In this document: piece by piece, positions 1-64,000 of the stretch | Layout: the number at the start of each line of letters is the position of its first letter | Numbering within the stretch: position 1 is the first letter of the stretch | NCBI RefSeq assembly: GCF_003018255.1 | Contig: NZ_CP027440.1 | Strand: one strand, 5' to 3' | DNA from: Escherichia coli | GTDB taxonomy: Bacteria; Pseudomonadota; Gammaproteobacteria; Enterobacterales; Enterobacteriaceae | DNA length: 64,000 nucleotides | Notes under the pieces: model-generated | What the model saw: the letters and a program-made list of their open reading frames with translations, nothing else | What the model was told of the DNA's origin: nothing | The model's database searches: none | Program-made: the position numbers and the translations under genes

Positions 1-5
1 GAATC

Positions 6-251
6 ATGCGCATTACTATTTACACTCGTAACGATTGCGTTCAGTGCCACGCCACCAAAAGGGCGATGGAAAACCGGGGCTTTGACTTTGAAATGATTAA
101 TGTCGATCGCGTTCCTGAAGCGGCGGAAGCGCTGCGTGCTCAGGGCTTTCGTCAGTTGCCGGTCGTGATTGCAGGCGATCTTAGCTGGTCTGGTTTCCGT
201 CCGGACATGATTAACCGTCTGCATCCAGCGCCACACGCGGCCAGTGCATGA
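6..251 (+). CDS. nrdH: glutaredoxin-like protein NrdH
   Basis: 81-aa ORF; translation recognised as NrdH; heads the nrdHIEF cluster. Confidence 0.9.
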
Positions 252-658
252 GCCAGCTCGTCTACTTCTCCAGCAGCTCCGAAAATACGCAGCGTTTTAT
301 CGAACGTTTAGGGCTGCCCGCGGTGCGCATTCCGCTCAATGAGCGGGAACGGATTCAGGTAGACGAGCCTTACATCCTGATCGTGCCCTCTTACGGCGGC
401 GGCGGTACGGCTGGCGCGGTGCCACGACAGGTCATTCGCTTTTTAAACGACGAGCATAACCGGGCGTTGCTGCGCGGCGTTATTGCTTCGGGTAATCGCA
501 ACTTTGGTGAGGCGTATGGCCGCGCCGGAGATGTGATTGCCCGGAAATGCGGCGTGCCGTGGCTGTACCGCTTTGAACTCATGGGTACGCAAAGCGATAT
601 CGAAAACGTTCGTAAAGGAGTAACCGAATTTTGGCAACGACAACCGCAGAACGCCTGA
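248..658 (+). CDS. nrdI: flavodoxin-like ribonucleotide reductase stimulatory protein NrdI
   Basis: 136-aa ORF overlapping nrdH stop by 4 bp; recognised as NrdI. Confidence 0.9.
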
Positions 659-2775
659 CGCAGGAAACGATGGATTATCACGCTCTGAATGCGATGCTTA
701 ACCTTTACGATAGCGCAGGTCGCATTCAGTTCGATAAAGACCGCCAGGCCGTTGACGCCTTTATTGCGACGCATGTGCGTCCGAACAGTGTGGCCTTCAG
801 TAGCCAGCAGCAGCGCCTGAACTGGCTGGTTAACGAAGGTTACTATGATGAAAGTGTCCTTAATCGCTACTCTCGCGATTTTGTCATTACGCTGTTTGCC
901 CACGCACACGCCAGCGGTTTTCGTTTTCAGACATTCCTCGGAGCATGGAAGTTTTACACCAGCTATACGTTGAAGACATTCGACGGTAAGCGTTATCTGG
1001 AAGATTTTGCCGATCGAGTCACGATGGTGGCGCTGACGCTGGCACAAGGCGATGAAACACTGGCGACGCAACTGACCGATGAGATGCTGTCAGGACGCTT
1101 TCAGCCTGCAACACCGACATTCCTCAACTGTGGTAAGCAGCAGCGCGGCGAACTGGTTTCCTGTTTTTTGCTGCGTATTGAAGACAATATGGAGTCGATT
1201 GGCCGGGCAGTAAATTCCGCACTGCAACTGTCGAAACGCGGCGGCGGCGTTGCATTTTTGCTGTCGAATCTGCGGGAAGCGGGCGCGCCAATTAAACGTA
1301 TTGAAAATCAATCTTCTGGCGTGATTCCGGTGATGAAAATGCTGGAAGACGCATTTTCCTATGCCAACCAGCTCGGCGCGCGTCAGGGTGCTGGCGCAGT
1401 CTATTTACATGCTCATCATCCCGATATTCTGCGTTTTCTCGATACAAAACGGGAAAATGCCGACGAAAAAATCCGCATTAAAACACTGTCGCTGGGCGTG
1501 GTGATCCCGGATATCACTTTCCATCTGGCAAAAGAGAATGCGCAGATGGCGCTGTTTTCGCCCTATGACATAGAGCGAGTTTATGGCAAGCCATTTGCCG
1601 ATGTCGCCATCAGTGAACACTATGACGAACTGGTTGCCGATGAACGCATTCGCAAAAAATACCTCAACGCCCGTGATTTCTTCCAGCGACTGGCAGAGAT
1701 CCAGTTTGAGTCTGGCTATCCGTACATCATGTATGAAGACACGGTTAACCGTGCTAACCCTATCGCCGGGCGCATAAATATGAGCAATCTCTGCTCAGAA
1801 ATTTTGCAGGTTAACAGCGCCTCAGAATATGACGAGAATCTCGACTATGCCCGTACAGGCCATGATATTTCCTGCAATTTAGGTTCGTTGAATATTGCCC
1901 ACACCATGGATTCCCCCGACTTTGCCCGCACGGTAGAGACTGCCGTGCGCGGTTTAACGGCAGTATCAGATATGAGTCATATCCGCAGCGTGCCGTCCAT
2001 CGAAGCCGGAAATGCCGCCTCGCACGCCATCGGACTGGGGCAGATGAATTTACACGGTTATCTGGCGCGAGAAGGCATCGCTTATGGATCGCCGGAAGCA
2101 CTCGATTTCACCAATCTCTATTTCTATACCATCACCTGGCACGCACTGCGTACCTCGATGTTGCTGGCGCGCGAACGCGGTGAAACCTTCGCCGGGTTCA
2201 AACAGTCACGCTATGCCAGTGGTGAATATTTTAGCCAATATCTGCAAGGGAACTGGCAGCCGAAAACGGCGAAAGTTGGCGAACTGTTTACCCGTAGCGG
2301 TATTACGTTACCTACCCGTGAGATGTGGGCGCAGCTGCGCGACGACGTGATGCGCTACGGCATTTACAACCAGAATCTTCAGGCGGTGCCGCCAACCGGT
2401 TCTATCTCTTATATCAACCATGCTACGTCGAGTATTCATCCGATTGTGGCGAAAGTAGAGATACGCAAAGAGGGCAAAACAGGACGCGTTTACTACCCTG
2501 CCCCGTTTATGACTAACGAGAATCTGGCGCTGTATCAGGACGCTTACGAAATTGGCGCAGAAAAGATCATCGACACCTACGCGGAAGCGACTCGCCATGT
2601 CGATCAGGGGCTGTCGCTGACGCTGTTTTTCCCCGATACCGCCACCACTCGCGATATCAACAAAGCGCAGATTTACGCCTGGCGCAAGGGTATCAAAACG
2701 CTCTATTACATTCGCCTGCGTCAGATGGCGCTGGAAGGCACTGAAATTGAAGGCTGCGTCTCCTGTGCACTTTAA
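631..2775 (+). CDS. nrdE: class Ib ribonucleotide reductase alpha subunit
   Basis: 714-aa ORF; recognised as NrdE; overlaps nrdI 3' end. Confidence 0.93.
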
Positions 2776-3744
<969 letters not shown>

Positions 3745-4099
3745 GGGGGTTATTTTCAAAAATATCACTACCCGCTGCAGGGAAATAATTCCCGCCAAAT
3801 AGCTTTATATCACGCAAATAATTTGTGGTGATCTACACTGATACTCTGTTGCATTATTCGCCTGAAACCACAATATTCAGGCGTTTTTTTGCTATCTTTG
3901 ACAAAAAATATCAACTTTTCTCGATTTGCTCTCAGCCCTTATATCATGGGAAATTCCGGCGATTTGCTCACATCAATATTCATGCCACATTTGCCATCAG
4001 GGGTTGCCTCAGATTCTCAGTATGTTAGGGTAGAAAAAAGTGACTATTTCCATTGGGTAATGTATCGACATAAACAAATAACAGGAATCTTTCTATTGC

Positions 4100-5302
4100 A
4101 TGGCAATTAAATTAGAAATTAAAAATCTTTATAAAATATTTGGTGAGCATCCACAGCGAGCTTTCAAATATATCGAACAAGGACTTTCAAAAGAACAAAT
4201 TCTGGAAAAAACTGGGCTATCGCTTGGCGTAAAAGACGCCAGTCTGGCCATTGAAGAAGGCGAGATATTTGTCATCATGGGATTATCCGGTTCGGGTAAA
4301 TCCACAATGGTACGCCTTCTCAATCGCCTGATTGAACCCACCCGCGGGCAAGTGCTGATTGATGGTGTGGATATTGCCAAAATATCCGACGCCGAACTCC
4401 GTGAGGTGCGCAGAAAAAAGATTGCGATGGTCTTCCAGTCCTTTGCCTTAATGCCGCATATGACCGTGCTGGACAATACTGCGTTCGGTATGGAACTGGC
4501 CGGAATTAATGCCGAAGAACGCCGGGAAAAAGCCCTTGATGCACTGCGTCAGGTCGGGCTGGAAAATTATGCCCACAGCTACCCGGATGAACTCTCTGGC
4601 GGGATGCGTCAACGTGTGGGATTAGCCCGCGCGTTAGCGATTAATCCGGATATATTATTAATGGACGAAGCCTTCTCAGCACTCGATCCATTAATTCGCA
4701 CCGAGATGCAGGATGAGCTGGTAAAATTACAGGCGAAACATCAGCGCACCATTGTCTTTATTTCCCACGATCTCGATGAAGCTATGCGTATTGGCGACCG
4801 AATTGCCATTATGCAAAATGGTGAAGTGGTACAGGTCGGCACACCGGATGAAATTCTCAATAATCCGGCGAATGATTATGTCCGTACCTTCTTCCGTGGC
4901 GTAGATATTAGCCAGGTGTTCAGTGCGAAAGATATTGCTCGCCGGACACCGAACGGCTTAATTCGTAAAACCCCCGGCTTCGGCCCGCGTTCAGCACTGA
5001 AATTATTGCAGGATGAAGATCGCGAATATGGCTACGTCATCGAACGCGGTAATAAGTTTGTCGGCGCGGTGTCTATCGATTCGCTTAAAGCCGCGTTAAC
5101 GCTGCAGCAAGGTCTTGATGCGGCGCTGATTGATGCGCCGTTAGCGGTCGATGCACAAACGCCTCTTAGCGAGTTGCTCTCTCATGTCGGACAGGCACCC
5201 TGTGCGGTGCCCGTGGTCGACGAGGACCAACAGTATGTCGGCATCATTTCGAAAGGAATGCTGCTGCGCGCTTTAGATCGTGAGGGGGTAAATAATGGCT
5301 GA
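4100..5302 (+). CDS. proV: glycine betaine/proline ABC transporter ATPase
   Basis: 400-aa ORF with Walker [10 protein letters not shown] and ABC signature LSGGMRQR; recognised as ProV. Confidence 0.93.
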
Positions 5303-6359
5303 TCAAAATAATCCGTGGGATACCACGCCAGCGGCGGACAGTGCTGCACAATCCGCAGACGCCTGGGGTACACCGGCTGCTGCACCGACTGACGGCGGTG
5401 GTGCTGACTGGCTGACCAGTACGCCTGCGCCAAACGTCGAGCATTTTAATATTCTCGATCCGTTCCATAAAACACTGATCCCGCTCGACAGTTGGGTCAC
5501 TGAAGGGATCGACTGGGTCGTTACCCATTTCCGTCCCGTCTTCCAGGGCGTGCGCGTTCCGGTTGATTATATCCTCAACGGTTTCCAGCAATTGCTGCTG
5601 GGTATGCCCGCTCCGGTGGCGATTATCGTTTTCGCTCTCATCGCCTGGCAGATTTCCGGGGTCGGAATGGGCGTGGCGACGCTGGTTTCGCTGATTGCCA
5701 TCGGCGCAATCGGTGCCTGGTCGCAGGCCATGGTTACCCTGGCGCTGGTGTTAACCGCCCTGCTGTTCTGTATCGTCATAGGTTTGCCGTTGGGGATCTG
5801 GCTGGCGAGAAGTCCGCGAGCGGCGAAAATTATTCGTCCACTGCTTGATGCCATGCAGACCACGCCCGCGTTTGTTTATCTGGTGCCAATCGTCATGCTG
5901 TTTGGTATCGGTAACGTGCCGGGCGTGGTGGTGACGATCATCTTTGCGCTGCCGCCGATTATCCGTCTGACGATTCTGGGAATTAACCAGGTTCCGGCGG
6001 ATCTGATTGAAGCCTCGCGCTCATTCGGTGCCAGCCCGCGCCAGATGCTGTTCAAAGTTCAGTTACCGCTGGCGATGCCGACCATTATGGCGGGCGTTAA
6101 CCAGACGCTGATGCTGGCCCTTTCTATGGTGGTCATCGCCTCGATGATTGCCGTCGGCGGGCTGGGTCAGATGGTGCTTCGCGGTATCGGTCGTCTGGAT
6201 ATGGGGCTTGCCACCGTTGGCGGCGTCGGGATTGTGATCCTCGCCATTATCCTCGACCGCCTGACGCAGGCCGTTGGGCGCGACTCACGCAGTCGCGGCA
6301 ACCGTCGCTGGTACACCACTGGCCCTGTCGGTCTGCTGACCCGCCCATTCATTAAGTAA
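5295..6359 (+). CDS. proW: glycine betaine/proline ABC transporter permease
   Basis: 354-aa hydrophobic ORF overlapping proV by 8 bp; recognised as ProW. Confidence 0.92.
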
Positions 6360-6416
6360 CTCTGCACTTGCCCGGTGACGCCGGGCATTATCACCCTGCC
6401 AAAAAAAGGAATAACA

Positions 6417-7409
6417 ATGCGACATAGCGTACTTTTTGCGACAGCGTTTGCCACGCTTATCTCTACACAAACTTTTGCTGCCGACCTGCCGGGCAAAGGC
6501 ATTACTGTTAATCCGGTTCAGAGCACCATCACCGAAGAAACTTTCCAGACGCTGCTGGTCAGCCGCGCGCTGGAGAAATTAGGTTATACCGTCAATAAAC
6601 CCAGCGAAGTGGATTACAACGTTGGCTACACCTCGCTTGCTTCCGGCGATGCAACCTTCACCGCAGTGAACTGGACGCCACTGCATGACAACATGTACGA
6701 AGCTGCCGGTGGCGATAAGAAATTTTATCGTGAAGGAGTATTTGTTAACGGCGCGGCACAGGGTTACCTGATCGATAAGAAAACTGCCGACCAGTACAAA
6801 ATTACCAACATCGCGCAACTTAAAGATCCGAAGATCGCCAAACTGTTCGATACCAACGGCGACGGTAAAGCGGATTTAACCGGCTGTAACCCAGGCTGGG
6901 GCTGCGAAGGTGCGATCAACCACCAGCTTGCCGCGTATGGACTGACCAATACCGTGACGCATAATCAGGGGAACTACGCAGCGATGATGGCTGACACCAT
7001 CAGTCGTTACAAAGAGGGTAAGCCGGTGTTTTACTACACCTGGACGCCGTACTGGGTGAGTAACGAACTGAAACCGGGGAAAGATGTGGTCTGGTTGCAG
7101 GTGCCGTTCTCCGCACTGCCGGGCGATAAAAATGCCGATACCAAACTGCCGAATGGCGCGAATTACGGCTTCCCGGTCAGTACCATGCATATCGTTGCCA
7201 ACAAAGCCTGGGCCGAGAAAAACCCGGCAGCAGCGAAACTGTTTGCCATTATGCAGTTACCAGTGGCTGATATTAACGCCCAGAACGCCATTATGCATGA
7301 CGGCAAAGCCTCAGAAGGCGATATTCAGGGCCACGTTGATGGCTGGATCAAAGCCCACCAGCAGCAGTTCGATGGCTGGGTGAATGAGGCGCTGGCAGCG
7401 CAGAAGTAA
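6417..7409 (+). CDS. proX: glycine betaine/proline periplasmic binding protein
   Basis: ORF 6375-7409; start placed at internal ATG 6417 ([11 protein letters not shown] signal peptide, about 330 aa); recognised as ProX. Confidence 0.88.
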
Positions 7410-7417
7410 TTTTTATT

Positions 7418-7498
7418 CGGGCGGATAAGGCGTTTTTGCCTCATCCGCCGCTCTGTACACAATGCCTGATGCGACGCTGGTGCGTCTTATCATACCTA
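7418..7498. repeat. REP-like palindromic elements downstream of proX
   Basis: Two GC-rich imperfect palindromes (gcggataaggcg...cgccgcatccg type and gcctgatgcgacgctggtgcgtcttatca) in the proX-ygaY spacer. Confidence 0.6.
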
Positions 7499-7600
7499 CA
7501 AACCACACCGCACATTTCAACAATCTATCTTTCATCCCATATTCATCAACATCCGCTATTATTGATTTCCAGCTTAATCATCACCTGATGAACAAAAATA

Positions 7601-8785
7601 ATGACTAAACCTAATCATGAGCTTAGCCCGGCGCTGATCGTGCTGATGTCTATCGCCACCGGCCTGGCGGTAGCCAGTAACTATTACGCCCAGCCATTGC
7701 TCGACACCATCGCGCGTAACTTTTCCCTTTCCGCCAGTTCGGCAGGCTTTATTGTTACCGCCGCGCAGTTGGGCTATGCCGCAGGTCTGCTGTTTCTTGT
7801 TCCCCTCGGTGATATGTTTGAACGCCGCCGCCTGATTGTCTCGATGACCTTACTGGCAGCAGGCGGCATGTTAATCACTGCCAGCAGTCAGTCGCTGGCG
7901 ATGATGATCCTCGGTACAGCATTAACCGGTTTATTTTCAGTCGTGGCACAAATTCTGGTTCCACTGGCAGCGACGCTGGCTTCACCGGACAAACGCGGCA
8001 AAGTGGTTGGCACCATTATGAGCGGTCTGCTATTGGGGATCTTACTCGCACGGACCGTTGCCGGATTGCTGGCGAATCTCGGCGGCTGGCGCACCGTCTT
8101 TTGGGTTGCTTCGATGTTAATGGCACTGATGGCGCTGGCATTATGGCGTGGTCTGCCACAAATGAAATCAGAAACCCACCTTAACTACCCACAGTTGTTG
8201 GGTTCCGTTTTCAGCATGTTTATCAGCAATAAGATCCTGCGCACCCGCGCGTTGCTGGGCTGCCTGACCTTTGCCAACTTCAGCATTCTCTGGACCTCAA
8301 TGGCCTTTTTGCTTGCCGCTCCACCTTTTAACTACAGCGATGGTGTAATTGGTCTGTTTGGGCTTGCGGGAGCTGCCGGAGCGTTGGGCGCTCGTCCGGC
8401 GGGCGGTTTTGCCGATAAGGGCAAATCGCACCACACCACAACTTTCGGTCTGCTGCTGCTGTTACTTTCATGGCTGGCAATCTGGTTTGGTCACACTTCC
8501 GTACTGGCGCTGATTATCGGCATCCTGGTGCTGGACCTCACCGTGCAGGGCGTGCATATCACTAACCAGACGGTAATTTATCGAATACACCCTGATGCGC
8601 GTAATCGCCTGACCGCAGGTTACATGACCAGCTACTTTATTGGCGGTGCCGCTGGTTCGCTAATTTCAGCCTCAGCCTGGCAACATGGCGGTTGGGCTGG
8701 CGTGTGTCTGGCTGGCGCGACGATTGCCCTGGTTAACTTACTGGTCTGGTGGCGAGGTTTTCATCGTCAGGAAGCCGCAAATTAA
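7601..8785 (+). CDS. ygaY: MFS-family transporter (intact ygaY-like)
   Basis: 394-aa uninterrupted hydrophobic ORF with multiple predicted TM segments; recognised as YgaY family. Confidence 0.8.
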   Translation: MTKPNHELSPALIVLMSIATGLAVASNYYAQPLLDTIARNFSLSASSAGFIVTAAQLGYAAGLLFLVPLGDMFERRRLIVSMTLLAAGGMLITASSQSLAMMILGTALTGLFSVVAQILVPLAATLASPDKRGKVVGTIMSGLLLGILLARTVAGLLANLGGWRTVFWVASMLMALMALALWRGLPQMKSETHLNYPQLLGSVFSMFISNKILRTRALLGCLTFANFSILWTSMAFLLAAPPFNYSDGVIGLFGLAGAAGALGARPAGGFADKGKSHHTTTFGLLLLLLSWLAIWFGHTSVLALIIGILVLDLTVQGVHITNQTVIYRIHPDARNRLTAGYMTSYFIGGAAGSLISASAWQHGGWAGVCLAGATIALVNLLVWWRGFHRQEAAN

Positions 8786-8908
8786 GCAATCAGCAACCGT
8801 TTTCGTGGCTTTACACTTATAAGGGTGTTAAGAAGCCCATCAGTCTGATAAGGTTAAGATATTCATTCAGTCTATTTATAATATTAACAATCGTTAAGCG
8901 TACACTCT

Positions 8909-9646
8909 ATGGAAAGCCCTACTCCACAGCCTGCTCCTGGTTCGGCGACCTTCATGGAAGGATGCAAAGACAGTTTACCGATTGTTATTAGTTATATTCC
9001 GGTGGCCTTTGCGTTCGGTCTGAATGCGACCCGTCTGGGATTCTCTCCTCTCGAAAGCGTTTTTTTCTCCTGCATCATTTATGCAGGCGCGAGCCAGTTC
9101 GTCATTACCGCGATGCTGGCAGCCGGGAGTAGTTTGTGGGTTGCTGCACTGACCGTCATGGCAATGGATGTTCGCCATGTTTTGTATGGCCCGTCACTGC
9201 GTAGCCGTATTATTCAGCGTCTGCAAAAATCGAAAACCGCCCTGTGGGCATTTGGCCTGACGGATGAGGTTTTTGCCGCCGCAACCGCAAAACTGGTACG
9301 CAATAATCGCCGCTGGAGCGAGAACTGGATGATCGGCATTGCCTTCAGTTCATGGTCATCGTGGGTATTTGGTACGGTAATAGGGGCATTCTCCGGCAGC
9401 GGCTTGCTGCAAGGATATCCCGCCGTTGAAGCAGCATTAGGTTTTATGCTTCCGGCACTCTTTATGAGTTTCCTGCTCGCCTCTTTCCAGCGCAAACAAT
9501 CTCTTTGCGTTACCGCAGCGTTAGTTGGTGCCCTTGCAGGCGTAACGCTATTTTCTATTCCCGTCGCCATTCTGGCAGGCATTGTCTGTGGCTGCCTCAC
9601 TGCGTTAATCCAGGCATTCTGGCAAGGAGCGCCCGATGAGCTATGA
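8909..9646 (+). CDS. ygaZ: AzlC-family branched-chain amino acid (L-valine) exporter subunit
   Basis: 245-aa membrane ORF; recognised as YgaZ. Confidence 0.88.
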
Positions 9647-9971
9647 GGTTCTGCTGCTTGGGTTACTGGTTGGCGCGGCGAATTATTGCTTCCGCTATCT
9701 GCCGCTGCGCCTGCGTGTGGGTAATGCCCGCCCAACCAAACGTGGCGCGGTAGGTATTTTGCTCGACACCATTGGCATCGCCTCGATATGCGCTCTGCTG
9801 GTTGTTTCTACCGCACCAGAAGTGATGCACGATACACGCCGTTTCGTGCCCACACTGGTCGGCTTCGCGGTACTGGGTGCCAGTTTCTATAAAACACGCA
9901 GCATTATCATCCCAACACTGCTTAGTGCGCTGGCCTATGGGCTAGCCTGGAAAGTGATGGCGATTATATAA
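9636..9971 (+). CDS. ygaH: AzlD-family exporter small subunit
   Basis: 111-aa membrane ORF overlapping ygaZ 3' end; recognised as YgaH. Confidence 0.88.
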
Positions 9972-10061
9972 CCCACAAGAATCATTTTTCTAAAACAATA
10001 CATTTACTTTATTTGTCACTGTCGTTACTATATCGGCTGAAATTAATGAGGTCATACCCAA

Positions 10062-10592
10062 ATGGATAGTTCGTTTACGCCCATTGAACAAATGCTAAAA
10101 TTTCGCGCCAGCCGCCACGAAGATTTTCCTTATCAGGAGATCCTTCTGACCCGTCTTTGCATGCATATGCAAAGCAAGCTGCTGGAAAACCGCAATAAAA
10201 TGCTGAAGGCTCAGGGGATTAACGAGACGTTGTTTATGGCGTTGATTACGCTGGAGTCTCAGGAAAACCACAGTATTCAGCCTTCTGAATTGAGTTGTGC
10301 TCTTGGATCATCCCGTACCAACGCGACGCGTATTGCCGATGAACTGGAAAAACGCGGTTGGATCGAACGTCGTGAAAGCGATAACGATCGCCGCTGCCTG
10401 CATCTGCAATTAACGGAAAAAGGTCACGAGTTTTTGCGCGAGGTTTTACCGCCGCAGCATAACTGCCTGCATCAACTCTGGTCCGCGCTCAGCACAACAG
10501 AAAAAGACCAGCTCGAGCAAATCACCCGCAAATTGCTCTCCCGTCTCGACCAGATGGAACAGGACGGTGTGGTTCTCGAAGCGATGAGCTAA
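10062..10592 (+). CDS. mprA: MarR-family transcriptional repressor of emrAB
   Basis: 176-aa ORF immediately upstream of emrAB; recognised as MprA/EmrR. Confidence 0.92.
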
Positions 10593-10718
10593 CGCGTCAT
10601 CTCGCTCAAAAATCCAGATTTATAAAAGAAAAAATGACTGGCCAGCATCGCAACATGCTGGCCTTTTTGGCAAGCAGGTCGGCTCAGCCGATGAGTTAAG
10701 AAGATCGTGGAGAACAAT

Positions 10719-11891
10719 ATGAGCGCAAATGCGGAGACTCAAACCCCGCAGCAACCGGTAAAGAAGAGCGGCAAACGTAAGCGTCTGCTCCTCCTTCTCA
10801 CCTTGCTCTTTATAATTATTGCCGTAGCGATAGGGATTTATTGGTTTTTGGTACTGCGTCATTTCGAAGAAACTGATGACGCATACGTGGCAGGGAATCA
10901 GATTCAAATTATGTCTCAGGTGTCTGGCAGCGTGACGAAAGTCTGGGCCGATAACACCGATTTTGTAAAAGAAGGCGATGTGCTGGTCACTCTCGACCCG
11001 ACAGATGCTCGCCAGGCGTTTGAAAAAGCCAAAACTGCACTGGCTTCCAGCGTTCGCCAAACCCACCAGCTGATGATTAACAGCAAACAGTTGCAGGCGA
11101 ATATTGAGGTGCAAAAAATCGCCCTCGCGAAAGCACAAAGCGACTACAACCGCCGTGTGCCGCTGGGCAATGCCAACCTGATTGGTCGCGAAGAGCTGCA
11201 ACACGCCCGCGACGCCGTTACCAGTGCCCAGGCACAACTGGACGTCGCTATTCAACAATACAATGCCAATCAGGCGATGATTCTGGGGACTAAACTGGAA
11301 GATCAGCCTGCCGTGCAACAGGCTGCCACCGAAGTACGTAACGCCTGGCTGGCGCTGGAGCGTACCCGTATTGTCAGTCCGATGACCGGTTATGTCTCCC
11401 GCCGCGCGGTACAGCCTGGGGCGCAAATTAGCCCAACGACGCCGCTGATGGCGGTCGTTCCAGCCACCAATATGTGGGTGGATGCCAACTTTAAAGAGAC
11501 GCAGATTGCCAATATGCGTATCGGTCAGCCGGTCACCATCACCACCGATATTTACGGCGATGATGTGAAATACACCGGAAAAGTGGTTGGTCTGGATATG
11601 GGCACAGGTAGCGCGTTCTCACTGCTTCCGGCGCAAAATGCAACCGGTAACTGGATCAAAGTCGTTCAGCGTCTGCCTGTTCGTATTGAACTGGACCAGA
11701 AACAGCTCGAGCAATACCCGCTGCGTATCGGTTTGTCCACGCTGGTGAGCGTCAATACCACTAACCGTGACGGTCAGGTACTGGCAAATAAAGTACGTTC
11801 CACACCGGTAGCGGTAAGCACCGCGCGTGAAATCAGCCTGGCACCTGTCAATAAACTGATCGACGATATCGTAAAAGCTAACGCTGGCTAA
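10719..11891 (+). CDS. emrA: multidrug efflux membrane fusion protein
   Basis: ORF 10707-11891; start placed at MSANAETQ (390 aa); recognised as EmrA. Confidence 0.92.
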   Translation: MSANAETQTPQQPVKKSGKRKRLLLLLTLLFIIIAVAIGIYWFLVLRHFEETDDAYVAGNQIQIMSQVSGSVTKVWADNTDFVKEGDVLVTLDPTDARQAFEKAKTALASSVRQTHQLMINSKQLQANIEVQKIALAKAQSDYNRRVPLGNANLIGREELQHARDAVTSAQAQLDVAIQQYNANQAMILGTKLEDQPAVQQAATEVRNAWLALERTRIVSPMTGYVSRRAVQPGAQISPTTPLMAVVPATNMWVDANFKETQIANMRIGQPVTITTDIYGDDVKYTGKVVGLDMGTGSAFSLLPAQNATGNWIKVVQRLPVRIELDQKQLEQYPLRIGLSTLVSVNTTNRDGQVLANKVRSTPVAVSTAREISLAPVNKLIDDIVKANAG

Positions 11892-11907
11892 TCCAGAGGT
11901 GCGTGTG

Positions 11908-13446
11908 ATGCAACAGCAAAAACCGCTGGAAGGCGCGCAACTGGTCATTATGACGATTGCGCTGTCACTGGCGACATTCATGCAGGTGCTGGACTCCACC
12001 ATTGCTAACGTGGCGATCCCCACTATCGCCGGGAATCTGGGCTCATCGCTCAGCCAGGGAACGTGGGTAATCACTTCTTTCGGGGTGGCGAATGCCATCT
12101 CGATCCCGCTTACCGGCTGGCTGGCAAAGCGCGTCGGGGAAGTGAAACTGTTCCTCTGGTCCACCATCGCCTTTGCTATTGCGTCGTGGGCGTGTGGTGT
12201 CTCCAGCAGCCTGAATATGCTGATCTTCTTCCGCGTGATTCAGGGGATTGTCGCCGGGCCGCTGATCCCGCTTTCGCAAAGTCTATTGCTTAATAACTAC
12301 CCGCCAGCCAAACGCTCGATCGCGCTGGCGTTGTGGTCGATGACGGTGATTGTCGCGCCAATTTGCGGCCCGATCCTCGGCGGTTATATCAGCGATAATT
12401 ACCACTGGGGCTGGATATTCTTCATCAACGTACCGATTGGCGTGGCGGTGGTGTTGATGACACTGCAAACCCTGCGCGGACGTGAAACCCGCACCGAACG
12501 GCGGCGGATTGATGCCGTGGGGCTGGCACTGCTGGTTATTGGTATCGGTAGCCTGCAGATTATGCTCGACCGCGGTAAAGAGCTGGACTGGTTCTCATCA
12601 CAGGAAATTATCATCCTTACCGTGGTGGCAGTGGTGGCTATCTGCTTCCTGATTGTCTGGGAGCTGACCGACGATAACCCGATAGTCGATCTGTCGTTGT
12701 TTAAGTCGCGCAACTTCACCATCGGCTGCTTGTGTATCAGCCTCGCGTATATGCTCTACTTCGGCGCGATTGTTCTGCTGCCGCAGTTGTTGCAGGAGGT
12801 CTACGGTTACACGGCAACGTGGGCAGGTCTGGCCTCTGCGCCGGTAGGGATTATTCCGGTGATCCTGTCGCCGATTATCGGCCGCTTCGCGCATAAACTG
12901 GATATGCGGCGGCTGGTAACCTTCAGCTTTATTATGTATGCCGTCTGCTTCTACTGGCGCGCCTATACCTTTGAACCAGGTATGGATTTTGGCGCGTCGG
13001 CCTGGCCGCAGTTTATCCAGGGGTTTGCGGTGGCCTGCTTCTTTATGCCGCTGACCACCATTACGCTGTCTGGTTTGCCACCGGAACGACTGGCGGCGGC
13101 ATCGAGCCTCTCTAACTTTACGCGAACGCTGGCGGGGTCTATCGGCACATCCATCACCACCACCATGTGGACCAACCGCGAGTCGATGCACCATGCGCAG
13201 TTGACTGAGTCGGTAAATCCGTTCAACCCGAATGCCCAGGCGATGTATAGTCAACTGGAAGGACTGGGGATGACGCAACAGCAGGCATCAGGCTGGATTG
13301 CCCAGCAGATCACCAATCAGGGGCTGATTATTTCTGCCAATGAGATCTTCTGGATGTCAGCCGGGATATTCCTCGTCTTGCTGGGGCTGGTGTGGTTTGC
13401 TAAACCGCCATTTGGCGCAGGTGGCGGCGGAGGTGGTGCGCACTAA
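11908..13446 (+). CDS. emrB: MFS multidrug efflux pump
   Basis: 512 aa from ATG 11908 (MQQQKPLEG); recognised as EmrB. Confidence 0.93.
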   Translation: MQQQKPLEGAQLVIMTIALSLATFMQVLDSTIANVAIPTIAGNLGSSLSQGTWVITSFGVANAISIPLTGWLAKRVGEVKLFLWSTIAFAIASWACGVSSSLNMLIFFRVIQGIVAGPLIPLSQSLLLNNYPPAKRSIALALWSMTVIVAPICGPILGGYISDNYHWGWIFFINVPIGVAVVLMTLQTLRGRETRTERRRIDAVGLALLVIGIGSLQIMLDRGKELDWFSSQEIIILTVVAVVAICFLIVWELTDDNPIVDLSLFKSRNFTIGCLCISLAYMLYFGAIVLLPQLLQEVYGYTATWAGLASAPVGIIPVILSPIIGRFAHKLDMRRLVTFSFIMYAVCFYWRAYTFEPGMDFGASAWPQFIQGFAVACFFMPLTTITLSGLPPERLAAASSLSNFTRTLAGSIGTSITTTMWTNRESMHHAQLTESVNPFNPNAQAMYSQLEGLGMTQQQASGWIAQQITNQGLIISANEIFWMSAGIFLVLLGLVWFAKPPFGAGGGGGGAH

Positions 13447-13454
13447 GGTTGTCA

Positions 13455-13480
13455 AAGGGAGCTGCGGCTCCCTTTTTATT
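13455..13480 (+). terminator. rho-independent terminator after emrB
   Basis: Stem GGGAGC / GCTCCC with loop TGCG, followed by TTTTT. Confidence 0.7.
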
Positions 13481-13703
13481 TGCTCATTTTGCAAACGGTT
13501 GTTTTATCCACTCATTCGGTGTATCTTTTCGCCGCCCCAAACTCTTCCATTCACCATTAACCGGTTCTGAGCATTCGCTCAGGTTGTTAATTCTCTTTTT
13601 CTTTCGCCCTCGCTTTCGCGGGTGATACTCACATTTTTCTTTTAACCCCATAACTCGCACCCTCGCGGGCGTACATTTATTACACACAAAATAATGGATT
13701 ATT

Positions 13704-14411
13704 ATGAATACCCAACGAAAATACGGGAGAACCTGGCATTATCCTTTCTCCCCCGGCACCACCAGCGATGACCGCATTAATGCCGATTACTGGCAGGATT
13801 TACAGGCCATCACGCAATTGGTGCACACAGAAAAACTCGACGGTGAAAATAACTGCCTTAACCGCTACGGCGTGTTTGCCCGTTCCCATGCCGCGCCTAC
13901 GCAGTCGGCATGGACCTATAAAATTCGCCAACGCTGGCAACTGCTGAAAAACGATCTCGGCGATCTGGAGTTGTTTGGTGAAAATCTTTATGCCGTGCAT
14001 TCGATTGAATATCGCGCCCTGGAGCAGGATTTTTATCTGTTTGCCGTTCGCTGCCAGGATATGTGGCTGAGCTGGGAAGAGGTGCAGTTTTACGCCGCTC
14101 TGTTTGATTTCCCCTGCGTTCCCGAAATCTCCGGCCCGCAACCGGGGAATGATGAAAAAAGCTGGCAACGTGATTTTCTGGCGCTGACCAATGCGCGCGG
14201 CGCGTTCGATCCCTGGGATACGCAAACCGGGCAACCCTGTACGCTGGAAGGCATTGTCAGCAGGAATCGTGATGCGTTTTCCGTCGCTGACTTTTCGCAT
14301 AACGTCTTCAAGTATGTGCGCAAAAATCATGTCAAAATCACCGTCCACTGGAAACGACACTGGCAACGGGCGCGGATGGCCCATGAGTTCGATTATGGAG
14401 AACAGTCATGA
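13704..14411 (+). CDS. putative ATP-dependent polynucleotide (RNA) ligase-like nucleotidyltransferase
   Basis: 235-aa ORF; motif I KLDGEN (K44, nt 13833-13850), motif III LFGEN (about residue 91), motif IV EGIVSR (182-187), motif [10 protein letters not shown] (203-211), in ligase order and Rnl2-like spacing; call rests on motif reading only. Confidence 0.62.
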
Positions 14412-15520
14412 TTTGGCAGCTTACCGACGACAAACGCTGGTCGGCGCTACGTCAGCGTTTTAGCTGGGTTGAGGAGATGCATCACACGCCACAAGACCCG
14501 GAGCATCATGGTGAAGGTGACGTCGGCGTGCATACCGAAATGGTGCTGAACGCCCTCGTTACTCAGCCAGAATTCCAGCAACTCCCCGCTCAACAGCAGG
14601 AAGTTTTATGGGCGGCGGCGTTATTGCATGATGTTGAAAAGCGCAGCACTACCGTGCAGGAAAACGGACGTATTCAGTCGCCTGGCCATGCTCGTCGGGG
14701 CGAACTGACGGCCCGACAAATTTTATGGCGCGATATCCCAACGCCGTTCGTGCTACGCGAGCAAATTGTTGCGCTGGTGCGTCTGCATGGGTTACCGCTA
14801 TGGTTACTGGAACGTCCGGAACCGGAGCGTTTGCTGCTCACGGCTGCAATGCGCATCGACACGCGTCTGCTCGCTTTGCTTGCTCGTGCCGATCTGCTTG
14901 GTCGCCAAAGCCCGGATCAGCAATCAATGCTGGAACGCATCGATCTGTTCGAGCTGTTTTGCCATGAGCAACAATGCTGGGGAAAAATGCGCCCGTTCGT
15001 TTCTGATTCCGCACGCTGGCACTACCTGACTCATGAGCAAAGTTCTCCTGATTTTGTTCCCTGGGAGGCTGAACCTTTTGAGGTTATTTTGCTGTGTGGC
15101 TTACCGGGTATGGGCAAAGATCGCTATATCAGTGAACAGTGCCAGGGAATGGACGTTATCAGCCTTGATGATATGCGGCGGCGAATCAATGCCAGTCCGG
15201 ACGACAAAACCGCCACCGGGCGTATTGTGCAACAGGCAAAAGAAGAGGCGCGCGTTTTTTTACGCCAGAAAAAGCCGTTCATCTGGAATGCAACGAACAT
15301 TACCCGCCAGCTGCGCAGCCAGCTCATCAGTCTGTTTACGGCTTACGGCGCACGAGTAAAAATCGTTTATCTGGAAGTGCCATGGGCGCAATGGAAGCAG
15401 CAAAATGCCAGACGCGAGTATGCAGTTCCTGAAGCGGTCGTGATGCGGATGGCCTCAAGGCTGGAAGTTCCTCAACCTGATGAAGCACATAGCGTGGAAT
15501 ATCGGATGACTGACAGGTAA
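14408..15520 (+). CDS. putative bifunctional HD-domain phosphoesterase / P-loop polynucleotide kinase (HD-Pnk-like end-healing enzyme)
   Basis: 370-aa ORF whose ATG overlaps upstream stop (ATGA); N-terminal His cluster H33-H34, H42 and HD dyad H74-D75; C-terminal Walker A-like GLPGMGKD (nt 15098-15121); domain assignment by motif only. Confidence 0.6.
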
Positions 15521-15525
15521 CAAAA

Positions 15526-15552
15526 GCCGGGCGGTGTTTTCACCAGCCCGGC
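15526..15552 (-). terminator. rho-independent terminator at luxS 3' end (possibly bidirectional)
   Basis: Stem GCCGGGC / GCCCGGC around a 13-nt loop; on the minus strand followed by TTTTG; lies between convergent ORF 14408-15520 and luxS. Confidence 0.65.
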
Positions 15553-15570
15553 CTCTTCTGCTTAAACTGA

Positions 15571-16086
15571 CTAAATGTGCAGTTCCTGCAACTTCTCTTT
15601 CGGCAGCGCCAGTTCTTCGTTGCTGTTGATGCGCACGTCACGTTCCAGAATGCTACGCGCAATATCCTGCGCTTCCTGCAACGAGTGCATCTGGTAAGTG
15701 CCACACTGGTAGACGTTCAGTTCCGGGATCTGATTCTGATCCTGCACTTTCAGCACGTCTTCCATTGCCGCTTTCCAGGCATCAGCAACACGCTGCTCAT
15801 CTGGCGTACCAATCAGACTCATATAAAAACCGGTGCGGCAGCCCATTGGCGAGATATCGATAATCTCTACACCATTACCGTTAAGATGGTTACGCATAAA
15901 ACCAGCAAACAGGTGCTCCAGGGTATGGATCCCTCTTTCTGGCATCACTTCTTTGTTCGGCACGCAGAAGCGCAGATCGAACACGGTGATTGCGTCGCCA
16001 TGCGGGGTGTTCATTGTTTTCGCCACCCGAACTGCAGGCGCTTCCATCCGGGTATGATCGACTGTGAAGCTATCTAACAACGGCAT
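15571..16086 (-). CDS. luxS: S-ribosylhomocysteine lyase (autoinducer-2 synthase)
   Basis: 171-aa ORF; recognised as LuxS (HTLEHL metal-binding motif). Confidence 0.95.
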
Positions 16087-16154
16087 TTAGCCACCTCCGG
16101 TAATTTTTTTTTAAAATTTTCTGAACTCTTTCTTCCCAGGCGAGTCTGAGTATA

Positions 16155-16227
16155 TGAAAGACGCGCATTTGTTATCATCATCCCTGAATTCAGAGATGAA
16201 ATTTTGGCCACTCACGAGTGGCCTTTT
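16155..16227 (+). ncRNA. micA: MicA (SraD) small regulatory RNA
   Basis: Matches remembered MicA sequence GAAAGACGCGCAUUUGUUAUCAUCAUCCCUGAAUUCAGAGAUGAAAUUUUGGCCACUCACGAGUGGCCUUUUU; divergent from luxS; 3' hairpin plus U-run. Confidence 0.85.
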
Positions 16228-16236
16228 TCTTTTCTG

Positions 16237-17820
<1,584 letters not shown>

Positions 17821-17865
17821 TTAATTAGCATAACTGTAATGGTGACCATATGTGCAGGCCTACAA

Positions 17866-18294
17866 TTAGTGCCACCACATCATGCCCTGAACGGTAGCTG
17901 CTGCAACTGCAACATAGCGTAACGCTTTACCAAGGCACAAAAAAAAGATTACCGGTCCCCACGAGATGCGCATCCATCCCGCTAACAGACACAGTAAATC
18001 GCCAACCACGGGCATCCAGCTTAATAATAGCGTGACTGCACCATAGCGTTTCAGCCAGCCGGTAGCTTTCTCTTGCCAGCGCGATGTTTTACGCAATGGA
18101 AAGAAACGCCCAAGGATAACGTTAGTTAACCCTCCAAGGCTATTACCCATTGTTGCTGTTAAAACTAAAACCCAGGGATGACTCACTCCGGAAAGCAACA
18201 TTGCCACCAGCACGACTTCGGAGTTGCCGGGTAATAGTGTAGCGCTGAGAAAACTACTGGCAAACAACGAGAAAAGCGATAACGCTTCACTCAC
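17866..18294 (-). CDS. yqaA: DedA/SNARE-associated-family inner membrane protein
   Basis: 142-aa hydrophobic ORF; recognised as YqaA. Confidence 0.85.
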   Translation of the reverse strand: MSEALSLFSLFASSFLSATLLPGNSEVVLVAMLLSGVSHPWVLVLTATMGNSLGGLTNVILGRFFPLRKTSRWQEKATGWLKRYGAVTLLLSWMPVVGDLLCLLAGWMRISWGPVIFFLCLGKALRYVAVAAATVQGMMWWH

Positions 18295-18857
18295 AGCAAG
18301 CGAACATCCACAGCGTCCATGCCTGCTGCACGGGCCGCCTGAATACCGAAATCGGCATCTTCAAAGACCACACACTGTGTCGGTTGCACGCCCATACGCT
18401 GCGCGCACAACAAAAATGTGTCTGGCGCGGGTTTATGGTGTTTGACGTGATCGGCAGCGACGACGGCGTCAAAATAACGGCGTAATCCCAGGTGTGCCAG
18501 CAATGCCTCAGCGATGGCGCTTTCACTCCCCGTTCCTACAGCCATTGGGCGACGACCATGCCAGCTTTTCACCACTTCAACAAGAGGAAGCGGCTCGACA
18601 CTATCCAGCAGCATACTTCTTACTGCTTCTGTTTTTTCACGCGCTAACGCATGCGGGTCGAGATCGGCCTGATTCAGCTCAATAATCGCCTGAGCAATAC
18701 GCCAGGTGGGCGAGCCATTAAGCGCAATCATCGCCTGAACATCGTACTGAAGACCGTAGTACCCTAATACTTCGCGCCACGCTTTACGGTGCGTAGGCTC
18801 GGTATCCAGGATGGTGCCATCCATATCAAAAATTAAACCTGCATAACGCTCGTACAT
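18291..18857 (-). CDS. yqaB: HAD-superfamily sugar phosphatase
   Basis: 188-aa ORF with HAD motif I FDMDGT; recognised as YqaB. Confidence 0.88.
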   Translation of the reverse strand: MYERYAGLIFDMDGTILDTEPTHRKAWREVLGYYGLQYDVQAMIALNGSPTWRIAQAIIELNQADLDPHALAREKTEAVRSMLLDSVEPLPLVEVVKSWHGRRPMAVGTGSESAIAEALLAHLGLRRYFDAVVAADHVKHHKPAPDTFLLCAQRMGVQPTQCVVFEDADFGIQAARAAGMDAVDVRLL

Positions 18858-19004
18858 GGTCTTCTCGCAAGTCGAAAAATATGACGCTACTTTAGCGTAA
18901 TTGCTTGATTTTGTCGCTGATGGAGAAGGAGAAGAAAATTCAGGAAATGGATAAAGTAGTTATTTAGAAATGAGATATTTTTGAAGGAAATTTTTTGGAG
19001 AAGA

Positions 19005-19137
19005 TGGTGCATCCGGGAGGATGACTCACTGGCGTTCGCCCTTCGGGCCGCTGCTGGCGCAACGTTATCCTCCCTGGTGCCTGCGGTTAATACCGCTACC
19101 TCTTCGATACCTTCATTGCTGAAGGTTACGGAGAATA
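19005..19137 (-). repeat. tRNA-Arg 3'-end-derived hairpin repeat (pseudo-tRNA fragment), copy 1
   Basis: Plus strand begins with the 17-nt tRNA-Arg 3' end incl. CCA (TGGTGCATCCGGGAGGA) then diverges into GGGAGGAT...ATCCTCCC inverted repeat; about 90% identical to copy at 19558-19691. Confidence 0.7.
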
Positions 19138-19214
19138 TGGTGCATCCGGGAGGATTCGAACCTCCGACCGCTCGGTTCGTAGCCGAGTACTCTATCCAGC
19201 TGAGCTACGGATGC
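19138..19214 (-). tRNA. argQ: tRNA-Arg (anticodon ACG)
   Basis: 77 nt; reverse complement matches remembered E. coli tRNA-Arg(ACG) incl. CCA; gene name by position is tentative. Confidence 0.9.
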
Positions 19215-19277
19215 ATTGGGAAAATTTATTTTACTGCTGATATTGATATCGCTACTAAAGCCATATCAAGTAAGAGA

Positions 19278-19354
19278 TGGTGCATCCGGGAGGATTCGAA
19301 CCTCCGACCGCTCGGTTCGTAGCCGAGTACTCTATCCAGCTGAGCTACGGATGC
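19278..19354 (-). tRNA. argZ: tRNA-Arg (anticodon ACG)
   Basis: Identical 77-nt copy; name by position tentative. Confidence 0.9.
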
Positions 19355-19416
19355 ATCGGGAAATTTATTTTACTGCTGATATTGATACCGCTACTAAAGC
19401 CATATCAAGTAAGAGA

Positions 19417-19493
19417 TGGTGCATCCGGGAGGATTCGAACCTCCGACCGCTCGGTTCGTAGCCGAGTACTCTATCCAGCTGAGCTACGGATGC
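19417..19493 (-). tRNA. argY: tRNA-Arg (anticodon ACG)
   Basis: Identical 77-nt copy; name by position tentative. Confidence 0.9.
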
Positions 19494-19557
19494 ATCTGGA
19501 AACTTACTTTACTGCAGATTTTTTGATACCGCTACTAAAGCCGTATCAAGTAAGAGA

Positions 19558-19691
19558 TGGTGCATCCGGGAGGATTACTCGCCTTGCGGCTCGCCCTTCG
19601 GGCCGTTGCTAAAGCAACGTTATCCTCCCTGGTGCCTGCGGTTATTACCGCCACCTCTTCCATACCTTCATCGCTGAAGGTACGTAGAATA
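19558..19691 (-). repeat. tRNA-Arg 3'-end-derived hairpin repeat (pseudo-tRNA fragment), copy 2
   Basis: Starts with TGGTGCATCCGGGAGGATT then diverges; same inverted-repeat core (cgcccttcgggcc ... atcctccc) as copy 1. Confidence 0.7.
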
Positions 19692-19768
19692 TGGTGCATC
19701 CGGGAGGATTCGAACCTCCGACCGCTCGGTTCGTAGCCGAGTACTCTATCCAGCTGAGCTACGGATGC
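19692..19768 (-). tRNA. argV: tRNA-Arg (anticodon ACG)
   Basis: Identical 77-nt copy; name by position tentative. Confidence 0.9.
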
Positions 19769-19771
19769 AAA

Positions 19772-19864
19772 TGGCGGTGAGGCGGGGATTCGAACCCCGG
19801 ATGCAGCTTTTGACCGCATACTCCCTTAGCAGGGGAGCGCCTTCAGCCTCTCGGCCACCTCACC
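19772..19864 (-). tRNA. serV: tRNA-Ser (anticodon GCU)
   Basis: 93 nt; reverse complement matches remembered tRNA-Ser(GCU) with long variable arm and CCA. Confidence 0.88.
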
Positions 19865-20145
19865 ACACGCCTCTTACGAGTGCTTCGAAGAACTTGTTTA
19901 TCGCTCATCGTCGCTGCGTGGCGCACATATTACTTTCTGAGACTTATAAGTCAAACAATTTTTCCCACACTTTTATCGTTTGCACACTTCACGCTCAATT
20001 AGTCTGTAAAAACGTCAAAAAGAGTGTTTTATCAACAGAAAAACGGAGGTCTGTCAGATAGCAGTAATGCAAAAAAATGGAGACTTAAGTTGAATGAACG
20101 GGAGTAAAGCGAAAAGACAATGGAGTGAAGAAGAAATTTTGAGGG

Positions 20146-20172
20146 TGCGTCTCACCGATAAAGATGAGACGC
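20146..20172 (-). terminator. hairpin downstream of csrA
   Basis: Inverted repeat GCGTCTCA / TGAGACGC directly 3' of the csrA stop. Confidence 0.5.
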
Positions 20173-20179
20173 GGAAAGA

Positions 20180-20365
20180 TTAGTAACTGGACTGCTGGGA
20201 TTTTTCAGCCTGGATACGCTGGTAGATCTCTTCACGGTGAACAGAAACTTCCTTCGGGGCATTTACGCCAATACGTACCTGGTTGCCCTTTACCCCTAAA
20301 ACTGTCACGGTGACCTCATCCCCAATCATGAGGGTCTCACCAACTCGACGAGTCAGAATCAGCAT
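20180..20365 (-). CDS. csrA: carbon storage regulator (RNA-binding global regulator)
   Basis: 61-aa [64 protein letters not shown]. Confidence 0.97.
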
Positions 20366-20599
20366 TCTTTGCTCCTTGAAAGATTAAAAGAGTCGGGTCT
20401 CTCTGTATCCCGGCATTATCCATCATATAACGCCAAAAAGTAAGCAATGACAAACACATTACATCTAAGCAGTCATGGCATTACATTCTGTTAAACCTAA
20501 GTTTAGCCGATATACACAACTTCAACCTGACTTTATCGTTGTCGATAGCGTTAATGCGAATGCCGTGAAGCGAGTCCACGGCATTGCCTGACGCTTATA

Positions 20600-23230
20600 T
20601 TATTGCAATTTCGCGCTGACCCAGCCTTTCACACTGGCTAACGCTGCAGGTAAGGCCGCAGCATCCGTACCACCGGCTTGCGCCATGTCAGGACGTCCAC
20701 CACCCTTGCCGCCCACCTGCTGAGCGACCATACCAATCAGTTCCCCTGCTTTCACACGATCTGTGACGTCCTTAGATACGCCTGCAATCAGAGAAACCTT
20801 ACCTTCGGCTACCGTTGCCAGCACGATAATTGTCGACCCCAGCTGATTTTTTAAATCGTCAACCATGGTACGCAACATTTTCGGCTCAACACCGCTAAGC
20901 TCGCTAACCAACAGCTTAACACCATTAACATCAATTGCCTTACTGGAAAGATTTGCGCTCTCCTGTGCGGCAGCTTGTTCTTTAAGCTGTTGTAACTCTT
21001 TTTCCAGCTGACGCGTACGTTCCAGTACTGAGCGCACTTTATCAGCCAGATTATTGCTATCGCCTTTCAGCAGATGCGCGACTTCGTTTAAGCGATCGCT
21101 GTCTGCATGAACGGTGGCGATAGCGCCTTCTCCGGTTACCGCTTCGATACGACGAACGCCTGCAGCAGTACCCGATTCAGAGATGATGCGGAACAGACCA
21201 ATATCACCAGTGCGACTGGCGTGAGTACCGCCACACAGCTCGGTGGAGAAATCGCCCATGCTCAGCACACGTACACGTTCATCATACTTCTCGCCGAACA
21301 GCGCCATCGCACCTTTCGCTTTCGCCGCTTCGAGATCCATGATGTTGGTTTCAATCGGCAAGTTACGGCGAATCTGTGCGTTCACCAGGTCTTCGACCGC
21401 ACGAATCTCTTCTGGTTTCATCGCTTCGTTGTGTGAGAAGTCGAAGCGCAGCACTTTGTCGTTAACCAGTGAACCTTTCTGCGATACATGAGTACCCAGA
21501 ACCTGGCGCAGCGCAGCGTGCATCAGGTGCGTTGCGGAGTGATTCAGACGAATACGGGCGCGACGAGCTTCATCAACATCAGCCTGCACCGCGTCGCCCA
21601 CTTTCAGAGAACCCGCAGCAAGTTTACCGATGTGACCAATCGCCTGGCCGTATTTCTGCGTATCTTCCACCGCAAAGGAGAAGTTAGCGCCTTTCAGTTC
21701 GCCTTTATCACCAACCTGACCGCCGGATTCCGCATAGAATGGCGTTTGATCCAGCACGACCACAGCTTCCTGGCCTGCATTGATGGCATCAACCGCTTTA
21801 CCATCAACAAACAGCGCGGTCACTTTGCCGTTCAGTTCCAGATGGTCATAGCCTTTAAATTCAGATGCACTGTTAACACGGATCATTGCGTTGTAATCGG
21901 CACCAAAGCCGCTGGCTTCGCGCGCACGACGACGCTGCTCTTCCATTGCTGCTTCAAATCCAGCTTCGTCAACTTTGATGTTGCGCTCACGACAAACATC
22001 AGCCGTCAGGTCAACCGGGAAGCCATAGGTGTCGTACAGACGGAAAGCCGTTTCACCATCCAGCGTATCACCAGAAAGTTTTGCCAGCTCTTCGTCCAGC
22101 AGCGCCAGACCGCGCTCCAGAGTACGGGCAAACTGCTCTTCTTCAGTCTTCAGCACCTGCTCAACCTGCGCCTGCTGGCGTTTCAGGTCTTCACCCGCAG
22201 AGCCCATTACGTCGATCAGCGGACCAACCAGTTTGTAGAAGAAGGTTTCTTTCGCGCCCAGCATATTGCCGTGACGCACTGCGCGACGAATGATACGACG
22301 CAGTACATAACCACGGTTTTCGTTGGACGGCATTACGCCATCCGCGATCAGGAACGCACAAGAACGAATGTGGTCAGCGATTACGCGCAGCGATTTGTTG
22401 CTCAAATCGGTCGCGCCAGTGACTTTCGCTACCGCCTGGATCAGCGTACGGAACAGGTCGATGTCATAGTTAGAGTTAACGTGTTGCAGCACCGCAGCAA
22501 TACGCTCCAGACCCATACCGGTATCTACAGACGGCTTCGGCAGCGGTTCCATCGTGCCATCTGCCTGGCGGTTGAACTGCATGAAGACGATGTTCCAGAT
22601 CTCAATGTAGCGGTCGCCGTCTTCTTCCGGACTTCCCGGAGGGCCACCCCAAATGTGGTCGCCGTGATCGTAGAAGATTTCGGTGCACGGGCCGCACGGA
22701 CCAGTGTCACCCATCTGCCAGAAGTTGTCAGATGCGTATGGCGCACCTTTGTTATCGCCGATGCGAATAATACGTTCGCGCGGGATCCCGACTTCTTTTT
22801 CCCAGATTTCGTAGGCTTCGTCGTCGCTTTCATAGACGGTAACCCACAGACGCTCTTTCGGCAGGGCAAACCATTTTTCGCTGGTCAGCAGTTCCCATGC
22901 AAACTGAATGGCATCGTGTTTGAAATAGTCGCCGAAGCTGAAGTTGCCCAGCATTTCGAAGAAGGTATGGTGACGCGCGGTGTAACCGACGTTTTCCAGG
23001 TCGTTGTGTTTACCACCCGCACGCACGCAGCGTTGGGAAGTGGTAGCGCGGGAATAATTACGCTTGTCGAGCCCAAGGAACACATCCTTGAACTGGTTCA
23101 TCCCGGCGTTGGTAAACAACAAAGTTGGGTCGTTATGGGGTACCAGGGAGCTGCTGGCAACTACCTGATGTCCCTTACTATGGAAAAAGTCGAGAAACGC
23201 CTGACGGATCTCAGCGGTGCTCTTGCTCAT
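20600..23230 (-). CDS. alaS: alanine--tRNA ligase
   Basis: 876-aa ORF; recognised as AlaS. Confidence 0.96.
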
Positions 23231-23357
23231 AATTATCCTGAAATCAAGCTAACGAAATATCGCCACCAGCTACAGCGTGTTTTAACCGCCGGGCTGGTAA
23301 CTGAAAAGTGGGAATAAGATAAGTTTTCTTGACTGGGAAGTAAAATCCCGTATGCGT

Positions 23358-23858
23358 TCAGTCGGCAAAATTTCGCCAAATATCCTGGATATCTTCCATC
23401 AGATAGCCACGATAGAGCAGAAAACGCTGGATCTTAACTTTTTCTGAAAAGACAGTTGGCAAAGGTTCGCCATATTTTCGCGTCGCCTGATCGCGCGCCA
23501 GTGCGCACCAGTCGATGTCACATTCACGCATCGCTTTTTCTGTCGCTTCGCGGGAAATACCTTTCTGATTCAGTTCCTGACGAATACGCGCAGGTCCATA
23601 ACCTTTGCGGCTACGGCTGGCGATAAAGCGCGCAACAAATCGGCTGTCATCGAGATAGCCATGTTCATGGCACCAGGCGATAACGCGCTCGTAATCTTCT
23701 GCCGTGGCATCAATCTCTTCCGGGCCATTTTTGCCCATGATCGGTGCCGCGAGTTTACGTCGCAATTCTTGCTCACTGTGATCGCGCACCGCCAGAATGC
23801 GTACCGCACGATCCAACAGGCGAGCATATGCCGGGCGACGGGACGTTGATTCTGTCAT
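23358..23858 (-). CDS. recX: RecA regulator RecX
   Basis: 166-aa ORF immediately downstream of recA; recognised as RecX. Confidence 0.92.
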
Positions 23859-23926
23859 GGCATATCCTTACAACTTAAAAAAGCAAAAGGGCCGCAGATG
23901 CGACCCTTGTGTATCAAACAAGACGA

Positions 23927-25067
<1,141 letters not shown>

Positions 25068-25565
25068 TCAAGTGTTTTGTAGAAATTGTTGCCACAAGGT
25101 CTGCAATGCATACGCAGTAGCCTGACGACGCACCGCATCACGGTCACCGCTGAAACATTCCCGCCGGGTAATGCCTTCACCACGGGCAGTGGCAAAAGCA
25201 AACCAGACGGTGCCGACAGGTTTCTCTTCACTGCCGCCATCCGGCCCGGCGATACCACTAATAGACACGGCGTAATCAGCACGAGCCGCTTTCAGTGCGC
25301 CTATCACCATTTCCACCACGACAGGTTCGCTCACCGCGCCATGCTGTGCCAGCGTCTCTTCGCGTACACCGATCATTTGCGCTTTTGCTTCGTTACTGTA
25401 GGTGACAAATCCGCGTTCAAACCAGGCGGAACTGCCGGCAATATCGGTAATCACTTTCGCTACCCAACCGCCGGTACAAGACTCAGCAGTTGTTACGGTT
25501 GCGCCACGGGCTTTCAGCGACTGCCCAACCTGTTCGCTTAACTGCATCAGTTCACTGTCAGTCAT
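25068..25565 (-). CDS. pncC: NMN amidohydrolase (CinA-like)
   Basis: ORF 25068-25568; about 165 aa; recognised as PncC/YgaD. Confidence 0.88.
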   Translation of the reverse strand: MTDSELMQLSEQVGQSLKARGATVTTAESCTGGWVAKVITDIAGSSAWFERGFVTYSNEAKAQMIGVREETLAQHGAVSEPVVVEMVIGALKAARADYAVSISGIAGPDGGSEEKPVGTVWFAFATARGEGITRRECFSGDRDAVRRQATAYALQTLWQQFLQNT

Positions 25566-25709
25566 CACAACCTCTGTCAGTCAAAAATTTATGCCGGACA
25601 AGATAACACTTTCGTCAGGAAGATGGTGTTGGCGTTGCAATTTTACGAGGAGGATTCAGAAAAAAGCTGATTAGCCAGAGGGAAGCTCACGCCCCCCTCT
25701 TACAAATAG

Positions 25710-26795
25710 TTACTGTACGCGCGCCAGCGCCACGGCTTGTCCTAACTGCCAGACCGCCATTGCGTAATGGGTGCTGTGGTTATAACGGGTAATGGTGTAG
25801 AAGTTCGGCAGACCGTACCAGTACTGGTAGCCGGTGCCAACATCCAGACGCAGCAGGCTGGCTTGTTGATGGTTGCCCAGCGGCTGCTGTGGCGTTAAAC
25901 CTGCCGCGGCAAGCTGCGAAATGCTGTACTTGGTTTTGAAGCCATTTGGCAAGCCTGGAGCCTGACCGTTTGCCATCACCGCAACCTGATCACCTTTCAC
26001 CCAGCCGTGCGCTTTGAAATAGTTCGCCACACTACCAATGGCATCAACCGGATCCCACAGGTTGATATGCCCGTCGCCGCTGAAATCTACCGCATATTGT
26101 TTGTAAGACGACGGCATAAACTGTCCGTAGCCCATCGCCCCGGCAAAGGAACCTTTCAGATTGAGCGGATCGTCCTGCTCGTCGCGCGCCATCAGCAGGA
26201 AGGTTTCCAGCTCGCCAGAAAAATACTCCGCGCGGCGTGGGTAGTTAAATGACAGCGTTGCCAGCGCATCGAGGATGCGAGTTTTCCCCATCACGCGCCC
26301 CCAGCGGGTTTCAACGCCGATAATCCCGACGATAATTTCCGGCGGTACACCATACACCTGCCACGCGCGATTCAACGCATCTTCATACTGATTCCAGAAA
26401 ACCACACCGTTCTGCACGTTGTCCGGCGTAATAAATTTTTTGCGATAACGCAGCCATGCGCCGTTCGGACCTGATGGCGGTTTCACCGATGTGGTTGGTG
26501 CCTGGTTATCCATCAGCCGCAGTACCGAATCCAGACGTTTCGCCTGGGAGAGAATTTCCTGCAACTGCTGACGATCGAAACCGTGTTTGTTCACCATTTT
26601 GTCGATGAACTGCTGGGCATTCGGATTATTGGCGAAGTCACCGCCCATCTGCATCACATTGTGCTGCGGCTCAAGCAGGAAGCCGCCAGACGGCGTTCCG
26701 GTGGTCGTTTCAGTCTCAGTAGGTTTTGGCTTGCTGCTACAGGCGGCAAGCAACACAAAAAGGGGAAGCAATGTTACATAACGACGCTTGAACAT
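25710..26795 (-). CDS. mltB: membrane-bound lytic murein transglycosylase B
   Basis: ORF 25710-26900; start placed at MFKRRYVTLLPLFVLLAACSS lipoprotein signal (361 aa). Confidence 0.88.
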   Translation of the reverse strand: MFKRRYVTLLPLFVLLAACSSKPKPTETETTTGTPSGGFLLEPQHNVMQMGGDFANNPNAQQFIDKMVNKHGFDRQQLQEILSQAKRLDSVLRLMDNQAPTTSVKPPSGPNGAWLRYRKKFITPDNVQNGVVFWNQYEDALNRAWQVYGVPPEIIVGIIGVETRWGRVMGKTRILDALATLSFNYPRRAEYFSGELETFLLMARDEQDDPLNLKGSFAGAMGYGQFMPSSYKQYAVDFSGDGHINLWDPVDAIGSVANYFKAHGWVKGDQVAVMANGQAPGLPNGFKTKYSISQLAAAGLTPQQPLGNHQQASLLRLDVGTGYQYWYGLPNFYTITRYNHSTHYAMAVWQLGQAVALARVQ

Positions 26796-27032
26796 GAGGG
26801 GTCCATTTAACAGATTCAACCAGGGGCAAGTATGGTAAAGCATCACGCCCCGCACAAGGAAGCGGTAGTCACTGCCCGATACGGACTTTACATAACTCAA
26901 CTCATTCTCCTCGCTATCCTTTTATTCAAACTTTCAAATTAAAATATTTATCTTTCATTTTGCGATCAAAATAACACTTTTAAATCTTTCAATCTGATTA
27001 GATTAGGTTGCCGTTTGGTAATAAAACAATAA

Positions 27033-28570
<1,538 letters not shown>

Positions 28571-28580
28571 AGGCTGAAAC

Positions 28581-29735
<1,155 letters not shown>

Positions 29736-29741
29736 TTAACA

Positions 29742-29766
29742 GCGGAGATCCGTTAAGGATCTCCGC
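29742..29766 (+). terminator. perfect hairpin after srlD
   Basis: GCGGAGATCC-GTTA-AGGATCTCCGC; no strong T-run follows, so terminator function is uncertain. Confidence 0.45.
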
Positions 29767-29780
29767 GAGACTAATAAAAT

Positions 29781-29805
29781 GCCTGATGCGCTACGCTCAT
29801 CAGGC
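29781..29805. repeat. REP element
   Basis: GCCTGATGCGCTACGCTCATCAGGC, classic REP palindrome, in srlD-gutM spacer. Confidence 0.75.
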
Positions 29806-29840
29806 ATACAGGACTTCCGCCACTACATTAAGGAAAAGTT

Positions 29841-30200
29841 ATGGTATCCGCACTCATCACCGTCGCCGTTATCGCCTGGTGTGCGCAACTGGCCTTAGGC
29901 GGTTGGCAAATTTCTCGTTTTAACCGTGCCTTCGACACACTATGCCAGCAAGGGCGGGTTGGCGTGGGCCGTTCCAGCGGGCGCTTTAAACCGCGGGTCG
30001 TGGTCGCCATCGCCCTGGACGATCAGCAACGCATCGTCGACACCTTGTTTATGAAAGGACTGACCGTCTTCGCCCGACCACAAAAAATTCCCGCAATTAC
30101 CGGTATGTATGCGGGTGATTTACAGCCCGATGTGATCTTTCCCCATGATCCACTATCACAGAATGCTCTATCATTGGCGCTTAAACTGAAACGTGGATAA
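29841..30200 (+). CDS. gutM: glucitol operon activator
   Basis: 119-aa ORF; recognised as GutM. Confidence 0.9.
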   Translation: MVSALITVAVIAWCAQLALGGWQISRFNRAFDTLCQQGRVGVGRSSGRFKPRVVVAIALDDQQRIVDTLFMKGLTVFARPQKIPAITGMYAGDLQPDVIFPHDPLSQNALSLALKLKRG

Positions 30201-30266
30201 TTTCGTTGTGAATGTTACTTGCTTGCGAAGTTATCATTTTGAAACCTAAATCAGGTAATCACGCCC

Positions 30267-31040
30267 ATGAAACCTCGTCAGCGTCAGGCCGCCATTCTGG
30301 AGTATCTGCAAAAGCAGGGTAAATGCTCGGTTGAAGAATTGGCGCAATACTTTGACACCACAGGCACAACCATTCGCAAAGATCTGGTCATTCTGGAACA
30401 TGCCGGAACCGTCATTCGTACTTATGGCGGAGTGGTGTTGAATAAAGAGGAATCCGATCCGCCAATCGATCATAAAACACTCATCAACACCCACAAGAAA
30501 GAGCTGATTGCAGAAGCTGCCGTTAGTTTTATCCATGATGGCGATTCGATCATTCTTGATGCTGGCAGTACCGTTTTGCAGATGGTCCCCCTGCTCTCGC
30601 GCTTTAATAACATCACAGTGATGACCAACAGCCTGCATATCGTCAATGCGCTATCCGAACTGGATAACGAACAAACTATCCTGATGCCAGGCGGAACATT
30701 TCGTAAAAAATCGGCCTCATTTCACGGGCAACTGGCAGAGAATGCCTTCGAGCATTTCACCTTCGATAAATTGTTTATGGGCACCGACGGCATCGATCTC
30801 AATGCGGGCGTAACCACGTTCAACGAGGTTTATACCGTCAGTAAGGCAATGTGCAATGCCGCGCGCGAAGTGATTTTGATGGCGGACTCATCAAAGTTTG
30901 GCCGTAAAAGCCCCAACGTAGTTTGCAGTCTTGAAAGCGTCGATAAGCTAATTACCGACGCAGGTATCGATCCAGCGTTTCGTCAGGCGCTGGAAAAGAA
31001 AGGGATCGACGTGATCATAACCGGAGAGAGCAATGAGTGA
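30267..31040 (+). CDS. srlR: DeoR-family glucitol operon repressor
   Basis: 257-aa ORF; recognised as SrlR. Confidence 0.92.
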
Positions 31041-31998
31041 AGCACTACTGAACGCGGGACGTCAGACGTTAATGCTGGAGTTGCAGGAAGCAAGCCGTTT
31101 ACCGGAACGTCTGGGCGATGATTTTGTTCGCGCCGCCAATATCATCCTGCACTGCGAAGGCAAAGTGGTGGTTTCGGGAATTGGCAAATCGGGCCACATT
31201 GGTAAGAAAATCGCCGCAACGCTTGCCAGCACCGGCACTCCTGCCTTTTTTGTCCATCCGGCAGAGGCATTGCACGGCGACCTGGGGATGATCGAAAGCC
31301 GCGATGTGATGCTGTTTATCTCTTACTCCGGTGGCGCGAAGGAACTGGATCTGATTATTCCGCGTCTGGAAGATAAATCTATCGCGCTGCTGGCGATGAC
31401 CGGCAAACCGACGTCACCGCTGGGCCTGGCGGCGAAAGCGGTGCTGGATATCTCCGTAGAACGCGAAGCCTGCCCGATGCACCTTGCGCCGACCTCCAGC
31501 ACCGTCAATACCCTGATGATGGGTGACGCGCTGGCGATGGCGGTCATGCAGGCGCGCGGATTTAATGAAGAAGATTTTGCCCGCTCCCACCCTGCTGGAG
31601 CACTGGGCGCTCGCTTGCTGAATAAAGTGCATCATCTGATGCGCCGTGACGATGCCATCCCGCAGGTGGCGTTAACCGCCAGCGTGATGGACGCGATGCT
31701 GGAACTTAGCCGCACCGGTTTAGGTCTGGTGGCAGTGTGCGATGATCAACGACTGGTGAAAGGCGTCTTTACCGACGGTGATTTACGTCGCTGGCTGGTT
31801 GGCGGCGGCGCACTCACCACGCCAGTCAATGAAGCGATGACGGTCGGCGGCACCACGTTGCAATCGCAAAGCCGTGCCATCGACGCCAAAGAAATCCTGA
31901 TGAAACGCAAAATCACCGCCGCACCGGTAGTGGATGAAAACGGCAAACTCACCGGCGCAATTAACCTGCAGGATTTCTATCAGGCCGGGATTATTTAA
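31033..31998 (+). CDS. gutQ: D-arabinose 5-phosphate isomerase (SIS + tandem CBS domains)
   Basis: 321-aa ORF overlapping srlR stop; recognised as GutQ. Confidence 0.92.
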
Positions 31999-33509
31999 TC
32001 CTTCAGCCCCAGACGTTTCGCCAGCCGATGCAGGTTGGCGACGTCGGTTTCCAGCATCCGCGCACAGGCGGCCCAGTTGTGATGATTTTGCGCCAGTGCC
32101 TGACGAATGGTTTCACGCTGGAACGCTTCTGTCGCTTCACGCAGGTTTTGCTTAACGATAGGCACCGCCGCCGCTTCTGGCGGCGGCAACGTCACCTCAG
32201 GAAAAGCAAAATGTTGCGCCTCAAGAATCACTTCATCGCCGCTGCGAGTGGCTCTCGACAGTACTACCGCCCGATGAATAGCATGTTCCAGTTCGCGCAC
32301 GTTTCCCGGAAAACTGTAGTGTTGCAGTAAATTTCGCGCCCCGGCACTTAATACCACGCGGGAGAGCCCCAGCCGCAAACGACACTGCTCGCAGAAATAC
32401 CCCGCCAGCAGAATGACATCATCGCCCCGCTCACGCAGCGGCGGCACCGAAAGTGGAAACACGCTCAGGCGATGAAACAAATCGGCGCGGAATCGCCCTG
32501 CCAGCACCTCTTCGCGTAAATCGCGGTTAGTCGCCGCCAGCACGCGCACATCGACCCGCAAACTGCGGTCATCGCCAACGCGCTGAATATCGCCATACTG
32601 CAACACCCTCAGCAGCTTGGCCTGCAATGCCAACGACAACTCGCCGATCTCATCGAGAAACAGCGTGCCGTTATCCGCCATTTCAAACTTCCCGCTGCGG
32701 TTACTGATAGCACCAGTAAACGCCCCTTTCACATGCCCGAACAACTCACTTTCCGCCACACTTTCCGGCAGTGCGGCACAGTTGAGATAGACCAGCGGAT
32801 TCACCGCCCGTGGCGAGGCTTCATGAATCGCTTTCGCCACCAGCTCCTTACCGGTTCCCGTCTCACCGCTAATTAAAACGTTGAGATCGGATGCCGCCAC
32901 AATCTCAATCTCTTTTTTCAATTGCGTCATGCCTGGGGACAAACCAATCATCTGCGTCTGTTTCACCGCTTCAAACGGCGCGGCATCGCCTGGCAGCATA
33001 TTCTGGCTTTCCAGTTGTTCAATCAGTAACGCATTACTTAACGCTCCCGCCGCCAGTGCGGCAATCAGCCGTAGCTCTTCGTCGCTGAAAACATCGAACT
33101 GATCGGGCTGCATCCCGTCGAGCGTCAAGGCACCGATCAGGTTTTGCCCGGCAAACAACGGCAAACCAACGCAGGCGTGAACCTTCAGACTCTCCTGCCC
33201 TGGAATCAAACCGTCATAAGGATCGGGCAATTCGCTGTCTGCGGGAAAGCGCACCACATCACCCGCGCGGGCAATCGCTTCCAGCCGTGGATGACCTTCC
33301 AGCGCAAAGCGTCTACCGAGTACATCCTTCGCCAGCCCGTCGATGGCAAGCGGAATAAACTGCCGCGAGTCGTAACGTAGCAACGCAGACGCATCGCACT
33401 CCAGCACCTGACGCAGCGTGGTGATCAGGCGCTGAAAACGATCCTGATGACCAATCCCACGCTGCAATTCGATGGCGATATTCGCCAGCACATCAACGGA
33501 AAAACTCAT
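31995..33509 (-). CDS. norR: sigma-54-dependent NO-responsive transcriptional activator
   Basis: 504-aa ORF with AAA+ Walker A GETGTGKE and GAFTGA sigma-54 contact motif; recognised as NorR. Confidence 0.94.
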
Positions 33510-33521
33510 CTTTGCCTCACT

Positions 33522-33577
33522 GTCAATTTGACTATAGATATTGTCATATCGACCATTTTATTGATAGTCATTTTGAC
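33522..33577. promoter_or_regulatory. three NorR enhancer sites (GT-N7-AC)
   Basis: GTCAATTTGAC (33522-33532), GTCATATCGAC (33543-33553), GTCATTTTGAC (33567-33577) in the norR-norV divergent spacer. Confidence 0.8.
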
Positions 33578-33632
33578 TACTCATTAATGAGCACAATTTT
33601 ATTTATAGAGTAAAAACAATTAGATAAAAAAC

Positions 33633-33648
33633 TGGCACGCAATCTGCA
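33633..33648 (+). promoter_or_regulatory. sigma-54 (-24/-12) promoter of norVW
   Basis: TGGCAC-gcaat-CTGCA about 50 nt upstream of norV ATG. Confidence 0.8.
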
Positions 33649-33695
33649 ATCAGCAAGACATCTTTTTAGAACACGCTGAATAAATTGAGGTTGCT

Positions 33696-35135
33696 ATGTC
33701 TATTGTGGTGAAAAATAACATTCATTGGGTTGGTCAACGTGACTGGGAAGTGCGTGATTTTCACGGTACAGAATATAAAACGCTGCGCGGCAGCAGCTAC
33801 AACAGCTACCTCATCCGCGAAGAAAAAAACGTGCTGATCGACACCGTCGACCATAAATTCAGCCGCGAATTTGTGCAGAACCTGCGTAATGAAATCGATC
33901 TGACGGATATCGATTACATCGTAATTAACCATGCTGAAGAGGACCACGCCGGGGCGCTGACCGAACTGATGGCACAAATTCCCGATACGCCGATCTACTG
34001 TACTGCCAACGCTATCGACTCGATAAATGGTCATCACCATCATCCGGAGTGGAATTTTAATGTGGTGAAAACAGGCGACACGCTGGATATCGGCAACGGC
34101 AAACAGCTCATTTTTGTCGAAACGCCAATGTTGCACTGGCCGGACAGCATGATGACTTACCTGACAGGCGACGCGGTACTGTTCAGTAACGATGCTTTCG
34201 GTCAGCACTACTGCGACGAGCATCTGTTCAACGATGAAGTGGATCAGACGGAGCTTTTCGAGCAGTGCCAGCGTTATTACGCCAATATCCTGACGCCGTT
34301 CAGCCGCCTGGTAACGCCGAAAATTACCGAGATCCTGGGCTTTAACTTACCAGTCGATATGATAGCGACCTCTCACGGCGTGGTATGGCGCGATAACCCG
34401 ACGCAAATTGTCGAGCTGTACCTGAAATGGGCGGCGGATTATCAGGAAGACAGAATCACCATTTTCTACGACACCATGTCGAATAATACCCGCATGATGG
34501 CCGATGCTATAGCCCAGGGTATTGCGGAAACCGACCCACGCGTAGCGGTGAAAATTTTCAACGTCGCCCGAAGCGATAAAAACGAAATCCTGACCAATGT
34601 CTTCCGCTCAAAAGGCGTGCTGGTCGGCACTTCGACGATGAATAACGTGATGATGCCAAAAATCGCCGGGCTGGTGGAGGAGATGACTGGTTTACGCTTT
34701 CGTAACAAACGCGCCAGTGCTTTCGGCTCTCACGGCTGGAGCGGCGGTGCGGTGGATCGTCTTTCCACACGCCTGCAGGATGCGGGTTTCGAAATGTCGC
34801 TTAGCCTGAAAGCCAAATGGCGACCGGACCAGGACGCTCTGGAGCTATGTCGTGAACACGGTCGCGAAATCGCCCGTCAGTGGGCGCTCGCGCCGCTGCC
34901 GCAGAGCACGGTGAATACGGTGGTTAAAGAAGAAACCTCTGCCACCACGACGGCTGACCTCGGCCCACGGATGCAGTGCAGCGTCTGCCAGTGGATTTAC
35001 GATCCGGCAAAAGGCGAGCCAATGCAGGACGTTGCGCCAGGAACGCCGTGGAGTGAAGTTCCGGATAACTTCCTGTGCCCGGAATGCTCCCTTGGCAAAG
35101 ACGTCTTTGACGAACTGGCATCGGAGGCAAAATGA
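33696..35135 (+). CDS. norV: anaerobic nitric oxide reductase flavorubredoxin
   Basis: 479-aa ORF; C-terminal rubredoxin CxxC...CxxC; recognised as NorV. Confidence 0.94.
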
Positions 35136-36265
35136 GCAACGGCATTGTGATCATTGGTTCGGGCTTCGCCGCCCGCCAACTGGTGAAAAATATTCGCAAA
35201 CAGGACGCCTGTATTCCATTAACCCTGATTGCCGCCGACAGCATGGATGAGTACAACAAACCGGACCTCAGCCATGTTATCAGCCAGAGGCAACGTGCCG
35301 ATGACCTTACCCGCCAGACGGCGGGTGAATTTGCCGAGCAGTTTAATCTGCACCTGTTTCCGCACACCTGGGTAACGGATATCGATGCCGAAGCCCATGT
35401 GGTGAAAAGTCAGAATAATCAGTGGCAATACGACAAGTTAGTGCTGGCAACCGGTGCCAGCGCCTTTGTCCCGCCAGTGCCCGGGCGTGAGTTAATGCTG
35501 ACGTTAAATAGTCAGCAAGAGTATCGCGCCTGTGAAACGCAACTGCGGAATGCCCGACGCGTGTTGATTGTTGGCGGTGGCTTGATTGGTAGCGAACTGG
35601 CGATGGATTTTTGTCGTGCAGGCAAAGCGGTCACGCTAATCGACAACGCTGCCAGTATTCTGGCAGCGTTAATGCCACCGGAAGTAAGCAGCCGCTTGCA
35701 GCATCGGTTGACGGAGATGGGCGTTCATCTGCTGTTAAAATCTCAGTTGCAGGGGCTGGAAAAAACGGATTCTGGCATTCTGGCAACGCTGGACCGCCAG
35801 CGCAGCATCGAAGTGGATGCGGTAATTGCCGCCACCGGACTGCGCCCGGAAACCGCCCTGGCACGACGCGCCGGGCTGACGATTAATCGCGGCGTTTGCG
35901 TCGATAGTTATCTGCAAACCAGTAATGCCGATATTTATGCGCTGGGCGATTGCGCGGAAATTAACGGTCAGGTATTGCCGTTCCTCCAGCCGATTCAACT
36001 TAGCGCGATGGTGCTGGCAAAAAATCTTCTCGGCAATAACACGCCGCTGAAACTCCCGGCGATGCTGGTGAAAATCAAAACGCCGGAATTACCGCTGCAT
36101 CTGGCAGGCGAAACCCAGCGTCAGGATTTACGCTGGCAAATTAATACCGAACGCCAGGGAATGGTGGCGCGCGGTGTTGATGATGCCGACCAGCTTCGCG
36201 CCTTTGTGGTCAGTGAGGATCGGATGAAAGAGGCGTTTGGATTGTTGAAAACGTTGCCGGTGTAG
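35132..36265 (+). CDS. norW: NADH:flavorubredoxin reductase
   Basis: 377-aa ORF overlapping norV stop; N-terminal GSGFA FAD motif; recognised as NorW. Confidence 0.93.
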
Positions 36266-36269
36266 GCGA

Positions 36270-36480
<211 letters not shown>

Positions 36481-36488
36481 AACACGCT

Positions 36489-38741
36489 TTATCCGTTCTG
36501 GACTTCACCCGCTAACCAGCGCGCCGCAGCAATAACCCCCTGCCCCAGAGACAATCCACCATCGCCCGCCGGTAAACTCTGCGGGAAGAGCAACGTAAAA
36601 TCAGCAAGATAATGCGCCAGACGTGCACGCAGCAAACGGTTATGAATAACTCCGCCGCTAAATACCAGCGTAGTGATACCCCGCATCGTGGCCTGCTCAC
36701 GCATCAACGCGGCAAAACCCTGCGCCAGCGCATCATGAAACGCCCACGCGCGTTGATTAACCGGAGCCTGCCAGCTCAGCCACTGCTGCCAGAAAGTGGC
36801 GAGATCCAGTTGATTGTCCACCAGCGGCATCGTCACCGGATGCGTCACTCCGTCGCACGAAGCTGCGAGCGCCTCCAGAGCACAAGCCGCTTCACCTTCA
36901 TAACTTAACGTGGCTGGCGCACAGCCCAGTCCCGCCGCCACAGCATCGAACAAACGCCCACACGATGACGCCAGCGGCGCGTTAATTCCACGCTCAATGG
37001 CCCGCGCCAGCACGCTCCAGTTTTGCTGTTGCACACTTGCCGTTTCAGGGTAATTCTGCCACTCCGGCACAAAGCGCAGGCACTGCGCCAGCAGGTTACG
37101 CCACGGCTGCTTCGCCGCCAAATCGCCCCCAGCAAGCGCCACTGCAGGCAAGCCGCCCAGGTGCTGGCATTCGCGATAGTTCACCCGCAGGCACTCGCCG
37201 CCCCACAAAGCGCCGTTCTCCCCCATACCGATACCGTCGAGCGTCAACGCAATGACATCACCGCCATCCAGTGGCCAGTGATGTTCTGCCAGACACGCCG
37301 CCGCATGAGCATGATGATGCAGCACCGTTTGCGTCGGCAGATTCATCTCACGCGCCCACTGGCTGGAGACATAGCCCGGATGCGCGTCATGCACAACGTA
37401 TTGCGGGGTGAAATCGTAGATGTTTTGCATCAGGCGTAACGCTTCGCGCCACTGCATCTGGATGCCATCGTCACTTAAATCGCCCAGATGCTGGCTCAAC
37501 ACCGCTTGTTCACCGCGCACCAGGCAGAAGGTATTTTTCAGATCCGCGCCGAGACACAGCACAGGCGGAACATTTTTAAAGCCCGGAGGCAAAGCCAGCG
37601 CATCCGGCACATACCCCCGCGAACGGCGCAGCATTTCGCCGCTTTCGCGCACCACCGAATCATCCATCCGCTGCACGATGTCGCGGTTATGTATCAAGAA
37701 TCCGTCGGCAATGCCCTGCAAATCCGCCAGCGCCTGTTCGTTGCTGATAGCCGGTGGTTTACCGCTCAGGTTGCCGGAGGTCATCACCAGCGGGCATTGC
37801 AGTTCCTGTAACAGCAAATGCTGGAGCGGGTTCGCAGGCAACATCACCCCAACTTCGTTAAGGCCAGGGGCGATATCATCACAAAGCTCAGGAACGTATT
37901 TTTTATCCACCAGCACAATCGGCGCGGCGGGTGTGGTAAGCAACTGACGGGCAGCGTCTGGTAAACCTTCTGCCACTGGCAACATAACCGCCAGCGGTTT
38001 CGCCGGGCGATGTTTGCGCGCCCGCAGTGTCGCCACCGCGTTACTGTTACGCGCATCGCAGGCGAGATGAAATCCGCCAATCCCTTTGATGGCGACAATG
38101 TTGCCCATTTTTAACTGTGCGATAGCTGCCTGTAATGCCGCCTCTTGTTCTGCATGTTCACCATGACTTACCCATTCAAGATGGGGGCCACACTCCGGGC
38201 AGGCCACCGGCTGGGCGTGGAAGCGACGATCGAGCGGGTCACGGTACTCTTTGTCACAGGCCGGACACAGCGGAAACGCCGCCATCACGGTAAACGGGCG
38301 GTCGTAAGGCATGGCGCGAATAATGGTGAAACGCGGACCACAGTGAGTACAGTTGATAAACGGATAACGCCAGCGTCGTTCGCCTGGGGTATTCATTTCG
38401 GCAAGACAAGCAGGGCAAGTCGCGGCATCCGGGACAATTTGCGTATTCATGACGCCACCCGCGCTCTGGCGGATGGTGAACTCAGTGGGCAGTTGTGACC
38501 AGATAAACGGCTCACGCTCGACGCTATCAATACGCGCCAGTGGCGGGCAGTGCTGATGCAACTGCACAAGAAACGTTTCCGGATCTTCCAGCAGCCGGAC
38601 TTCTACGCCATCGCCGTCATTACAGACATCGCCGTGAAGATTTAATTGCTGTGCCAGTTGCCAGACAAACGGACGAAAACCGACGCCCTGCACTTTGCCA
38701 CGAATACGCAGTTGGACACCGCAAGATGTGTTTTTTGCCAT
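36489..38741 (-). CDS. hypF: [NiFe]-hydrogenase maturation carbamoyltransferase
   Basis: ORF 36489-38813; start placed at [27 protein letters not shown] (750 aa); recognised as HypF. Confidence 0.92.
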
Positions 38742-38893
38742 TGAGTTATTCCCGCCATCATGAATTGCGTAACCCGCCCAGCCGGACACGACAGCGTCGC
38801 ATCCGGCAGTCACAGGTCGGCGATACTGCCCGCTTCGTATTCTACGAATATTTCCGGGAATTCCTTTGATGCCAGAACAGTTCAGTAAGATTT

Positions 38894-39421
38894 TTAGAAC
38901 ATCAGCGCCGTACGGCGACGTTTTTCTGCGCTCAGTTGTTCAAGTTTATTACGATCGACACAAATCAGCGCATGGGTCGGGCAAGCCGCCATACACGCCG
39001 GGCCGTCTTCACGATGGTTGCACAGGTCGCATTTATTGGCTTCGGCTTTGTCAGCCCGTACATTCAGCCCCGCGCCGCTGTTGCGAATCACCGGACGTAC
39101 CACCACTTCCATCGCGCCATACGGGCAAGCCACAACGCAGGTTTTGCAACCAATACAACGTTCCTGCATCACATGAACAAACCCTTTATCACGACTGATA
39201 GCACCATTCGGACAGACGTTAGCGCACGGTGCATCTTCACACTGACGGCAAACTGTCGCCGTGGAAATGTTCACACCTTTAATGACATGGATTCGCGGTA
39301 AAAAAGTTTCCGGGGTCAGCGATGCACAGTCCTGATTTTCCTGATGAGAAACCACGCACGCCACTTCACAGGTACGGCAACCAATACATTTACTCGCGTC
39401 AGCAATGATGAAACGGTTCAT
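38894..39421 (-). CDS. hydN: 4Fe-4S ferredoxin-type electron transfer protein
   Basis: ORF 38894-39436; start at [15 protein letters not shown] (175 aa); four CxxCxxCxxxCP clusters. Confidence 0.9.
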
Positions 39422-39527
39422 CAAATTCTCCAGCAATGACAGTTAATGCGCCGATACATTCACAAATCATGCCAGTTTTTAATTTACTGTTATTTAAAGA
39501 AATTAAATTCTGTAATGCAGGAAAAAC

Positions 39528-39568
39528 GATGTCATCGACACTAGTGACGATGACATGTGATGACAATG
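39528..39568. promoter_or_regulatory. candidate FhlA-type enhancer motifs upstream of hydN-hypF
   Basis: ATGTCATCGACA ... TGACATGTGATGACA repeats resembling the TGTCA-N-TCGACA motifs near hyc/hyp promoters; overlaps ascG 3' end. Confidence 0.45.
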
Positions 39569-39569
39569 T

Positions 39570-40580
39570 TTATCGCGAAAGAGCAATGAGGGAGTCGCGG
39601 CGGATCAGTTTTCCGCTGAAGGTTTTCGGCGGTGTGTAAGCACCACCATCGAGCATAAATATCAGCCGCCCAATTATTTCCTGAATCATCTCAGTCACCG
39701 GAATTTTTACGCTGGAGAGCGCCGGAACGGTGTAGGGGGCAATAGCGATATCATCGAATCCGATAACTGACACCTGCTCTGGCACCGCTACGCCGCGCTC
39801 GTGTAACGCTTTCATCGCACCTATCGCCATATCGTCGTTACTGGCAACTAACGCGCTAAATTTAGCCCCACGTTCGAGCAACATTTCTACCCCTTCGGCC
39901 CCGCTGGCAGGCGTCCATTTACCGTTAGCGATAAGTTTTTCATTGAGCGCAATACCATGCTGCGCCAGCGCGTCTTTATACCCGGCAAGACGTTCAACGC
40001 TGGTGGGGGAATCCATCGAACCGGTAAGGAAAGCAATCTCCTGATGTCCGGCGTTTATCAACTCTGCCACGGCGTTAAAGCTGGTCTGTTTATGATCGCA
40101 CCAGACGCTATGGCTGCTGTTTTTGCGCAGGCGGCGATTAAGCACCATTATCGGCTGACTGTGTGCGTCAATGATGTCATCAATCTCATCCACGCTTAAA
40201 AAACGCGGGTAAATCATAATGGCGTCGCAGCGCAAATCCAGCAGATACTGAATCGCCTGGCGCTCTTCTTCGGCGCTGTGTTTACCATCTGCCAATAGCA
40301 ACTGTCGCCCTTTCTCTTCCGCCATTCGCGCGGCATGAAAGAGTAATTCACTAAAATAAATGCCGTGGTAAAGCGTGTTGGTCACGACCAGCCCCAGCGT
40401 CTGAGTACTCTTCGCCGACAGATTGCGCGCCAGCAAGTTTGGACGGTAACCGCTCTCTTCTACCGCCTGAAACACGCGATCTTTAGTCTCCTGGCTGACG
40501 TAGCCATTACCTGAAAGCACGCGGGAAACGGTCGCTTTTGAAACCCCGGCGCGCTTCGCCACTTCCAGCATCGTCGTCAT
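39570..40580 (-). CDS. ascG: LacI/GalR-family repressor of ascFB
   Basis: ORF 39570-40646; start placed at MTTMLEVAKRAGVSKATVSRV (336 aa). Confidence 0.88.
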   Translation of the reverse strand: MTTMLEVAKRAGVSKATVSRVLSGNGYVSQETKDRVFQAVEESGYRPNLLARNLSAKSTQTLGLVVTNTLYHGIYFSELLFHAARMAEEKGRQLLLADGKHSAEEERQAIQYLLDLRCDAIMIYPRFLSVDEIDDIIDAHSQPIMVLNRRLRKNSSHSVWCDHKQTSFNAVAELINAGHQEIAFLTGSMDSPTSVERLAGYKDALAQHGIALNEKLIANGKWTPASGAEGVEMLLERGAKFSALVASNDDMAIGAMKALHERGVAVPEQVSVIGFDDIAIAPYTVPALSSVKIPVTEMIQEIIGRLIFMLDGGAYTPPKTFSGKLIRRDSLIALSR

Positions 40581-40839
40581 CATTTTCATCCCTTTACACG
40601 CAATCAACGCAGTGTACTGCACCGTTTGCCGATTGTCCTTGCGCAATCGGCGGGAAAAATATTCAGGTGACCGGTTTCACAAATATAAAAAATGAACAAT
40701 TAACTCTCTTGCTTATTCAGTGACAACTATTCATGATTTTGTGAAACCGGTTTCCTAATTCCGTTTCAGCATCGGCATTTTTCCGTCACGTCGACTGATA
40801 ACAACTACATCTACCCTACTGATAACAGGATAAAATCCG

Positions 40840-43730
<2,891 letters not shown>

Positions 43731-43736
43731 GTAACA

Positions 43737-43817
43737 GTGCCGGATGCGGCGTGAACGCCTTATCCGGCCTACATGTCGCACGAACCAGGTAGGCCCGATA
43801 AGCGCAGCGCATCGGGC
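43737..43817. repeat. REP elements
   Basis: gtgccggatgcggcgtgaacgccttatccggcctac and gtaggcccgataagcgcagcgcatcgggca between ascB and hycI. Confidence 0.75.
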
Positions 43818-43887
43818 AATCTGGCGTTTGCTATCAGTTCTGATTCCCTCATCAAGAACATCCCTGTCCTGATTCCTTACTGAAAAA

Positions 43888-44358
43888 CTACTCTTCTTCC
43901 ACCGCTAACTGCGCGAATCCGCCATTCCCTTCCCAGCCTTCCAGTCGTTGATAAACGGTTTCTACCGCATCTTTAATCGGCTGGGTCATCGGGTAGTAAA
44001 AGCCGACGATATCCGGCTGGATGCCGAGGAAAATCACTTCGCCAATGTCTTCTTTTAACTGGTCGATAAGGTAGTTCAACGGCATGTTATGGGTAGTCAT
44101 CATAAACATCTCGGCGATATCATCCGGATCGATGATGCGGATCTCGCCGGGGTTTAACCCCATATCCGTGGCGTCGACAATCAGCAGCCGTGTCGGGCGC
44201 AGTTCGCGGATGGCGACGATGTCGTTTTCCGGAGCGCTACCGCCGTCAATCACCACCCAGTTACCTTTCGGCGCGGCGGCGCACTTTTCCGCCAGCAGCG
44301 GGCCTGCGCCATCATCGCCCATCATGCTATTGCCAACACAAAGTAAAACGTCAGTCAC
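43888..44358 (-). CDS. hycI: hydrogenase 3 maturation endopeptidase
   Basis: 156-aa ORF; recognised as HycI. Confidence 0.92.
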   Translation of the reverse strand: MTDVLLCVGNSMMGDDGAGPLLAEKCAAAPKGNWVVIDGGSAPENDIVAIRELRPTRLLIVDATDMGLNPGEIRIIDPDDIAEMFMMTTHNMPLNYLIDQLKEDIGEVIFLGIQPDIVGFYYPMTQPIKDAVETVYQRLEGWEGNGGFAQLAVEEE

Positions 44359-44761
44359 GCAGTCTCCTCACCATCAAATAGATGGCGTTTTCCTGATGAA
44401 TATCATGCAGCATACTTAACAGCATTGTACTCCATTCTTTCTGCTGCGAAGTTTGCGCTGCCCGGGCTTTATCGAATGCGTTAGCCAGCATCGGCACATG
44501 GTTAATGTCGATGACGATCTCACCATATTTCGGCACGCCTTCCATTTTGCGGCGGGCTTCGCTGCCCGCCTCCAGAGTGGCAATCCATGCCAGATAGTCA
44601 TCCCACGGGCAGGTAAGCGCCGCTTCCAGGCAATCGATAACCCCAAGGTGGTGACCAATCGCCAGGCTGTAATAGACCACCTGCTGCGCCTCGGCGGGCG
44701 TAGCATCGTTCTCATCAATAAATTTACGGCTCAGTTGACTGAACACCACCTTTTCACTCAT
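44351..44761 (-). CDS. hycH: formate hydrogenlyase maturation protein
   Basis: 136-aa ORF; recognised as HycH. Confidence 0.9.
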
Positions 44762-45525
44762 CGGATACGCGCCTCTTCAACAACATGATTCAGATGGCTG
44801 ACAATCTCGTTCAGACGCGGATCGTTTTCCGCTTCCAGCCAGCGTGCAACCTGTTCTTCGCCCTGCCCTAACTGTGTAAGGTAATCATCGGCAATCTGAC
44901 GACCGTAACGATAACCCGCCAGGCGGCGTGCTTCGCGATCCACTTTCACACGCAGCGGCTGCACCATATCGCCATGCAGGATCTCCGCCGGTTGTTCATC
45001 CTGCTCACCCGGCCCACGGGCGTGAATTTTCTGCTCCAGCAGGCCGAGCGCCATTGCAAAGCCGTATAGCGTAGCGGCAGGCGTTGGCGGGCAGCCAGGG
45101 ATGTAGACATCTACCGGGACGATTTTATCCGTACCGCCCCACACGCAGTAGAGATCGTGGAAGATCCCACCACTGTTACCGCAGGCACCGTAGGAGATAC
45201 AGATTTTCGGGTCCGGCGCGGACTGCCACGCACGCAGCGCAGGGGATCGCATTGCACGGGTGACCGCGCCGGTAAACAGTAAAATATCCGCATGACGCGG
45301 TGAAGGAACGACTTTAATGCCGAAGCGTTCTGCATCAAACAGCGGCGAAAGCGTGGCGAAAATTTCGATTTCGCAGCCGTTGCAGCCACCGCAGTCCACG
45401 CGGTAAACGTAGGCAGAACGTTTGATTTTTTTCAGTAACGACGCCTTCATGCTGGCGATGGATTCATCCACCGTCATCGGGACCGGAATGCCGTTGGCGT
45501 CACGGGGGCCTAATAAATTGCTCAT
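44758..45525 (-). CDS. hycG: hydrogenase 3 small subunit
   Basis: 255-aa ORF; recognised as HycG. Confidence 0.92.
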
Positions 45526-46067
45526 CAGATGGCCTCTTTCATATGGCGAGTCAGTTCAATACGGTCGGACGGCACCAGGCATTTCTGGCGCTTACATTCC
45601 GGGCAAGTCTCAAAGCTTTCGCGGTGGTTTTCCGCGCGGCTGTCACCATTGTGCTTAAGCAGCGCAATGGCGTAGTCGATCTCTTTCTGGACGGCGAAAG
45701 GACGATTGCAGACGCGGCAGTTGCACAGCGCGAAGCGGGACTGTTGGAGGAAGTCTTCTTTCTTCCACACCGCCAGTTCGTACTCTTGCGACAGTTTGAT
45801 CGCCGCCGTCGGGCAAACTTCTTCGCAGCGTCCACAGAAGATGCAGCGCCCGAGATTAAACTCCCAGGCCAGCTCTCCTGTGGCGAGGTCGGTTTCAACC
45901 GTTAAGGCGTTTGACGGGCAGGCATTGACGCAGGCCGCGCAGCCGATGCACTGCTGCGGGTTCTGCTCTGGCTTACCACGGAAGTTTTTATCAACCGCAA
46001 TCGGCTCCAGCGGATAAGACGAGGTCGCCGTGCCGGTTTTGATGACTTTTTTGATAAAGGTAAACAT
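45525..46067 (-). CDS. hycF: formate hydrogenlyase iron-sulfur subunit
   Basis: 180-aa ORF with two 4Fe-4S CxxCxxCxxxCP motifs; recognised as HycF. Confidence 0.92.
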
Positions 46068-46076
46068 GGCGATTCC

Positions 46077-47786
46077 TTATTTCAGCGGCGAGTTTTTACG
46101 CTCAATGCTGTAACGCTCGAGTTCTTTGTACGGCACCACTTTGCTCTTCTTCTTACGCACATCGACCACGGTCATGCGGTCGGTACAGGAGTAGCAAGGG
46201 TCCAGGCTACCGATAATCAGCGGCGCATCGGAAACGGTGTTGCCGCGCAGCATGTAGCGCAGGGTCGGCCAGTTCGCGTAGGTCGCGGCACGGCAGCGCC
46301 AGCGGTACAGCTTCTGGTTGTCGCCGGTCATGCTCCAGTGGATATCGTCGCCGCGCGGCGCTTCGGCAAAGCCCAGCGCAAAACGGTGCGGAATGTAGGT
46401 AAAACCTTCTACCATCAACGGACCGCCCGGCAGGTTATCCAGACCGTAGTCGATCATGTTCAGCGCGGTATAGACCTCGTTGATTCGCACTTTCAGACGG
46501 GAAATAACGTCGCAGCCCTGCTCGCTGTGGACTTCCATTGGCAGCAGGCCATAACCGACAAACGGGTGATCGGCGCGAGTATCGCGGGCGTGACCGCTGG
46601 CGCGAACCATCGGGCCAACGTTACTGAAATCGCGGGCGATTTCCGGGTCCAGACGACCAATGCCGACGGTGCGCTGTTCCATGTTCGGTGTGCTCAGCAG
46701 CACATCCACCAGCTCCTGCACTTCACGACGCATCTGTTGTGCCAGATGGCGGGTCTGGATCATGTCGTCTTTCAGCAGATCGCGACGAATCCCGCCGATC
46801 AGGTTCAGGCCGTAGGTTTTACGTGCACCGGTAAGGATCTCTGCCATTTTCATGGAGGTTTCACGCACGCGGAAGAACTGCATAAAGCCGGAGTCGAAGC
46901 CGGTAAAGTGACAGGCGAGGCCGAGATTGAGCAGATGCGAGTGCAGGCGTTCCACCTCCAACAGAATGGCGCGGATCATCTGCGCACGTTCTGGCACCTG
47001 AATACCCATCGCGTTTTCCACCGACGTGGTGTAGGCGGTGCTGTGAGCAAAGCCGCAGATCCCGCACACACGGTCAGAGAGGAAGGTCACTTCGTTGTAA
47101 CCCATACGGGTTTCCGCCAGTTTTTCCATGCCGCGATGGACGTAGAACAGGCGGTAGTCGGCGTCGATAATGTTTTCACCATCGACAAACAGACGGAAGT
47201 GACCCGGTTCGTCAGAAGTGACGTGCAGGGGACCAATCGGCACGACGTTGTTTTTCTTGTCGCCCAGTTCGTTGATGAACTCGTAGGTTTCAGCATCGGT
47301 AGTCGGTGCCGGACGCTGACGATAATCCATGCTGTCTTTACGCAGAGGATAAAGTTCATCCGGCCAGTCATCCGGCAGCACCAGACGGCGTTCATCCGGC
47401 AGACCAACCGGAATCAAACCGTACATATCGCGCACTTCACGCTCGCCCCACACTGCCGCCGGAACGCGCGGCGTCACGGAAGGATACTCCGGTTTGTTGG
47501 CGTCAACTTCGACGCGCACCGTTACCCAACACTTAGTCCCCTTCTCCATCGACAGCACGTAATAAACGGCGTAATGACCATTCAGTTTGCGTTCGTCGTT
47601 ACCAAACAGCACCGACAGCCAGCCCCCCTGCTTGTAGTAGAGAAACTCCACCACTTCCGGCAGGTAGTTCACCTTCACGGTCACGGTCAGCTGATCTTTG
47701 GTCTGCCAGGCGTGGTCCAGCACGACGCCCGGAAATGCCTCATTCAGCGCGGCGAGATAATGTTGACCTAATTTTTCTTCAGACAT
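46077..47786 (-). CDS. hycE: hydrogenase 3 large subunit
   Basis: ORF 46077-47807; start at MSEEKLGQHYLAAL (569 aa); C-terminal DPCYSCTDR Ni-binding motif. Confidence 0.93.
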   Translation of the reverse strand: MSEEKLGQHYLAALNEAFPGVVLDHAWQTKDQLTVTVKVNYLPEVVEFLYYKQGGWLSVLFGNDERKLNGHYAVYYVLSMEKGTKCWVTVRVEVDANKPEYPSVTPRVPAAVWGEREVRDMYGLIPVGLPDERRLVLPDDWPDELYPLRKDSMDYRQRPAPTTDAETYEFINELGDKKNNVVPIGPLHVTSDEPGHFRLFVDGENIIDADYRLFYVHRGMEKLAETRMGYNEVTFLSDRVCGICGFAHSTAYTTSVENAMGIQVPERAQMIRAILLEVERLHSHLLNLGLACHFTGFDSGFMQFFRVRETSMKMAEILTGARKTYGLNLIGGIRRDLLKDDMIQTRHLAQQMRREVQELVDVLLSTPNMEQRTVGIGRLDPEIARDFSNVGPMVRASGHARDTRADHPFVGYGLLPMEVHSEQGCDVISRLKVRINEVYTALNMIDYGLDNLPGGPLMVEGFTYIPHRFALGFAEAPRGDDIHWSMTGDNQKLYRWRCRAATYANWPTLRYMLRGNTVSDAPLIIGSLDPCYSCTDRMTVVDVRKKKSKVVPYKELERYSIERKNSPLK

Positions 47787-47803
47787 GCTCAAACTCTCTT
47801 TAA

Positions 47804-48727
47804 TCACGCCGCCAGCAAGGAGACGAACGCTAAAAATGCAAAGCCAAAACCAGCCCAGGTAATGCGTGGAGTAATATCAAGACGCAAACGGGCCATGCTG
47901 TTTTCGAACAGCGCGATAACCAGTACGCCGACCACCAGTTTGACGATGGCAATCACCAGCGCCAGCAGCAGCCCACCGACGGTGAAGGTTTCCATTTGTC
48001 CCCACGGAATAAACACCCCGACGAACATCTGCAACACCACCAGCTGTTTCAGGCTGATGCCCCATTTCATGACGCCAAAGCCGCTGCCGCTATACTCAGA
48101 GAGCGGACCTTCCTGCAACTCCTGCTCGGCTTCCGCCAGGTCGAACGGCAGTTTGCCCATTTCGATAAAAGTGGCGAACGCACAGGCACAAAGCGCCAGC
48201 ACCAGCGGGATGCTCTGGCTCAGTGGCCAGTGATAAACGGTGTCGGTGATGTTGCTGATGTTGGTGGAACCGGCAACCTGTGCGGCGACCCACAGACCAA
48301 GCAGCAGCATCGGTTCAACCAACACGCCAAGCATCGCTTCACGGCTCGCGCCGATAGCGGTAAACGGGCTACCAGTATCCAGACCAGAAATGGCAAAGAA
48401 GAAACGCGCGATGGCGAAGAGATACAGTAAGGTGATCAAATCGCCCAGTTGCGGCAGCGGAGAGCCGACGGTCACCACCGGCAGCGCAGTGGCGATAGTC
48501 AGCATGACGCCCACCATCACATACGGCGTCAGGCGGAACACCCAGCCGGAGGCATCCGGGCCAACGCTCTGACGCCCCAGCAGTTTGATAATGTCGCGAT
48601 ACTCCTGCAACACGCCCGGCCCACGACGGTTATGCAAGCGGGCGCGCGCTACGCGGGTAATACCGGAGAGCAGCGGCGCAACGGCAAATAACACCAGCGC
48701 CTGAATTAACGGATATAAAACACTCAT
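47804..48727 (-). CDS. hycD: formate hydrogenlyase membrane subunit
   Basis: 307-aa hydrophobic ORF; recognised as HycD. Confidence 0.92.
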   Translation of the reverse strand: MSVLYPLIQALVLFAVAPLLSGITRVARARLHNRRGPGVLQEYRDIIKLLGRQSVGPDASGWVFRLTPYVMVGVMLTIATALPVVTVGSPLPQLGDLITLLYLFAIARFFFAISGLDTGSPFTAIGASREAMLGVLVEPMLLLGLWVAAQVAGSTNISNITDTVYHWPLSQSIPLVLALCACAFATFIEMGKLPFDLAEAEQELQEGPLSEYSGSGFGVMKWGISLKQLVVLQMFVGVFIPWGQMETFTVGGLLLALVIAIVKLVVGVLVIALFENSMARLRLDITPRITWAGFGFAFLAFVSLLAA

Positions 48728-48729
48728 TC

Positions 48730-50556
48730 TCAGGCTCCTCGTGAAACAATAATCACCACCAGTACCGCCAGTTCAACCAGCGCCATCCGGCGGAACAGCA
48801 ACGCACTCCCCTCGCACTGCCAGCCCGGCACCAGCGACACCGGATTCAGCCATTTGCGTAGTTTCAGCACCGGCGCAAACGCCTGTTTCACCGGCATGGC
48901 AAAACCGTGAGCGGTAATCACCATTGATTTTTCATGATCGTAGCCGCACACCCAGGCCGCGCCGCGGGAACGCGACGGCAAACGATCGCCTTTGCAAATC
49001 GCCATAATGATGAATGGCAGCAGCGGGCAGGCAATCAGCAGCAACGTGATCATGGGTTGAGAAACGGTGGTGTTAGCAGGCTCCAGCGGCAGAGGTACAG
49101 CAGCAGAGAGCATCGGCAGTAGCCACGGCGCAGCAACACCGCCAATTACGCAGCAAATCGCCAGTGCCACTACGCTTACGCTCATCAGGAGCGGCGCACA
49201 GGTGGCGTTTTCGGCCTCTTTGGTACGCGGCGCGCCGAGGAAAGTAACGCCATAAACTTTCGCCATACACATCACCGCCAGCGCACCGGTAATTGCCAGC
49301 CCCACGGCGAGCAGCGGCCCGAGAAGACGGGCAACAAACGCGCCACTATTGCTCAGTTTGAAGAAGGATTGATAGATAACCCATTCCCCGGCAAACCCGT
49401 TCAGCGGCGGCAGCGCAGCCATTGCCATCAGCCCGACTAACATGGCGATGGAGATAACCGGCATTTTCTTGCCAATACCACCGAGTTTTTCGATATCGCG
49501 ATGACCGGTACGGAACCAGACGCTCCCCGCACCAAGGAACAGTACGCTCTTGAACAGGCTATGGTTAAGCAGATGGTACAGACCACCAACCAGACCAAGG
49601 GCAATCAGCGCCGGTTGTTCGAGCGCGATACCCGTTACGCCAGCGCCCAGCCCCAGCAGGATGATGCCGATATTTTCCAGGGTGTGGTAAGCCAGCAGAC
49701 GTTGGATATTATGTTCCATCAACGCATACAGACCGCCGACGAATGCGGTGATCATGCCGAGTACCAGCAGTGCGATCCCCCACCACAGCGGTGCATTACC
49801 GCCCAGTAGTGACAGAGTTAAAATGCCCAGCAGGCCAATTTTCATGACTACCGTGGAAAACAGCGCGGCAGCTGGCGCAGAGGCGTTGGCATGTGCCTGT
49901 GGCACCCAGCCGTGCAGCGGAATAATCCCGGCCAGCAGGCCAAAGCCAATCACACCGAGCAGCCAGATATCGGAACCGAGCGGCAGCTGTTGCATACGCA
50001 TATCCAGCAGGCGCAGATCCAGCGTGCCGTAACGCTGCCACAGCAGCCAGCAGGCAATCGCCAGCAGCAGAGTGCCAAGACGCCCCAGCGCAAACCACAG
50101 TTTGCCCTCTTTGCTGTTGCTGGTGAGGAACACCGCACACAGGGCCATGATTTCGGCCATTACCACGAACATGCCGAGGTTGCTGGCGATGACGGCGCAG
50201 ACGGCGGCAGCCATCAACATATTGATCTGCAAGCCGTTGCACTTCACCTGCGCGTGGCGATGCCAGTCAATGTTGTAGAGGCTGACAAACAGACCGCATA
50301 GGCCGAGCGTAATCAGCCAAATCGCATTAAGCGGAGAGATTTGCACATCGTAGCTTACCAGCGACAGCGCACCGCTCACGCCAACCGCGCCAGTCAGCAC
50401 TGTGAAGCCCGCGGCTGCCGTATACAGGCTACCAACCGCGCCGCCAATTCCGGCTATCCAGCCGCTTAGCGCCTTTTGAAAAGAAAAGAGAAATGCCAGA
50501 ACAGCGGCGGCGACAAACCACGCCACGCCGCTATTGATCAGGGAAATTGCGCTCAT
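48730..50556 (-). CDS. hycC: formate hydrogenlyase membrane subunit (antiporter-like)
   Basis: 608-aa hydrophobic ORF; recognised as HycC. Confidence 0.92.
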   Translation of the reverse strand: MSAISLINSGVAWFVAAAVLAFLFSFQKALSGWIAGIGGAVGSLYTAAAGFTVLTGAVGVSGALSLVSYDVQISPLNAIWLITLGLCGLFVSLYNIDWHRHAQVKCNGLQINMLMAAAVCAVIASNLGMFVVMAEIMALCAVFLTSNSKEGKLWFALGRLGTLLLAIACWLLWQRYGTLDLRLLDMRMQQLPLGSDIWLLGVIGFGLLAGIIPLHGWVPQAHANASAPAAALFSTVVMKIGLLGILTLSLLGGNAPLWWGIALLVLGMITAFVGGLYALMEHNIQRLLAYHTLENIGIILLGLGAGVTGIALEQPALIALGLVGGLYHLLNHSLFKSVLFLGAGSVWFRTGHRDIEKLGGIGKKMPVISIAMLVGLMAMAALPPLNGFAGEWVIYQSFFKLSNSGAFVARLLGPLLAVGLAITGALAVMCMAKVYGVTFLGAPRTKEAENATCAPLLMSVSVVALAICCVIGGVAAPWLLPMLSAAVPLPLEPANTTVSQPMITLLLIACPLLPFIIMAICKGDRLPSRSRGAAWVCGYDHEKSMVITAHGFAMPVKQAFAPVLKLRKWLNPVSLVPGWQCEGSALLFRRMALVELAVLVVIIVSRGA

Positions 50557-51164
50557 TTAGCCTCTCCACTTTGAGCCTGCTGAAACAAGGTGAGATCGCC
50601 AAAATCCGTGTTAAAAGTCAGCTCACGCTTACGTTTGCTGACGCGGGCGATATCGGTGTTATCCACCAGATGCAGGGCTTTAGTCGGGCACATCCGCACG
50701 CAGGCCGGACCTTGTTCATCAAAGCTACAAAGGTCACATTTGACGGCGATCGCGCGAATACCTGGCACCCAGTCAAGCAATGTGCTGACACGCGCCGGAG
50801 CAGGCGGTGCCGGTGGCGCTTTCGGGGTATTGGCGTTTGCCGGAATATCCAGCGGACGGCTGCCGGAAAATTCAATTGCGCCAAACGGGCAGGCGATGCC
50901 GCACAGTTTGCAGCTTACGCACAGACTTTCATTCAACTGCACGGCCCCATCAACGCGGGTGATGGCGTTAACCGGGCAAACCACCGCACAGGGCGCATCT
51001 TCACAGTGGTGACAGAGCTGCGGCGCAGATTCTTTTTCATTGAGCATCACTCGCAGGCGCGGCATTGATTGCAGGCCGTGCTGGCGATGCGTCTCTGAAC
51101 AGGCGGCCTCACAGGTGTGGCAGCCGATACAGAGCGTGGAGTCAGCAATTACAAAACGATTCAC
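50553..51164 (-). CDS. hycB: formate hydrogenlyase iron-sulfur subunit
   Basis: 203-aa ORF with multiple CxxCxxCxxxCP motifs; recognised as HycB. Confidence 0.92.
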   Translation of the reverse strand: MNRFVIADSTLCIGCHTCEAACSETHRQHGLQSMPRLRVMLNEKESAPQLCHHCEDAPCAVVCPVNAITRVDGAVQLNESLCVSCKLCGIACPFGAIEFSGSRPLDIPANANTPKAPPAPPAPARVSTLLDWVPGIRAIAVKCDLCSFDEQGPACVRMCPTKALHLVDNTDIARVSKRKRELTFNTDFGDLTLFQQAQSGEAK

Positions 51165-51183
51165 CAGGCATTCCTCAGGTGAT

Positions 51184-51238
51184 TGTCATTTTTGACGAAA
51201 ACATGCCGATGAAATGTCATTTTCGACACTCATCGACA
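51184..51238. promoter_or_regulatory. candidate FhlA enhancer motifs in hycB-hycA spacer
   Basis: TGTCATTTTTGACG and TGTCATTTTCGACACTCATCGACA. Confidence 0.5.
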
Positions 51239-51288
51239 CGCCCATCCCCAAACAGGCGTAACGCCTGCAAAACGGGCAAAGCCTCAGC

Positions 51289-51750
51289 TCATGCTGCCGG
51301 GCTTTGTCCCTTTACCAGTTGGCTTAAATTCACCGGCACATTGTTTTCAATGGCGGTGTATAAGCTGTCGTAAACGCCAGCGATTTTTTCGAGATAGTGT
51401 TCCAGAACCTGTTCGCGATCGCGGATGTTGACCTTGCCATCAATCATGCCGTCAATGCTCAGTTGCGCCTGCGCAATCCGCTGTTTGTCTTCACCATCTT
51501 TTGTTTCGACGTAATACTCGATGGTGTGGCTGTTAAAGCCATCCGCCAGGGTGACGTAAATACGAAAATGTTCAAAAAGGACGAAACAGAGTTCTTTGTC
51601 CGGCGCGCAGCTCATGGCGTGATGCAGGCGCGCTTTCGATAACGTGATTCCCTGAACCAGCGAATTGCAGTAGATGTGCCACTGGTCCTGTAGGCGACGA
51701 TGCCGCTGTGCGATGTAATCGGCTTTCTCGCTTATTTCCCAAATAGTCAT
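51289..51750 (-). CDS. hycA: formate hydrogenlyase regulatory protein
   Basis: 153-aa ORF; recognised as HycA. Confidence 0.92.
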   Translation of the reverse strand: MTIWEISEKADYIAQRHRRLQDQWHIYCNSLVQGITLSKARLHHAMSCAPDKELCFVLFEHFRIYVTLADGFNSHTIEYYVETKDGEDKQRIAQAQLSIDGMIDGKVNIRDREQVLEHYLEKIAGVYDSLYTAIENNVPVNLSQLVKGQSPAA

Positions 51751-51786
51751 TGTCAGGTTACCCGTTTAACAGAGATGCCAGCTTTA

Positions 51787-51802
51787 AGCATTTTTTGTGC
51801 CA
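51787..51802 (-). promoter_or_regulatory. sigma-54 promoter of hyc operon
   Basis: Minus-strand TGGCAC-aaaaa-ATGC (GG/GC at canonical -24/-12 spacing) upstream of hycA. Confidence 0.65.
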
Positions 51803-51860
51803 ACTTTTAATTTATTGTTATTAAAGCGATTTTTAAGCTAAAGATGAATTTCGTCGCCGT

Positions 51861-51889
51861 GTCGACGTGTCATTTCGACATCATCGACA
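51861..51889. promoter_or_regulatory. candidate FhlA enhancer motifs in hycA-hypA spacer
   Basis: GTCGACGTGTCATTTCGACATCATCGACA between the divergent sigma-54 promoters. Confidence 0.55.
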
Positions 51890-51915
51890 TTATTCACCGC
51901 AGGGATAATCAACAC

Positions 51916-51931
51916 TGGCACAATTATTGCT
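51916..51931 (+). promoter_or_regulatory. sigma-54 promoter of hyp operon
   Basis: TGGCAC-aatta-TTGCT about 30 nt upstream of hypA ATG. Confidence 0.7.
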
Positions 51932-51961
51932 TGTAGCTGGCAATAGTTAATGGGAGGCGAT

Positions 51962-52312
51962 ATGCACGAAATAACCCTCTGCCAACGAGCACTGGAATTG
52001 ATCGAACAGCAGGCCGCAAAACACGGCGCAAAACGCGTAACTGGGGTCTGGCTCAAAATTGGCGCATTTTCTTGTGTCGAAACCAGCTCTCTTGCCTTTT
52101 GTTTTGATCTGGTTTGCCGCGGCAGCGTGGCGGAAGGTTGTAAACTGCACCTCGAAGAACAAGAGGCCGAATGCTGGTGTGAAACATGCCAACAGTATGT
52201 GACGCTACTGACCCAGCGCGTCCGCCGCTGTCCACAGTGTCATGGTGACATGCTACAGATTGTGGCAGACGACGGTTTACAGATTCGGCGGATAGAAATA
52301 GACCAGGAGTGA
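51962..52312 (+). CDS. hypA: hydrogenase nickel insertion protein
   Basis: ORF 51950-52312; start at MHEITLCQRAL (116 aa); CxxC...CxxC zinc site. Confidence 0.92.
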   Translation: MHEITLCQRALELIEQQAAKHGAKRVTGVWLKIGAFSCVETSSLAFCFDLVCRGSVAEGCKLHLEEQEAECWCETCQQYVTLLTQRVRRCPQCHGDMLQIVADDGLQIRRIEIDQE

Positions 52313-52315
52313 GCG

Positions 52316-53188
52316 ATGTGTACAACATGCGGTTGCGGTGAAGGCAACCTCTATATTGAGGGTGATGAACATAACCCTCATTCCGCGTTTCGTAGCGCGC
52401 CATTTGCCCCGGCGGCACGCCCGAAGATGAAAATCACCGGCATTAAAGCGCCTGAATTTACCCCCAGCCAGACTGAAGAAGGCGACCTGCATTACGGTCA
52501 TGGCGAAGCGGGCACTCACGCGCCGGGCATGAGCCAGCGTCGGATGCTGGAAGTCGAAATTGACGTGCTGGACAAAAATAACCGTCTGGCTGAACGCAAC
52601 CGCGCGCGCTTTGCTGCCCGCAAGCAACTGGTGCTCAACCTGGTTTCCAGCCCTGGTTCCGGTAAAACCACCCTGCTGACGGAAACTTTAATGCGCCTGA
52701 AAGACAGCGTTCCGTGCGCGGTTATTGAAGGTGACCAGCAAACCGTGAACGATGCCGCACGCATTCGCGCTACCGGCACCCCAGCGATTCAGGTGAACAC
52801 CGGTAAAGGCTGCCATCTTGACGCACAGATGATTGCCGACGCCGCGCCGCGCCTGCCACTGGACGATAACGGTATTCTGTTTATCGAAAACGTCGGTAAC
52901 CTCGTTTGCCCGGCCAGCTTCGATCTCGGTGAAAAACACAAAGTGGCGGTGCTTTCCGTTACCGAAGGTGAAGACAAACCGCTGAAATATCCGCACATGT
53001 TTGCCGCCGCCTCGCTGATGCTGCTCAACAAAGTTGACTTGCTGCCGTATCTCAATTTCGACGTTGAGAAGTGCATCGCCTGCGCCCGTGAAGTCAATCC
53101 AGAAATTGAAATCATCCTTATTTCCGCCACCAGCGGCGAAGGGATGGACCAGTGGCTGAACTGGCTGGAGACACAGCGATGTGCATAG
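52316..53188 (+). CDS. hypB: hydrogenase nickel-insertion GTPase
   Basis: 290-aa ORF; N-terminal [10 protein letters not shown] metal motif and GSPGSGKT P-loop. Confidence 0.93.
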
Positions 53189-53451
53189 GCGTTCCCGGCC
53201 AGATCCGCACTATTGACGGCAACCAGGCGAAAGTCGACGTCTGCGGCATTCAGCGCGATGTCGATTTAACGTTAGTCGGCAGCTGCGATGAAAACGGTCA
53301 GCCACGCGTGGGCCAGTGGGTACTGGTTCACGTTGGCTTTGCCATGAGCGTAATTAATGAAGCCGAAGCACGCGACACTCTCGACGCCTTACAAAACATG
53401 TTTGACGTTGAGCCAGATGTCGGCGCGCTGTTGTATGGCGAGGAAAAATAA
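53179..53451 (+). CDS. hypC: hydrogenase maturation chaperone
   Basis: ORF 53152-53451; start at MCIGVPGQI (90 aa). Confidence 0.9.
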
Positions 53452-54572
53452 TGCGTTTTGTTGATGAATATCGCGCGCCGGAACAGGTGATGCAGTTAAT
53501 TGAGCATCTGCGCGAACGTGCTTCACATCTCTCTTACACCGCCGAACGCCCTCTGCGGATTATGGAAGTGTGTGGCGGTCATACCCACGCCATTTTTAAA
53601 TTCGGCCTCGACCAGTTGCTACCGGAAAACGTTGAGTTTATCCACGGTCCGGGTTGCCCGGTGTGCGTACTGCCAATGGGTAGAATCGACACCTGCGTGG
53701 AGATTGCCAGCCATCCGGAAGTCATCTTCTGTACCTTTGGCGATGCCATGCGCGTACCAGGGAAACAGGGGTCGCTGTTGCAGGCAAAAGCACGCGGTGC
53801 CGATGTGCGCATCGTTTACTCGCCAATGGATGCGTTAAAACTGGCGCAGGAGAATCCAACCCGTAAAGTGGTATTCTTCGGCTTAGGTTTTGAAACCACC
53901 ATGCCGACCACCGCCATCACTCTGCAACAGGCGAAAGCCCGCGATGTGCAGAATTTTTACTTCTTCTGCCAGCACATTACGCTTATCCCGACGCTGCGCA
54001 GTTTGCTGGAACAGCCAGATAACGGTATCGACGCGTTCCTCGCGCCGGGCCACGTCAGTATGGTTATCGGCACTGATGCCTATAATTTTATCGCCAGCGA
54101 TTTTCATCGCCCGCTGGTGGTCGCTGGTTTCGAACCCCTTGATCTACTGCAAGGCGTGGTGATGCTGGTGGAGCAGAAAATAGCGGCCCACAGCAAGGTA
54201 GAGAATCAGTATCGTCGGGTGGTACCGGATGCCGGTAACCTGCTGGCGCAACAGGCGATTGCCGATGTGTTCTGTGTCAACGGCGACAGTGAATGGCGCG
54301 GCTTAGGCGTGATTGAATCTTCTGGCGTGCACCTGACGCCGGATTATCAACGATTCGATGCCGAAACACATTTCCGCCCGGCACCGCAGCAGGTCTGCGA
54401 TGACCCGCGTGCGCGTTGTGGCGAAGTCTTGACGGGCAAATGTAAGCCGCATCAATGCCCGCTGTTTGGTAACACCTGTAATCCTCAAACCGCGTTTGGT
54501 GCGCTGATGGTTTCCTCCGAAGGAGCGTGCGCCGCGTGGTATCAGTATCGTCAGCAGGAGAGTGAAGCGTGA
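53451..54572 (+). CDS. hypD: hydrogenase maturation Fe-S protein
   Basis: 373-aa ORF; GPGCPVC motif; recognised as HypD. Confidence 0.93.
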   Translation: MRFVDEYRAPEQVMQLIEHLRERASHLSYTAERPLRIMEVCGGHTHAIFKFGLDQLLPENVEFIHGPGCPVCVLPMGRIDTCVEIASHPEVIFCTFGDAMRVPGKQGSLLQAKARGADVRIVYSPMDALKLAQENPTRKVVFFGLGFETTMPTTAITLQQAKARDVQNFYFFCQHITLIPTLRSLLEQPDNGIDAFLAPGHVSMVIGTDAYNFIASDFHRPLVVAGFEPLDLLQGVVMLVEQKIAAHSKVENQYRRVVPDAGNLLAQQAIADVFCVNGDSEWRGLGVIESSGVHLTPDYQRFDAETHFRPAPQQVCDDPRARCGEVLTGKCKPHQCPLFGNTCNPQTAFGALMVSSEGACAAWYQYRQQESEA

Positions 54573-55579
54573 ATAATATCCAACTCGCCCACGGTAGCGG
54601 CGGCCAGGCGATGCAGCAATTAATCAACAGCCTGTTTATGGAAGCCTTTGCCAACCCGTGGCTGGCAGAGCAGGAAGATCAGGCCCGTCTTGATTTGGCA
54701 CAGCTGGTAGCGGAAGGCGACCGTCTGGCGTTCTCAACCGACAGTTACGTCATTGACCCGCTGTTCTTTCCTGGCGGTAATATCGGCAAGCTGGCGATTT
54801 GCGGCACCGCCAATGACGTTGCGGTCAGTGGCGCAATTCCGCGCTATCTCTCCTGTGGCTTTATCCTCGAAGAAGGATTGCCGATGGAGACACTGAAAGC
54901 CGTAGTGACCAGCATGGCAGAAACCGCCCGCGCGGCAGGCATTGCCATCGTTACTGGCGATACCAAAGTGGTACAGCGCGGCGCGGCAGATAAACTGTTT
55001 ATCAACACCGCTGGCATGGGCGCAATTCCGGCGAATATTCACTGGGGCGCACAGACGCTAACCGCAGGCGATGTATTGCTGGTTAGCGGTACACTCGGCG
55101 ACCATGGGGCGACTATCCTTAACCTGCGTGAGCAACTAGGGCTGGATGGAGAACTGGTCAGCGACTGCGCGGTGCTGACGCCGCTTATTCAGACGCTGCG
55201 TGACATTCCCGGCGTGAAAGCGCTGCGTGATGCCACCCGTGGTGGTGTAAACGCGGTGGTTCATGAGTTCGCGGCAGCCTGCGGTTGTGGTATTGAACTT
55301 TCAGAAGCGGCACTGCCGGTTAAACCTGCTGTGCGCGGCGTTTGCGAACTGCTGGGACTGGACGCCCTTAACTTTGCCAACGAAGGCAAACTGGTGATCG
55401 CCGTTGAACGCAACGCAGCAGAGCAAGTGCTGGCGGCGTTACATTCCCATCCATTGGGAAAAGATGCGGCGCTGATTGGCGAAGTAGTAGAACGTAAAGG
55501 TGTTCGTCTTGCCGGTCTGTATGGCGTGAAACGAACCCTCGATCTACCGCACGCCGAACCGCTTCCGCGTATATGCTAA
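54569..55579 (+). CDS. hypE: hydrogenase maturation carbamoyl dehydratase
   Basis: 336-aa ORF ending in C-terminal PRIC; recognised as HypE. Confidence 0.93.
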   Translation: MNNIQLAHGSGGQAMQQLINSLFMEAFANPWLAEQEDQARLDLAQLVAEGDRLAFSTDSYVIDPLFFPGGNIGKLAICGTANDVAVSGAIPRYLSCGFILEEGLPMETLKAVVTSMAETARAAGIAIVTGDTKVVQRGAADKLFINTAGMGAIPANIHWGAQTLTAGDVLLVSGTLGDHGATILNLREQLGLDGELVSDCAVLTPLIQTLRDIPGVKALRDATRGGVNAVVHEFAAACGCGIELSEAALPVKPAVRGVCELLGLDALNFANEGKLVIAVERNAAEQVLAALHSHPLGKDAALIGEVVERKGVRLAGLYGVKRTLDLPHAEPLPRIC

Positions 55580-55652
55580 TAAAATTCTAAATCTCCTATA
55601 GTTAGTCAATGACCTTTTGCACCGCTTTGCGGTGCTTTCCTGGAAGAACAAA

Positions 55653-57731
55653 ATGTCATATACACCGATGAGTGATCTCGGACAGCAAGGGTTGTTCGAC
55701 ATCACTCGGACACTATTGCAGCAGCCCGATCTGGCCTCGCTGTGTGAGGCTCTTTCGCAACTGGTAAAGCGTTCTGCGCTCGCCGACAACGCGGCTATTG
55801 TGTTGTGGCAAGCGCAGACTCAACGTGCGTCTTATTACGCATCGCGTGAAAAAGACACCCCCATTAAATATGAAGACGAAACTGTTCTGGCACACGGTCC
55901 GGTACGCAGCATTTTGTCGCGCCCTGATACGCTGCATTGCAGTTACGAAGAATTTTGTGAAACCTGGCCGCAGCTGGCCACAGGTGGGCTATACCCCAAA
56001 TTTGGTCACTATTGCCTGATGCCACTGGCGGCGGAAGGGCATATTTTTGGTGGCTGTGAATTTATTCGTCATGACGATCGCCCCTGGAGCGAAAAAGAGT
56101 TCAATCGTCTGCAAACATTTACGCAGATCGTTTCTGTCGTCACCGAACAAATCCAGAGCCGCGTCGTTAACAATGTCGACTATGAGTTGTTATGCCGGGA
56201 ACGCGATAACTTCCGCATCCTGGTCGCCATCACTAACGCGGTGCTTTCCCGCCTGGATATGGACGAACTGGTCAGCGAAGTCGCCAAAGAAATCCACTAC
56301 TACTTCGACATTGACGATATCAGCATCGTCTTACGCAGCCACCGTAAAAACAAACTCAACATCTACTCCACTCACTATCTTGATAAACAGCATCCCGCTC
56401 ACGAACAGAGCGAAGTCGATGAAGCCGGAACCCTCACCGAACGCGTCTTCAAAAGTAAAGAGATGCTGTTGATTAATCTCCACGAGCGGGACGATTTAGC
56501 CCCCTATGAACGCATGTTGTTCAACACCTGGGGCAACCAGATTCAAACCTTGTGCCTGTTACCGCTGATGTCTGGCGACACCATGCTGGGCGTGCTAAAA
56601 CTGGCGCAATGCGAAGAGAAAGTCTTTACCACTACCAATCTGAGCTTACTGCGCCAGATTGCCGAACGTGTGGCAATCGCTGTCGATAACGCCCTCGCCT
56701 ATCAGGAAATTCATCGTCTGAAAGAACGGCTGGTTGATGAAAACCTCGCCCTGACCGAGCAGCTCAACAATGTTGATAGTGAATTTGGCGAGATTATTGG
56801 CCGCAGCGAAGCCATGTACAGCGTACTTAAACAAGTGGAAATGGTGGCGCAAAGTGACAGTACCGTTCTGATCCTCGGTGAAACTGGTACAGGTAAAGAG
56901 CTGATTGCCCGCGCGATCCATAATCTCAGTGGGCGTAATAATCGCCGTATGGTCAAAATGAACTGCGCGGCGATGCCTGCCGGATTGCTGGAAAGCGATC
57001 TATTTGGTCATGAGCGTGGGGCTTTTACCGGTGCCAGCGCTCAGCGCATTGGTCGTTTTGAACTGGCGGATAAAAGCTCACTATTCCTCGATGAAGTGGG
57101 CGATATGCCGCTGGAGTTACAGCCGAAGTTGCTGCGTGTATTACAGGAACAGGAGTTTGAACGTCTCGGCAGCAACAAAATCATTCAGACGGACGTACGT
57201 TTAATTGCCGCGACTAACCGCGATCTGAAAAAAATGGTCGCCGACCGAGAGTTCCGTAGCGATCTCTATTACCGTCTGAACGTATTCCCGATCCACCTGC
57301 CGCCACTACGCGAGCGTCCGGAAGATATTCCGCTGCTGGCGAAAGCCTTTACCTTCAAAATTGCCCGTCGTCTGGGGCGCAATATCGACAGCATTCCTGC
57401 CGAGACGCTGCGCATCCTGAGCAACATGGAATGGCCGGGCAACGTGCGTGAGCTGGAAAACGTCATTGAGCGCGCGGTATTGCTAACACGCGGCAACGTG
57501 CTGCAGCTGTCATTGCCAGATATTGCTTTACCAGAACCTGAAACGCCGCCTGCCGCAACGGTTGTCGCCCAGGAGGGCGAAGATGAATATCAGTTGATTG
57601 TTCGCGTGCTGAAAGAAACAAACGGCGTGGTTGCCGGGCCTAAAGGCGCTGCGCAACGTCTGGGGCTGAAACGCACGACTCTGCTGTCACGGATGAAGCG
57701 ACTGGGAATTGATAAATCGGCATTGATTTAA
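55653..57731 (+). CDS. fhlA: formate hydrogenlyase sigma-54-dependent transcriptional activator
   Basis: ORF 55617-57731; start at MSYTPMSDLGQQGLF (692 aa); AAA+ GETGTGKE and GAFTGA motifs. Confidence 0.93.
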   Translation: MSYTPMSDLGQQGLFDITRTLLQQPDLASLCEALSQLVKRSALADNAAIVLWQAQTQRASYYASREKDTPIKYEDETVLAHGPVRSILSRPDTLHCSYEEFCETWPQLATGGLYPKFGHYCLMPLAAEGHIFGGCEFIRHDDRPWSEKEFNRLQTFTQIVSVVTEQIQSRVVNNVDYELLCRERDNFRILVAITNAVLSRLDMDELVSEVAKEIHYYFDIDDISIVLRSHRKNKLNIYSTHYLDKQHPAHEQSEVDEAGTLTERVFKSKEMLLINLHERDDLAPYERMLFNTWGNQIQTLCLLPLMSGDTMLGVLKLAQCEEKVFTTTNLSLLRQIAERVAIAVDNALAYQEIHRLKERLVDENLALTEQLNNVDSEFGEIIGRSEAMYSVLKQVEMVAQSDSTVLILGETGTGKELIARAIHNLSGRNNRRMVKMNCAAMPAGLLESDLFGHERGAFTGASAQRIGRFELADKSSLFLDEVGDMPLELQPKLLRVLQEQEFERLGSNKIIQTDVRLIAATNRDLKKMVADREFRSDLYYRLNVFPIHLPPLRERPEDIPLLAKAFTFKIARRLGRNIDSIPAETLRILSNMEWPGNVRELENVIERAVLLTRGNVLQLSLPDIALPEPETPPAATVVAQEGEDEYQLIVRVLKETNGVVAGPKGAAQRLGLKRTTLLSRMKRLGIDKSALI

Positions 57732-57775
57732 CAGATGTGGTTATACTCGATCAACATTCAATGAAAGGAGGCAGT

Positions 57776-58204
57776 ATGGCAGTTTCAGCAAGAAATCAAT
57801 TAACCGGAACAGTTAGCACAGTAGCAATGGGCGCTGTGAATGATGAAGTAGAACTGACGCTGGCAGGTGGTGCAAAGCTGGTGGCAATTGTGACTCACAG
57901 CAGCCAGCAAGCGCTGGGTCTGGCGAAAGGGAAAGAAGCGATTGCCCTGATTAAAGCCCCGTGGGTCACGCTGGCAACGGAAGACTGTGGACTGAAATTC
58001 TCTGCTCGCAACCAGTTTGCTGGCAGCGTGTCGACAATCACCGAAGGCGCAGTGAACGCCACTGTCCATATCAAAACGGATGCGGGTTTTGAAATTGTGG
58101 CAGTGGTAACAAATGAAAGTCAGGATGAAATGAAACTCACCACTGGCTCGCGCGTTATTGCATTGATCAAAGCATCAGCCATCCTGATTGCCACCAAAGC
58201 GTAA
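57776..58204 (+). CDS. tandem Mop/TOBE-domain (molybdate/tungstate-binding) protein
   Basis: ORF 57737-58204; start placed at ATG 57776 preceded by AAGGAGG at 57765-57771; two about 70-aa repeats of the Mop fold; hairpin terminator follows. Confidence 0.7.
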   Translation: MAVSARNQLTGTVSTVAMGAVNDEVELTLAGGAKLVAIVTHSSQQALGLAKGKEAIALIKAPWVTLATEDCGLKFSARNQFAGSVSTITEGAVNATVHIKTDAGFEIVAVVTNESQDEMKLTTGSRVIALIKASAILIATKA

Positions 58205-58215
58205 ACGCCTTATTT

Positions 58216-58250
58216 GCCGGAGAGTATGGCTCTCCGGCAGATTTATTTCT
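58216..58250. terminator. bidirectional hairpin terminator between Mop gene and ygbA
   Basis: GCCGGAGAG-TATGG-CTCTCCGGC followed by T-rich ATTTATTTCTTT. Confidence 0.65.
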
Positions 58251-58587
58251 TTGGACGATATTTTTCTGGCAACTCCGGCACCGGACGCTTGTCATCGATG
58301 AGATGACGCACGGTTAAGATCGGATGACGCCACAGCATTCTCGGCCCGGCCCAACGCATAATCTGTTTCATCTCTTCACGCTTTGCAGGCTGGTAACAGT
58401 GCACCGGACACTGCTTACAGGCTGGTTTCTCTTCACCGAACACACATTTATCCAGCCGCTTTTGCGCGTAAGCAAACAACGCCTCGTAATGCTCCGGCTC
58501 TGCTGACGCCTGCGGGCATTTCGCTTGATAAAGATCGATCATTTTTTTAATCGTCAGTTTTTCACGAGAGATACGCTTGCCGGACAT
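58243..58587 (-). CDS. ygbA: nitrous-oxide-stimulated-promoter-family protein
   Basis: 114-aa Cys-rich ORF; recognised as YgbA. Confidence 0.85.
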   Translation of the reverse strand: MSGKRISREKLTIKKMIDLYQAKCPQASAEPEHYEALFAYAQKRLDKCVFGEEKPACKQCPVHCYQPAKREEMKQIMRWAGPRMLWRHPILTVRHLIDDKRPVPELPEKYRPKK

Positions 58588-58872
58588 GCTGCCTCCATAC
58601 TCTTAAGGTGCATTTATATTACAACTTAATTTTAAAGGGGACTATGGCTCTGAAGGAGGAGGTTTCTTCAACCGACGAATTTGGCGATCTTGTTTCATCG
58701 TCATCACGCAAAAGCTGCAAAGCAGCATTTTTCGCGGAACCGACATCAAGAACTCACCTTTCGCGTCTTCCCCTGAAATGATTAACTCCGGTATCATGTG
58801 CGCCTTATGTGATTACAACGAAAATAAAAACCATCACACTACATTTAACATCAGGGAGCCGGACTTAACCCC

Positions 58873-61434
58873 ATGAGAACAATAGAAAATTTCGACGCCC
58901 ATACGCCTATGATGCAGCAGTATCTCAAGCTGAAAGCCCAGCATCCCGAGATCCTGCTGTTTTACCGGATGGGCGACTTTTATGAACTGTTTTATGACGA
59001 CGCAAAACGGGCGTCGCAACTGCTGGATATTTCACTGACCAAACGCGGTGCTTCAGCGGGAGAGCCAATCCCGATGGCGGGGATTCCCTACCATGCGGTG
59101 GAAAACTACCTCGCCAAACTGGTGAATCAGGGCGAATCGGTTGCTATTTGTGAACAGATTGGCGATCCGGCGACCAGCAAAGGGCCGGTCGAGCGCAAAG
59201 TTGTCCGTATCGTTACGCCGGGCACCATCAGCGATGAAGCGCTGTTGCAGGAACGTCAGGACAACCTGCTGGCGGCTATCTGGCAGGACAGCAAGGGGTT
59301 CGGCTACGCCACGCTGGATATCAGCTCCGGGCGTTTTCGCCTGAGCGAACCGGCGGACCGCGAAACGATGGCGGCAGAACTGCAACGTACGAATCCAGCG
59401 GAATTACTGTATGCGGAAGATTTCGCCGAGATGTCGCTGATTGAAGGTCGCCGCGGCCTGCGTCGTCGCCCGCTGTGGGAGTTTGAAATCGACACCGCTC
59501 GCCAGCAATTGAACCTGCAATTTGGCACCCGAGATCTGGTCGGTTTTGGTGTGGAGAACGCACCACGCGGACTTTGTGCTGCCGGTTGTCTGTTGCAGTA
59601 TGCGAAAGATACCCAACGCACGACCCTGCCGCATATTCGTTCTATCACTATGGAACGTCAGCAGGACAGCATCATTATGGATGCCGCGACGCGTCGTAAC
59701 CTGGAAATTACTCAGAACCTGGCCGGCGGTGCGGAAAATACGCTGGCTTCAGTGCTCGACTGTACTGTAACGCCGATGGGTAGTCGTATGCTGAAACGCT
59801 GGCTGCATATGCCAGTGCGCGATACCCGCGTGTTGCTTGAGCGCCAGCAAACTATTGGCGCATTGCAGGATTTCACCGCCGAGCTGCAGCCGGTACTGCG
59901 TCAGGTCGGCGACCTGGAACGTATTCTGGCGCGTCTGGCTTTACGAACTGCTCGTCCACGCGATCTGGCCCGTATGCGTCACGCTTTCCAGCAACTGCCG
60001 GAGCTGCGCGCGCAACTGGAAGGTGTCGATAGCGCCCCGGTACAAGCACTGCGTGAGAAGATGGGCGAGTTTGCCGAACTGCGCGACCTGCTGGAGCGAG
60101 CAATCATCGACACGCCGCCGGTGCTGGTACGCGACGGTGGTGTTATTGCGACTGGTTATAACGAAGAACTGGATGAATGGCGCGCGCTGGCTGACGGCGC
60201 GACCGATTATCTGGAGCGTCTGGAAGTCCGCGAGCGTGAACGTACTGGCCTGGACACCCTGAAAGTCGGCTTTAACGCGGTTCATGGTTATTACATTCAG
60301 ATCAGCCGTGGACAAAGCCATCTGGCACCCATCAATTACATGCGTCGCCAGACGCTGAAAAACGCCGAGCGCTACATTATTCCAGAGCTAAAAGAGTACG
60401 AAGACAAAGTTCTCACTTCAAAAGGCAAAGCACTGGCACTGGAAAAACAGCTTTATGAAGAGTTGTTCGACCTGCTGTTGCCGCATCTGGAAGCGTTGCA
60501 ACAGAGCGCGAGCGCGCTGGCGGAACTCGACGTGCTGGTGAACCTGGCGGAACGGGCCTATACGCTGAACTACACCTGCCCGACCTTTATTGATAAACCG
60601 GGTATTCGCATCACCGAAGGCCGCCATCCGGTGGTTGAACAGGTGCTGAATGAGCCGTTTATCGCCAACCCGCTGAACCTGTCGCCGCAGCGTCGCATGT
60701 TGATCATTACCGGTCCGAATATGGGCGGTAAAAGTACCTATATGCGCCAGACCGCACTGATTGCGCTGATGGCCTACATCGGCAGCTATGTACCGGCACA
60801 AAAAGTCGAGATTGGACCTATCGATCGCATCTTTACCCGCGTAGGGGCAGCGGATGATCTGGCATCCGGGCGTTCAACCTTTATGGTGGAAATGACCGAA
60901 ACCGCCAATATTTTACATAACGCCACCGAGTACAGTCTGGTGCTGATGGATGAGATTGGGCGTGGAACGTCCACTTACGATGGTCTGTCGCTGGCGTGGG
61001 CGTGCGCGGAAAATCTGGCGAATAAGATTAAAGCGTTGACGTTGTTTGCTACCCACTATTTCGAGCTGACCCAGTTACCGGAGAAAATGGAAGGCGTCGC
61101 CAACGTGCATCTCGATGCACTGGAGCACGGCGACACCATTGCCTTTATGCACAGCGTGCAGGATGGCGCAGCGAGCAAAAGCTACGGCCTGGCGGTTGCA
61201 GCTCTGGCCGGCGTGCCAAAAGAGGTTATTAAGCGCGCACGGCAAAAACTGCGTGAGCTGGAAAGCATTTCGCCGAACGCCGCCGCTACGCAAGTGGATG
61301 GTACGCAAATGTCTTTGCTGTCAGTGCCAGAAGAAACGTCGCCTGCGGTCGAAGCACTGGAAAATCTCGACCCGGATTCACTGACTCCGCGTCAGGCGCT
61401 GGAGTGGATTTATCGCTTGAAGAGTCTGGTGTAA
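58873..61434 (+). CDS. mutS: DNA mismatch repair protein MutS
   Basis: 853-aa ORF; Walker [10 protein letters not shown]; recognised as MutS. Confidence 0.96.
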
Positions 61435-61440
61435 TAACAA

Positions 61441-61470
61441 TTCCCGATAGTCTTTTGCTATCGGGAATAT
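61441..61470 (+). terminator. hairpin after mutS
   Basis: TTCCCGATAG-TCTTTTG-CTATCGGGAA. Confidence 0.5.
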
Positions 61471-61539
61471 TAACGACAACTGACGAATCAAATAAAAATA
61501 CCCTGTATAATAGGAAATCTTATTTTACAGGGTAAAACC

Positions 61540-62196
61540 ATGCCATCTACACGCTACCAAAAAATCAATGCCCATCACTATCACCATATATGGGCCGTTG
61601 GTGATATTCATGGTGACTATCAATTATTACAATCCCGCTTACATCAACTCTCTTTTTGTCCTGAAACCGACTTGCTTATTTCTGTCGGCGATAACATCGA
61701 TCGTGGGCCCGAGAGTCTTAACGTGCTGCGCCTGTTAAACCAGCCCTGGTTTATCTCCGTCAAAGGCAACCACGAAGCGATGGCGCTTGAGGCATTCGAA
61801 ACTGGCGATGGAAATATGTGGCTTGCCAGCGGTGGTGACTGGTTTTTCGATTTAAATGATTCAGAGCAACAAGAGGCAATAGATCTGTTGCTGAAATTCC
61901 ATCACCTTCCACATATTATTGAAATCACTAACGACACCATAAAATATGTCATCGCACATGCAGATTATCCGGGGAAGGAGTATCAGTTTGGCAAAGAAAT
62001 AGCGGAGAGCGAATTACTCTGGCCTGTTGATCGTGTGCAGAAATCACTTAATAGCGAATTACAAAAAATAAACGGCGCTGATTATTTTATATTTGGACAT
62101 ATGATGTTTGATAACATTCAGACGTTCGCAAACCAGATTTATATTGATACCGGATCGCCGAAAAGCGGGCGGCTGTCATTTTATAAAATAAAGTAG
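61540..62196 (+). CDS. pphB: serine/threonine protein phosphatase 2
   Basis: 218-aa ORF with metallophosphatase GDIHG and GNHE motifs; recognised as PphB. Confidence 0.92.
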   Translation: MPSTRYQKINAHHYHHIWAVGDIHGDYQLLQSRLHQLSFCPETDLLISVGDNIDRGPESLNVLRLLNQPWFISVKGNHEAMALEAFETGDGNMWLASGGDWFFDLNDSEQQEAIDLLLKFHHLPHIIEITNDTIKYVIAHADYPGKEYQFGKEIAESELLWPVDRVQKSLNSELQKINGADYFIFGHMMFDNIQTFANQIYIDTGSPKSGRLSFYKIK

Positions 62197-62225
62197 TCTC
62201 ATGCTTCTTCTGTGAAGCATGAGTA
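62197..62225. terminator. bidirectional hairpin between pphB and ygbI
   Basis: CTCATGCTT ... AAGCATGAG inverted repeat. Confidence 0.5.
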
Positions 62226-62246
62226 ACCCGGCGTTATTGCAGGTCA

Positions 62247-63044
62247 TTATTCATTTTTCGCTACCAGCAAAGAGAGATCCAGCTTCGCCAGCGCGCGGCT
62301 GGCACTCTCCGGCAGACCATCGTCAGTAATGATCTGATCAAACTCGCTTAATGGTAACGCCAGCCATGTCGCCACCTGTCCATATTTCGTCGCATCACAG
62401 ACCAAAACTCGCTGGCGGCTGGCACTGGCAATCGCCCGTTTCACCGTGACTTTATCTTCTGCTGGCGTAGAGATCCCCCGCACACTCCATGACGATGCAG
62501 AAATAAAAGCCTGATCAATCATCAGGCTACGCAGCATGGTCGCAGCGGCTTCCCCAACACAGGAACGGTTTTCCCGACACACTGCGCCGCCAGTGTGAAT
62601 AATTGTGCAATTACTGTTGTCGAGCAAGTAGTCCGCAATAACGAAGTCGTTAGTAACCACTGTGAGTGGCTCCATGTGAGTCAGATGCTGTGCAATCGCT
62701 AACGTGGTCGTTCCCGCATCCAGATAGATACAACGTCCCGGCTGAACAAGACTTGCCGCCAGCTTGCCAATAGCCGCTTTTTGCGTCATTGCCAGCGCAG
62801 TTTTTACCTGATGAGAAGGTTCATGCGCCACCCGTCCCGGAGACTGGACGCCCCCGGACACCAACACAACGGCTCCCTGCTGCTCCAGTTTTTGTAAATC
62901 CCGACGAATGGTCATATGTGACACATTCATTCTGTCCGTTAGTTCAGCAATACTAACAATGCCTTTTTCAGCTACCATCTCAAGGATGATTTGGCGACGC
63001 TCTACGGGTATCAACTTTTGCTCCTTCCTTTGTCCTGCTGACAT
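62247..63044 (-). CDS. ygbI: DeoR-family transcriptional regulator
   Basis: 265-aa ORF with N-terminal HTH and C-terminal sugar-phosphate-binding DeoR domain; true start may be internal. Confidence 0.8.
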   Translation of the reverse strand: MSAGQRKEQKLIPVERRQIILEMVAEKGIVSIAELTDRMNVSHMTIRRDLQKLEQQGAVVLVSGGVQSPGRVAHEPSHQVKTALAMTQKAAIGKLAASLVQPGRCIYLDAGTTTLAIAQHLTHMEPLTVVTNDFVIADYLLDNSNCTIIHTGGAVCRENRSCVGEAAATMLRSLMIDQAFISASSWSVRGISTPAEDKVTVKRAIASASRQRVLVCDATKYGQVATWLALPLSEFDQIITDDGLPESASRALAKLDLSLLVAKNE

Positions 63045-63209
63045 TCTACGCTATTTGCCTGCGAAACGTGCGCGGCGCAACTAACGCTTAGTTCACATAA
63101 AATAACATACAATGTTAATTTTTGTGAATCAGCTCACCATATCGTTATCTTTCCGCGCTTATATTCACAACATCAAACAAAATATCACTTAAATTAACAA
63201 GGAGAGCAG

Positions 63210-64000
63210 ATGAAAACGGGATCGGAGTTTCATGTCGGTATCGTTGGCTTAGGGTCAATGGGAATGGGAGCAGCACTGTCATGTGTCCGCGCAGGTCTTT
63301 CTACCTGGGGCGCAGACCTGAACAGCAATGCCTGCGCTACGTTGAAAGAGGCAGGTGCTTGCGGAGTTTCTGATAACGCCGCGACGTTTGCCGAAAAACT
63401 GGACGCTCTGCTGGTGCTGGTGGTCAATGCGGCCCAGGTTAAACAGGTGCTGTTTGGTGAAACAGGCGTTGCACAACATCTGAAACCCGGTACGGCAGTA
63501 ATGGTTTCTTCCACTATCGCCAGTGCTGATGCGCAAGAAATTGCTACCGCTCTGGCTGGATTCGATCTGGAAATGCTGGATGCGCCAGTTTCTGGTGGTG
63601 CAGTAAAAGCCGCTAACGGTGAAATGACTGTCATGGCCTCCGGTAGCGATATTGCCTTTGAACGACTAGCACCCGTGCTGGAAGCCGTTGCCGGAAAAGT
63701 TTATCGCATAGGTGCAGAACCGGGACTAGGTTCGACCGTAAAAATTATTCACCAGTTGTTAGCGGGCGTACATATTGCTGCCGGAGCCGAAGCGATGGCA
63801 CTTGCAGCCCGTGCGGGGATCCCGCTGGATGTGATGTATGACGTCGTGACCAATGCCGCCGGAAATTCATGGATGTTCGAAAACCGGATGCGTCATGTGG
63901 TGGATGGCGATTACACCCCGCATTCAGCCGTCGATATTTTTGTTAAGGATCTTGGTCTGGTTGCCGATACCGCCAAAGCCCTGCACTTCCCGCTGCCATT
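63210..64000 (+). CDS. ygbJ: NAD-dependent 3-hydroxyisobutyrate-dehydrogenase-family oxidoreductase, 3'-truncated by window end
   Basis: ATG 63210 preceded by AAGGAG; Rossmann motif GIVGLGSMGMG; reading frame open to window end. Confidence 0.8.
   Translation, partial: MKTGSEFHVGIVGLGSMGMGAALSCVRAGLSTWGADLNSNACATLKEAGACGVSDNAATFAEKLDALLVLVVNAAQVKQVLFGETGVAQHLKPGTAVMVSSTIASADAQEIATALAGFDLEMLDAPVSGGAVKAANGEMTVMASGSDIAFERLAPVLEAVAGKVYRIGAEPGLGSTVKIIHQLLAGVHIAAGAEAMALAARAGIPLDVMYDVVTNAAGNSWMFENRMRHVVDGDYTPHSAVDIFVKDLGLVADTAKALHFPLP

Follow-up and report, generated by a model that had tools for sequence, protein, structure and literature searches.

The window, by which we mean the whole 64-kb stretch of DNA that was analysed, carries on its minus strand the serV-argV-argY-argZ-argQ operon, consisting of one tRNA-Ser(GCU) and four tRNA-Arg(ACG) genes, with yqaB on one side and csrA on the other. 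Pre-tRNA spacers and two tRNA-linked repeats (TLRs), referred to here as TLR-A and TLR-B, accompany the tRNA genes. In the direction in which the operon would be read, the features are the following:

20180..20365, minus strand: csrA, the upstream neighbour (ORF and annotation of a 100%-identical record).
19927..19954, minus strand: promoter-like site, candidate operon promoter (sigma-70 consensus scan; TTGACT, 16-nt spacer, TAATAT).
19772..19864, minus strand: tRNA-Ser(GCU), serV, first gene of the operon, 93 nt, CCA encoded (ARAGORN; Rfam tRNA, 56.8 bits).
19692..19768, minus strand: tRNA-Arg(ACG) copy 1, argV position, 77 nt, CCA encoded (ARAGORN, Rfam).
19558..19691, minus strand: TLR-A, raV in EcoGene naming, 134 nt, beginning right behind the CCA of copy 1.
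19494..19557, minus strand: pre-tRNA spacer of 64 nt, 'first-position' type (…GGTATCAAAAAATCTGCAG…), in which a hairpin is conserved (sequence and orthologues).
19417..19493, minus strand: tRNA-Arg(ACG) copy 2, argY position (ARAGORN, Rfam).
19355..19416, minus strand: pre-tRNA spacer of 62 nt, with the conserved hairpin GAUAUGGC…GCGGUAUC (sequence, fold, alignment).
19278..19354, minus strand: tRNA-Arg(ACG) copy 3, argZ position (ARAGORN, Rfam).
19215..19277, minus strand: pre-tRNA spacer of 63 nt (sequence); K-12 has here 198 nt made up of the TLR raZ and a spacer.
19138..19214, minus strand: tRNA-Arg(ACG) copy 4, argQ position, last tRNA of the operon (ARAGORN, Rfam).
19005..19137, minus strand: TLR-B, raQ, 133 nt, adjoining the CCA of copy 4 without a gap and lying outside the segment covered by a preliminary description of this DNA.
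18874..18898, minus strand: terminator-like hairpin and T-run, ACGCTAAAGTAGCGT CATATTTTTC, ~17 nt before the yqaB start codon (consensus scan).
18291..18857, minus strand: yqaB, sugar phosphatase, the downstream neighbour (ORF and annotation of the 100%-identical record).

A stretch of 1801 nt matched E. coli JNE23-011 at 100%, in which the order luxS-gshA-yqaA-yqaB, four tRNA-Arg genes, tRNA-Ser, csrA-alaS is annotated. The K-12 annotation at this locus reads argQ, argZ, argY, argV, serV (b2691-b2695), and of 5426 complete E. coli genomes, 5425 have the array at this chromosomal location. The locus is a known and ordinary E. coli operon, treated as such in earlier work (PMC13170351), whose TLR layout varies among strains.

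Consistent with the preliminary description, which had placed four sequence-identical 77-nt tRNA-Arg(ACG) genes at 19138-19768, all four were called by both ARAGORN and Rfam (RF00005, 67.1 bits each against a gathering score of 29), a script comparison found them 100% identical over 77 nt, and an exact-match search with the 77-nt sequence recovered all four K-12 genes argV/Y/Z/Q. The anticodon acg lies at position 35 (ARAGORN), and each gene ends in …GGATGCACCA, with CCA encoded. The serV gene, which bears that name in the K-12 annotation and is labelled tRNA-Ser in the 100%-identical record, is separated from copy 1 by 3 nt (TTT), and the gaps between successive Arg genes measure 198 nt (19494-19691), 62 nt (19355-19416) and 63 nt (19215-19277). 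Tandem Repeats Finder returned a period of 139 with 3.1 copies, 96% matches and a score of 797 (19137-19576), in line with the unit of ~139-140 bp that had been proposed; the 62- and 63-nt spacers, likewise said to be near-identical, share 95% identity and differ at three positions. The tandem pattern is not producible by chance. On the plus strand, an ARAGORN call of 'tRNA-Arg(tcg)' at 19677-19748 and Rfam matches to 'Plastid-ycf2' were dismissed as antisense mirror artefacts of the real tRNAs.

A single promoter upstream of serV would drive the operon on the minus strand, yielding one precursor that would comprise tRNA-Ser(GCU), the four identical tRNA-Arg(ACG) copies, the three short spacers and both TLRs. 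The promoter-like site at 19927..19954, our candidate for this promoter, was the only one returned by the consensus scan of 18800-20250, none being found between the tRNA genes; an A/T-rich stretch precedes it and a G+C-rich stretch follows. At the other end, the consensus scan found no terminator-like site between copy 4 and TLR-B, and the hairpin at 18874..18898 is a candidate for the end of the operon, on evidence that is weak because one such site was found versus 1.3 expected in shuffles, a count not above expectation. Processing of E. coli polycistronic tRNA transcripts by RNase E, RNase P and 3′ exonucleases is established. General tRNA-processing enzymes would cut the present precursor into mature tRNAs, with RNase E or RNase P cleaving in the spacers, RNase P producing the 5′ ends, and exonucleases trimming the 3′ ends to the encoded CCA.

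The products of the K-12 operon are tRNA-Ser3 and four copies of tRNA-Arg2, the A34 of which is edited to inosine by TadA. The four identical copies would serve the supply of tRNA-Arg2, the major arginine isoacceptor. In K-12, deletion of argYZQ lowered tRNA-Arg2 16.1-fold and led to a growth defect in rich medium, and duplication of the serV-argVYZQ operon raised tRNA-Arg2 2.4-fold (PMC13170351). A comparison of copy number across strains, as had been suggested, gave three or four tRNA-Arg genes at the locus and a variable layout among the 17 E. coli strains sampled; this gene number bears on dosage studies of TadA editing and rich-medium growth.

Compared to serV-argVYZQ of K-12, the window operon does not differ in position, gene order or strand, nor in the 77-nt tRNA-Arg and 93-nt tRNA-Ser genes or the 3-nt gap between serV and argV, and it shares with K-12 the first gap of 198 nt, the second of 62 nt and the terminal 280 nt. 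The third gap, in contrast, measures 198 nt in K-12 and 63 nt in the window, which is devoid of raZ and carries two TLRs to K-12's three. The window operon is a structural variant of the K-12 operon, with a spacing of 198/62/63 versus 198/62/198 nt.

The part of the locus worth keeping is its TLRs, the Arg-linked copies being below the Rfam threshold, unannotated, and conserved across Enterobacterales with compensatory changes. E. coli TLRs were reportedly treated by Egan & Landy in 1978 and by Rudd in 1999, and to our knowledge TLRs have been without an assigned function since 1978. By the published definition the 3′-terminal 18-19 nt of a TLR repeat those of the gene that precedes it, and K-12 harbors 22 copies at 10 loci, comprising raV, raZ and raQ (the Arg-locus TLRs in the strain list of the supplement), the Lys-linked rt, the Tyr-linked rtT and rtV1-3 (= RttR), and the 5S-linked rrA, rrB and rrF (PMC8144298). 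Both window elements belong to this family: each lies directly 3′ of a tRNA, shows homology to other TLRs and ends in a copy of the tRNA-Arg 3′ end, of 19 nt in TLR-A (AATCCTCCCGGATGCACCA) and of 18 nt in TLR-B. Arg-linked TLRs thus resemble other E. coli TLRs in being located directly 3′ of a tRNA in an operon, in their 18-19-nt identical 3′ end and in a shared core. This core, AACGUUGC-N4-GCAACGGCCCGAAGGGCGA (also written AACGTTGC-N4-GCAACGGCCCGAAGGGCGA), was common to the Arg-, Lys-, Tyr- and 5S-linked TLRs upon alignment, and over ~50 nt it follows tRNA-Arg, tRNA-Lys, tRNA-Tyr and 5S rRNA genes.

The Rfam model RtT (RF00391), made from repeats of the tyrT operon, gave 133-137 bits to the K-12 Tyr copies, 47-60 to the Lys copies and 23.5-29.2 to the window TLRs (29.2 for TLR-A, 23.5-25.8 for TLR-B; E = 0.0067 and 0.0023 for the matches of the two), against a gathering score of 45. 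The 3′ half of the Arg TLR aligned to the RtT consensus AACGuuGCg..AGCgaCGGCCCGAAGGGCGA … GAGUaAUCCu.C. A covariance model built in this work from 59 Arg-linked TLRs scored 151.8 bits for TLR-A and 127.8 bits for TLR-B and found no further TLR in the 64-kb window. Applied to K-12, it reached 58-70 bits on the Lys TLRs (E about 1e-12 to 1e-14) and 26-28 bits on the Tyr TLRs (E about 1e-4), the Lys class being closer to the Arg-linked repeats than the Tyr class, whose members are also longer (about 178 nt versus about 134 nt). Arg-linked TLRs fall below 45 bits with RtT, though homologous by other tests, and because of these scores Rfam-based annotation leaves them unlabelled; in RefSeq, neither the 100%-identical record nor K-12 has an annotated feature at the TLR positions.

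The minimum free energy (MFE) predicted for TLR-A was -62.5 kcal/mol (z = -5.98), and that for TLR-B -55.7 kcal/mol (z = -4.95). In the TLR alignment, 87.3% of cells were paired in the tested structure versus 33-46% in slid controls, a contrast inflated by the tested structure being the single-sequence MFE of one alignment member, and two-sided changes occupied 143 cells versus 60.6 in shuffles, none of 500 shuffles reaching the observed value. Compensatory changes in several helices across Enterobacterales indicate, at the level of the alignment, selection on RNA structure.

The last 78 nt of the TLR are predicted to fold into three small hairpins closed off by a helix that resembles an acceptor/T arm. 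In this 13-bp helix, GCACC-A-GGGAGGAU / AUCCUCCC-GG-A-UGC followed by ACCA, the internal strand is predicted to pair with the duplicated 3′ end such that ACCA alone is single-stranded. An RNAalifold consensus of the 59 TLRs returned local hairpins only and did not recover the long-range helix; this helix has no freedom to covary among Arg TLRs, as its 3′ strand is dictated by the tRNA sequence and was required by the pattern with which these elements were searched for. By class, its strands are GGGAGGAU/AUCCUCCC (Arg), GGGGAAGGAU/AUCCUUCCCC (Tyr) and CGUG(U/A)AGGAU/AUCCUGCACG (Lys), and this match of the internal strand to the carried 3′ end, class by class, predicts a tRNA-like acceptor helix. 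Whereas the helix predicted for the Lys and Tyr classes leaves 8 nt free, that of the Arg class covers the whole acceptor strand with only ACCA free. Some E. coli TLR variants are mismatched in the long-range helix (GGAAGGAU, GGGAUGAU). The pairing rule is claimed for the tRNA-linked classes only, since no internal complement of the 3′ end was evident in the 5S-linked TLR rrB.

Minihelices made of the tRNA acceptor and T arm are model substrates for RNase P, the CCA-adding enzyme and EF-Tu. The predicted TLR helix mirrors the 7-bp acceptor on the 5-bp T stem of tRNA-Arg and has the same 3′ strand; in the TLR, however, a 46-nt insert of three small hairpins replaces the 7-nt T loop and two single-base irregularities break the helix, and there is neither an anticodon arm nor a D arm. 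The TLRs were not called as tRNA by ARAGORN or the Rfam tRNA model. One speculative reading, to which we would give a small share of belief, is that Arg-linked TLRs are functional tRNA mimics, the tRNA machinery releasing from them a tRNA-sized, ACCA-ended 78-nt fold that would act as a growth-rate-coupled decoy or sensor. Here, the duplicated 3′ end and a co-evolving internal strand would make up the helix, RNase P would release the fold on the 5′ side and RNase E with exonucleases on the 3′ side, and the factors addressed would be those recognising the tRNA acceptor end. Were this true, TLRs would be spread and removed by gene conversion, and E. coli strains would represent natural knock-outs and knock-ins for each position.

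Other candidate roles were rejected. Coding potential, an idea suggested by tpr of the tyrT repeats, came down to a 32-aa TTG-initiated ORF (18964-19062) overlapping TLR-B and was discarded because the same frame is closed by TAG in TLR-A and most variants (TTGCTTTAGCAACGG). The start of TLR-A (UAUUCUACGUA) has UACG, as might be expected of a mimic of the TadA substrate; this idea was abandoned because UACG lies outside the hairpin loops of the predicted fold and is missing from most variants (UCUCCGUA). Titration of CsrA, an idea taken from the neighbouring csrA and from work on rrA/B/F, was likewise not retained: the GGA motifs of the present TLRs sit inside a helix, and the predicted CsrA binding probability is <0.01 for all tRNA-linked TLRs, unlike rrA/B/F (PMC8144298).

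To compare TLR layouts, 17 individual E. coli loci were parsed, for which reason population frequencies are only rough. These 17 genomes displayed nine patterns of TLR occupancy, and at every array position the presence or absence of a TLR was a precise indel: a 198-nt gap with a TLR consists of the 134-nt TLR and a 64-nt spacer, and this very spacer makes up the whole gap where the TLR is missing. TLR-A is precisely absent from M1/5, R14, O55:H7 and others; TLR-B is precisely absent from DETEC-P649, with a terminal gap of 147 nt as opposed to 280, and strain 98192 has a TLR-B with an internal deletion. For each TLR there is a natural strain that does without it, and the TLR copies are mosaic with respect to one another. 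Upon BLAST comparison of 18600-20400 with all complete E. coli genomes (60 evenly spaced rows examined), 243 of 5425 genomes matched at least 80% of the segment in one piece, a rough frequency on account of which the window layout is considered a minority one; BLAST spans are unusable as layouts because the repeats make pieces join inconsistently.

[quoted passage not shown] The clean presence or absence of TLRs among E. coli strains provides ready isogenic-like material to test TLR RNAs.

The same anatomy could also be read as the scar of site-specific integration, TLRs then being degraded remnants without RNA function. A full tRNA, an insert of ~115 nt and an 18-19-nt copy of the tRNA 3′ end do reproduce the anatomy of attL/attR, the indels are bounded by precisely those repeats, and each copy is dispensable in some strain. 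A strain without all 22 TLRs is moreover listed as constructed (PMC8144298, supplement) and, together with the natural absences, argues against an essential function. A scar, however, accounts poorly for the same ~50-nt core following genes as different as those of tRNA-Arg, tRNA-Lys, tRNA-Tyr and 5S rRNA, for up to four copies in one operon, and for order-wide conservation with compensatory changes in several helices; neither ORFs nor annotation revealed an integrase or other gene in or adjoining the element, and a decaying scar would not keep an internal strand that fits the carried 3′ end. We thus consider this origin improbable. The explanation of the whole that we hold to be very probably correct is that of a single-promoter serV-argVYZQ precursor, with tRNA-Arg dosage, conserved spacers, and TLRs moved by recombination.

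As to the spacers in this explanation, the 64-nt segment inside the 198-nt gap is a third spacer copy, 84-88% identical to the other two, and the spacer hairpin displayed covariation at 6 of 7 pairs in an alignment of 34 sequences. The first-position type is orthologous among Escherichia, Salmonella, Klebsiella and Citrobacter, with 83-98% identity, whereas the later spacers had a mean identity of 0.895 within genomes versus 0.72 between genomes. The similarity of the spacers would reflect their conservation as hairpin-forming portions of the precursor, with exchange between identical tRNA genes, by unequal crossing-over or gene conversion, keeping the internal units uniform as well. Concerted evolution, one of the two origins put forward in the preliminary description, is supported in part, in that the later spacers fit it and the TLR copies are mosaic.

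The other proposed origin, a recent tandem duplication of the 139-140-bp unit in this strain or lineage, would make identity a sign of youth. Copies 2-4 with their spacers do form a period-139 tandem repeat with 96% matches, the 62- and 63-nt spacers differ at those three positions only, and the presence of three or four copies depending on the strain suggests that units are gained and lost on the timescale of the species. Against this, 74 of 75 tRNA-Arg(ACG) genes from 24 loci in about 17 genera of Enterobacterales have the same exact 77-nt sequence, and identity is therefore uninformative on age; it is moreover normal for isoacceptor gene families in enterobacteria and has little weight by itself. 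Salmonella, Klebsiella, Citrobacter, Enterobacter and others likewise have 3-5 tRNA-Arg genes in an array, separated by 59-65-nt spacers that belong to the same family, and the 64-, 62- and 63-nt spacer types recur at the same positions, in the same order, in unrelated E. coli strains of different phylogroups. A recent duplication is thus very improbable. Given the same 77 nt across genera, the fixed chromosomal location and the orthologous first spacer, copy identity reflects, as judged from these comparisons, purifying selection on an old array.

The resemblance to a CRISPR array pointed out in the preliminary description holds visually, with 77-nt repeats and ~62-nt spacers, and as a CRISPR-like or other defence array the locus deserves practically no credence, the repeats being bona fide tRNA genes (ARAGORN, Rfam), the spacers being 84-95% identical instead of unique and conserved across genera, and the flanks, within 3 kb on either side, holding luxS, gshA, yqaA, yqaB, csrA and alaS and no cas genes.

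The third spacer copy, the second repeat family at 19558-19691 and 19005-19137 (the TLRs) and the tRNA-Ser(GCU) are additions to that description, and the spacer quoted in it is the reverse complement of the transcript, the genes being on the minus strand.

The tRNA array in the window is the known serV-argVYZQ operon, present here as a structural variant without raZ, and no new kind of system is found at the locus. The four tandem tRNA-Arg(ACG) genes claimed in the preliminary description were confirmed by ARAGORN and by the Rfam tRNA model (67.1 bits each, threshold 29 bits), and a script comparison found all four 77-nt sequences identical, with CCA encoded at the 3' end. Their tandem regularity was also recovered by Tandem Repeats Finder (19137-19576: period 139, 3.1 copies, 96% matches). 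Copies and spacing had thus been described correctly, but the minus-strand orientation, a third spacer copy inside the 198-nt gap and a second repeat family, the tRNA-linked repeats (TLRs), had all been overlooked; the suggested likeness to a CRISPR array is one of visual regularity, with nothing beyond appearance. The features, in the direction of transcription, are as follows.

19954-19927, minus strand: candidate sigma-70-like site TTGACT-16-TAATAT upstream of serV, the only one found (consensus match only)
19772-19864, minus strand: tRNA-Ser(GCU) (ARAGORN)
19692-19768, minus strand: tRNA-Arg(ACG) copy 1 (ARAGORN; Rfam tRNA 67.1 bits)
19691 down to 19558, minus strand: TLR-A, 134 nt, after copy 1
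19417-19493, minus strand: tRNA-Arg(ACG) copy 2 (ARAGORN; Rfam tRNA 67.1 bits)
19278-19354, minus strand: tRNA-Arg(ACG) copy 3 (ARAGORN; Rfam tRNA 67.1 bits)
19138-19214, minus strand: tRNA-Arg(ACG) copy 4 (ARAGORN; Rfam tRNA 67.1 bits)
19137 down to 19005, minus strand: TLR-B, 133 nt, after copy 4
18898-18874, minus strand: candidate terminator-like hairpin directly before yqaB, the only one found (consensus match only)

On the transcribed strand, consecutive Arg genes are followed by gaps of 198, 62 and 63 nt and then by 280 nt up to the yqaB start codon; a consensus scan found no sigma-70-like sites between the tRNA genes. Of 5426 complete E. coli genomes searched by megablast, 5425 contain the region. 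The record of strain JNE23-011, identical at 100% over 1801 nt, is annotated in the order luxS-gshA-yqaA-yqaB, four tRNA-Arg, tRNA-Ser, csrA, alaS; in K-12 MG1655, whose tRNA-Arg sequence does not differ from that of the window, these tRNA genes are named argQ, argZ, argY, argV and serV. Plus-strand calls, a tRNA-Arg(tcg) at 19677-19748 (ARAGORN) and 'Plastid-ycf2' hits within 19140-19768 (Rfam, 33.4 bits; threshold 65.7), were rejected as mirror artefacts antisense to the real tRNA genes, arising from near-palindromic tRNA arms. In a 2026 study that handled serV-argVYZQ as an operon, deletion of argYZQ lowered tRNA-Arg2 16.1-fold and caused a growth defect in rich medium, while duplication of the operon raised tRNA-Arg2 2.4-fold (PMC13170351); the four Arg copies thus serve the gene dosage of the major arginine isoacceptor.

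The regularity of the array had been taken to indicate recent tandem duplication or concerted evolution. A pattern describing the TLR 3' domain, run against a single genome for each species, returned 29 loci, all from Enterobacterales (Escherichia, Salmonella, Citrobacter, Klebsiella, Enterobacter, Kosakonia, Lelliottia, Pluralibacter, Silvania, Phytobacter, Kluyvera, Huaxiibacter, Pantoea, Erwinia, Brenneria and Pectobacterium). At these loci 74 of 75 tRNA-Arg(ACG) genes were identical to those of the window across all 77 nt, the search having pre-set nucleotides 1-15 and the last 17 and left the middle 45 free. The short inter-tRNA spacers (19215-19277, 19355-19416 and 19494-19557, minus strand) were likewise conserved across genera, from Escherichia to Klebsiella and Enterobacter. 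Together these observations argue against recent duplication and for an old array whose tRNA sequence is frozen by selection. Concerted evolution held for part of the array: later spacers were more alike within a genome than between genomes (mean identity 0.895 for n=14 pairs versus 0.72 for n=217), indicating that the internal units evolve in concert, but the first-position spacer type (...AAAAAAUCUGCAG...) retained 83-98% identity among E. coli, Salmonella, Klebsiella and Citrobacter, values equal to or higher than its 84-88% identity to the other two spacers of the window. The spacer hairpin GAUAYGGC...GCGRUAUC showed compensatory changes at six of seven pairs in a 34-sequence alignment. 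An outer pairing, CUUACUU...AAGUAAG, is also predicted by the minimum free energy (MFE) fold and by eye apparently covaries (UUGCUU...AAGCAA in Citrobacter); hairpin and outer pairing may form a processing signal in the precursor.

The two additional elements are the known TLRs raV (TLR-A) and raQ (TLR-B). In K-12 the TLR family comprises 22 copies at ten loci, with no known function, each copy carrying 18-19 nt of the 3' end of the upstream gene (PMC8144298); the supplementary strain list of that study contains the Arg-locus names raV, raZ and raQ as well as a strain with all 22 TLRs deleted. TLR-A and TLR-B are related to each other, both start with UAUUCU, and they end in the last 19 nt (AAUCCUCCCGGAUGCACCA) and last 18 nt (AUCCUCCCGGAUGCACCA) of the tRNA, respectively. 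The Rfam RtT model aligned to their 3' halves at 29.2 bits (TLR-A) and 23.5-25.8 bits (TLR-B), below its gathering score of 45, which is why Arg-linked TLRs slip past Rfam annotation and why the JNE23-011 and K-12 records show no feature at these positions; in K-12 the four tyrT-operon repeats scored 133-137 bits, six Lys-linked repeats 47-60 and those of the Arg locus 29-31. A core, AACGTTGC-N4-GCAACGGCCCGAAGGGCGA, is common to Arg-, Lys-, Tyr- and 5S-linked elements, and a covariance model based on 59 distinct Arg-linked TLRs gave 58-70 bits for Lys TLRs and 26-28 bits for Tyr TLRs. Both results directly support homology. This model found no TLRs in the 64-kb window besides TLR-A and TLR-B. 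Terminal Lys-linked TLRs of K-12 (L050, 1030-1185, after lysV; L051, 1854-2009, after lysQ) have a strong intrinsic terminator hairpin at their start, AAAAAAGCGCCCTAAAGGCGCTTTTTT, and so sit downstream of the operon terminator, as do the 5S-linked TLRs, which lie between T1 and T2. At the Arg locus, in contrast, the consensus scan found no terminator ahead of the terminal TLR. A 32-aa TTG-initiated ORF (MRQQRPEGRTPVSHPPGCTIFSKKFPSKISHF; 18964-19062, minus strand) overlapping TLR-B is probably non-coding, its frame being closed in TLR-A and most variants; its position is analogous to that of the 'protamine-like' tpr ORF of tyrT repeats.

Both TLRs were predicted to fold far more stably than shuffled sequences (TLR-A, MFE -62.5 kcal/mol, z = -5.98; TLR-B, -55.7 kcal/mol, z = -4.95) into a 5' hairpin, a second hairpin and a long-range helix enclosing three small hairpins that correspond to the conserved core. 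In the long-range helix, GCACC-A-GGGAGGAU would pair with AUCCUCCC-GG-A-UGC, the duplicated tRNA 3' end, leaving ACCA alone unpaired. In the 59-sequence alignment 87.3% of cells were paired, against 33-46% with slid partners, and both sides had changed in 143 cells against 60.6 in shuffles, none of 500 shuffles reaching the observed value. Arg-linked TLRs occur throughout Enterobacterales with structural covariation, which was located in the 5' hairpin and the second hairpin and, among the small hairpins, in the first of the core and in the last (CG:28 versus GC:28 at one pair). The long-range helix, paired at 95.5% in the Arg class, cannot covary within it because one strand is tRNA sequence, but does so across classes: GGGGAAGGAU with AUCCUUCCCC in Tyr, CGUG(U/A)AGGAU with AUCCUGCACG in Lys. 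Each of these three tRNA-linked classes thus has an internal strand complementary to the particular 3' end that it duplicates, predicted to yield a tRNA-like helix. The internal strand is in effect the tRNA's 5' acceptor strand joined to its T-stem 5' strand, so that the last 78 nt resemble an acceptor/T 'minihelix' with the core in place of the T loop. Such minihelices are substrates of RNase P and other enzymes recognising the acceptor end, and the TLR may be cut out of the precursor by the tRNA-processing machinery.

TLR occupancy proved polymorphic when the yqaB-csrA interval was parsed in 17 E. coli genomes, with three or four Arg genes in every sampled strain.

Layouts of the array; gap lengths (nt) follow each Arg gene, the last being to yqaB.
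Window, JNE23-011: 4 Arg genes; 198, 62, 63, 280
K-12: 4 Arg genes; 198, 62, 198, 280
M1/5, AVS0096: 3 Arg genes; 64, 63, 280
ETEC4067: 3 Arg genes; 64, 198, 280
R14, FDAARGOS_1259: 4 Arg genes; 64, 62, 63, 280
F1 E4, O55:H7 DEC5A: 4 Arg genes; 64, 62, 102, 280
DETEC-P649: 4 Arg genes; 198, 62, 102, 147
98192: 4 Arg genes; 198, 62, 102, 210
ECO_1_S, TC_EC10: 4 Arg genes; 198, 197, 198, 279
ZF34: 4 Arg genes; 198, 196, 198, 280
PS2Canimalfeces3: 4 Arg genes; 197, 198, 198, 280

The 198-nt gap is exactly a 134-nt TLR followed by the 64-nt spacer found alone in TLR-less strains, and the 147-nt terminal gap exactly the 280-nt gap less a 133-nt TLR. Strains with and without a given TLR thus differ by a precise indel whose boundaries are set by the directly repeated tRNA 3' end, and such indels are seen at all four array positions. 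The 210-nt terminal gap (98192, locus L009) reflects a 70-nt TLR-internal deletion between two GCACCA motifs; the 102-nt third gap (loci L008, L009, L013 and L015) holds a 40-nt 5' TLR remnant (UAUUCUCCGUAAUCAUCAGUGAUGAUGGUUAAGAUGGAUUU) plus spacer, without the tRNA 3' end copy, a remnant common to O55:H7/O157-like and other lineages. TLR copies were also mosaic, K-12 raZ joining a 5' half of the terminal type to a 3' half of the first type and the O55:H7 terminal TLR combining three types. Strains sharing one YqaB protein (WP_000273309.1) showed five different layouts. The layout of the window is uncommon, as only 243 of 5425 genomes matched 80% or more of 18600-20400 as a single piece and, in a BLAST of this interval against complete E. 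coli genomes, two of 60 evenly spaced matches were full-length.

To the left of each TLR lies the identical 77-nt tRNA gene; to the right come its own 18-19-nt tRNA-end copy and then the spacer, and all spacers open with the same ~14 nt (UCUCUUACUUGAUA). This anatomy suggests two processes. Slippage or recombination between the two tRNA 3' end copies would remove a TLR precisely, and gene conversion, with homology arms provided by the tRNA and the start of the spacer, would copy one into an empty position while retaining the position-specific rest of the spacer; both fit the strain layouts. Any role of TLRs is non-essential, given that natural strains each lack some TLR and a strain deleted for all 22 is listed.

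Two genomes departed from the common context. In BL21(RP) (L017, NZ_CP084683.1 3923409-3927600), yjcO and fdhF come after yqaB in place of the tRNA array and csrA, and this stretch lacks an exact tRNA-Arg(ACG) copy. This suggests an inversion or rearrangement that broke the locus within or beside the array, or else a faulty assembly. In IH5 (L052, NZ_CP168269.1, 5667-6173), serV and a single tRNA-Arg adjoin a truncated gene for phage minor tail protein L, beyond which lies a full tail-gene set, and the remaining Arg array and yqaB are absent from the junction; this could be an array-prophage rearrangement or a misassembly.

Follow-up and report, generated by a model that had tools for sequence, protein, structure and literature searches.

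REP elements are reportedly stabilisers of mRNA in polycistronic operons, a role that Newbury et al. are said to have set out in 1987 with malE-malF as the paradigm. Rho-dependent transcription attenuation associated with BIMEs was reportedly described by Espeli, Moulin and Boccard in 2001. Dar & Sorek 2018 (PMC6061677) found genome-wide that Rho-dependent transcripts have their steady-state ends immediately 3′ of stable stems lacking a U-tract; such stems, of which 24% are REPs, stop PNPase and RNase II once termination has taken place further downstream. Ribosome stalling and mRNA cleavage are reported for REPs placed within less than 16 nt of a stop codon (Liang, Rudd & Deutscher 2015, as summarised in PMC12306157).

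The srlD-gutM junction of Escherichia coli has points in common with each of these. As in the malE-malF type, an intercistronic REP lies downstream of highly expressed genes, an RNA 3′ end falls at the base of the REP stem and the upstream RNA is the more abundant; unlike that type, the junction has a single REP and an extra, non-REP hairpin between the stop codon and the REP. With BIME attenuation it shares a repetitive palindromic element between co-transcribed genes and lower downstream expression that is partly Rho-dependent, although the Escherichia junction holds one REP rather than an inverted REP pair. It resembles the Dar and Sorek class in that the srlD end lies 1–3 nt past a stable U-less stem, itself a REP, and possibly in bicyclomycin-sensitive read-through, but the element sits inside an operon and not at its end, with a strong Rho peak ~750 nt further on, in srlR. 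The steady-state ends that place it in this class are those at the REP (29808 and 29810, against a stem end of 29807), none being listed at the first hairpin. Like the stop-proximal REPs of Liang et al., a stable stem-loop lies within 15 nt of the stop codon (6 nt at srlD), whereas this srlD-proximal stem is a single-copy hairpin and the REP is 43 nt from the stop. A G+C-rich 10-bp stem with a short loop, right after a gene, recalls intrinsic terminators; in contrast to these, the srlD-gutM stems lack a uridine-rich tract of 7–8 nt, read-through is considerable and the terminator score is 1.51, below 3.0.

A sequence-only reading of the window (the whole 64,000-nt stretch of E. coli DNA analysed here) had placed a hairpin between srlD and gutM, followed by a REP, and this arrangement was confirmed in the sequence. 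On balance, hairpin and REP probably act as a U-less tandem barrier to 3′ exonucleases and as an attenuator within the operon. The features of the locus are as follows.

27051–27614, plus strand: srlA
27611–28570, plus strand: srlE
28581–28952, plus strand: srlB
28956–29735, plus strand: srlD coding sequence (sorbitol-6-phosphate dehydrogenase), TGA at 29733–29735; from the open reading frame list and the RefSeq annotation of 118UI and K-12
29736–29741, plus strand: 6-nt spacer, sequence TTAACA, from the srlD stop to the hairpin
29742–29766, plus strand: locus-specific hairpin, arms GCGGAGATCC (29742–29751) and GGATCTCCGC (29757–29766), loop GTTAA (29752–29756)
29767–29778, plus strand: 12-nt linker GAGACTAATAAA between the two stems, A/U-rich, single-stranded
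29779–29807, plus strand: single REP palindrome ATGCCTGATGCGC/TAC/GCTCATCAGGCAT, an inverted repeat with 13-nt arms and one C.T mismatch (92% complementary)
29808–29810, plus strand: mapped srlD transcript 3′ ends (Term-seq and TRS, both in MG1655)
29830–29834, plus strand: gutM Shine-Dalgarno sequence AAGGA
29841–30200, plus strand: gutM coding sequence, ATG at 29841; it opens the regulatory part of the operon, which is less expressed
30267–31040, plus strand: srlR
30566 (MG1655 2829346), plus strand: bicyclomycin-sensitive peak of Rho-dependent termination inside srlR (Adams et al. 2021, supplementary file 2)
31033–31998, plus strand: gutQ

The srlAEBD-gutM-srlR-gutQ operon is convergent with norR. 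Over 301 bases round the junction the window shows 100% identity with strain 118UI and 97.3% with records derived from K-12, DH1 for instance, and MG1655 coordinates were transferred by setting the gutM ATG at 2828621 equal to 29841. The srlD-gutM spacer is 105 nt long. The whole junction (29725–29845) folds with −48.2 kcal/mol (z −6.4), and hairpin and REP jointly, in an RNA ending at 29810, with −39 kcal/mol (z −8.6). The predicted fold leaves the gutM Shine-Dalgarno sequence free, 22 nt without structure separating it from the REP palindrome, whose end lies 33 nt upstream of the gutM start codon. A long-range helix between the last srlD codons and 29809–29818, present in the minimum free energy fold, was discounted because the site lies under translating ribosomes and the helix is impossible in an RNA ending at 29810. 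The linker differs between strains (a 1-nt indel, A/G and A/C). It might conceivably serve as an endonuclease entry site; among RNase E-like motifs sought in it, a partial match alone was found (AAAUG at 29777), which is uninformative.

The hairpin begins 6 nt past the srlD stop codon. Its 10-bp stem, described as perfect by the sequence-only reading, is so in this allele, with G-C at 7 of the 10 pairs, but in K-12 and most E. coli it contains one G.U pair. The loop is the 5-nt GTTAA and both arms are 10 nt long, in place of the 4-nt loop GTTA and 11-nt arm first given. By itself the hairpin folds with −20.8 kcal/mol (z −6.7). Perfect stems of at least 10 bp with loops of 3–8 nt occur at five loci in the window, against 0.49 ± 0.84 expected from 100 dinucleotide shuffles, and the hairpin exceeds chance expectation. 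The other perfect hairpins of at least 10 bp lie at 35645–35670, 58215–58239, 61440–61468 and 62198–62223; that at 58215–58239 stands after a stop codon with T-rich sequence next to it, and is terminator-like.

In 5408 of 5426 complete E. coli genomes the hairpin is single-copy, and it is always found at the srlD locus. Its identification as a REP or other dispersed repeat was rejected, given a median of one place per genome and a sequence unrelated to the REP consensus. A search of 25000–35000 against Rfam 15, with E values up to 1, gave no credible family for either stem; the sole overlapping match, NiCo-AnGGAG, scored 24.9 bits against a gathering threshold of 64.5 (E 0.084) and is at chance level. 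No description of the single-copy hairpin was found in the literature searched. The remark that it lacks a U-run was correct: the 8 nt past the stem read GAGACTAA, within the tail GAGACUAA, and a promoter and terminator scan of the srlD-gutM spacer returned no terminator-like or promoter-like site on either strand. An antisense terminator was rejected as well, the minus-strand tail TGTTAATC having T at only 4 of 8 positions and no minus-strand gene lying upstream within the operon.

The second stem is a genuine REP, as consensus, copy number and extragenic place all fit. It is one mismatch from the short REP consensus GCCTGATGCGCTACGCTTATCAGGC; shuffled sequences are expected to yield 0 matches, and 5425 of 5426 E. 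coli genomes carry the REP at no fewer than 40 places each. Its core is GCCTGATGCGCTACGCTCATCAGGC at 29781–29805. The REP starts 12 nt past the hairpin (14 nt to the GCC core), not 15 nt as had been counted, and in this allele the palindrome reaches 29807, two bases beyond the end of 29805 assigned to it earlier. On its own it folds with −18.2 kcal/mol (z −6.6), and the tail after it, ACAGGACU, is without a U-tract. Two REP alleles occur in Escherichia: the window and K-12 carry …GCTCATCAGGCAT, and other lineages the canonical …GCTTATCAGGCCT. The former replaces a G.U by a G-C pair and extends the pairing at the foot, the stem being longer and stronger here than in the canonical …CTTATCAGGCCTAC form. 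A BIME, with at least two alternating REPs and a linker motif, was rejected for the Escherichia junction, which has one REP only. The features of the MG1655 record do not include the REP at 29779–29807. Elsewhere in the window, a REP-like palindrome on the minus strand (43793–43817, GCCCGATGCGCTGCGCTTATCGGGC, preceded by …CCGGCCTAC) has a sequence suggesting part of a BIME-type pair.

Public data sets place RNA ends at the junction. In supplementary files 1 and 3 of Adams et al. 2021 (PMC7815308) the srlD-gutM spacer has a single Term-seq 3′ end, at MG1655 2828590 on the plus strand, corresponding to window position 29810, 3 nt past the REP stem and 31 nt upstream of the gutM ATG, in the sequence context …CATCAGGCATAC|A. 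It is classed as ‘orphan’, with an average of 4666 reads, and has an intrinsic-terminator score of 1.51 against the authors’ threshold of 3.0. Supplementary data 2 of PMC10687069, in which RNAtag-seq data were analysed by TRS, independently give an srlD 3′ terminus peak at 2828586–2828595 with a signal of 0.988; the dominant position, 2828588, is window 29808, 1 nt past the REP stem, with extremely small adjusted p values. Among the ends listed in either supplement between 2828500 and 2828599, none lies at the base of the first hairpin (expected at 2828547–2828552), and the TERMITe supplements have no entry for srlD or gutM. Mapping of 3′ ends across the srlD-gutM junction, the check proposed for the hairpin, finds ends at 29808 and 29810 and none listed at the hairpin itself. 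On Northern blots, Maes et al. 2016 saw a band ‘the size of srlAEBD’. Taken together, the data show a discrete srlAEBD RNA whose end lies at the REP and is not an intrinsic termination site. The idea of a stability or processing element in place of a full terminator stands in general, given the score of 1.51, but the mapped end is at the REP and not at the hairpin to which that role had been assigned.

Adams et al. (PMC7815308) also give direct RNA-seq coverage over windows of 800 nt; at 2828590 it is 585 upstream and 197 downstream without bicyclomycin (−BCM), and 309 and 199 with it (+BCM). RNA level thus drops ~3-fold across the junction, and bicyclomycin relieves the drop in part. Downstream coverage at about one third of upstream (197 against 585 reads) bears out the expected read-through into gutM-srlR-gutQ. 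A Rho component had not been foreseen. The Rho score at 2828590 is 1.91 and flagged as significant (PMC7815308), with an 800-nt scoring window that overlaps the Rho region internal to srlR, and the flag may reflect the strong terminator there. At the srlR position 2829346, coverage falls from 697 to 76 without bicyclomycin and from 386 to 156 with it (Rho score 3.7, p 1.7e-18; PMC7815308), so much of the operon’s transcription stops short of gutQ in LB-grown cells. Some transcription passes the junction and is halted further on by Rho. All of these measurements of expression were made in LB or glucose cultures rather than in sorbitol-induced cells.

These observations can be assembled into a mechanism. 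The hairpin-REP module would be transcribed within the srlAEBD-gutM-srlR-gutQ mRNA and would release RNA polymerase inefficiently, so that part of it continues into gutM and srlR, where much would then be ended by Rho. RNAs ending downstream, through Rho or an endonuclease, would be trimmed 3′ to 5′ by exonucleases back to the REP stem, leaving a discrete and relatively stable srlAEBD message that ends 1–3 nt past the REP. The first hairpin would be a second barrier, coming into play once the REP has been breached or the A/U-rich linker cut. Expression would thereby differ within one operon, with abundant transporter and dehydrogenase mRNA and regulator RNA roughly 3-fold lower. As the mapped ends are at the REP and none is listed at the hairpin, a stability role is documented for the REP, and it is by extension that we infer one for the hairpin, which may be redundant or serve something else. 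The balance between the activator GutM and the repressor SrlR is thought to set induction of the operon, and an element fixing the regulators’ share of the mRNA could tune this circuit.

The same data bear on whether the hairpin is instead a weak U-less signal for pausing or partial termination, which would slow polymerase after srlD, uncouple the ribosome and admit Rho. A G+C-rich 10-bp stem placed directly where translation ends would suit such a signal, as would the bicyclomycin sensitivity of the downstream RNA loss and the link of REPs and BIMEs to Rho-dependent attenuation reported by Espeli et al. (2001), and in some genera (loci L033, L042 and L163) the equivalent stem has a short T-run after it and resembles a leaky intrinsic terminator. 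However, no 3′ end is among those listed at the hairpin, the hairpin is without a U-tract, and the sole Rho termination region listed for the locus peaks ~750 nt downstream, inside srlR. Enrichment of C over G past the REP, moreover, is weak and short (1.28 over the first 78 nt). We regard a pausing role as distinctly unlikely.

Sequence variation in Escherichia was assessed at 101 Escherichia-type loci, taken from genomes, species representatives, 80-odd metagenome contigs and the window. The 10-bp stem is without mismatch in 98 of them, in 8 haplotypes. Three stem positions vary: G-C becomes G.U at the base (K-12 and most strains), U-A becomes U.G and C-G becomes U.G, each yielding a G.U pair on the mRNA-sense strand. 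At the first loop position all four bases occur. Two-sided, compensatory covariation in the stem was found at none of the 101 loci, so that the hairpin structure is not provable by covariation. Three one-sided wobble changes out of three amount to a weak signal (p ~0.04–0.125 under simple neutral models), and with variable columns at 3 of 20 in the stem against ~13 of 56 in the flanks, the stem is not clearly less variable. Lacking two-sided covariation, and with stem columns not clearly more conserved than the flanks, these sequences do no more than hint at selection on RNA pairing of the hairpin. The exceptions to an intact stem are an IS insertion in E. coli XD35 and two metagenome contigs with 1-nt deletions. 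The deletions are probably assembly errors, since these contigs carry other 1-nt spacer deletions and one has 1.7x coverage. In XD35 (L078, 2527–3800) the IS5-like element ISEc68 sits in the loop at TTAA (window 29753–29756), with TTAA duplicated, and parts srlAEBD from gutM-srlR-gutQ by ~1.2 kb.

Could the palindrome lack an RNA function, acting at the DNA level as a protein-binding dyad or GATC pair, or persisting as a neutral remnant that template-switch correction between the arms has kept perfect? In several Escherichia lineages its symmetry is unbroken up to the centre (CCTT-N-AAGG, 12-1-12), more than an RNA hairpin requires; two-sided covariation is not seen, the loop TTAA has received an IS5-family element in one strain, and two GATC sites lie one helical turn (11 bp) apart. 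These GATC (Dam) sites, one in each arm at 29747–29750 and 29758–29761, are probably incidental, as the automatic outcome of a palindrome. Against a DNA role, all three stem substitutions are wobble-compatible only on RNA of the transcribed sense, and the half-site does not occur in the srlA promoter region, its nearest matches (at most one mismatch) lying elsewhere in the window. GutM and SrlR are, furthermore, conserved across genera, but the hairpin sequence is found in Escherichia only and other genera place unrelated stems at the junction, which fits a structural RNA requirement better than a sequence-specific operator. A palindrome without RNA function is accordingly, in our judgement, rather improbable.

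An RNase III processing site that divides srlAEBD from gutM-srlR-gutQ would also explain a perfect duplex here, and srl operon genes shift on overexpression of the RNase III modulator YmdB. That shift, however, is operon-wide and possibly indirect, and no processing site is among the mapped ends at the hairpin. A 10-bp stem is about half the length that RNase III usually needs, and on this ground we rejected RNase III processing, which is very improbable.

To place the junction in a wider context, we scanned one genome per species for GutM. Of the 70 loci found, 67 have srlD directly upstream of gutM, with spacers of 41 to 612 nt that nearly always hold a strong stem-loop, although the stems are non-homologous. 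Escherichia has its unique hairpin, whose sequence is confined to the genus, with one REP. A single REP, a BIME or an array reaching about ten REPs occupies the spacer in Salmonella, Citrobacter, Klebsiella, many Enterobacter and Kosakonia; paired or arrayed REPs occur, for example, at L009, L017, L055 and L067, and true BIMEs in Citrobacter, Klebsiella, Enterobacter and Kosakonia. The alternating REP arrays (BIME clusters) of Kosakonia cowanii (L055) and Phytobacter ursingii (L067) extend over 550–612 nt. In Trabulsiella, Pluralibacter, Cedecea, Lelliottia, Buttiauxella and others, short G+C-rich hairpins of unrelated sequence are fitted tightly into the space from stop codon to Shine-Dalgarno sequence, and in Trabulsiella and Pluralibacter the spacer is only 41–46 nt, with one small hairpin. 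Metagenome contigs add more unrelated stems at the junction; in at least one spacer, that of L144, no obvious strong stem was seen in the sequence by eye. One metagenome-assembled genome, ‘Citrobacter sp. HRGM_Genome_0066’, has two srl loci (L003 and L041), one of E. coli type with 99% GutM identity and the Escherichia hairpin, the other of Citrobacter type, and is probably a mixed bin.

Folding z-scores of 65 Enterobacteriaceae srlD-gutM spacers have a median of −3.95, against −1.46 for the gutM-srlR spacer of the same loci (Mann-Whitney p 4e-16, a value inflated by the phylogenetic relatedness of the loci compared). Four or more T in the 8-nt tail after the stem were found in only 3 of the 65, and in 59 of the 65 the most stable structure begins at most 15 nt past the srlD stop. 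It is possible, though doubtful, that a U-less stem within ~15 nt of the srlD stop is selected family-wide and rebuilt from unrelated sequence, and that the Escherichia hairpin has a role distinct from that of the REP. If so, the hairpin could be a termination-coupled stop for ribosomes or exonucleases that sets the ratio of SrlD to GutM and SrlR, or a last-line protector of srlAEBD after the REP has been degraded.

Proximity to the stop codon also raises an action on translation, by which the hairpin would hinder the terminating ribosome and lower SrlD, trigger cleavage and trans-translation, or block ribosome coupling to gutM. The hairpin is only 6 nt past the TGA, the most stable stem-loop is equally stop-proximal (at most 15 nt) in those 59 of 65 loci, and stalling of ribosomes has been reported for REPs closer than 16 nt to a stop (PMC12306157). 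The srlD-proximal stem, though, is not a REP, and short spacers place stems near the stop whatever their function. A stem that follows a 6-nt spacer would begin near +13 from the P-site, close to where the ribosome’s mRNA entry channel opens, and may need no unwinding. No ribosome-profiling or tagging data for srlD were found. We consider an effect on translation unlikely, and prefer the tandem barrier and attenuator.

The REP, its operon-stabilising role and the mapped srlD 3′ end are already established or publicly tabulated, and the single-copy hairpin belongs to a familiar class; nothing at the srlD-gutM junction challenges current understanding, and the element is most likely an ordinary one that stabilises a message and divides expression. 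The practical value lies in annotation of the srl/gut operon, where the internal RNA 3′ end at the REP means that equal expression of the structural and regulatory halves is not to be assumed. The repeated, sequence-independent keeping of a U-less stem at this junction across the family is mildly interesting, as a small, clean example of structure retained while sequence turns over.

Two further sites were seen in the operon. A sigma-70-like promoter match on the plus strand at 30174–30201 (TTGGCG, 16 nt, GATAAT) overlaps the 3′ terminus of gutM, with the srlR start ~65 nt downstream, and is by consensus match a candidate internal srlR promoter. Within srlA, 215 nt into the open reading frame, a small plus-strand hairpin at 27265–27288 (CGTGCATTGGCACG followed by TTTGTCTTTT) coincides with a published Term-seq end of class ‘internal’ (MG1655 2826058, window 27277), and may be a premature terminator or attenuator in the first gene of the operon.

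Follow-up and report, generated by a model that had tools for sequence, protein, structure and literature searches.

The norR–norVW divergent control region in a 64-kb Escherichia coli window: a NorR enhancer and sigma-54 promoter

We identified positions 33510–33695 of a 64-kb window (the whole 64,000-nucleotide stretch of DNA analysed here) as, almost certainly, the E. coli norR–norVW divergent control region, comprising a NorR enhancer and a sigma-54 promoter. Few sigma-54 enhancers are better characterised than that of the norR–norV region, and PnorV/NorR has found wide reuse as a nitric oxide (NO) biosensor. This control region is already known, textbook material, and its identification adds no new biology. 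Its annotation marks the NO-responsive norVW switch in this strain and records both switch and genes as intact. Its practical value is that of a positive control, in which a regulatory architecture was recognised from raw sequence.

Our assignment, which no observation contradicts, draws on identity to characterised DNA, gene identities and conservation; NorR binding, the need for three sites and NO sensing are taken from the literature. NorR binding and NO-, NorR- and RpoN-dependent transcription were described on K-12 DNA, which is identical to the window at every defined element, and would be expected to apply here.

Identity of the locus and its genes

The interval is exactly the start-codon-to-start-codon spacer between norR and norV (186 bp, 32% G+C; Table 1). 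The NorR protein matches the NCBIfam equivalog NF003451 with 824.7 bits (cutoff 476) in an alignment spanning residues 2–503. Corresponding scores are 1046.7 bits for NorV (NF003954, cutoff 711) and 683.9 bits for NorW (NF003437, cutoff 392), identifying the target operon norVW as one that encodes an NO-detoxifying enzyme. A sequence-only reading had assigned this interval to divergent norR–norV control, and the exact spacer boundaries together with the NorR, NorV and NorW equivalog scores bear it out.

NorR contains the Pfam domains GAF, Sigma54_activat and AAA_lid_14, and a Pfam search of the protein gave no scoring match to an HTH model. A GAFTGA motif is found at residue 262. Residues R75, D96, D99, C113 and D131, reportedly proposed as the iron ligands of NorR by Tucker and colleagues in 2008, are all present. 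Relative to the K-12 protein, NorR carries seven substitutions (T177A, C316S, Q380L, A418S, T443P, V446A and V451I). Three of these seven are grouped directly ahead of the C-terminal DNA-binding region, and the three DNA sites are unaltered.

The gene order around the spacer, which K-12 and LF82 share, is srlR–gutQ, norR (divergent), norV–norW, and hypF–hydN on the opposite strand. Many E. coli chromosomes, LF82 and NRG 857C among them, match the surrounding 401 bp at 100% identity. Of 5426 complete E. coli genomes, 5425 have this region, annotated norR | norV, and RefSeq names the flanking genes norR, norV and norW in identical E. coli genomes. The 66-bp enhancer is found in 5417 of the 5426 genomes with an identity of at least 95%, and the exact enhancer allele of the window in 610. 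An Rfam scan of 33300–33900 returned no RNA family.

Downstream of the operon, the norW–hypF spacer is longer than in K-12 by a block of about 96 bp (36279–36374), which contains an added copy of the REP-like sequence ATGTCGGATGCG..CGTCTTATCCGACCTAC. This block amounts to a difference in repeat copy number between the two genomes.

Table 1. Features of the norR–norVW locus (positions are those of the window)
Feature	Position	Strand	Sequence	Remarks
norR	31995–33509	−		ORF, 504 aa; NO-sensing sigma-54 enhancer-binding protein with GAF, AAA+ and DNA-binding regions
NorR site 3	33522–33532		GTCAATTTGAC	Centre about −132 from the predicted start
NorR site 2	33543–33553		GTCATATCGAC	Centre about −111
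NorR site 1 (promoter-proximal)	33567–33577		GTCATTTTGAC	Centre about −87
Candidate IHF bend site	33614–33626	+	AAACAATTAGATA	Two mismatches to WATCARNNNNTTR
Sigma-54 promoter norVp	33632–33648	+	CTGGCACGCAATCTGCA	−24 GG at 33634–33635; −12 GC at 33646–33647
Predicted norV start and 37-nt leader	33659–33695	+		GAGG Shine-Dalgarno at 33687–33690
norV	33696–35135	+		ORF, 479 aa, intact; anaerobic NO reductase flavorubredoxin
norW	35132–36265	+		ORF, 377 aa; NADH:flavorubredoxin reductase; 4-nt overlap with the norV stop

Three NorR sites match experimentally characterised DNA

Three inverted repeats with a GT-N7-AC core are located upstream of the norV promoter, and all three are read in the sequence at the starts first proposed for them (33522, 33543 and 33567). 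Tucker et al., 2010 (PMC2831303) supply mutagenic primers for sites 1–3, along with a 21-bp NorR1 and a 66-bp NorR123 oligonucleotide that served in binding and ATPase experiments. Together, the published oligonucleotides and primers map to 33510–33586. NorR1 corresponds to 33563–33583 with zero differences. NorR123 corresponds to 33517–33582 apart from one G>T change at 33559, in the DNA separating sites 2 and 1. The Site3, Site2 and Site1 primers map at 33510–33539, 33536–33561 and 33559–33586, respectively. Apart from the 33559 SNP, these primers mismatch only where GT>GG and AC>CC were engineered, and the Site3 primer only at its two engineered bases. This mapping indicates that the published site numbers (1, 2, 3) count from the promoter outward.

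The window thus agrees with the published NorR sites in sequence and spacing, the comparison by which the sequence-only reading was to be judged; the sole natural difference (33559) falls outside the sites. Two details of that reading need correction. The sites had been described as evenly spaced, and the actual centre-to-centre spacing is 21 bp and then 24 bp. They had also been described as GTCA-N3-TGAC-type, which holds for sites 3 and 1; site 2 ends in CGAC and has the form GTCA-N3-CGAC.

K-12 norVp (Tucker et al., 2004, 2010; Gardner et al., 2003) is the same locus as that in the window. Both have the three sites, the −24 and −12 elements, the 21/24-bp spacing, 55 nt between site 1 and the promoter, and a spacer of 186 bp. 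The window differs by the seven NorR amino-acid changes and by five single-base spacer changes (33559, 33590, 33594, 33621 and 33651), none of them in a NorR site or in the −24/−12 elements, so that the defined elements are untouched. The SNP at 33651 sits at about −8.

Published experiments also bear on how these sites are used. When any single one of the three was mutated, norV was no longer activated, the ATPase was no longer stimulated and open complexes no longer formed (Tucker et al., 2010, PMC2831303). In the K-12 genome, gSELEX picked out the norR/norVW spacer as NorR's sole strong target, and this work placed both norR and the divergent norVW under NorR regulation.

Motif frequency, chance and other regulators

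We considered whether the motifs could be chance palindromes in AT-rich intergenic DNA with no regulatory role, a reading that we regard as vanishingly improbable. The bare GT-N7-AC core is common, with 220 sites in the window, and groups of at least three appear twice, with 1.3 expected, or about once per window. Because such triple clusters are near chance level, GT-N7-AC alone is not discriminating. The stricter GTCA-N3-YGAC motif is found at 11 places, and three of these fall inside 60 bp at the norR–norV spacer only. Its over-representation, with eight sites outside the cluster (one in norV) where a first-order Markov model predicts about 2.7 across the full window, would speak for chance as well. 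This excess elsewhere in the window is probably a codon or composition effect missed by the shuffles. Against chance, none of 150 first-order Markov simulations placed even two such sites within 60 bp of each other. The sites are moreover invariant across genera while the spacers between them diverge, they co-occur with norR homologues at 17 independent loci among the matches listed (see below), and they equal experimentally protected DNA, with footprints and mutagenesis published on identical site sequences.

The site inside norV is a fourth perfect GTCA-N3-TGAC palindrome (GTCAACGTGAC, 33733–33743), at about +75, which encodes G-Q-R-D. We rejected it as a NorR site. Its GT requires the wobble base of the Gly codon, and that base (the ‘T’) varies, the codon being GGC, GGG or GGA in five of nine enterobacterial orthologues; published protection, in addition, ends at −84. 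The wobble variation suggests that the palindrome is probably a by-product of the coding sequence.

A second alternative is that the region is chiefly controlled by FNR, NsrR or NarL/NarP binding the same DNA. A NarL-type heptamer (TACTCAT) does occur at 33578–33584 and an FNR-like TTGAT-N4-ATTTT at 33561–33574. However, the FNR match has three mismatches, NsrR matches are at noise level (8/23 mismatched), a 7-mer is expected by chance, and gSELEX and footprints assign the region to NorR. FNR, NsrR or NarL could at most modulate expression, and we consider it extremely unlikely that one of these regulators is the main one.

A sigma-54 promoter faces norV

The NorR enhancer is followed by a sigma-54 promoter. 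The sequence TGGCACGCAATCTGCA is a TGGCAC-N5-CTGCA element at 33633–33648, oriented toward norV, and is read exactly where the sequence-only reading had placed the promoter. It coincides with the motif of OS25, a peak found by sigma-54 ChIP-seq upstream of norV (Bonocora et al., 2015, PMC4591121). The window at 33632–33648 is identical to this 17-mer motif, CTGGCACGCAATCTGCA, and OS25 carries an ‘experimentally confirmed in EcoCyc’ mark in the same study. The proposed NorR enhancer and sigma-54 promoter arrangement for norVW is thus supported by published oligonucleotides, a ChIP-seq motif and gene identities.

Bonocora et al., 2015 (PMC4591121) predicted the norV start at 19 nt past the motif centre, 37 nt before the ATG; by that rule it lies at 33659. 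Protection of G residues by NorR was reported from −137 to −84 (Tucker et al., 2010, PMC2831303). The predicted start agrees with this protection, because with +1 at 33659 the two limits coincide with G33522 in site 3 and G33575 in site 1, in each case the outermost G.

Exact matches to TGGCAC-N5-YTGCW number three in the window against 0.16 expected. When one mismatch to TGGCAC-N5-YTGCA is allowed, five matches against 4.1 expected are at chance level.

The window contains other known sigma-54 promoters, those of hydN (39459–39475, minus strand), hycA (51787–51803, minus strand) and hypA (51915–51931, plus strand), all exact matches to published ChIP-seq motifs (Bonocora et al., 2015, PMC4591121). 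Counted with that of norV, they make four sigma-54 promoters in 64 kb. An additional exact TGGCAC-N5-CTGCA element (TGGCACATCTACTGCA, 51666–51681, minus strand) lies within the hycA coding region (51289–51750, minus strand) in sense orientation. In its main text, the ChIP-seq paper (Bonocora et al., 2015, PMC4591121) has no intragenic peak naming hycA.

A candidate IHF site lies between enhancer and promoter

The sequence-only reading captured the NorR sites and the promoter and omitted a candidate IHF site between them. IHF is reported to bind past the NorR sites and ahead of the norV start (Tucker et al., 2010, PMC2831303). We propose 33614–33626 as a candidate IHF bend site, judged from its sequence and conservation. 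The aligned position is a perfect WATCARNNNNTTR in Citrobacter werkmanii, Enterobacter Ag1, E. cloacae and Enterobacter BIGb0383, and the SNP at 33621 lies in the unspecified NNNN part of the candidate motif. An IHF consensus scan gave 105 matches in the window against 77 expected and is not discriminating; within the norR–norV spacer it found just one 1-mismatch match, at 33554–33566. Two IHF sites are reportedly mentioned in a 2004 abstract by Tucker and colleagues.

Proposed mechanism of norVW activation

Three NorR dimers occupy the three sites, and binding to DNA favours formation of a hexameric AAA+ ring (Tucker et al., 2010, PMC2831303; review). Each of the three sites is required for ATPase activity, open-complex formation and induction in vivo, and NO bound at the GAF-domain iron lifts repression of the AAA+ domain so that the sigma-54 closed complex is remodelled (Tucker et al., 2010, PMC2831303; review).

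Applied to the window, NorR dimers centred at about −132, −111 and −87 would form a hexameric AAA+ ring waiting at the promoter, while sigma-54 RNA polymerase would be held as a closed complex at TGGCAC-N5-CTGCA. IHF may bend the AT-rich DNA between enhancer and promoter, as published statements and conservation suggest. Binding of NO to ferrous iron in NorR's GAF domain would lift repression of the ATPase. ATP hydrolysis would then open the promoter, and norVW, encoding flavorubredoxin and its reductase, would be transcribed from about 33659.

Bound NorR would probably also limit norR expression. Site 3 starts 12 bp from the norR ATG, and the sites overlie the norR leader or promoter. Transcripts of norR would thus begin within or beyond the enhancer, where bound NorR could limit them. 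A minus-strand scan for a sigma-70 norR promoter found no convincing match, the best candidates scoring 8/12, and this autoregulatory step is therefore based on geometry and literature statements. The one plus-strand sigma-70 match was rejected, being NorR site DNA and at chance level.

The same geometry could be taken to mean that the palindromes are mainly an operator through which NorR represses norR, with norV activation secondary. The position of site 3, which confines the norR promoter to the enhancer itself or the DNA on its right, fits this view, as does the gSELEX statement that NorR regulates norR as well as norVW. It is nonetheless highly unlikely as the main explanation, since single-site mutants lose norV activation, ATPase stimulation and the open complex (Tucker et al., 2010, PMC2831303) and a norV-facing sigma-54 promoter lies 55 nt from site 1, a conserved distance. 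Autorepression of norR would be an extra role of the same sites, leaving activation of norVW as their main function.

The NorR enhancer resembles that of NtrC at glnAp2 in combining an upstream enhancer, an AAA+ activator and a sigma-54 closed complex. For NtrC, two sites suffice and phosphorylation controls oligomerisation, whereas NorR needs all three sites, is pre-assembled on DNA and has the ATPase as its controlled step (Tucker et al., 2010, PMC2831303). The FhlA-dependent hydN, hycA and hypA promoters are likewise sigma-54 promoters served by a GAF-domain enhancer-binding protein. They differ from norVp in their activator, in their effector (formate) and in their enhancer consensus, CATTTCGTACGAAATG (review).

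In the hycA–hypA spacer (51840–51890), we observed GTCATTTCGAC at 51869–51879, with GAATTTCGTCG and GTCGAC elements nearby. GTCATTTCGAC resembles the FhlA consensus and fits the NorR-type GTCA-N3-YGAC pattern as well.

Enhancer–promoter geometry in other genomes

We scanned species-representative genomes for triplets of GTCA-N4-GAC with 6–20 nt between copies and obtained at least 120 loci; this is a small sample, and since the scan required the motif, the frequency of norV without such sites lies outside its reach. Among the matches listed, 88 are tandem repeats with no relation to NorR control and 32 are non-tandem triple sites. A full-length NorR homologue starts beside the cluster at 17 of these 32 non-tandem sites versus none of the 88 tandem repeats.

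The 17 NorR-adjacent loci among the matches listed come from Enterobacterales (seven), Pseudomonas (eight), Comamonas (one) and Mitsuaria (one). All seven Enterobacterales loci (E. albertii, two Citrobacter and four Enterobacter) have the norR–norV arrangement. At the ten Pseudomonas, Comamonas and Mitsuaria loci, the downstream gene is flavohaemoglobin-like, with a conserved N-terminus and a length of about 393–397 aa. Two of these ten were scored with the flavohaemoglobin (hmp) model NF009805 and gave 566 and 528 bits.

The geometry is notably constant, given the range of gaps that the scan admitted. The span between the outer sites is 55–57 bp in all 18 sequences (the window and the 17 loci), and 56 bp in 16 of them. 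In the Enterobacterales (8/8, including the window), the gaps are 10 and 13 nt, and TGGCAC follows 55 nt past the last site. In Pseudomonas, the gaps are 8 and 15 nt at seven of eight loci and 8 and 14 nt at the other, and TGGCA(C/T) follows 41 nt past the last site at all eight. The corresponding centre spacings are 21/24 bp in Enterobacterales, 19/26 bp in Pseudomonas and Mitsuaria (19/25 bp in one) and 21/25 bp in Comamonas. Across nine aligned enterobacterial spacers, neither TGGCACG nor the GTC/GAC half-sites show any variation, while the sequences between them diverge.

The Pseudomonas norR(fhpR)–hmp(fhp) loci are therefore similar to the window in having three GT-N7-AC repeats over 55–56 bp beside a NorR homologue (about 50% identity), then a TGGCA(C/T) −24 element and then an NO-detoxifying gene. 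They differ in their target, which is a flavohaemoglobin in Pseudomonas and a flavorubredoxin in the window. They also differ in centre spacing (19 and 26 bp, or 19 and 25 bp at one locus, versus 21 and 24 bp), in how far TGGCA lies from the last site (41 versus 55 nt) and in the −12 region, which is CTGAT or similar in Pseudomonas and CTGCA in the window.

These alignments allow the generalisation that enhancer–promoter layout is rigid and specific to each lineage, with the middle site shifting between lineages, although we regard it as rather unlikely to hold. If true, a rigid lineage geometry would constrain models of how the DNA-bound NorR hexamer reaches sigma-54. Lineage-fixed geometry is the sole slightly new material in this analysis, and it may have been published already.

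At the −12 region, norV and hmp promoters of Enterobacter (L037, L060 and L080) and Pseudomonas (L006–L087) read TGGCACG-N4-TTGAT or TGGCACG-N4-CTGAT. The −12 region thus carries GA in place of the consensus GC, with the −24 element and the enhancer distance conserved.

Pseudomonas sp. dw_612 has a second locus (L007, 1716–1772) with a NorR-type triple site, gaps of 10 and 14 nt, and TGGCACG 41 nt later. We found no norR homologue in the surrounding DNA examined, and an 82-aa ORF (MFDFFSNPQNV...) lies downstream. This locus may be an additional NorR target in that genome. Triple sites of a similar kind occur at two further loci (L034 and L065), neither of which has a clear promoter.

Dozens of dispersed short tandem arrays were found in the metagenome-assembled genome (MAG) ‘bacterium H5_UNCL2’ (JABTUV01; L092–L122) and in Prevotellaceae MAGs (L018–L022 and L053–L058). 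Their units are GTCATTTCGACCG or GTCATCTCGAC, with periods of about 17–30 bp, and belong to a repeat family unrelated to NorR. A single 1.28-Mb contig supplies 21 of the tandem-array loci.

Follow-up and report, generated by a model that had tools for sequence, protein, structure and literature searches.

Between fhlA, the gene for the transcriptional activator of formate hydrogenlyase (FHL), and ygbA, the 64,000-nucleotide stretch of Escherichia coli DNA analysed here (the window) carries a short gene, here called mop, that is missing from E. coli K-12. Its product consists of two domains of the Mop/TOBE type and its neighbour controls a system that depends on formate dehydrogenase H (FDH-H), a molybdoenzyme. 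The locus raises two questions: what the Mop protein might do next to fhlA, and whether mop was gained by some strains of E. coli or lost by others. An initial annotation of the sequence had proposed that the gene was inserted at this position and that it could buffer or sense molybdate for the FHL regulon.

The mop gene and its neighbours

The initial annotation described a 142-aa ORF with a strong ribosome-binding site and its own hairpin terminator, and we confirmed all three elements (Table 1). The Shine-Dalgarno sequence AAGGAGG (57765-57771) lies 4 nt 5′ of the ATG, and the stop codon of the preceding fhlA is the TAA at 57729-57731. Downstream of mop, a perfect hairpin (58212-58242) is followed by TTATTTCTTT. 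This hairpin has a free energy of -23.1 kcal/mol, with z = -5.7 relative to shuffled sequences, and a terminator scan agrees with its identification as an intrinsic terminator. The gene mutS lies beyond ygbA in the window.

Table 1. Coordinates of mop, its domains and adjacent features in the window
Feature	Position	Strand	Description and basis
fhlA, formate hydrogenlyase transcriptional activator	55653..57731	+	692 aa; ORF list, RefSeq, tblastn synteny
fhlA-mop spacer	57732..57775	+	44 nt, terminator-free; sequence, folding, cross-species spacers
mop, ModG-like di-Mop molbindin gene	57776..58204	+	142 aa plus stop codon; ORF list, profiles, dN/dS
Mop/TOBE domain 1	57785..57973	+	Residues 4-66; Pfam PF03459, E 6.9e-17; conserved columns
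Mop/TOBE domain 2	58001..58186	+	Residues 76-137; Pfam PF03459, E 6.2e-16; conserved columns
Intrinsic terminator between convergent mop and ygbA	58212..58252	+	14-bp stem, 3-nt loop, T-rich tail
ygbA, convergent neighbour, outside the mop unit	58243..58587	-	114 aa; NsrR-regulated, YgbA_NO family

RefSeq annotates the same ORF as WP_001561928.1, with the product name "TOBE domain-containing protein", in a strain of E. coli whose sequence matches the window at 100% identity over 1201 bp. Comparison with 27 orthologues gave dN/dS values of 0.02-0.10, although dS is saturated in these comparisons. Neither the length of 142 aa nor the start M[AST]VSARNQ varies between genera. Because of the low dN/dS and the invariant length and start, we conclude that mop is a real gene under strong purifying selection. 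A longer ORF of 155 aa that starts with GTG at 57737 is unsupported, as the orthologues all have the shorter form.

Transcription of mop

A terminator scan detected no terminator-like site in the fhlA-mop spacer, and folding of the spacer RNA yielded nothing beyond chance (z = +0.41). The hyp-fhlA block has mop as its last gene, and from this terminator-free spacer we infer that mop is probably transcribed by read-through from fhlA.

A consensus scan of positions 55400-58900 found no sigma-70 promoter before mop. The spacer does contain the sequence TATACT (57742-57747), which is conserved in several genera but is not accompanied by an acceptable -35 element. When we compared the window with other loci (L013, L016, L023, L028, L032, L037, L042 and L043), a motif of the form cTATAcT/cTATAAa was present 25-35 nt 5′ of the mop ATG in Escherichia, Citrobacter, Kluyvera, Pluralibacter, Lelliottia and Enterobacter. 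TATACT is accordingly a candidate -10 element of a dedicated mop promoter. In Lelliottia (L042), fhlA is followed by a hairpin terminator, then by the TATA-like motif and then by mop. With a hairpin between the two genes, an independent mop promoter must exist at least in Lelliottia. Taken together, the conserved motif and the Lelliottia terminator suggest that mop also has its own promoter, and a small promoter of this kind possibly acts in addition to read-through.

Gene order across the Enterobacteriaceae

We scanned synteny using one genome per species, which gave 42 species of Enterobacteriaceae with mop. In 36 of these, fhlA is immediately upstream of mop in the same orientation, although one of these loci is degraded. 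The 36 species span about 15 genera and the divergence of mop parallels that of fhlA. The fhlA-mop order is found in E. albertii and a cryptic Escherichia clade, as well as in Citrobacter, Pseudocitrobacter, Klebsiella, Raoultella, Kluyvera, Pluralibacter, Yokenella, Lelliottia, Enterobacter and Kosakonia. It was confirmed in independent contigs from Raoultella, Pluralibacter and E. fergusonii. The spacer between the two genes varies from 36 to 104 nt across species. Orthologues of mop outside E. coli are widespread and 80-98% identical. Islands (e.g. sitABCD) enter between mop and ygbA, but never between fhlA and mop.

There are also exceptions to this order. In three of the 42 species, mop directly follows hypE with a gap of ~133 bp and without fhlA between them (L045, L050 (Phytobacter) and L053 (Kosakonia sp. 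S29), positions about 2858-4430). Another three species have neither fhlA nor hypE upstream of mop. In Raoultella sp. BIGb0138 (L024) and Enterobacter sp. BIGb0383 (L040), ascF-ascB is followed almost directly by an intact mop (~600-4430), and the adjacent hyc-hyp-fhlA block, which separates ascB and mop in E. coli, is missing. In a Pantoea genome, mop is located in an unrelated context. Some serovars of Salmonella carry a copy of mop away from fhlA, with 87% amino acid identity (L003-L005, S. enterica contigs, 5344-7146). The neighbours of mop in this island are a fimbrial usher/chaperone pair, a DUF6429 gene and IS66 TnpB. The Salmonella island copy implies that occasional transfer of mop does occur.

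The mop gene of E. fergusonii (L010/L011, 6001-6429) has 75.6% nucleotide identity to the window gene, with dS saturated, while the E. albertii gene has 91.5%. The hypE product of E. fergusonii is 99% identical at the protein level. This contrast hints that in E. fergusonii a recombination boundary lies close to fhlA/mop.

Domains and ligand residues of the Mop protein

The tandem Mop/TOBE architecture that the initial annotation had proposed was recovered in a search with the Pfam TOBE profile (Table 1). The NCBIfam model Mop (TIGR00638) likewise matches the protein twice, with 142 bits against a cut-off of 55, and no other significant domain was found with Pfam and NCBIfam profiles. The mop product is thus a stand-alone protein of ~140 aa in which just two Mop domains lie in tandem, without a DNA-binding or ATPase domain, and this is the defining arrangement of the ModG type.

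Each domain carries the ligand motifs: S4-A-R6-N7, A20-V21-N22, T40/S43 and K60-A61 in the first, and S76-A-R78-N79, A92-V93-N94, T112/S115 and K132-A133 in the second. Among 16 enterobacterial orthologues, S4, R6, A20-V21-N22, K60-A61, S76, R78, A92-V93-N94 and K132-A133 are invariant, and across 78 diverse stand-alone di-Mop proteins the same residues hardly vary. In Tub, a tungstate store, the oxyanion is held by Ser4 and Arg6, by the backbone of Ala20-Val21-Asn22 and by Lys60-Ala61, and the authors of that study call its axial oxyanion site ModG-like (PMC11980592). The ligand roles that we assign to residues of the Mop protein are transferred from the Tub and ModG structures (PMC11980592).

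An AlphaFold (AF2) monomer model based on a 78-sequence alignment has a pLDDT of 96.9. In a Foldseek comparison of the model with the PDB, ModG (1h9j) ranked first and the di-Mop domain of ModE second. The family is large: a search of 1.84 billion cluster representatives yielded 749 representatives at E <= 1e-10, which are a mix of stand-alone proteins of ~142 aa and ModE-type regulators of ~265 aa. Judging from the sequence, we are highly confident that the mop product is a ModG-type oxyanion binder, whereas its selectivity for molybdate versus tungstate is not readable from the sequence.

Possible roles of the Mop protein

In the literature we found no functional study of an enterobacterial mop gene, and a paper on the response of strain CFT073 to NO mentions ygbA but not the neighbouring mop. 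Our proposal is that the mop product is a small, cytoplasmic, stand-alone di-Mop 'molbindin' made of two tandem Mop/TOBE beta-barrels, which would bind molybdate and tungstate, both tetrahedral oxyanions. On the model of ModG, it would assemble as a trimer, i.e. a pseudo-hexamer of Mop domains. Oxyanion sites on the three-fold axis would be formed by the backbone of the A-V-N turn, and those at the subunit interfaces by the Ser and Arg of S-A-R-N together with the Lys-Ala of K-A-P/S. Such a protein could buffer or store cytoplasmic molybdate and so smooth its supply to molybdenum-cofactor synthesis, and hence to FDH-H and other enzymes. For the physiological role we lean somewhat towards a general buffer or store. 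The complete proposal, namely that mop encodes a ModG-type molybdate/tungstate-binding buffer or store that is ancestral and was lost in the K-12 lineage, is in our estimation probably correct.

The link to FHL suggested by the initial annotation is a reasonable and attractive idea that divides into two parts. Oxyanion binding is well supported by homology to ModG, as a prediction from sequence, but the case for specificity to the FHL regulon has been weakened. The evidence for an FHL-specific role is positional, and such a role is possible but weakened because mop is kept in two species without the adjacent hyc-hyp-fhlA block, because its context in Pantoea is unrelated, and because K-12 runs FHL without mop. 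Indeed, mop is dispensable, since the ~65% of E. coli that lack it, including K-12, make active FHL.

One way in which mop could nevertheless serve the formate regulon is as a sensor: the molybdate-loaded di-Mop protein would act on FhlA or on the hyc/fdhF promoters, and thereby tune the regulon to molybdenum, a job that K-12 does via ModE and a MoeA-dependent signal. The very tight adjacency to fhlA in 36/42 species, uninterrupted by islands, fits this idea, as does the role of the di-Mop module in ModE, where it serves as the sensing domain. Moreover, FHL expression responds to molybdate through ModE, with transcription of fdhF and hyc being partly dependent on molybdate and ModE (PMC3149613). 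However, the Mop protein lacks a DNA-binding domain and any recognisable domain for interaction, and covers only positions 124-261 of the ModE model. The gene is also retained without an adjacent hyc-hyp-fhlA block (L024, L040), without an adjoining fhlA (Phytobacter, Kosakonia S29), and in the unrelated contexts of Pantoea and the Salmonella island, while FHL regulation is normal in K-12 without it. We therefore regard a sensor as unlikely. It is similarly unlikely, and if anything a shade more so, that the mop product is a functional component of the enterobacterial FHL system which the K-12 lineage has lost, so that the K-12 model lacks it. As such a component, the protein could for example, once loaded with molybdate, be a partner that supplies molybdenum for the assembly of the FDH-H cofactor or that modulates FhlA.

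A different possibility is that the protein is directed at tungstate, being of the TudG rather than the ModG type, and either sequesters this antagonist from molybdenum-cofactor enzymes or stores tungsten. The sites of Mop, Tub and ModG bind both oxyanions, and stand-alone di-TOBE proteins of gut microbes have been classed as TudG/ModG, with many of them in species predicted to use tungsten (PMC11980592). On the other hand, the sequence cannot tell tungsten from molybdenum, and the closest solved relative is the molybdate-binding ModG. Enterobacteriaceae are not known to use tungstoenzymes physiologically. We consider a tungstate-directed function improbable, and a general molybdate/tungstate buffer or store remains our preferred explanation.

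Presence in E. coli and loss in the K-12 lineage

Within E. coli, mop is variable, as the initial annotation had implied. The mop segment is present in 1892 of 5426 complete genomes (35%), once in each and always on the chromosome. Carriers include O25b:H4-ST131 and O127:H6 strains, and mop is absent from K-12 (DH5a) and from O104:H4 and O111:H8 strains. O157:H7 is reported to match K-12 at this locus (PMC7232297). Alignment to DH5a bore out the predicted absence from K-12: the fhlA stop codon is directly followed by a terminator hairpin that can be aligned with the post-mop hairpin of the window. The stretch missing from K-12 is ~473 bp long and extends almost exactly from the fhlA TAA to the mop TAA. 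The deletion junction is identical in four mop-less strains (K-12, O104:H4, 7784 and RUT3575), and the hairpin at this junction can be aligned with the terminators that follow mop in Escherichia carriers and in Citrobacter amalonaticus, the latter being a close match.

These patterns bear on the direction of the change, which the initial annotation had the wrong way round in calling the gene inserted. If mop were a horizontally acquired accessory gene that entered some E. coli at the fhlA-mutS interval, this could explain why only 35% of complete genomes carry it. The interval is a known hotspot for islands (PMC7232297), and some Salmonella copies are found in another island beside IS66 TnpB. 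Yet in about 36 species from about 15 genera mop has one and the same location and orientation and has diverged in parallel with fhlA, and it is present in E. albertii, E. fergusonii and the cryptic Escherichia clade. In addition, no mobile-element genes or repeats flank mop in the window, and the four mop-less strains compared keep the mop terminator with one common junction. An insertion is contradicted by these observations and very improbable. Given the family-wide fhlA-mop order and the one common junction that retains the mop terminator, we interpret the K-12 state as a loss, and it is very likely that mop is an ancestral enterobacterial gene that the K-12 lineage has lost by deletion. 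Most parsimoniously, this loss was one event in the E. coli lineage that includes K-12, and a single deletion of ~473 bp between the stop codons of fhlA and mop would have removed the gene.

Some smaller differences between strains were also noted. The terminator hairpins of E. coli with and without mop differ by a compensatory change (GGAGAG/CTCTCC versus GGACAG/CTGTCC). At the 3′ end of ygbA (58243-58260 in the window, 1869-1890 in L001) there is a 9-bp difference, such that ygbA encodes 114 aa in the presence of mop and 117 aa in its absence. By blastn, an ST80 comparison strain is 100% identical to the window over the mop region and ~98% elsewhere, with two indels. Between ascB and hycI (~43773-43868), the ST80 strain has an extra 1.3 kb, encoding a hypothetical protein and an HTH-domain protein, that is not in the window, and its hycE and srlE are annotated as frameshifted. 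Conversely, the window has a two-gene cassette of 2.1 kb (13448-15565) between emrB and luxS, with plus-strand ORFs at 13704-14411 and 14408-15520, that is absent from the ST80 strain, where IS200C occupies the site. RefSeq names the two products 'RNA ligase family protein' and 'ATP-binding protein', and the 370-aa product has weak HD/CCA-like and polynucleotide-kinase-like matches. The cassette occurs in 999 of 5426 complete E. coli genomes and has no PADLOC match. It may be an RNA-repair or defence-like module.

Implications

As an ordinary and already annotated member of a known family, mop is of modest importance, and is mildly interesting only because it is so tightly linked to fhlA across the family and because the K-12 lineage has lost it. 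Where the hyp-fhlA cluster ends, E. coli K-12 represents a deletion variant, and models of molybdenum homeostasis or of molybdenum-dependent FHL control that derive from K-12 leave out a predicted cytoplasmic molybdate/tungstate binder. Most of the Enterobacteriaceae sampled carry this protein, as do roughly one in three E. coli, among them ST131 and EPEC O127:H6 types. If the Mop protein affects molybdenum supply or tungstate sequestration, strains could differ in anaerobic formate/nitrate metabolism and in their response to tungstate, a compound that has been proposed for restraining Enterobacteriaceae in the inflamed gut. If it were instead a component of the FHL system, carriers (B2/ExPEC types, Klebsiella and Citrobacter) would be expected to differ from K-12 in molybdenum economy and tungstate sensitivity. 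The analysis also corrects the names 'modE' and 'transporter' that have been given to mop.

Comparison with known Mop-domain proteins

The regulator ModE of E. coli shares with the Mop protein two tandem Mop domains and the molybdate-binding motifs. The match to the C-terminal di-Mop part of ModE (PDB 1h9r, 1h9s, 1o7l and 1b9m) has an E of 4e-15 at ~34% identity, and the predicted fold superposes with a TM of 0.88. However, ModE has an N-terminal winged-helix DNA-binding domain that the Mop protein lacks, so the latter cannot be a ModE-type regulator. A paper of 2020 on SPI-1 already mentions mop, under the name "modE" (PMC7232297). This is a misnomer, as the DNA-binding half of ModE is missing. 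The ABC ATPases ModC and WtpC contain a TOBE domain of the same fold family and give weak sequence matches to the Mop protein, but they have an ATPase domain, which the Mop protein does not, so that the database name 'transporter' is likewise a misnomer. With the ModC/WtpC models, only the C-terminal TOBE part matches, at 47-49 bits against cut-offs of 285-440. The reading of mop as a truncated ModE-like regulator or a fragment of an ABC 'transporter', which draws on the database names ('modE', 'molybdate transport system regulatory protein' and 'transporter'), on the name in PMC7232297 and on a resemblance to ModE and ModC in their C-terminal halves, is refuted by the domain content and retains practically no probability: the ModE equivalog model, with a cut-off of 369 bits, gives 87 bits and matches through its di-Mop half only (positions 124-261 of 263), the ModC model scores 47 against 285, the 142-aa length is invariant across genera under strong selection, and ModG is a better match than ModE.

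The single-domain storage proteins MopII of C. pasteurianum (1gug), Mop of S. ovata (1fr3) and Tub of E. limosum (9beb) have the same domain and ligand residues as the Mop protein. The numbering of the Tub ligand residues (S4, R6, A20-V21-N22 and K60-A61) is even identical in Mop domain 1, and in the model each half of the Mop protein superposes on the single-domain Mop/Tub proteins with an rmsd of 1.1-1.4 A. The single-domain proteins are ~70 aa long and form homohexamers, whereas the mop product is a fused pair, of which three chains would match that assembly.

The most similar known system is ModG of Azotobacter vinelandii (PDB 1h9j, 1h9k and 1h9m), a cytoplasmic di-Mop molbindin. The two differ in setting. 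Its host is a nitrogen fixer with a high demand for molybdenum, which the host of mop is not. The modG gene lies in the mod locus and is regulated by ModE, whereas mop ends the hyp-fhlA block and no mod genes were found near it. Such linkage is a matter of genomic context and does not strictly define the ModG type. A ModE-box of the form TATAT-N7-TAYAT, with at most one mismatch, is absent from the 64-kb window, although this consensus is simplified and the result neither supports nor excludes control by ModE. The proteins themselves are closely alike. ModG has 145 aa compared with 142 aa here, likewise consists of two tandem Mop domains and nothing else, and has the S-A-R-N, A-V-N and K-A ligand motifs in both domains, as does the Mop protein. 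The match to 1h9j is full-length (residues 1-140, phmmer E 1.7e-32, 48% identity), and the predicted Mop fold superposes on this structure with a TM of 0.95 and an rmsd of 1.4 A. Proteins of the ModG type are trimers that bind eight molybdates or tungstates, and by analogy the Mop protein may also be a trimer.
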